Shown here: positions 1 to 64,000 of the stretch, in pieces
Numbering within the stretch: the stretch's first letter is position 1
Layout of the letters: each line of letters starts with the position of its first letter
The notes under the pieces: model-generated
Database searches by the model: none
Told to the model about the DNA's origin: nothing
The model's input: only the letters and a program-made list of their open reading frames with translations
Translations under genes and position numbers: made by a program
NCBI GenBank assembly: GCA_002269645.1
Contig: NIVC01000280.1
Span: forward strand, 1-64,000
DNA length: 64,000 bases
Reading direction: 5' to 3'
Source: Macrostomum lignano
Lineage: Eukaryota

Positions 1-2400
1 GTAAATTGTGTAAATTGGTGAGGACAATATGGGAAACAGATTTCTGGTAATTAACAGTTAAGTAATTAATTAATTAATTGTGAAACACGGATTTCGATTC
101 AAAAGAGTAAGGGAATTATCTTTGCTGAGGGCAAACAGGTTGCGTCAAAAGTACAGCAGCAAAATGCCTGGCTCTTGGCCTGAAGCCTCGCAGTTTACGA
201 ACTAGTTGCAGAGATCAGGTTCATGAAGCCTTCTGTAAATTTTTTACGTTCCCTTTGATCTCGAGTTTCTGCCCGAGAGAGATCTGACTTTATTGCTTTT
301 CTGCCTCGCTGCACTGATGCGCTGAGGCTACTCACGCTGTCCGTTGCATCGTCGCGATGATGTTTTCCAGAAGGTGTTCTGCGGAGCCACCAGGCCTCGT
401 CGAGAGCCCGACATTTTGAGCGCTACAGGAGGGACTTCGAGATCGAGATCGAGGCGGCTTGAGACTCAATGATCGGTCATCTGTGGCTGTCTAGCAGGCA
501 TTGTCAGGGCTGCGACAGAGCGGCTCATGAGCAGCAGGTGGAGACGAGCAGCAGTGCACCGGGGTGGGGGGGGGGGCAATTAATTTTACCTGGCAAGGGC
601 TAGACAGAAAAATAGCGTTCCTTCTCACTTTCACTGCCTGTTTTATTTTCTGCCTCTGTCTCTCTCAAACCTTTGCCCTCGGTCCGTGCCAAGCCGGCTC
701 GTGATTGGCAATAGCGAGTCTGTCTGCACGGCAACTACAACGGTAACAGAGATAGAAGGGAAGAAGGGATAGGGAAACGGAGAGGAAGGCTTTGAGGACA
801 GAAATACAAAGGGGGAAACGGAGGCGGGGGGGTACAAGAGGACGACTGGAACGAATGGCAGGATGGAGGATGCGAGAGGCTGGTCGGGTGAGGCTGAGTC
901 TGCCCGCTCATGGCAAAGCCGCTGAGGGCTTGGCAGCCTCCTTAAAGATGTCGGGCCGCCATTATCGCCAAGAGCGAGAGGAGCAGTATGCTTGGATTCT
1001 GAGAACTCTTGCGGGGGGTGGAGGTTGGGCCGGCTGCGTGGTAGGAAACACTGTAGCCATGACAACACGGCGAATCAATGAGGAAGGGAGTGCGTTGTTT
1101 GGGCTTGGCTGCGAGGCGTGGCTCCATGCCGTGTGTTCAGTTGGGAAGAGACGGGGCGACGGGACAGAGATGGAGTGGATTGCGGGACACAATAAAGCAT
1201 TGTGAGACCTTGGAAGACTTTGTGATGCAGGGATCAAGTAGACGCACTGCAGTGGGAGAGAAGGCACAATATATGAGAGACGGGTGACTCTCCGGCTCAG
1301 AGTAGAAAAAAGTGGCCAAAAGAAACCAGGCCCACCCCATGGACCTCACTGCCCGTTGATGTAGTTGGCAAGCCAGCGGAGTCCCTGGCAACGGCTCTCT
1401 ATCCTTCTCTTTCTGTAAGCAAGACCCTGCTTTTAGTAGATAACTGGCAAAGGGCCAATCAAAATTATTGATCCATAGCAAAGCAGAGGCTTAGTGAGAG
1501 GCGAAACTCATCTAATCCAAAATTGGAGCCGCGGCTAAAGGTGTGCAAATGGAGGCAAAATAAGCTTTGAGAACTGCTGTTTGCGCGCGCTGAGCGGCTG
1601 AATACAGCGGACGCCGGTGCATCCATTATGCACAGTCGGGGCTCGCTAGGCTGTGGGGAGCCAGCAATCATTGCCTGATGTCTCTCTCCAGACCTGCTTC
1701 TCTCCACCCGCCCCACCTTCGCCCCCCCCACTCTGTCAATTTAGCTTGAGGCCAAAGCGTGTATTGTGCTGCCTTGGTTACTTCCCAAAGCGTCCCCCCA
1801 CAATCTCCCTTAGCTTCCCCTCTTCTCTCTCTCTCGCGCACTTTTTCTCTTCATGCCTTCGACAAATATTCCAGAAAAAGTTGGGAACCAAAAAGCTGCT
1901 TTCGCCAGGCAGATCCAGCCTAACCTGTCTTGGAGCTCTGGTGGCAGAGGGGCTGAGCAGACTGCAGCTATTCCCTTGAGAGGCTCGCGCGTCTGCTTGG
2001 GGAGGTAATTTCTTTGAGAATCTCAATGCACTTTTTGCTAATAGGTACTGCGTTTTTCTCAAGTGTCTGAATTCTCATTTTTACGTTTTCAGCTGCGTGA
2101 GCGACAGCCGTTTGGTGATTGAACGAGTGTCCTAAAAGCACGAGAAAGTAAAGTTGGTCTTCACAAAACTGAAATTTTATTTACTTTACAAAGCTTACGT
2201 TAAATAACAATCAAGAACACTGTACAGCTTATTAATCAAAAAAGGTTCACTACACGGACTAATGTTAATTTAATCCAAAAAAGCAATTCAAATGGCGCAA
2301 AAATGCGTAGTACTTTCATCCCAGATAATATCTGTAATTCGAAATTGCTAGCTGGCTACCTCGGATCCGTAATTCTTAGTCTGTTGTCGACTCAGATCTT

Positions 2401-2658
2401 CTTGTAGTCCTTAGACGGCTGTGGACACGGATCTGTAGTCCTTAGACGGCTGTGGACACGGATCTGTAGTCCTTAGACGGCTGTGGACACGGATCTGTAG
2501 TCATTAGACGGCTGTGGACACGGATCTGTAGTCCTTAGACGGCTGTGGACACGGATCTGTAGTCCTTAGACGGCTGTGGACACGGATCTGTAGTCATTAG
2601 ACGGCTGTGGACACGGATCTGTAGTCCTTAGACGGCTGTGGACACGGATCTGTAGTCC

Positions 2659-2680
<22 letters not shown>
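2401..2680. repeat. 31-bp tandem repeat (~9 copies) overlapping the KIF26-like stop codon
   Basis: Unit ggatctgtagtccttagacggctgtggacac; the distal copy supplies the last codons and the TAA of the minus-strand CDS. Confidence 0.95.
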
Positions 2681-12803
<10,123 letters not shown>

Positions 12804-13935
12804 GGAGACGCCCCTTTTTCTTAGTCAGCACCTGCACACACGGGCAAGCGCTGCTGATAATATCTGAAGCAGGCCTGACAGAGCGCGGTAGCAGCAGCCA
12901 ATGAAAATGGAGCTAAAAACTCTTCCGGGTTCCGGCATGCGCCAGAGGCATCATAAAGTTTAAACCTATTTATTAACTGCATACGACGCAATGCGCAACT
13001 CCTAGCACGCCAGTATTTCCAGGAACCCTAATTACGAGTAGTTCTTCGCTCATAAGGGCCACCTAAATTGGCTGCGGATTGAGCTTTGATTTGCCGCTAA
13101 AAATAATAACAGCTTTTTCACAAACCAGCAGATTCCGGATCCTTGTATCAGGAAATGACGGAACGATAATAGGACGAAGAGCCAGCGCTAAACAGTCTCA
13201 GATTTCTATTTTTTGTCGAAATAGAGTAGTTGTCGTGACAGGACCTCTGGTGCAAAGACAACCAAATCCCCTTGGATCAACATCTATTTATACATAATGA
13301 CCCTATATCTAAAATTATCCAGCTCAATGCAATACTTACAATTGCTGATCCAAGGGTGACACAAAAATCCCACTTAGATCAACATCATTTTTGTCTTTTT
13401 TTGTCTGGGTGTCAGATTCGCGAAATCAATGAAAAATATTTTTGAAGACAGTTTGAATTTGTGTTTTTTTTGAAGTGTAGTGTTGGTGAATGTGTTGAAG
13501 AGTCAATCTTGGGTGTCTCGTGGAGGGATACTGGAGGGGGTTGGGAGCTTAAAAAATGACCATAAACCCACCAAAACCCATCTACCATTACTCCATACTA
13601 ATTAAATTAGTGGGTTTTGAGTGCCTGATTAACATTAGCCGAGTGCGTGCTCATACAGGTTGAAAGTTAAGTGGGAATTTTGTTGTCCCAGAGGGCGGGG
13701 TGCTTGTCTATGTATCGCACTTAGATTAGCAGTCGTAATTATTGCGTTAAGGTGGCTAATTTTGGATTTAAGAGCATTACATGCTAATAGATTTCAGCAG
13801 ATTTTGATCGAAGGGAATTTGGTTGTCTTCGCATCAGAAGTCCCTGTTATGACAACTACAGAAAAGTCAATCAAAAGGGCTGGACAAAGTGAAAGACAGG
13901 CGGGCGAGTCTGCTTTGGTTGAGCTGGCTGCACAG

Positions 13936-14173
13936 TCACGGGTTTCTGTCGCTTGAGTCGCACCGGTCAGAGGGGGGCGGGCCGGTCACACCAGCCGCCG
14001 CCTCGGACTCCTCCTGCTCAGCGTACATCCGCCTCAGGCCGGCAATTCGGGCTTCCCTCTCCGCCTGGTAGGCGGACATCCGCGAGTTCACGAGCCCGTA
14101 GGCCGGGTAGACCGCCGCCGCCGCAGCCGCCGCCGTGGAGCCGCCGCCACCGCCTCCGCCGCCGCCGACGCCG

Positions 14174-14204
<31 letters not shown>

Positions 14205-15541
14205 CTCTCCCGGAGCGGCCGACGCGCAGGCTGTCCACCTTGTGCAGGAAGCGCGCCACAGCGAGGCACCAGCAGGCCAGGGCCAGGCAGAACAGGACGG
14301 CATCGATGACTGTCCAGCGAGGCGGCTCCTCTTCGCTGGCTGTTTCGCCTGTAAAAAAGGGACATCGCGCGCGTGATCGAACTGTTCTACTTACAGTAGA
14401 AAAATTGGGATATTGAAATTTGAAAAATGGCGCCCATTTTTATCAACAGCACGTGACGCCTGTTATCTTGATCGCGCTGACCCCCTCCCCGGCTTTTTGT
14501 CTATAGAGATTTTTGGACGATAATTCTGCTGGCGCCTCCGACTAATCACTTCGCAGGTGAATGGGGTGGATTCCCATTATCCAAAAACAAGGTAGCCAAG
14601 TCACTCTCCTCGTCACTGTTCTAGTCACCCTTCTAGTCACTGTTATAGTCACTCTTCTAGTCACTCTTCTAGTCACTATTCTAGTCACTCTCCTCGTCAC
14701 TGTTCTAGTCACTCTTCTAGTCACTCTTCTAGTCACTCTTCTAGGGGCACTGAAATTCATCTTTCCCCAATGGCGGCTCTCGCGAGCGCCCACTTTTGAC
14801 TGGCTGTGGCGTAAGCGCGCTTACAAGAACAACCCGAGAACCTTCAAAATCAAATCCTTTGAGAACTTCGATACGATAAAAATTGAGATATTTTGGTAGG
14901 GGTCTGGGATTCTGAGATTCCTCAGCAACAAGAAACTTGCAGAGAGCGGAACCTGCTGCTTGGCCCAGCCAGAATTTCCGCTGCACTAATAAAAAAATCT
15001 GGTAGCCCAAGAGAATTGGCGAAAGCCTTTCAGACCGTTGCACCTCACTTACACCCCAGCCTGGTTACTTGGGAACTTCAAGGATTTACGTTAAAGACAA
15101 GAGCGAGAGCGAGGGAGTGGCGGCCGAAGCCGGGCCGGGGCGCGGCGGGGGTTCCCGGAACAGATTCCCGCGGCCAAAGTCCTTCGCGAATAAAAGCCCC
15201 CATAGATCAGTGCCAGACGGGCTGCCCTTCGGGTATCATCGCCCCTGGCCTTCTGTTCCACTGCAAAGCATCGCCAGCCTCCAGTTTGAACAATGCTGCG
15301 ATGCGGCAGCGTTCGATGTGGCGAACTTTTCATCGAATTCGGCGGGAAGAAGAGGCCCCGGGCTGGCGCAGAAATGCCAGTCTGACTCTGGCGGCGACCC
15401 CCAACCGCTATCGGGTTGGGTTGCTACCCGGATTCCCCCCAGCCCAGCTCTCTTACTGTGCGAATACTCACTCGAATTCGATTCAAACGATTCGCCGATT
15501 CCGCCGTGAGCAGCGATAGCCAGGTGAGCTGGTGGCGGCAT
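13936..15541 (-). CDS. Small single-pass membrane protein (~160 aa) with a poly-Gly tract; TM region resembles the FNDC4/5-type TM motif
   Basis: Exon 15541-15472 (ATG CCG..TCG A|gtgagt) splices in phase 1 to 14348-13936 (ttttttacag|GC). Product MPPPAHLA..EEEPPRWTVIDAVLFCLALACWCLAVARFLHKVDSLRV..G-rich..YGLVNSRMSAYQAEREARIAGLRRMYAEQEE. The frame is also open upstream to an acceptor near 15630, so the N-terminus is uncertain. Confidence 0.6.
14598..14743. repeat. 12-bp tandem repeat
   Basis: Unit tctagtcactct with variants. Confidence 0.9.
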
Positions 15542-16099
15542 TTCATACAGCACCGTTGCTTCTGGCAGTTTCTGCTTTCGCAGCTGTCTTCTTCTTTTCT
15601 GCTGCTTCTTGGGAGGGGCTTTAGAAATGCTGGTTGAAAGGAACTCTCTCAGACCAGGGCGAGCCGCTCCTCAGCATCCGTTTGATTGGCTGCGAACTCG
15701 CTGCCGTCACTTGTCGAGTAAAATAAGCACTGCCGGGCGGGTGAGACTACTCATGCTAGTAGAGAGGCGGAGTTTTACGCCAGAGCCTACCGCGCCGCCT
15801 GCAATTTATCAGCTGTGCTTGGGTTTGTCAGCTAACTATTCTAAACACGAACGAGCAAAGACTCAGACCCCAATTTGCATATGCAGATTTTGTTCAGCCC
15901 GACTCGATGACAGCGGGCGGGCATTGCGGAGCTGAAGACATCCTAGGATGGGGAAGAGCTTGTTTTTCATGCTGAACTGCTCTGGACTGGGAGATTAGAA
16001 GGCTGGTGTGGTTGGCGGGATTCAGACAGAATTGAGTCAGTGGGGGGGCGTCATTTGAGGGAGTAGAATTATGAGAGGAGGGTGAAAACAGAGAGAATA

Positions 16100-16672
16100 G
16101 GGCAGGCGACGGAGGGTAGGAGACGGAGGGTAGGAGGGTAGGAGACGGAGGGTAAGAGGGTAGTAGAGGGAGGGTAGGAGGGTAGGAGACGGAGGGTAGG
16201 AGACGGAGGGTAGGAGGGTAGTAGACGGAGTGTAGGAGGGTAGTAGACGGAGGGTAGGCGGAGGGTAGGGGATGGAGGGTAGGAGACGGAGGGTAGGAGA
16301 CGGAGGGTAGGAGACGGGGGGTAGGAGACGGGGGGTAGGAGGGTAGGAGACGGAGGGTAGGAGACGGGGGGTAGGAGACGGAGGGTCGGAGGGTAGGAGA
16401 CGGAGGGTAGGAGGGTAGGAGACGGGGGTAGGAGACGGAGGGTAGGAGACGGAGGGTCGGAGGGTAGGAGACGGAGGGTAGGAGGGTAGGAGACGGGGGT
16501 AGGAGACGGAGGGTAGGAGACGGGGGGTAGGAGACGGAGGGTAGGAGACGGGGGGTAGGAGACGGTGGGTAGGAGACGGGGGGTAGGAGACGGAGGGTAG
16601 GAGACGGGGGGTAGGAGACGGAGGGTAGGAGACGGGGGGTAGGAGACGGAGGGTAGGAGGGTAAAAGACGGA
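16100..16672. repeat. 14-bp purine-rich minisatellite
   Basis: Unit ggagggtaggagac with variants. Confidence 0.95.
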
Positions 16673-17484
16673 GAGTGCAATTTACAACCAGAGGGAACAT
16701 GAGGGTGGCTGAGGGGGTGAGCAGAGAGGGGAAGAGCTGGCCGAGAGCTGAGACACAGCAGGCCAAGAGGGAGATGAAGGACTCAATGTAGACGCATTAA
16801 TTGACCCCGGGGTCAGTCTGGGGATAAATGCAGCCTTGGCCCTGAAACAATCCCCAGGGGAGAGCCCTGAGCCGAGTTGCCTGTGAAAGCAGAAAAATGC
16901 GGGGCACATTTCTCAACTAGCCCGGCGGAGCACGGCGGAGCTCACTCTATTTTTATTGCTAGCCGGGTCCGGGGAGGTCAGGCGGGCAGTTCAAAGCGGC
17001 GAGATGAAGCAAAAGTTGAGGCAACCGGAGCGGGCGGGGCGGCAACCGGATCAGCGCCAGCAGCAGCCTCAAGACAGCTTGGATGCCCCGGACACTGCAG
17101 CCGCAATCGACGCCTTAGTTGCTCGGCGGGTGTCCGCGGCGTTGCAGCTGCCGCAAGATCCGGCCGCGGTGGCAATTTGGCGCCGAGAGGCTGAGCGGCT
17201 GCATCATCTACACCACGAGCATCACCAGTTTCACGGGCACAGCGTGGTTCGATCACTGTCTCTGGCGCATGGCGCTGGCTGGCTGCGGCCGGCCTGGGCT
17301 GTGGATTCTCGCTGAACCCAGCTATACCTTGGGTGCTGCATTTATTCTTTAAGTGTTGTGAGACTGCTATTATGAGACTCTGACTCGAAGTTAGAGAATT
17401 AAAATTCCATCAACCCACTCGGGGGTTAGAAAATTAGAGACGGAAATATTCTGCTTAAGGGAGACAGTTAGAATAAAGTAATGG

Positions 17485-17860
17485 TGCGCTAGCCAATCAG
17501 CGGGCCGCAGTGGGTTCTTGGGGATAGATAAGGATAGATAGCTACGGGGGGTAGGGAAGGGGGTGGTGGCCGGTGGGCTAGCCAATCAGCGGGCCGCAGT
17601 GGGTTCTTGGGGATAGATAAGGATAGATAGCTACGGGGGGGGGGTAGGGAAGGGGGTGGTGGCCGGTGCGCTAGCCAATCAGCGGGCCGCAGTGGGTTCT
17701 TGGGGGTAGATAAGGATAGATAGCTACGGGGGGTAGGGAAGGGGGTGGTGGCCGGTGCGCTAGCCAGTCAGCGAGCAGCAGTGTGTTCTTGGGGATAGAT
17801 AACGATAGATAGCTACAGGCGCACAAATGGGGGTGGTGCGCTAGCCAATCAACGAGCGTA
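17485..17860. repeat. ~89-bp tandem repeat (4-5 copies) with a CCAAT box and G-runs
   Basis: tagccaatc recurs at ~17490, 17579, 17672 and 17842 (variant tagccagtc at 17761); each full unit contains ggggggtagggaagggggtggtgg. Confidence 0.9.
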
Positions 17861-18395
17861 TCGTGGCTAATTTATTGTAGAAAAAATGGACAAATCGAGT
17901 CAATTATGGTACTGCAAGCTATATTAGATGGGGAATTCAGCATTGTATGGCCAAGTCATTCGGTAGAAGACGATTATTTCAATTGGAAGTCTACGCATTC
18001 CCAGAAATTCAATCAATTGCTAAATCAATTAATGAGCCCGGGCTTCTCAAGGTCGATTCTCCTCTCCCTTTGCGTCCAAAAAATAATAAAATCCCAAGAA
18101 ATACTGCATGGAAGGAATTAGGCTGAGAAGGCTGAAATCCCTAATTATATCTGGCAGAACTGACTTCGGCAGTGACAGCCATTCAGCGTGCCGGACTGCC
18201 TGGATGCTTTGAGTTCGCGAATTTCATTTCTTCTTGTTTCTGTCTGCTGTTGTGCATGCAATGCACGCTTCCTCACGTTACAAGAGGCCAGTTCAGCTGA
18301 TCAAATCCAACAGATTTCATGAGCTTTTTCATTTTCTTAATGCGCTTGCGCCTGCGCGTAAACAATTTTAATGCCAGCTTGTGTTACAGTGCAGC

Positions 18396-19229
<834 letters not shown>

Positions 19230-19477
19230 CACAATCATGAATCCCCAAAGCGTGCGGTTCAGGTCATCCCGGCAGCCGAAGGTGTCTGGGGGCTTTAAAT
19301 AATGGATGCGCTGCAGGGCAGACAGGGCCATAACCCGGTGTTAATCTCTGCACCGAAATTGGCTTAGGGGGGAAATTAAATAATTTATGCGAAATATGAG
19401 CCTCGCCTTGAAATCTTGACAATGATGCTCTTCAGCTGCAAAGAACCCAAAAAACTTTTCTCTGTAAAGATCTGTAA

Positions 19478-19890
19478 ACACCTGACACTTGATACCTGAC
19501 ACCTGACATCTGACACCTGACATCTGACACCTGACACCTGACATCTGACACCTGATACCTGACACCTGACATCTGACACCTGACATTTGACAACTGACAC
19601 CTGACATTTGACACCTGAAATCTGACACCTGATACCTGACACCTGACATCTGACACCTGACATCTGACACCTGACATTTGACAACTGACACCTGACATTT
19701 GACACCTGACATTTGACACCTGATACCTGACACCTGACATCTGACATCTGACACCTGACATCTGACACCTGACACCTGACACCTGACACCTGACACCTGA
19801 CATCTGACACCTGACACTTGACACCTGACACCTGACATCTGACATCTGACATCTGACACCTGACACCTGACATCTAACATCTGACACCTG
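19478..19890. repeat. 7-bp minisatellite (acacctg/acatctg)
   Basis: Direct inspection. Confidence 0.95.
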
Positions 19891-20420
19891 ACTGGGCAAG
19901 TGGAGCATTCCAGTTTTTACAAGCAGACGCAAAAAGGAAGATACTGTATACAATGAAATATCAAATTCAATTCAACACATTGAGTAATCTGCTGTGGCAA
20001 AACAGGATTCATAATTAAATCGTTGCAGCTGTCAGATTTTTATTTCCTAATATCTTGTCTGATACTCGACTCAAATTTCCGTAAAAATGTGCAGATTTAT
20101 ACAAAATATTTCAAATAAGAAGCCAGAGATTTGAGTAATAAAAGTCCTTCAATTCGGAATTTCAGCTGAAAAGTACTTTCTAAGGGCAAAAGTACAAAAC
20201 AACTTTCACATTACAAGCAAATCTTCGCGTCTGAACTAAACAGCACGCGAAGCCCTGTCTCGGTCCCGTCAGGAAGTTTTAAAAAGTTCATTCTGAAGCG
20301 AGCACAAATTCGAACGTAAAACGCTGTGCATGCTACTGCAACTTATCTATAAGTAGAGTAGTTTGATGAGTCGCATAAAAAATTTAAATAAGAAAAGAGA
20401 TTCTTTCTGGCAGTCAAGAT

Positions 20421-23400
20421 TTAATCTACAAAGCGCACCGTCTCCAGACTCCGGAGCGCCTCATCAAGCGGCTTAGCAACCGCCGGCGTCTTCAAGAATC
20501 GCTTGCGCACCGTGTTGACCAGTTCGATCATCTGGTTGATGTCGATGACGCTCTTGACCAGCTCCGGGTACATGCACAGCTCGCGCAGCAGGCTGGCCAC
20601 GGCCTCGGCCACCTCAACATTGTCCCGGTGCACGTGGAAGGCCGCCGCCAGGACTGGCAGGCCGGCCAGGCCTTCGCCAGCCGCTTCAACTGACTCGCAG
20701 TCCAGCACCGTCAGGCCGCACTCTTCGTCTGCCTCGACGTAGCTGGCCAGGGCCAGGGCGGCGTTGCGCACCACCTGGAGTGACAGTGGAGTAAATTGTA
20801 GTGACATTATAGTGCGAGTAGAGTGACGGTAGAGAGGAGGGGACAGCAAATGACAGCAAATGACAGTAGATGGCGGTAGAGTGACATAAGAGTGACAGTA
20901 GATGGCAGTAGAGTGACAGTAGAGTGACAGTAGAGTGACAGTAGAGTGACAGTAGATGGCAGCAGAGTGACAGCAGTGACAGTAGGTGACGGCAGTAGAG
21001 TGATTGCAGAGTGACAGTAGGTGATGGCAGTAGAGTGACAGCAGAGTAATAGTGGGTGACGGCAGTAGAGTGAGAGCAGAGTGACAGTAGTTGACGGCAG
21101 AGTGACAGTTGATGGCGGCAGAGTGACAGTAGATGGCGGTAGAGTGACATAAGAGTAACAGTAGATGGCAGTAGAAGACAGTAGAGTGACGGTAGATGGC
21201 AGTAGAGTGACTGCAGAGTGACAGTAGGTGATGGCAGTAGAGTGACAGCAGAGTGACAGTAGGTGACGGCAGTAGAGTGACAGCAGAGTGACAGTAGGTG
21301 ACGGCAGTAGAGTGACAGCAGAGTGACAGTAGTTGACGGCAGTAGAGTGACAGCAGAGTGACAGTAGTTGACGGCAGGGTGACAGTTGATGGCGGCAGAG
21401 TGACAGTAGATGGCAGTATAGTGACATTAGAGTGACAGTAGATGGCATTAGTGACAGTAGATGGCAGTAGTGTGACATTAGAGTGACAGTAGATGGCAGT
21501 AGAGTGACAGTGGAGTGACAGGTGCGGCAGACCTTAGTGAACCGCTGGTGCCTGGCCAGGGCCCGCAGCAGCAGCTCGACCACCGCGTGCTCCCCGGCCC
21601 GCTGCACAGCACTGGGCGACATGCTGAATGCCAGCAGCAGGGCGGCTCCGTGCTCCTGAGCTTCGGGCGAGTCGCCGAACGCCTTCATCGCCCGCGTCAC
21701 CAGCAGGAGGCCGTCGCGTTCCAAGCAGCGCCGAGCGTTTGGCGCGTAGGCGCAGAGCGACCACAGCGCGTTGGCGGCCAGCGCGAACAGGTCTGCGTCG
21801 TCCGGGGCGGCGGCGACGGCCGACAGCAGAGCGTCGATGCCGCCGGATTCGCCGACCAGCTGGGAACAGCGACGGTCAGCGGCGAAGGCCATCAGGAGGG
21901 CGGCGGCCGAGCGGAGCAGCCCGGAGCAGTAGGGGTGCTGCGACATCGCCAGCAGCACGCAGTCCACGGATTCGCGCAAGTACAGCGGCCCGCCAGGGCT
22001 GGCTCGAATGGCGAGGTTGCCGAGCAGGCAGCAGTAGGCCGTGCACACCTGAGAGGGGCGGTGGTATTTCCAAAGTAGGCTAGTCTGGTCGAGGGTATTC
22101 CCCAATTAGACTAGTCTGGTCGAGGGAATTCCCAAATTAGGCTAGTCTGGTCGAGGGTATTCTCCAATTAGACTAGTCTGGCCGAGGGTATTCCCCAATT
22201 AGACTAGTCTGGTCGAGGGTATTCCCCAATTAGACTAGTCTGGCCGAGGGTATTCCCCAATTAGACTAGTCTGGCCGAGGGTATTCCCCAATTAGACTAG
22301 TCTGGCCGAGGGTATTCCCCAATTAGACTAGTCTGGCCGAGGGTATTCCCCAATTAGACTAGTGTGGTCGAGGGAATTCCCCAACTAGGCTAGTCTGGTC
22401 GAGGGAATTCCCAAATTAGGCTAGTCTGGTCGAGGGAATTCCTGAAGTAGGCTAGTCTTGTCGAGGGAATTCCTGAAGTAGGCTAGTCTTGTCGAGGGAA
22501 TTCCTGAAGTAGTCTAATCTGGTCGAGGGAATTCCTGAAGTAGTCTAATCTGGTCGAGGGAATTCCTGAAGTAGTCTAGTCTGGTCGAGGGAATTCCTGA
22601 AGTAGTCTAGTCTGGTCGGGGGAATCCCCAATTAACCTATTCTGGCCGAAGGAATTCCCCGAGTAGGCTAGTCTGATCGAGTATTCGCGGCAGGCTCACC
22701 TCTTCGCTAGCCAGGTGAGAGCGCAGTCCCTGATGCAGTGTGCACAGCTGCTCAGCGGTGAGGCTGCCGGCAGAGCGCAGCTGGGTGCACAGCTCTTCAA
22801 GGGCTTCGCGGAAGCAGTTCTCATTGTTGAGCTCGCGGTCAACGTACTCAAGCAACGGCTCGAGGCCGGAGTCGCGAGGAATCGGCCGGTCTTTAGTTGT
22901 GACCTGGAAAATTTGGTGCCGGGAAGTGTCAGATGATTGGGGTACTCGTAATTTTAAGGCGAACAAAAACTGTTAAAGCTGAGGACCGTTCGCACCTGCT
23001 GCTTTCGCCGCCTGTCGGCCATGGCGGAGCCCGCAAGGTTGAGGCAGTCGCGAGCCAGCGGCGTCTCCAGCAGAGCGGCCATGGTCGGCCGGTCAGTCGG
23101 ACGGACGGCCAGCAGGCCGAGGACGGCAGCCCGGAGCTCCGGCGAGTACACGGACTCGACCGGGGCGAGCGCCTCCTGGAGGATGCGCGATGCGGCGGCA
23201 GCGGAGGCGTCTTCAGCGGAGTCCGACTCGGAGGACTTGTAGCGGAGCAGAGTTTGGCCGAGGCTCTGCCAGGACTGCTCGGTGCAGAGCATGAGGTTCA
23301 GCAGGACGCAGCCCAGGCCCCACATGTCCGCCGCCTGGGTGTAGGTTGCGGGCCGGCCAGCCTGTCGGCAGAGAAGGACGCGAGTTGAGCCAGCCAATCA

Positions 23401-24221
23401 GATGGGAGTTTCAGATGTGTGTACAGTCATAGTATCCATTCCATCAAAATCAGTGAGGTGGCCGCAGGCCAAAATCCAGTTTATTAATTTTGAATTTAAG
23501 GGGGGCGGGACTGAAGTAGGTGATGCTAGGACCAATCAGAAGCCAGAGAGAAGGAGAGATAAGAAATCGCAGTGAGCAAGAACGAGATTGAACTAGACAA
23601 GTCAAGAGACAACGGCAGATTAACTTAAGGAGGTTAATAATGTAAAATAATAATCGAAGATCTCAAAAAACGCACCTGAACTTCTGGTGCCGTGGCGTCC
23701 ATGATGGCCTTGTCAGTGCGCGTGTTGGTCTGGTGATCGGCCATCAGGGTGGCTACGCAGAAGTCGCCCACAGAGATGCTCAGATCGTCTCTCAGGAAAA
23801 TGTTGGACGCTCGAATATCGCCGTGGCAGAGGCCTCTGCCGTGAATGTAGGCGAGAAACTCCAGCGTCTGGCCGAACCATTTCCGCACGATCTCCTCGTC
23901 CAGCGGTTTTTTGTCCTTGAGCTTGCGGCTGGTGATGCTCTCCAGGCTGCCATTGGGAAAGTGGTCCATAACGAAGCAGACGTAGACGGAGGAATGGTCG
24001 GCGTTCCAGTCCACGAAGATCTCGCGGTAGGGCGCAGCGAACGGGTGCCGGATACTCGTCAGCCGGAGCGACTCCTTGAAGGCTTTGTTGGCGGAGCTCT
24101 CGTCGTGGCATTCAACTCGCTTGAGGGCGTAGCGAAGGCGATCGGCCGTGGCGGCCTCCACCAGCAGCACGGCGCCCAGAGGCCCCGAACCGAGCTGCTT
24201 CACTACCAAGTAGTTTTCCAT
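20421..24221 (-). CDS. STKLD1: STKLD1/SgK071-like protein: N-terminal kinase domain plus C-terminal armadillo-like repeats
   Basis: Exons 24221-23676, 23361-22996, 22903-22700, 22048-21533, 20774-20421, all with phase-0 GT-AG boundaries. MENYLVVKQLGSGPLGAVLLV..ALKRVECHD..IFVDWNADHSSVYVCFVMD matches the STKLD1 N-terminus (MEKYQVL..KQVEC..LFITWN..SLYLCLVME). Also HGDIRASN, DFC, APE, ADMWGLGC and helical ARM-like exons 4-5. Confidence 0.85.
20790..21520. repeat. Degenerate ~10-bp minisatellite (agagtgacagt) filling STKLD1 intron 4
   Basis: Direct inspection; intron at 20775-21532. Confidence 0.92.
22070..22685. repeat. 31-bp minisatellite filling STKLD1 intron 3
   Basis: Unit ctagtctggtcgagggtattccccaattaga, with a sequence gradient along the array. 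Confidence 0.95.
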
Positions 24222-24386
24222 TGATCAGCTGAAATCCCCGACAGGGAGGGGTGGGAAAATACAGACATGACAGCCCATTCTCAGGCGTATAGATAGCACT
24301 TTGGAATGGATAGCAGGCAGCGAGCATCGTTGCGTAGCTTTTAGCCAAATAAAGAAGCTTGTGCCTTCGATACACTCACCGAATTC

Positions 24387-24394
24387 TATAAATA
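24387..24394 (+). promoter_or_regulatory. Putative TATA box of the CDC50-like gene
   Basis: TATAAATA about 220 bp upstream of the CDC50-like ATG, within the short divergent intergenic region. Confidence 0.4.
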
Positions 24395-24616
24395 GAGCCT
24401 GGACAAAAGCAATCGTCTGCAGCCCAACCGTCTATGGGCACCTGGCCCCCTCTTTTCTCTATTATAACTAACTTCTACTCACGTGTATCAAGACTAAACC
24501 ACAACTCTATAAGGCCAAGGTTTATATACATTTTTGTTATTAGACAGACTAGCATTGCAGCTGATGAATCCGGACAACTCAAGCAATTCTTGAAGCATTC
24601 AGCTCAAAGCTCGAGT

Positions 24617-25909
24617 ATGTCCACAGGACGAGGCCGCTTGGCCAGCGGCTACAGCCGAGCGCGTCGCCGATTTTGCTCGCGTCGAGAGTCATTGGAAGAC
24701 TTCTCAGTGCAGTCGTACAATGCGACGACGCCCAGCAAGACGACTGCCACTCAGCCTGCGGTGGCCGCGGCTGGTCAGTTCGGCAACCTGGGCGGTCCCT
24801 ACCTGCAGCAGGTGATGCCCGGCCTGCACTTGGGCCTCTCATGGCGCCAGATGTTCTTCAGCTTGTTCTTTGTCTCCATAGCACACGGGGTATTGGCTTA
24901 TTTTGCATTCATTAGCTGGCTGGGCACCACGGAAGTGCTGGTCTCCTACACCAGCTGTGCGAAGCTGTCGTATCCGAATCAAACTGCCCAGGAATGCGAG
25001 GTGACCTTCAACCTGCCGGCTCAGATTGACGGTCAGGCGTACGTGTACTTTCGCCTGTGCAATTTCCATTTAAACCATCGTCACGTGTACTCCTCGTGGA
25101 GCATGCCCCAGCTGCTCGGTAAGAAGCCGAACAATATCAAATACTCCTGCAAGAAGTTCACTTATCGCGACGAAAAGCTCGTCCTGCCGTGCGGTGCGCT
25201 CCCCAATGCCATCTTCAACGACACTGTTAACGTTACGGGACCGCTGAACTGTGAGTACGCAGGCAGTCAAACCTTGCACAGTTAAAACTCATTCAGAACT
25301 GACCTTGTAGAGATGCACTTAGACATTGTACAGTCTTACTCAACAAGCACCATTCCCAAAGCTCGAAATCCTCATTTGAACTGCAAATACGCCAACTGCC
25401 CTCTAAAAAACCTCTCAGCGGACATCAAAAACGCGACAACAATTCCCCTGTCAAGCAGCAACCTCAGCTGGCCGAGTCACACGGCTGGCCTGCACAAGGC
25501 CCTGCCGGCCAAGCTGCTGGAGAACACCGTCAAGCCCATGAACTGGCCCGAGCCGGCCGCGATTCGGTACAAGCGTCCGTTTGAAAACGCGGACGATTTA
25601 TGGGTCTGGCTGGTTACGCCAGCCTTCCCCTGCTTTCGCAAACTCATTCATTGGGTGGATTCCAATGAAAGCCTGTCAGCTGGAAAGTACAAAATGTCCA
25701 TCGGCTATCACTACCCAGTGGCCGGGTTCGGCGGCACGAAGAGCTTCGTCGTGGCTGGCAAGTCGCTGCTTGGCGGAAAGAACCTGGCGCTGGCTGTACT
25801 GCCGTCGGCTGTCAGCGCCGTCTACTTCCTGCTGAGCTTGTCAACTCTGATCGAGTGCTACTGCAGACTGCGGAAGAGGGCCATTGCGCTGGGCATTGTG
25901 GTTGACTAG
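24617..25909 (+). CDS. CDC50: CDC50/LEM3 (TMEM30) family P4-ATPase beta subunit, divergent
   Basis: Exons 24617-25250 (AAC T|gtgagt) and 25419-25909 (ctctcag|CG), 374 aa. Two TM helices; motifs YVYFRLCNFHLNHRH, PCGALPNAIFNDT, VKPMNWP, VWLVTPAFPCFRKL, YHYPVAGFGGTKSFV, LLGGKNLAL. Confidence 0.9.
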
Positions 25910-26054
25910 TCCAGGGGGTCTGGGCTGTTCAGGGGAATTCTCTAGGCTGATTTCTTGCTTTATTTAAGTTAACCGATTAACGAGCGTATCATATGGGTAG
26001 CCTGTTTTACGAGCAGAAAAGACAGGGCCCTTGTAGAGTGCTACTAGATACTAG

Positions 26055-27235
26055 AGGCAGACAGTGGAGCTACCAGGATCAGACAGTGGAGCTACCAGGA
26101 TCAGACAGTGGAGCTACCAGGAGCAGACAGTGGAGCTACCAGGATCAGACAGTGGAGCTACCAGGAGCAGACAGTGGAGCTACCAGGATCAGACAGTGGA
26201 GCTACCAGGATCATACAGTTGAGCTACCAGGAGCAGGTGGAGCTAGCAGGAGCAGACAGTGGAGCTACCAGGATCAGACAGTTGAGCTACCAGGATCAGA
26301 TAGTGGAGCTACCAGGATCAGACAGTGGAGCTACCAGGATCATACAATTGAGCTACCAGGAGCAGGTGGAGCTAGCAGGAGCAGACAGTGGAGCTACCAG
26401 GATCAGACAGTTGAGCTACCAGGATCAGACAGTGGAGCTACCAGGATCAGACAGTGGAGCTACCAGGATCAGACAGTGGAGCTACCAGGAGCAGACAGTG
26501 GAGCTATCAGGAGCAGACAGTGGAGCTACCAGGATCAGACAGTGGAGCTACCAGGATCAGACAGTGGAGCTACCAGGATCAGACAGTGGAGCTACCAGGA
26601 GCAGACAGTGGAGCTACCAGGATCAGACAGTGGAGCTACCAGGAGCAGGTGGAGCTAGCAGGAGCAGACAGTGGAGCTACCAGGATCAGACAGTTGAGCT
26701 ACCAGGATCAGACAGTGGAGCTATCAGGATCAGACAGTGGAGCTACCAGGATCAGACAGTGGAGCTACCAGGATCAGACAGTGGAGCTACCAGGAGCAGA
26801 CAGTGGAGCTACCAGGATCAGACAGTGGAGCTACCAGGATCATACAGTTGAGCTACCAGGAGCAGGTGGAGCTAGCAGGAGCAGACAGTGGAGCTACCAG
26901 GATCAGACAGTTGAGCTACCAGGATCAGACAGTGGAGCTAGCAGGAGCAGACAGTGGAGCTACCAGGATCAGACAGTTGAGCTACCAGGATCAGACAGTG
27001 GAGCTACCAGGATCAGACAGTGGAGCTACCAGGATCAGACAGTGGAGCTACCAGGAGCAGACAGTGGAGCTATCAGGAGCAGACAGTGGAGCTACCAGGA
27101 TCAGACAGTGGAGTTACCAGGATCATACAGTTGAGCTACCAGGAGCAGGTGGAGCTAGCAGGAGCAGACAGTGGAGCTACCAGGATCAGACAGTTGAGCT
27201 ACCAGGAGCAGGTGGAGCTAGCAGGAGCAGACTAA
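26055..27235. repeat. 22-bp minisatellite downstream of the CDC50-like gene
   Basis: Unit gagctaccaggatcagacagtg with variants; accounts for the ORFs 25993-27282. Confidence 0.97.
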
Positions 27236-28954
27236 GGGGAGACAGCAACAATGGAACAACCCATTACTATTGGCTGCTCTGATGTTGTAGTTCATAGCTA
27301 ATATTGGCTTTAGATAGGGTAGTCAACACAGGAGTCACTTTCAATTCTTCCATAGAACTGAGCTTGCCAATGCAGTCCAATGTTGCTCCTCTAGCAGATA
27401 GTTGGTGATTAATTTGCTCATGCTATATTCCCAATAATATATAATTTGCTCTGAAAGGCAAGCTTATTGCTAACAATTAGTTTGTTGTACCAAGAAATGT
27501 GCATGTATAAAAAGTACAAAAAGCTCCAAAATATAACTTTATGTCAAATATATCTTATATGCATGTATATTCATGCATTTAAACTAAATTATCTCAATTA
27601 AAGGAGCCAATGAACAAATGTGATCAAAGGTGCATAATATACTCCTATTTATGCCTACTTGAAGAAAAATATTACTGATGAAATATGATAAAAAATAGTA
27701 TGATAAAATTGCATTGCATAATATGATAAAAAATATTGAATAAAAAATGTTGAAGCTTCTTGCAGCTTGTGAGCAGTATAAACCAAAAAAACTAAAGAAA
27801 TTCTTAAATTATGTAATTATTGTATAAATTCCTACTGAGCACTATGGCATGGTTAGGAAAATAGTTTAACTCTAATTTAAAACGAGAGCAATTCAAGACA
27901 GGTTTTATAGCTTCAATTAGTTCAAAAAATCTTGGATTCGATTGAATTACAATGTCATTTTACTTTATCCATACCATAAATTTAGGTTTGAATTAAATAT
28001 GCGCTATTTATGAGTTCATGAAAAGTGTGAATTTATCGCAGACTACACGAAAAGTAAACAATCAATTTTTCTACAAAATCGAAAGCAAAAGAACAAAATA
28101 ATGAGGCTGTTGGGAATAGTCTCAAAATACTTTGTCTGCGACAAGACAGCAAAAAAGTGCTAATTTAGAAATCTGTTGGCTAAATTGTTTCAAACTAGTT
28201 AGAAAAAGAAATATAATACAATTTTTACCACATACAATTTTTTATATCTATTAGTTGTCCCATCAAAATTAGCCCAGCAGTTTTGGAGAAGATATCGAAC
28301 TGACAAACAAACAAACAAGAATACAGACCTTAGAGATGGTAGTATATTTAGATTTTAAGTCGTTGTAGTCTTACAAAGTTAAATTATTAATGTATAGTAA
28401 CAGGAACTCATTGTAAAACTATCTTTTACATTGCGTCAAAACTTTTTAAAACTATTTTCAAAATTTATGTAAGCCAGATAATATAATTACGAAAGCCTGT
28501 TTTAGGGATCGTATAAAAAATTGTTAAAACTGTCTACTTTCAAACCGTCGTATTTACTTAACCCAGTTTTTGCTATTTTGTAATAGACTAATACTCTAAA
28601 AATATTTTCTGCTAGTGGTCATTCGATTGAATTTATATATTGCTAAAGCAATGAAAAAAATATAAGAATTTTCATTAGTTTTTGTTTGCACTTGGTGGAA
28701 ATTCCACCCACAGAAGATTTAATGTAATCAATTTTTTCGAAAAAAAACTAACTTTTAGATATTCGAAACACAGAGAACTAATACGAGTAGCATACGATAA
28801 TTCCACACCCTAATTTTTTCATGTAAAATGAATGGGCTGTTTACCGGCACTCTTTTCGTACACATGTGCAAATTCACGAGCAATATATTTTTAAAAAGCA
28901 AATTTAACCCTCCACCAAAACACGAATTCCCATCACCACCATGAGCCAGCATCA

Positions 28955-29444
28955 GACGTTGGTGCTGCCCATACTACCAACTCCCGAACAGCCAGCGGTT
29001 CCGGCTGCCGGTGCCACACTGCGCGGGCAGTTGGCCCTCCCTAGCCCAACCAACCTCCACGTGGGGGGGGGCGTGGTATAACGCTCCAGAACCAGCTGGG
29101 CCACATGTGTCGCGCACGGCAGACGGATCTTCTCATCCGGCGTGTTGTACAGGATCACGTGGAGCTCCCCGGTATAGTCCGGGTCCACCACACCACCCTG
29201 CACAGTCAGGCCCCGATTGGCCCAACTTGAGCAGCTCGCGATCCATGGGTGCCTGGCGGCAGGATAACGCAAAGGCCTGTGCGTATGATGGCAGTATCAC
29301 AGCCCTCCACGGTCCAATTTTCACAGGTAGCCAAATCGTACGTCACTGATCCTGCCCCGTGAGCCGCCGCGGCATCGCAGCGCCATGATCCACTAGCACG
29401 ATGCTCAACGGGACTGTCGATCAGGCTCTGGGTGTTGTACTCAT
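28955..29444 (-). pseudogene. dut: Intronless dUTPase pseudogene, probably cargo of the adjacent Polinton-like element
   Basis: Joined frames give AAMPRRLT/AGSVTYDLATC..TAIIRTGLCVILPPGTHG/IASCSSWANRGLTVQGGVVDPDYTGELHVILYN..HVAQLVLER (dUTPase motifs 1-4); at least two frameshifts and a stop. Confidence 0.85.
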
Positions 29445-30119
29445 CGCGGCTGAGGGTTCATAGTTCATTGGATTCTTATCATCTTCTAAAATGACTCTAG
29501 TACTACCCTCATAATCCTCGCCCCAACAAAAAAGCTAAGCCTAGTACTAACCCCCAGTATCATCCTAGAAAACAAAAAATACATCGAGAAAGATATATTG
29601 CGAGCAAAAAATATAAACAGACAAACAATAGAGAACAATTGAAGTCAACCGCCAATGACCAAATAAGAGATATGAGTAGGGATCAACCCAGGCTTGCTTC
29701 GTGTCGAAAAAGCTAAGCGCTTGCTTGAGCTGCTCAAGAAGATCTTCTGTCGCCGCGAGGTAATCGTCCGCATCGTTACTGCATGCTCCAACACTCGATC
29801 CTTCCACACATTCAAAAATACGTTGCGCTTCATACCTCTAACAATCGACTTCGACACGCCCATGCACCGCAAATCTGACAGAGGGTTTTCCTTTGCATAC
29901 ATGTACACCATTGAATAGTTTTTCGGCCTTAGAAATGCAAACTCCAACGGTGTACAACATGAAACTTCATCTTTTTAAACCATTAACTTCCCTTTCTACT
30001 TTTTGTATAAACCGGATGAGAAGGTGGATAAATACTAATGTCTAATACACCGCACTCCACAAAATCTTTACAAATCTTTACAAACAACGTATCCCGAGGA
30101 CTCGTCTCCGGGTAGGCTA

Positions 30120-32178
30120 CGAAGGGCGTTCAATAAGTTTCCGGACCATAAGAGCCAGCGCAATCTAGGCTGCTCAAAATGTACTCACATGAAAAATGTA
30201 CATCTCCTGAGATTTGACATAAAATATAAAGGTTACACAATAAACCTGAATCTCACAACTTCACTTCAAAGTCACCTATCACCTCCAACTTCAAGTATCT
30301 ATTATGGAACTGTCACGCATACACTGGAGAGCGATGATTTTTTACGACTACAAATGTGGTCTGAACCAGTCGCAAAGCTTAGAACGGCTTCGCCTAGCCT
30401 TCGGGGATATGATGTGTTCCTTATTACCAGTCCTCAACTGTAATCAAGGAACAATCACTTCTAGCTCTGTAGCTAGGCAACCCAGTAATCAAATGAAGGT
30501 ATTCAATTACCTTTAATCCGGATTCTTAGATTTCGTTCTTGAGTCGTTCTCAACTGTAGATCTCTCAGTAGATCTTGTAGACTTCTAGACGTCTTCAGGT
30601 GTCGATCGGGTCCGAGTTTCCTTCTTCTTTCCTTTAGAAGTATTTCCGGCCGGAATCTGTCGTTCGGACCAATAGGAAGCTTCCAAATTAACAATGGGGA
30701 TCCCTGCGCCAAACTGCGGTTTAATATAAGCCTACTCCTTCTAGTAGTGCCTCTATGCACTCTAGGTATGGCTCCGGAAACCACTGATAGTCTTCTAAGA
30801 TCTATCAGGGGCAGTCCTTCTGGAGACTGCAACCAGTAGAGTCTAAACCGACTCAGGAGTCTCAACAGACTCACTATAAACTCAAGTCACTCTTGGACTT
30901 GAGCGAGACGTCTCAACCAACAGGCGCAAATGAGTAAGGCTTACCGCAAGAACTCGACCACGTCTTCGAGTTGCTTCAGGAAGTCTGCTGCAGATCTTCC
31001 TCTTCGGAGCTTTCTCTCTCGGAGATTGTGGCTCCGGGTCCGTTCCGGACCACTTGTATTTATAGGCAAATGGACCCCCATGAGGTCACGTGGGTCCAAC
31101 TCTTCAGCTGTCAAAAAGGTCACGGTTTGGTTGCTGTCAAACTTGGCAGGGTAGAAAGTTACTCCATTGGTTCAGTGTAAAAGCGCGTGATTGGTCATCG
31201 CATTCGAGTTATTTTTAGTTACATTTGATTGGGTCACGTGCGTACGGTTGAATGATGCATCTCTCCTGGGGTTTGCGTTCGACACGTACAGGTTACACGT
31301 GATTGGGTGATTTCTAAATTTAGCATGCTCAAGGTCTCTCTTTTTCTATTGGTTAGTCAGAATATACTTATAATTCAAAGCATACCTTTATTCATGCTCT
31401 TCAACTTACTACTGAATAAAATGTGTGAGTAGTACGTTAACACTTTTATGTCTTTTTTACGAAAGGTAGAACACTCTACAGATACTGCACCCTCGAGAAG
31501 AACCGTCTTTGACTGGTTCGCGGAATTTCGTCGGGGCCGAGTGTCGCTCGAAGACGAGGCTCGCGAAGGACGACCCCCGAGTTCGACCACTCAGGAAGCA
31601 GTGGCTGCAGTGAAGGCCCTGGTTGAGGAAGACCCGCGATTGACAGTGCAACAGCTAGCCGCTGCTGTGGGCATTTCTGCTGGTAGCCATGATTGCTGGT
31701 AACAATGCGGACGGTGACTGCGGGCAGGTATGTAACCGACTGTATGCCCCAGGTGCTGCAATCCATCGCTGAGAAGCGCCCAAGGACTCGCCATCGCGGG
31801 TTGCTGCTCCACCAGGACAACGCCCCGGCCCACACTGCGCGACTAACTGTGGAGTTCATGGAGCAGAATCGCGTCCAACTGCTTCAGCACCCACCCTACA
31901 GCCCCGACTTGGCACCATGTGACTTCTTTGTGTTCCCACAAGTCAAACGCCTGCTCAAGGGAGTCCGATTTGCATCGCCGGAACAGACCGTCGAGGCCTT
32001 CCAAAGTCACCTGTTCGACATCCCTCAGTCGGAGTGGGCTGGCTGCTTTGCTACTTAGTTTGAAAGGATGAGAAAGTGCATCGAAGCTGCTGGAGAGTAC
32101 TTCGAAAAGGCCTGACATTTATCTTCCCTCTGACGCTTTTCATTTCTGTGCATCCGGAAACTTATTGAACGCCCCTCG
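30120..32178 (+). mobile_element. Mariner (Tc1/mariner, DD34D) DNA transposon, internally deleted and disrupted
   Basis: 26-bp TIRs at 30120-30145 and 32153-32178 (1 mismatch), flanked by TA on both sides. Transposase: MELSRIHWRAMIFYDYKCG..LAFGD (30304-30409), TAPSRRTVFDWFAEFRRGRVSLEDEAREGRP, HQDNAPAH..YSPDLAPCDF (34 residues between the Asp). The first catalytic Asp region is deleted and there is an in-frame TAG at 32056. Confidence 0.95.
30410..31480 (-). mobile_element. Solo LTR (1071 bp) inserted in the mariner transposase
   Basis: TG...CA termini with a 4-bp GATA target duplication (30406-30409 and 31481-31484). Removing it restores TTC GGG GAT ACT GCA CCC (FGDTAP). Minus-strand CCAAT/CACGTG motifs (31190-31310) precede a TATAAATA at ~31057-31064. 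Confidence 0.8.
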
Positions 32179-35064
32179 TATAAAATCAATGCCAGGATAA
32201 AAAAATCCGTATATCTATCAAGCACGCGGGCAGAAGCAAGTGACTGATGACATTGAATCCTTGAATAGAAAAACTCGTTGACAAATGTCTTCGGAAGGTC
32301 CAGAATAGCGCTACTAATCAGAATTGGCTTGTTTAGCAATACTCAACGAGGAGTCAAACTCACGCCCGCCAGAAGGTTTGTGTACAAAATCACGTCCATA
32401 AATTCCTCTTTAGCGACGTACGTTTCTAACTTTTCGGCACTAGTACACATGCAATAGCTCAGCCTGTCTCGAACCCGCTGCAGAAACTTGCCGTGCACCG
32501 CATTGTTTAATATTTAAAAAAATCTAGATCGAAATCACTGGTCGCCTTAGACCGCCGACGAATATTATGTTCAATGAATTCCTGTAGAATAGGACCTTCT
32601 ACAAATTCGAGAACACGATTTACACGCGTCACACGCATGCCTAACTCGAGGTAAATACGCAATGCTCAATGATGTACAATGTACCCCTCTTTGTGTGTCA
32701 CAGAGCCGATTAGCTTCCCTGTCGGAGAAGCTAATCGTTTTACGTCCTTGTATACCTCCGCATTCCTCCTTCTTGGATTAAGCTGACGTTGTAGACAAAC
32801 CCAATCCTGCTTCATATGCTTAGTTGGATAGGCACTATCAGTTCTCTCATGGCCAATAGCCAGAGGTAGATCGGCAGCAGAGTCGTGCAAAAACTTCGGG
32901 TAGTACATATCGACATTCAGTAACGACCCTCGTCCATTCGCGCAATAGCTAGACAGCCAGTTCAAAAACTGACTCGACTTACTCGGATTTTCCAACTCCG
33001 CAACATCATCAACTGGTAGATTTTCATGCACTCTACGAGGCAACCAACGATAGGCTTTATACGGCAGGGCCTGCACCATAAAACTGGAGTAAAAAGAATT
33101 AGCATTAAGGTAGGCCAAGTGAGTGCCATACGGTGCATTCTGTCATAGTCCTCTTAAATCCAGATTGTCGTCAAGGTCCAGCTGACGACGACATTCTTCT
33201 ACCATAGGATTTTTTGCCATAGCAAGATGTCGAGTGCCGAAACGAAACCCGCCTCGAATCGAAGCTTCAACCTCGGAGTACATACGAGCGTCTGAAAACA
33301 ACTCTATCGGCTCCTTCACCTTCAATAGACACGCAGCTAGTCTATACATTGGCGATCCAAGAAAATGGCACACATCCAGACCGTATTCTCGTATTGCAGT
33401 CCGACGAAAACTCTCAAATGAATTGCATAGCAGTAGTGAATCCAACAGTAAATACGCGGTCACATAGCCACGCAAATTCTCACAATCAAACTCTTGCCAA
33501 CTCTGCTAAGCGCGGGTGTAGTACATCTCAGAACACTCTTGCCGGGTCATTGAATCGTAAAACAAATCTCGCGGTGGCAGTTCAGTTACACTGTCCAACT
33601 TCTCATCAGAGTCCAAGTAACATTACGGAAACACTCCGTTGGAGTTTAGGAGTTTAGGAATGGAAGTTTAGGAATGGAAGGCTTGTAGTTTAGGAATGGA
33701 ACGGATCGGCCAGATCGTCCAGAGTGGATTCTGTTGGACCGGACTGCGCGCCCGCCGCCACGCCCGCCGCCGCCGCCGCCATCGCCCCGCCGCCCGCCCC
33801 CACACGTCGTCTGTGCGTCTCTGGCGGCGACGACTGCTCGACTGTAGGTATTTTCGACGGAATATGGACAGCATGACGTCGACCTTGACAACGGTGAGGA
33901 ACTTCCAGTTACTACCGCGGGACTGGAAATTAGATAGTCCAGGGAGATGGCCTCCTCACCTGTACCTCGTACGTCTGCGTTGAGTGATGCGCTGGCCAGC
34001 TCGGGGTCGATGCGCAGGTATTTGAGGGTTGTGCATGTTCACGCTGGTGAAGGGCACCCCAGTCGCTTCGAGGACAAGTAGTTGACGCTGAGAGATCGCC
34101 GATTCAGCATCAGAGAGTGAGCCTTGATGGTGTAGAACCTCTTGAAATGCTCGGGCAGAAACATAATATTCTCGTGGTGGTGCAATTTTTCGGTTGGGAA
34201 TGCAGTTAACCAACAACAAAAGCACAGAATATTCTGAGAGCTAGTAGTCTTTGCAGCTATTAAAACAATATTAAGGGAATGAAAAATATTGCACACAGTT
34301 CCATTGATTGAGTCAGTACTAAGGACCGTGGTAGCTTGTGGGAATTTTTTCGCATCGTAATAGATCCGACGATCGTTTGAGCGTTATAATACTGCATGAG
34401 GGTGGGAGAATTAGTTACACGCATTTTATGAAACCGAATTGCGTGCTCGTTGCTAGATTGAAAAAAAACAGGGAGGGTTTGCACCCTAGATTGGAACACG
34501 GGTGGTGTTTTCCCATGAAGGTCCGTTTGTAGAAAAATATCGGGGAGGGACGTTTTATTAGTGTTCGGCGTGGAGTGGTTGGTTCACAGCGTGGCGTTAT
34601 CCAAATATACTAAATCCATATGCTATGTGCCGATAACAGAAATGTTGCAACCACCCCACATATTTTGAATTTCGTATCAAGGGGAGAGGCCATTGAGTTC
34701 GAGGGGAAAACTTGTGCTTCTCGCTTGCTCGATAGCTTATGCATGAAATTGGCCCATGCCCAGGACAGTGCGTGACTGGAGCATTGGAAATTGCAGCCGG
34801 ACTATTTTGAGGAGCTTTCACGCAGTTTTGCCTTTATTGAATACGGGAGCGAACGGCTGCGGCGAGTGGCGCGCCATATGTTGCCTGGTAAGTAGTTTTT
34901 TACCTACTCTATCTCTGTATTGTACCATATTTTAGCAATAGAGTACTAGAGCATCATATGGCAACTTCAGTAAACAATAGACGAGACGTCCGTCCGGTCG
35001 GAGCGATTCCGTCGACTATGCAGGGGCGATACGATCCTAACTATGGTAACAATGGGCGCGAATG

Positions 35065-35190
35065 TTAGTGCTCCTACGACATTGGTATGTAAAAGACATT
35101 CTCCTACGACAGTGGTATGCAAAAGACATTCTCCTACGACATTGGTATGCAAAAGACATTCTCCTACGACATTGGTATGTAAAATACATT
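35065..35190. repeat. 30-bp tandem repeat (~4 copies)
   Basis: Unit tcctacgacattggtatgtaaaagacattc. Confidence 0.9.
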
Positions 35191-37589
35191 CAGCGTTATA
35201 TTACGAGTACTTAGTGGTATTGTAACTTAATATACTACTTATCTAATGGTAGGATTACATCAGCGCAAGGATGGCCTTGGACGAGTTAAGAGGGAAGCGG
35301 CCCGAGATTCGGAATCGTGAAGCGGGTTATGAGATAAGATACTTTTTAGTTAGTAGTCACTAATCTATTATTTAACGGGTGTATTGTGCCTTTTAGCAAC
35401 TGTCCATGGATGACAGGCTATGGTGCTACAAAATGAATGGGCCTCCAAAGTTGTCGCACGAACGTATGACTCGCTGCCGGAAGTAGAGGCCCGTCGAAGG
35501 GAGGTAAGACAAAATATTCATGCTTTTCTTGTCGCAGAATGCACTAATTAATCATGGAAGCCCGATTCTCCTTTTAGGCCCAGGCTGCATGGGTGAGTGA
35601 GGAGGTACTTTTTTGTGAGGGTAAAATTTATGCTGTCTGTATGAAAATTAAATTATTTGTCTGATCTTTCTTGAAATCTTAGGAGCGCGAGAGGCTGTTG
35701 TTCGCGGGATTTGTAACGAGGTGCTGATACAGCGTTAATATATTTAGTGTGAAACAAGTCTATTAATGTAGACCAGCTTTACTATATGCTGCCACACATT
35801 CCAGGCTGCGGGTGTTCCGTCCGGCGATCGGGATCCGGTACAGCCTATGACGGTCAGTGATACTTGCAAAATTAAGAATATAAAGGCTAAAATCTTATTT
35901 GAAATTCGTGTTACAACAAAAGTTATTAATGCAACCAATTTCAAATTCCGTGTCCGCCATTCGGTCGCGGAAATCCTCGCGGATAGTGATAGATACATTT
36001 CATAATCCTTGGTTTCAGGATGCGGGCCTGTCCAAGCCATTCCGCTCGAGGGGTTGAGTAGTCTTGAGCATACCTTTTGTTGGTACATTGCGGGCAAAGT
36101 TAGAGGAGGCTACTACTTTGGGGCAGGTTCGTTACAGACTGAGGTCTATCTATATACTTGTAAATACATGATTGTGTGTAACTTTGGTTTAGTGCAGGGT
36201 TGTCCGTATGTGCTTGTTTATTCTTTTAGTTTTGTGTGCAGTATAATCCTTAATCCGTTAGTTCCGAGTCGTTTGTTCATTGCAATGGTTTGCTAGCGGG
36301 GGACTGTGTCTCATTATCGGAAAATGACTCGTTTGTTAAGGAATGGAGAGGAGACGGTGATACATTCGGGATTTGAGTTTGCGGTGGTGTGGTTTTTTCT
36401 GCGGTATGTTTGACAGCTTAATTGTATGGGTATACGTGTAACTATGCTATAAATTCCCTCTCATATCGACTTTCCAAGGATCGAAATGCAAGTAACTTGC
36501 TTAGGGACTACGATGCCAGCTGGCCGGGAGGGAGGGGGGAGGGCGGCAGACCGCAGGCGGAACCGCGGTGACTACGTTCGCTGTGCCAACTCCTGTCGGC
36601 CCACGGGGGGCGCTCAGGGGTATTTCTAGTATGACTTAATCAAGTGTTTAGCTTTTATTTTTACTTATTGTATTACGGTAAATTTTATTAGTGAATTCTA
36701 TTTGTGTTTGCTCACTCGTTGTTGTTGTGACTTTTTTCGCCGTCTACTTTTCTACATGTTAACATAGTACGGTAAATTTATTAATGAATGCTTTTTATAT
36801 AATGAATTTGGTTACTTCGTTGTTTTGTCTTCTTTCGCCGTCTACTTTTTGCATGTTACCATCTACTGTAAACTTGCTTGCGCGCTATTATTTCTACGTG
36901 TAAAAATACATGTACAGTACATTGGCCTAGCCGTATTCGTTATTAAAATGTGCGGAGTTATGAGTTATGCCTCAATTATTCTACATGTACTGGGGGGGGG
37001 GGGTAAATGGCGCGATAACGGAGAATTGAGCTTTAAGTTAAATATTAATTTACTGGAAGTGGCATAAGCTGCATACGGCATACGCACCTCCTGCCACCCG
37101 ACCTGACGAGGCTCAAGAATTATTTGAGCAGCTCTCGGTACAGGTGAAGGTAACGGCGCAGCGCGACACAGCGATAATCCTCGTAGACCCGAATGCGGTT
37201 TTGCATAGGTCCGAGCGGTCGCAAAGTGCAGGCTCGCAACTTTTTTGGGTTGCAAGCGCAGGCGGCGGAACGCGCGTGGCCGGAACGCAACACGGAGGCA
37301 GGCACTTTTTTTATTAGAGGCAGGGGGTTGTGTGCACCCTGGCGCACTTTAAGCGACATGGGCGCACAATCGGCGAGAGGCATTGCTGCCCATTCCGCCG
37401 ACTCCCCTGAGCAGGCACACAAGCGCGCGGATACGTACGCAGGCACACACACACAGGAGTGTACAGCGGCCCTAACTTTATATTATCGTTAGGCATGTAC
37501 ACTTCACTGCGCCTTGGGGGGTTGACTCTCAAGGCCGTTAATTGCACGAGCAGAGCCAAGCCGAGATTCCAATTCAGCCCCAAATTGAT

Positions 37590-37662
37590 GTGACTGCACT
37601 TGGAATCGAGCCTGGGTCGCTGGCACACCAGAGCCTGCGCTAGACCGCTGGGCTACGGCCCC
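37590..37662 (-). other. Degenerate tRNA-like (His-GTG-like) sequence, possibly a SINE head
   Basis: A box TAGCCCAGCGG (37655-37645) and B box GGCTCGATTCC (37612-37602) at tRNA spacing; ..CTGG TGTG CCAG CGAC CCAGG.. resembles a shortened His anticodon arm. The cloverleaf is imperfect. Confidence 0.4.
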
Positions 37663-37740
37663 CCTTAGGGGGCAGGCACAGCTCGATCATGTGCTGGTGC
37701 GCTTCTGCGAGCGCCGCCACGTCGTCAATTGCCGCGCCCT

Positions 37741-38100
37741 ATGGATTGCTAGTCTAGCGTATGGATTGCTAGTCTAGCCTATGGATTGCTAGTCTAGCCT
37801 ATGGATTGCTAGTCTAGCCTATTGGATTGCTAGTCTAGCCTATGGATTGCTAGTCTAGCCTATGGATTGCTAGTCTAGCCTATGGATTGCTAGTCTAGCC
37901 TATGGATTGCTAGTCTGGTGGACACCAGTAATGGAACGGAATGGATCGCTAATCGAGTCACTAGAAGTGATCAAACGAAGCCATGTGCCAGTGGCTCACC
38001 GTGGCGCAACTTGAAGAGCATCAAGAGAAACAGGCCGCAGCAGACAACTCGCCACTCGTGACTCCCTCTGCAAGCCATGCTGTGAGTTCGAACAAGAAAG
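37741..38100 (-). repeat. Inverted duplicate of the cadherin exon-1 cassette plus the 20-bp intron satellite
   Basis: 37917-38100 is the reverse complement of 40601-40784 with 3 mismatches in 184 bp. 37741-37916 is ~9 inverted copies of the satellite at 40785-41680. Confidence 0.95.
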
Positions 38101-38824
38101 TGCCGCGCTCTTCGGTCCCATCATCGACTCCTCGTCTGCGACCTTCGTCTTCGCGATCCGCTCTACCGTCCGCGGAAGCAGCCACCGCGGCGCTACTGCC
38201 GCGCGCTCAGGGACGCTAACGCGCACAGCCGCTTTGCTAGCGCTTTCAGCACTGCGCCCGGCGGCAAGCGTGGAGGTGTTGCATAATATTGATCAGTGTG
38301 ATGCGACAAGTAACAAGCTGAATAGTGACAAGCTGCAAGTGTATGTGATTTTCGTTGCACACACGCACTTACAGTTCACTGTGGATTTTTGAACTCCATG
38401 CGAATCACCAATAGCCGAAAAAGTTGCTCCAGTAGCAAGATAGCGTAGAGCGACACTAATCTGCTGCTATGGACTCAGAGCAAAATTGCACCCAGTCGGG
38501 TGCTGCAGACGCTTGCCAATCAGATGACACAGTTCGTCGACATGTTCCTCTCGCAACCGAAACCTCGATTGATGATCATTGTAGTCAATATCAAATTCGA
38601 AATCTATACTTTCGTTGAATGTTCGGGGACGCTTAATTGGCTCCTCCGACGGAATCTTCGGAATCTGACTCGTAGAACATGTTCGCTCAATGGATGTGAT
38701 ATGCTTTTCAACCGATTACAGGCTTGAATAGCTCGTGGTTCACTACTCAAATTGTCACTCTCGAATTTACTATGACACTAGTCAACATTAGATTCTATGC
38801 AACAAACCGCTTGTAGCGCGACTA

Positions 38825-39185
38825 GTCACTATTCACTTGTAGCTTGTCGCCTACTTGTAACTAGTCAAGTCTCTATGCAACACAAGTCACCATTCACTAT
38901 TCACTTGTAGCTTGTCGCCTACTTGTAACTAGTCAAGTCTCTATGCAACACAAGTCACCATTCACTATTCACTTGTAGCTTGTCGCCTACTTGTAACTAG
39001 TCAAGTCTCTATGCAACACAAGTCACCATTCACTATTCACTTGTAGCTTGTCGCCTACTTGTAACTAGTCAAGTCTCTATGCAACACAAGTCACCATTCA
39101 CTATTCACTTGTAGCTTGTCGCCTACTTGTAACTAGTCAAGTCTCTATGCAACACAAGTCACAAGTCACTATTCACTTGTAACTT
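38825..39185. repeat. 68-bp tandem repeat (~5 copies)
   Basis: Unit cactattcacttgtagcttgtcgcctacttgtaactagtcaagtctctatgcaacacaagtcaccatt. Confidence 0.93.
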
Positions 39186-40622
39186 GTAAAATACCATTTA
39201 TCTTAAGTTATGTGTTATACGCATTATACGTTATGGAAGACTTCAGCCGTCATGAATTCTCTGGAAAATTGAAGCCCAGCTATATTGCAAATATATACAT
39301 GTACGCTCGTAAATCAAAACTTTAAATACACACCTATAAATATTTCTAAACAAAAAGGACTTTTGAAATTTGCTAAGCAACTGTGACCAGCTCTTTAGTT
39401 CATCGGTTTCCAAACTTGAAACTTTCGGCCAGCTGAAAATTCCAGTTAAGTTTGCTGTAGGCATTCGCCGAATATGGCAATTTATGACGCATCACCGTCT
39501 TCAGTTCTTTTCTTCGCAGATCAGCAGTTTTACGCCCGTAACATCATTACAAGTAAATTTTTGAAAATTCAGCACAAAGCATTCTCTGCCTTTCTCTCGC
39601 ACTAGCTGGGAGCTTCGTCACTTTCCACTGCGTACGAGTTGTGCAGGGATGCGGTCTTGAAAAGTACATTGGGAAAATACACCAGAATTGGAGAAATTCT
39701 AGCCATGCAGGGAATTGGGAGAACAGATCCTACTGGGACTCCATCAGTGGGGTGCGCAGCCCGAAAGCCAGTCGCAATTTTTGTTGCCAGGGGCGCGGAT
39801 GCGACCCGTGCGCAGACGGCGCCAACGGGGGCCGTTTTTTTTGCATTGGAAAATGCAGCTCCAAGTCAACTATAAAGGGATTTTTGCAATGGGAGAATGG
39901 GAAGAGGAAAAAATTAGCAACTCCCACTCAAAGCCTCGCAAAGGCGGGGAGGAGGCTCCCGGCGGTCCCCAGGGCACTCATATTTCTTCTGCATTTCCTG
40001 TGCCGCCCGCCGCCACAAAGTCCTCCATCGGAGGCCGGGCCCGCCCATGCAGTGTGCCAGGGGCTGGCACTGAATCTCAGCCAATCGTTGGCTCACCTGG
40101 TTGCTCATAAACCCCCCCCACGGCTTTATTGGCAGATTTTCTCTGTTTCTACATGAATGATTTGCATTTGCTGACGCATCCGCTGGGCCAGTTTAGAGTG
40201 AAGAAACAAGTGCAGCAATTCTCTCCCCCCTCTATCTGGTTTCTCTTCTTCTTCAGCCATAAGTTTTCCCGTTTTTCCTGTTAAGCGGCTCTCACACCTC
40301 CACCAATAGCGCCAGCAGTTCCCCAACTGCCCATGCCTACTCATAACGGGATCGTAGTGAGTGTGTCTGTGCGCTGAGCAGGGAGCCCTGAGTTGCCCCC
40401 AGCAACCGCTTTGATGATGGCAGACCGGTGAGGGGGGGGCGAATCCGGTGCTGCGCGCGCTGCGGGAACAAAATGCATGCTAAAATTGACCGGCAACATG
40501 ACTTTCGACAACAATAGGAGGGAGAGCTTGGGCAAAGCTGATCCGCTACGGTTCCGTGAGAGTCAGGTGCTCAGGCTTCACCTTCACCTTCTGGCCAGCT
40601 CTTTCTTGTTCGAACTCACAGC

Positions 40623-58212
<17,590 letters not shown>

Positions 58213-58789
58213 ATCTCCAACCGAAAAGGATGTCTGCGCATTGCTGATTTAATCAAGGATGGGGCGCGGCTGCGACTGCTTTTTTCCTTCCTGCTTTTGG
58301 ATCTTCCTAAATTAGACATTATATTGTAGAAAACACTTGTCAGAGTTTAATAATATTTTTTCAGTCATTTACTTTGGATTGATGAAAGTCTTATTAGATT
58401 ACAAGGATAGACAACAGATGAGTTCAAGCTCTTTCTTCTCCTCCCTGTTTTTAAGGCGTCATATTGCTGCGCTGTTCTGATTCCCATATCTGCTGGCGGG
58501 ACAAAATTCCCATCTCGCTGCGCTCCCAGCATTCAAAAGCATGGCGCTCGAGCTGTCTCCCAAATACCGTGTGTATTTTTTTCAATCTGAGGAAATTAAA
58601 TAGCTTAATCCGCTTTTCCTGTTTGAAGTGCCTGAAAGAATTCCGCTGTCCCTATAATATAGGGCACTCGCACATGTATTGTAAAATATATACGGACAGA
58701 AACTCGTACAGCGCTTCTCTGTGGTAGAATAACTTTTCTGTTCGAAAAAATAAAGTGTGAATTTGACAGTACATTGACAACGAACGGGA

Positions 58790-59935
58790 CAAGATGGACA
58801 GTGGACAGAAAAATGCACAGACAGTGTACAGGACAGTGGACAGAACGGGATACAGTGGACAGGACAAGACACAGTGGACAGGACAAGATACAGTGGACAG
58901 GACAGGATACAGTGGACAGGACAAGACACAGTGGAAAGGACAAGACACAACCAGTGGACAGGACAAGACACAGACAGTGGACAGGACAAGACAAAACCAG
59001 TGGACAGGACAAGACACAGACAGTGGACAGGACAAGACACAGACAGTGGACAGGGCAAGACACAACCAGTGGACAGGACAAGACACAGACAGTGGAAAGG
59101 ACAAGACAAAGACAGTGGACAGGGCAAGACACAGACAGTGGACAGGGCAAGACACAGACAGTGGATAGGACAAGACACAGACAGGAAACAGGACAAGACA
59201 CAGACAGGGGACAGGGCAAGACACAGACAGGGGACAGGACAAGACACAACCAGTGGACAGGACAAGACACAGACAGGAAACAGGACAAGACACAGTGGAC
59301 AGGACAAGACACAGTGGACAGGACAAGACACAGACAGGAAACAGGACAAGACACAGTGGACAGGACAAGACACAGTGGACAGGACAAGACACAGTGGACA
59401 GGACAAGACACAGTGGACAGGACAAGACACAGTGGACAGGACAAGACACAGTGGACAGGACAAGACACAGTGGACAGGACAAGACACAGACAGGAAACAG
59501 GACAAGAAACAGTGGACAGGACAAGACACAGACAGGAAACAGGACAAGAAACAGTGGACAGGACAAGACACAGACAGGAAACAGGACAAGACACAGTGGA
59601 CAGGGCAAGACACGGACAGTGGACAGGACAAGACACGGACAGTGGACAGGACAAGACACACACAGTGGACAGGACAAGACACACAGTGGACAGGACAAGA
59701 CACAGACAGGAAACAGGACAAGACACAGTGGACAGGACAAGACACAGTGGACAGGACAAGACACAGACAGGAAACAGGACAAGACACAGACAGAAAACAG
59801 GACAAGACACAGACAGGAAACAGGACAAGACACAGTGGACAGGACAAGACACAGACAGGAAACAGGACAAGACACAGTGGACAGGACAAGACACAGACAG
59901 TGGACAGGACAAGACACAGACAGGAAACAGGACAA
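58790..59935. repeat. ~21-bp purine-rich minisatellite
   Basis: Unit ~acagtggacaggacaagacac; accounts for the ORFs 58582-60089. Confidence 0.96.
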
Positions 59936-62414
59936 GAGGGAGATATACCCGAGCAGCACAAGAATATCAAGGACAGGCAATGAGATAAAACGGAATCGAT
60001 ATCAGAGCAGTCCCCAAGAGACTGATCAGTTGGCTAAGAGAGACAAAGTCCACGCCAATCTGAAGTCCGAATCTCCTACGGCCTCTTAGACAGACGGGCC
60101 TCTGAAACTCGAATAGTCGAGTTGAACACGGGAGCAAAAGCCAGTGTCAGACAATCGCTTCAGTGTCTCGTCAAACGATTGCCTCAATCAATGGGATTCT
60201 GTGCCTAACAGCCCTCTCGTTTCCAGCAGCTCTCCTTTGGCCAGGCCGCATGCCAGAAGAGATTTTCTGCACGCCTCTCCTTTGCCTGAAAATCGATGTT
60301 TCCGTAAAAGCTCAAAATGGCTCAGTCTCCGTGTCTTGTCTCGCTTGTATGCTTGTTTTGCCCAAATATGAGACGATGTCTCAGCAAATTCCATCTGTGC
60401 TGCATCCCGCTACCCTTCTCCTGTCTATCAGCAGTCGCAGCCACCGATTATTGCAGAAGCTTCCCAGCCTCAGAGCTCTTTTTGCTGATGGAGCTGCAAC
60501 ATGACCAATTTAAACACCTGCAGGTTCCGCTGCAGAACTGCCCGATCCGTGGTATACGGAAATGCGGAAAATGTGGCCCCAAACAGAGTTCTTCTCGCAG
60601 CAGAGTTCTATTTTAGGATTTTGCCTGAGGCTACTTTACGGCTGAAATTTTATAGACTCCAATATTTTTGCTCAATGGGTGCGCTGGCGTCCCCTGCGGA
60701 TGCGATAAAAATCTGTCTGGGATCTCAAATGCAGCACAAAGGAGCACTGAGCACTCCTTGCGCTGAGCACTCTGAGGCTGCGGACTAATCTTCTGCCTGA
60801 GACTTGAGCATAGGCTGATCAGGTTCTGCAGCAGTCATCTGGCCCGTGCGCTCTTTATTTATCATCCAGACGTTCAATTTCTAAATTAAATACTTCGTTT
60901 TAATGTTTTTAGACCTAAAATTGCACTTAACGAACTTGAAAATTGACTGACACTCGGAATGCAATTATGAGAAATGATTTGGAAAGACTGCCGAACAACT
61001 GAAGAAGGTGAGCAGGAAAAACAAGGCATTGAAAAACAGCTATTAAGTAGGCGGATAATTTATAATCATAAAAGGAGATGCGATGACAGATTGACCGCAT
61101 GAATGAAATCTGAACGAACTCAATAATTAGGCAGCAGAACAGGCACCCTGTAATCTCATCAGCCAGAACAATGGCGGTAATGAGAAAAGATTTCGTTAGC
61201 TTGGCTAATTGCAATGAGTGGTTGACAGCCCTCGCTTTTTGTTGAAAGTCAAAAGATCAAAGAGAGCACCGTAGCTGGAGTACAAATAAATCAACTGGAT
61301 AAAACTTACCCCAGTGCTGACTGATTGCTGTTGCTCTCCTTGGCCAAGGGCCTAAGCCCTAGGACGATGCAACATTCACTACTCTCACTACTCACTACTC
61401 AATTATTTGGGATGATTTCAAGGTGATAGGAACAAACGCTTGGCTGAACCGAAGGTCCCCGCGTGCGGTGGGAGATAATTGGAGCTTTACTGAGCATACT
61501 GACCCGTGTTGGTGCGCAAGTCTTCGGTAGACAAGCAGTCATTGCGGGCCCGAACCTCCTGAGGCCTCAGCAGCCTGTTCTCTATTAGAGAAACATGTGC
61601 GAAATCCCCAAAATGACACCGCTAGGAATTTGAGGCGGTAACGAGGGACTAATTTGAACCAGGACTGGCGACTTTTTCAAGCCAAGAAAAGTTATTCGGG
61701 TCAGGTGGAGCAGCCGCAGGAAAGTACTTATATTAGCTGAATCGAAATCAATTTTAGCTATTTTATTACTCACATGCAGCAGGCCAGACTGCTTCCCAAG
61801 CTGTGAGATTCTTTTATCCCTTGTCTAACTCCGCTAACTTTATTACAGTGAACTCTCTTAGCACTATTCAGCGAGTCTAGGATAGGTTTCTGAGATCCCT
61901 ACCAGCTGCTGCACAGACTCGTAATTAGGCCTTTGTAGTGCCGCCCGGGACCAGGATTCCACTGCTCCTGTCTGTTTATCCAGCAGACTTCGCTGTGATA
62001 CCTCTATAGCGTACTAATTGAATGCATTAGGAGCCAACGCCAGTTTCCTACGGAGAGATCCTTATTACCAAGCCATGCCCTGCTCAGCTCAGACACGCGG
62101 CACACAAATGAGCAGAAATGAAAGAGAATAAGAACCGGGAAGCAAATATGAAGTAAAGCAATTTTCTGCGTCGCCGTAGGGCAAGTGCTGATAAGTTATA
62201 TTTCCGAGTATATACTGCATCTGTTGGTCCGCAGACTGTGCAGTAGAATGAGATTGTGCGCAAAGTATATTTGCAGTCTGCGCAAAACAAATAGTTCCAC
62301 CAGCCTACTTGCATTATATAGCAAATTCTACACAACATTGGTTACCATGCATATCAGACAGAAACCGAGCTCGCATGACTATATTTTGCAAAGGATAGCT
62401 ACAACAGCGATACT

Positions 62415-63642
62415 TCAGTTTGCACTGATCATCAGTTCAGTGTCGGCAGGATCCAAACGGTCACTGCTCCAAGACTTCAACAATTGCAGCTTTAAAATCT
62501 GACTGCAGCGAAGGGGGCAGCGGCTTCGTCTGAGCCGGCTGCAGAGGCGGCCGTTGCTGCAGCGGGGCGCTGGGCCGATGCAGTGTCCGTCCGGTGGATC
62601 GGCAGAAGGCGGCCCCGCCGCTGCCGCCGAGTCCACGCCGCGCTGAAAGATCTGGCAGAAATTCTTGCGAAAATTCTCCGAGCTGAAAAAGTACACGAAC
62701 CCGTTGATGCCGTTGTTTAGCGAGGCGAGCATTACGAACAGCAGGCCGGCTGTGTAGGCCTGTTCGCGCATGTTGGATTTCCAACTGTACGTTGCCTCAA
62801 GAATCTCAAAGACGCACTGCGGCATGGTGAGCAGGATGTGTATGATGCACACGGGCACCAGGAGGCGATTCACGTGCGTGCCCGTGGTGGTCGCGGCTGA
62901 AGTCGCGTTGAAGCGCTGCTGCTTTTGTGGCAGAGCGACCTGCGCTGCTGCAGGTTCTGAGCTTGATGGTGGCATCCGCTGGATATCGACATCTGCTGCC
63001 GGCCGCGGGTTGGCTCTGGCGATGATGCGGATGAGTGTCACGTTGAAGACGGTCAGCAGCAGGAAGGGCAGCAGGCTGTACAAGCTCAGCGTCGTGATGA
63101 AGAACGCGAGGCGGAATTTATTATCGTTGCTGTCGCACCTGTCAACTCTGATACCGTCGTTGTAGCGAATAACGCTCAGCTTGAATATGATGACACGTTT
63201 CTTGCGAGCAGGATCAGCATTGAGCAGGACCACACCGCCAGCTTGAGTCTTCGGCGGTAGTACAGACTGGACTTGTGCGGCCATTTGGCGAACAAGAACC
63301 GTTTCAAGAGTCATCAGCACGAGTATCCAAGTAGCCGCCTCCTTGAGGAAGTAGTGTGGGAAGGTGTGCACAACGCAGAGAAAATCGCTCTCAAGCCTGA
63401 TGTCCGCTTCGACTGGGTGGCCAGCATGATGAAGTAGCGGATGGGGTTCACAGCCACGCAGGTGTCGGCCACCGCAGCAGGGTGAAGACATCGCGGGACT
63501 TGGACATGCTTCGAGTTCGCCGCATCACAACAATGACCATTATGTTGGACAGGCAGCCTATCAGCATCAGAGTGGGATAGTAGGCCATGCCGAACACTCG
63601 AATTTGCCACGGCAGGCTCCCATTCGCGCTCGAATTGCTCAT
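62415..63642 (-). CDS. Intronless rhodopsin-class (FMRFamide/peptide-receptor-like) GPCR with four apparent frameshifts (pseudogene or assembly errors)
   Basis: TM1 YYPTLMLIGCLSNIMVIVVM; TM2 LAVADTC; TM3 FLCVVHTFPHYFLKEAATWILVLMTL(ERF); TM5 LYSLLPFLLLTVFNVTLI; TM6 RLLVPVCIIHILLTMPQCV; TM7 LASLNNGINGFVYFFSSENFRKNF. Confidence 0.8.
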
Positions 63643-64000
63643 GCGAAGCTTTTTTTTGCCTTAGTTACCTGCAGTGAGAGCAATAAGGGACTATTATATC
63701 TGTCGCTGTCTCTCTCGAAAAGCGTTTGCCGAGAGGGTTTGTCTGAATTTTTGAACGAAAAAAGCGCGTTTTAAACAGTTTGGCCTCCCCCCCGCCGGAA
63801 CTCAACTGTAATCGCTCACCTCTCCGTCCCTGCAGCAGCTTCGCCAACCCCAAGCCGGGCCAGCTCGATTGCCACTGGCTCTCCTCAGGCAAAGGAGGGA
63901 CGGCGTCTAAACCATCCAGCGAATGGACGCCGTTCTCGGCGGTTAGCAGGGGCGAAAGGAAAATTGTCAGTTGCGAGGGCGTCTGCAGGGAACGGATTAG

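Follow-up and report, generated by a model that had tools for sequence, protein, structure and literature searches.

The literature already covers Polintons and a dUTPase in them, and it labels TBP in MELD viruses: in the accessible parts of PMC8502044, figure legends name TBP and dUTPase for MELD viruses, and the genome-map labels of the supplement include dUTPase and SSDBP. Alpha adintoviruses and Polintons, as presented in the available text of PMC8502044 and PMC11071296, share with the Macrostomum lignano family described here a PF03175 pPolB with bidnavirus-like hits, rve plus a chromodomain, a putative A32-like ATPase, PLA2, a putative protease, AGTAGT termini and 6-bp target duplications; neither splicing nor a late box was seen described in the same available text. 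Unlike the adintoviruses in the accessible parts of PMC8502044, the host family unites SSB, a TBP-like domain, kinase and dUTPase in one lineage, together with spliceosomal introns and an SSB–TBP splice. Polinton-related insertions in flatworms have been reported (available part of 10.1101/2025.04.19.649669), and TATA or dUTPase is absent from the accessible portions of 10.64898/2026.06.19.733378, 10.64898/2026.10.13.758929 and PMC10748475. For Polintons that carry TBP or a kinase, use a TATA or late promoter, or undergo splicing, the openly searchable literature returned only the figure-legend mention of TBP, and spliced Polinton early genes, an SSB–TBP fusion and a Polinton late box found no description there.

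Vertebrate Mavericks, according to the accessible sections of PMC8097293, resemble the host family in the (AGT)2 end motif, the 6-bp duplication, a similar size and the decay of most copies. Intact Mavericks in those sections have no introns and two opposed modules, whereas the core genes of the host family lie on one strand and its early genes are spliced. KSHV ORF24, a beta/gamma-herpesvirus TBP mimic, with its TATTWAA box, as described in the available text of PMC12529657, would work alike without the family being a member of that system: both combine a viral TBP fold with an altered late box and conventional early promoters. In the same text, ORF24 keeps and needs four Phe residues, binds Pol II via a domain of its own and acts with five other viral factors; by contrast, F99 is missing from the host-family TBP-like domain, which is probably joined to an SSB, and nothing resembling the six herpesvirus activators turned up as a partner.

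The host-family SSB is like the NCLDV/T7-type SSBs (ASFV CP312R, Enc34, T7 gp2.5) in its predicted fold and acidic C-terminal tail, and unlike them in being intron-split and having an alternative TBP-like C-terminus. The adenovirus E2 unit offers a parallel, as it is a single early unit that produces a single-stranded DNA-binding protein and a protein-primed polymerase by alternative splicing. Its SSB fold is unrelated to that of the host family, E2 carries no TBP-like domain, and a splice to pPolB is not among the joints listed for the host family.

As the best explanation, and one that we consider likely, we propose that the locus analysed here is a dead adintovirus copy, and that fuller members of its family have a spliced early unit and a TBP-like protein that switches on virion genes carrying a TATAAGY box. 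Polinton gene timing is poorly known, and the host family offers a model that can be tested on one protein domain, one splice junction and a box six letters long.

A Polinton fossil in the window

The window is the whole stretch of M. lignano DNA analysed here, 64,000 nucleotides of contig NIVC01000280.1. A sequence-only reading had proposed that it contains a Polinton/adintovirus relic with a pPolB of the ~1000-aa type and an adjacent dUTPase. We find the following features:

28786–28850, plus strand: degraded end of the Polinton, reading AGTAGC..., immediately next after the dUTPase
28952–29444, minus strand: dUTPase pseudogene with three frame changes and one stop (pieces in frames −3, −2, −1 and −2 when aligned to a sibling ORF)
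29640–30117, minus strand: pPolB C-terminal part, broken, with LRPKNYS, LSFFDTK and GHWRL
30118–32180, plus strand: Tc1/mariner insertion with 28-bp inverted ends and a DDE_3 piece at 31693–32058
30410–31480, no strand assigned: solo LTR inside the mariner (TG...CA, with GATA as its 4-bp duplication)
32181–33660, minus strand: pPolB core, from GVFP to the decayed DTDS motif, with 6 stops and 5 indel blocks
33693–33937, minus strand: N-terminal piece of pPolB that carries GSNW and is cut off by a deletion on either side
33925–34210, minus strand: deoxynucleoside kinase relic, C-terminal part (tblastn 58–64%)
34237–34383, minus strand: TBP-like relic, only the end of the second repeat (tblastn 68%, E 5e-14)
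34383–36400, no strand assigned: relic of the family's accessory arm, pieces 63–80% identical

All pPolB motifs named by the sequence-only reading are present and colinear on the minus strand in three-frame translation, namely GSNW (33916), GVFP (33637), YLNANSFY (33112), NNAVHGK (32507), RYTDF (32216), LRPKNYS (29932) and LSFFDTK (29717). The gene is not whole, however, with ~680 pPolB codons left, and the supposed “YTD” motif is a decayed form of the GGDTDS of sibling copies. The core is 81–82% identical to sibling residues 343–839, and the GSNW fragment matches residues 75–104 of the sibling N-terminal ORF at 90%. Compared with the copy on contig C362 (21.1 kb), the core contains 6 stops over 482 codons and shows a dN/dS of 0.30, and the C-terminal part a dN/dS of 0.34 with 7 indel blocks. 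The value of 0.30 together with the stops fits past purifying selection and later decay. In a Pfam scan of 21 window ORFs the dUTPase piece passes PF00692 (48 bits, cut-off 22), as had been called from the letters, but no PolB piece matches alone; it is a sibling pPolB that passes PF03175 (75 bits, cut-off 25.8).

The span given for the relic needed correction in two places. Kinase and TBP-like relics at 33925–34383 had been overlooked; the family's own profiles match the kinase relic at E 5e-8 and 8e-5 and the TBP-like relic at E 8e-11. The interval 30118–32180 is not PolB; it is taken up by a mariner, into which a solo LTR has inserted. The solo LTR has 44 matches in the host genome, many in pairs ~10 kb apart. 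The mariner is absent from the same host locus on contig C3654 and is therefore the latest event.

Much of the element is gone. Between GSNW and GVFP, 1.5 kb are deleted, removing the OTU-like part, most of the exonuclease and endonuclease VII. Relative to the C362 copy, further deletions of 1.2 kb, upstream of GSNW, and 0.5 kb run across the kinase and TBP-like genes, and 2 kb are deleted over the SSB gene, which is missing from the window copy. After the dUTPase ~8 kb with the PLA2, ATPase, virion and integrase genes are gone, and the alignment to C362 ends at 28860. The decayed terminus aligns locally to the family terminal repeat with a score of 62, whereas none of 100 shuffles scored above 54; a second terminus was not found in 34–42 kb. 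The accessory arm corresponds in C362 to a plus-strand multi-exon transcript with GT..AG joints.

The window copy is a dead, internally deleted Alpha-type Polinton (adintovirus), and we have next to no doubt that the window holds a Polinton fossil. Its history would comprise loss of the late module and most early genes, decay, duplication together with a host region and, lastly, the mariner insertion.

The fuller family and its dUTPase

A genome-wide hunt for fuller copies, as the sequence-only reading had advised, was rewarded with elements of 19–21 kb that have AGTAGT ends, 6-bp target duplications, a putative ATPase and an integrase. DNA searches of the host genome gave 29 matches to the PolB core and 24 to the PolB end plus dUTPase. 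Six lineages can be told apart (C362; C2373/C1136; C2529/C1090; C1975; C272/C889; C1680), and the gene order is kept across them at 53–61% pPolB identity. The early order common to all six is SSB, TBP-like, kinase (missing only in the C2373 line), zinc-finger pPolB and dUTPase, then the ATPase, which is preceded by a PLA2 gene (PF08398, 37 bits). The ATPase is followed by a putative penton, further conserved ORFs, integrase, a basic core protein, a putative major capsid and a putative protease. Perfect 6-bp duplications flank four of the eight elements with both ends read (C1391, C2529, C889 and C3539). Among the other four, two flank words recur at the opposite end of a sister contig, which suggests assembly swaps.

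Domain assignments vary in strength. The sibling kinase passes PF01712 at 85 bits. The integrase, which is not in the window copy, scores just below the rve cut-off (E 5e-7, 30.3 bits against 32.6) and above that for Chromo. In Pfam the ATPase reaches Pox_A32 at E 0.02 only. The protease has no Pfam match in the host family, and an outside homolog found by its profile matches Peptidase_C48. The conserved ORFs of 440 and 308 aa, the putative capsid and penton, have homologs in outside loci and no Pfam or PDB sequence match; we assign them provisionally to capsid and penton from size, synteny and motifs. The Cys/His motifs at the pPolB N-terminus presumably resemble OTU.

A public record with the label Macrostomum lignano matches a sibling pPolB at 100% identity, whereas the closest outside protein shares 45% and the next 36–37%. 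Densovirus-labelled PolB proteins match the family pPolB at E 2e-44 and 8e-37, and a viral-contig scan with a single pPolB gave no match. In the pPolB tree the host copies and one metagenomic protein form a long-branched clade, in agreement with the earlier suggestion of a distinct lineage in this host. The identification as a Polinton/adintovirus relic is likewise borne out by the PF03175 pPolB of siblings, the family gene order and the termini. Judged from its genes and ends, the family is an Alpha adintovirus by the criteria of PMC8502044, as far as these are given in its accessible parts.

The dUTPase follows pPolB in all six lineages, so the link seen in the window recurs in other copies, and another Polinton-like element of this genome also carries a dUTPase. 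The host genome contains 98 PF00692 matches, of which the three near-identical top ones look like the host gene; the host candidate with scanned flanks has no Polinton genes within ~10 kb. A processed host gene lying beside the PolB relic by chance would agree with a dUTPase without an intron and with the three copies of the host-like gene, yet we give this reading hardly any credence. The pPolB link is fixed in six lineages, the dUTPase evolves at a dN/dS of 0.08–0.14 in the family, and the eight element-borne dUTPases are only 33–43% identical to the host candidate. In a 30-row FastTree comparison with viral contigs and one host gene as outgroup (59 redundant viral rows removed), a branch with support 87 separates the element dUTPases from the host candidate. 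The absence of an intron, stressed by the sequence-only reading, is uninformative because the host candidate also lies in one open frame. A recent retrocopy is ruled out by the fixed link and the low host identity; an older capture from a host ancestor is compatible with the data.

By these comparisons the dUTPase is viral cargo, but the least novel part of it. It had been put forward as a mark of novelty, and it is already among the adintovirus map labels in the accessible supplement of PMC8502044. More distinctive are the introns and the cargo made up of SSB, kinase and TBP-like domain. Taken together with the dUTPase, this cargo is similar to the equipment of large DNA viruses, a point that bears on Polinton–NCLDV relations. 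Profiles for dUTPase and for SSB, each built from one genome, match none of 94 outside loci, many of them short, that were fetched by pPolB similarity; a kinase is found in two of the 94.

SSB, introns and a probable SSB–TBP splice

The SSB has an acidic C-terminal tail and is predicted to be of the NCLDV/T7 type. Its model (mean pLDDT 61, tail disordered) aligns with ASFV CP312R at Z 11.4 (rmsd 4.8, 183 aligned), with the Enc34 SSB at Z 7.3 and with T7 gp2.5 at Z 6.7, while PDB matches share at most 12% identity. Its neighbours in the Atlas belong for the most part to Nucleocytoviricota clusters, and DUF2738 or Pox_I3 members occur in some of these. The position of the SSB intron is conserved in all six lineages, and a spliced SSB is present in public gene models of the host. 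The kinase has a dN/dS of 0.11–0.17. Contigs from four of six RNA-like runs (X1, X2, X6 and X8, from three studies; the RNA nature of every run is a guess) join the SSB and kinase introns, and a DNA-like run, X19, shows no joints. According to the RNA-like runs, then, the family is expressed and spliced in this laboratory flatworm, the window copy being only a fossil.

The TBP-like ORFs begin without an ATG in all eight copies examined, right after a phase-0 acceptor, and a phase-0 GTRAG donor lies at the same SSB-gene motif in 8/8. This candidate donor was noted before any RNA comparison. Run X7 joins it to the TBP-like acceptor exactly and in frame, in one contig from one of the six RNA-like runs and with 30 letters on the short side; contigs of other runs cross the donor–acceptor interval unspliced. 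A second joint in X7, likewise in one contig, connects the SSB donor to an acceptor just before the kinase ATG. We think that an SSB–TBP fusion is probably made in vivo.

Flatworm spliced leaders end in AUG, and trans-splicing could thus provide the start codon of the TBP-like protein instead of a fusion to SSB. The phase-0 acceptor and missing ATG in 8/8 TBP-like ORFs would suit such a leader, as would pPolB, since five of its eight copies lack an ATG and begin at a phase-0 acceptor, in the register where the remaining three have their ATG. However, a cis joint from the SSB donor is seen, and no leader-like loose end occurs at either acceptor among those listed; we regard trans-splicing as decidedly improbable here. 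No joint to the pPolB acceptor is found among the joints listed.

Under the proposed SSB–TBP splice, a canonical TATA before the SSB gene would start the early transcript on host machinery. RNA left unspliced at the internal donor would encode SSB with its acidic tail, RNA spliced to the next acceptor the SSB–TBP fusion, and RNA spliced further the kinase and possibly pPolB. SSB, kinase and dUTPase would then aid protein-primed replication and exclude uracil from new DNA.

The TBP-like domain and the TATAAGY box

The TBP-like domain (185 residues) passes PF00352 at 25.7 bits (cut-off 22.9). Its model (pLDDT 92) retrieves human TBP with Foldseek at E 2.6e-10, TM 0.75 and 18% identity, and we confidently predict the two-repeat saddle of the TBP fold. 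There are 75 matches in the host genome. The dN/dS values of 0.14, 0.15 and 0.47, like those of the kinase and dUTPase, point to purifying selection. A full profile search gave 145 matches, four of them close; beyond these lies a wide and divergent group that is separate from canonical TBPs (TBP trees by FastTree). For the one close match checked, no sequence in the host genome exceeds 67% identity. The TBP-like alignment drew no match in a word-index search limited to similar lengths, and neither it nor a narrower outside TBP alignment found one in scans of viral contigs.

A related ORF occurs in 15 of the 94 outside loci, and in nine of the 13 with a capsid match. The 15 TBP-bearing loci form one pPolB clade (support 0.98) that excludes the long-branched clade of the host. 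Their TBP-likes were counted as separate ORFs, and each of the nine that were mapped starts at an ATG of its own; the SSB fusion is therefore not general. Pro occupies the F99 column in 23 of 23 aligned Polinton TBP-likes (numbering from Table 1 of PMC12529657), with E188, F190 and F207 kept, and this common change suggests a single origin. In the host family all eight have Pro at F99 and Tyr at F116, with N69 and N159 replaced, and so depart from the canonical Phe/Asn set.

Early and late modules differ in their promoter words. In late modules, which total 44 kb with 5.5 copies expected, TATAAG[CT] stands 37 times on the sense strand and never on the antisense strand. Early modules, also 44 kb and with 4.8 copies expected, have none on the sense strand. 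These counts are to be read with a motif picked after viewing upstream sequences, region limits set by the authors and lineages that are related. The box precedes penton, core, capsid and other late ORFs, so that most particle-building genes share it, whereas a canonical TATAAA/TATATAA lies before the SSB gene in all six lineages. By analogy with KSHV, we infer a herpesvirus-style late switch in the host family. The TBP-like domain would recognise TATAAGY and recruit host Pol II to the virion genes, and we lean slightly towards its acting at this box.

Alternatively, the domain could be a decoy or repressor that binds host TFIIB or other TBP partners, damping transcription or defence of the host, while host TBP reads TATAAGY. 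All 23 aligned TBP-likes retain the acidic stirrup (D/E186, E188), the first DNA-bending Phe is lost, as is N69 in this clade, and TATAAG differs from TATAAA by one base, all of which would suit a decoy. However, F190 and F207 are invariant and F116 is still aromatic, the two modules have different boxes with no overlap, and outside loci have other shared late-gene words that cluster on the TBP tree. We consider a decoy unlikely. By analogy with the KSHV system, the likeliest picture is that of an element that depends on host Pol II in the nucleus, splices an early unit for replication factors and activates its late genes through the TBP-like protein. If true, a group of integrating mid-size DNA viruses would have its own early-to-late switch, parallel to that of beta- and gamma-herpesviruses.

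As a tentative extension, which we hold to be rather doubtful, the SSB–TBP fusion may coat single strands displaced by pPolB, bring TBP only to replicating genomes and fire TATAAGY there, and the F99-to-Pro TBP-likes would be a widespread and largely overlooked late switch in a large Polinton group. Among 11 TBP-bearing outside loci examined, ATAAAC lies before late genes in five and TTAAGC in three; the words cluster on the TBP tree, with a weaker signal in AT-rich DNA.

In the host family, some TATAAGY boxes overlap the stop codon of the preceding gene.

A derivative poor in pPolB

Among the copies of the element in the Macrostomum lignano genome, we find a shorter form on contig C877 and in related loci:

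C877:114786-131544, with relatives at loci L120 and L220-L232: derivative of ~15 kb, most of pPolB gone

The copies of this derivative are more than 99% identical to one another, while their flanking sequences differ from copy to copy, and the copy at C3539 is flanked by a perfect 6-bp duplication. In the search of the genome for the TBP-like gene, about 23 matches with equal score belong with this derivative. Since SSB, the TBP-like gene, dUTPase, integrase and the virion genes are retained and most of pPolB is gone, its polymerase is likely borrowed in trans.

Transcripts, introns and start sites

The accessory arm of the fuller copy (C362, locus L023) contains a spliced transcript:

L023:8061-9960, plus strand: transcript of several exons, joined across six or more GT..AG introns

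A relic of this region lies at 34383-36042 of the window. In five loci (L023, L107, L110, L112 and L122), pPolB has no ATG at its start; instead, a phase-0 acceptor lines up in frame with the position at which other lineages have their ATG. The pPolB of C2529 likely has a GT..AG intron close to the DTDS motif. In the C362 lineage, a single open frame holds both the TBP-like and kinase ORFs (L023:4868-6289); the position of the L023 kinase intron is without an intron in five other copies. Inspected by eye only, P0012, a protein from outside this genome, looks like half of a TBP fused to a degenerate, kinase-like segment.

Rearranged copies, old copies and other families

Further element copies and dUTPase loci in the genome are as follows:

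C1668:41380-42972 and C272:397125-399965: elements ending in an inverted copy of their own opposite end, 1.6-2.8 kb
C257:187763-188783 and C1157:247765-248545: other old copies, which share 75-78% identity with the window
C471:26023-35355 (loci L252, L253) and C2132:148694-156981: a different dUTPase adjoining a PC4-like gene

The inverted ends at C1668 and C272 are as expected from template switching. The match of the window to both old copies likewise stops right after dUTPase, and in the C257 copy the terminus is present at this end of the match. The different dUTPase also adjoins pieces that look like another pPolB type; on C2132, a transposase-like insert sits between two inverted dUTPase copies. 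More than 100 additional PF00352 matches fall into several high-copy groups (e.g., C414, C96, C100 and C130) that are distinct from the host TBP (C70/C713/C1301); they probably represent other Polinton families.

Other features of the window

4926-6104, minus strand: host-like kinesin motor piece
37823-40878: inverted arms of 281 bp enclosing 2.5 kb, inside a 20-bp satellite
43008-47580, minus strand: LTR retrotransposon whose gag, protease, RT, RNase H and integrase reading frames are long and open
62415-63524, minus strand: 7TM receptor ORF

The arrangement of the inverted-arm region differs in C3654 and C3945.
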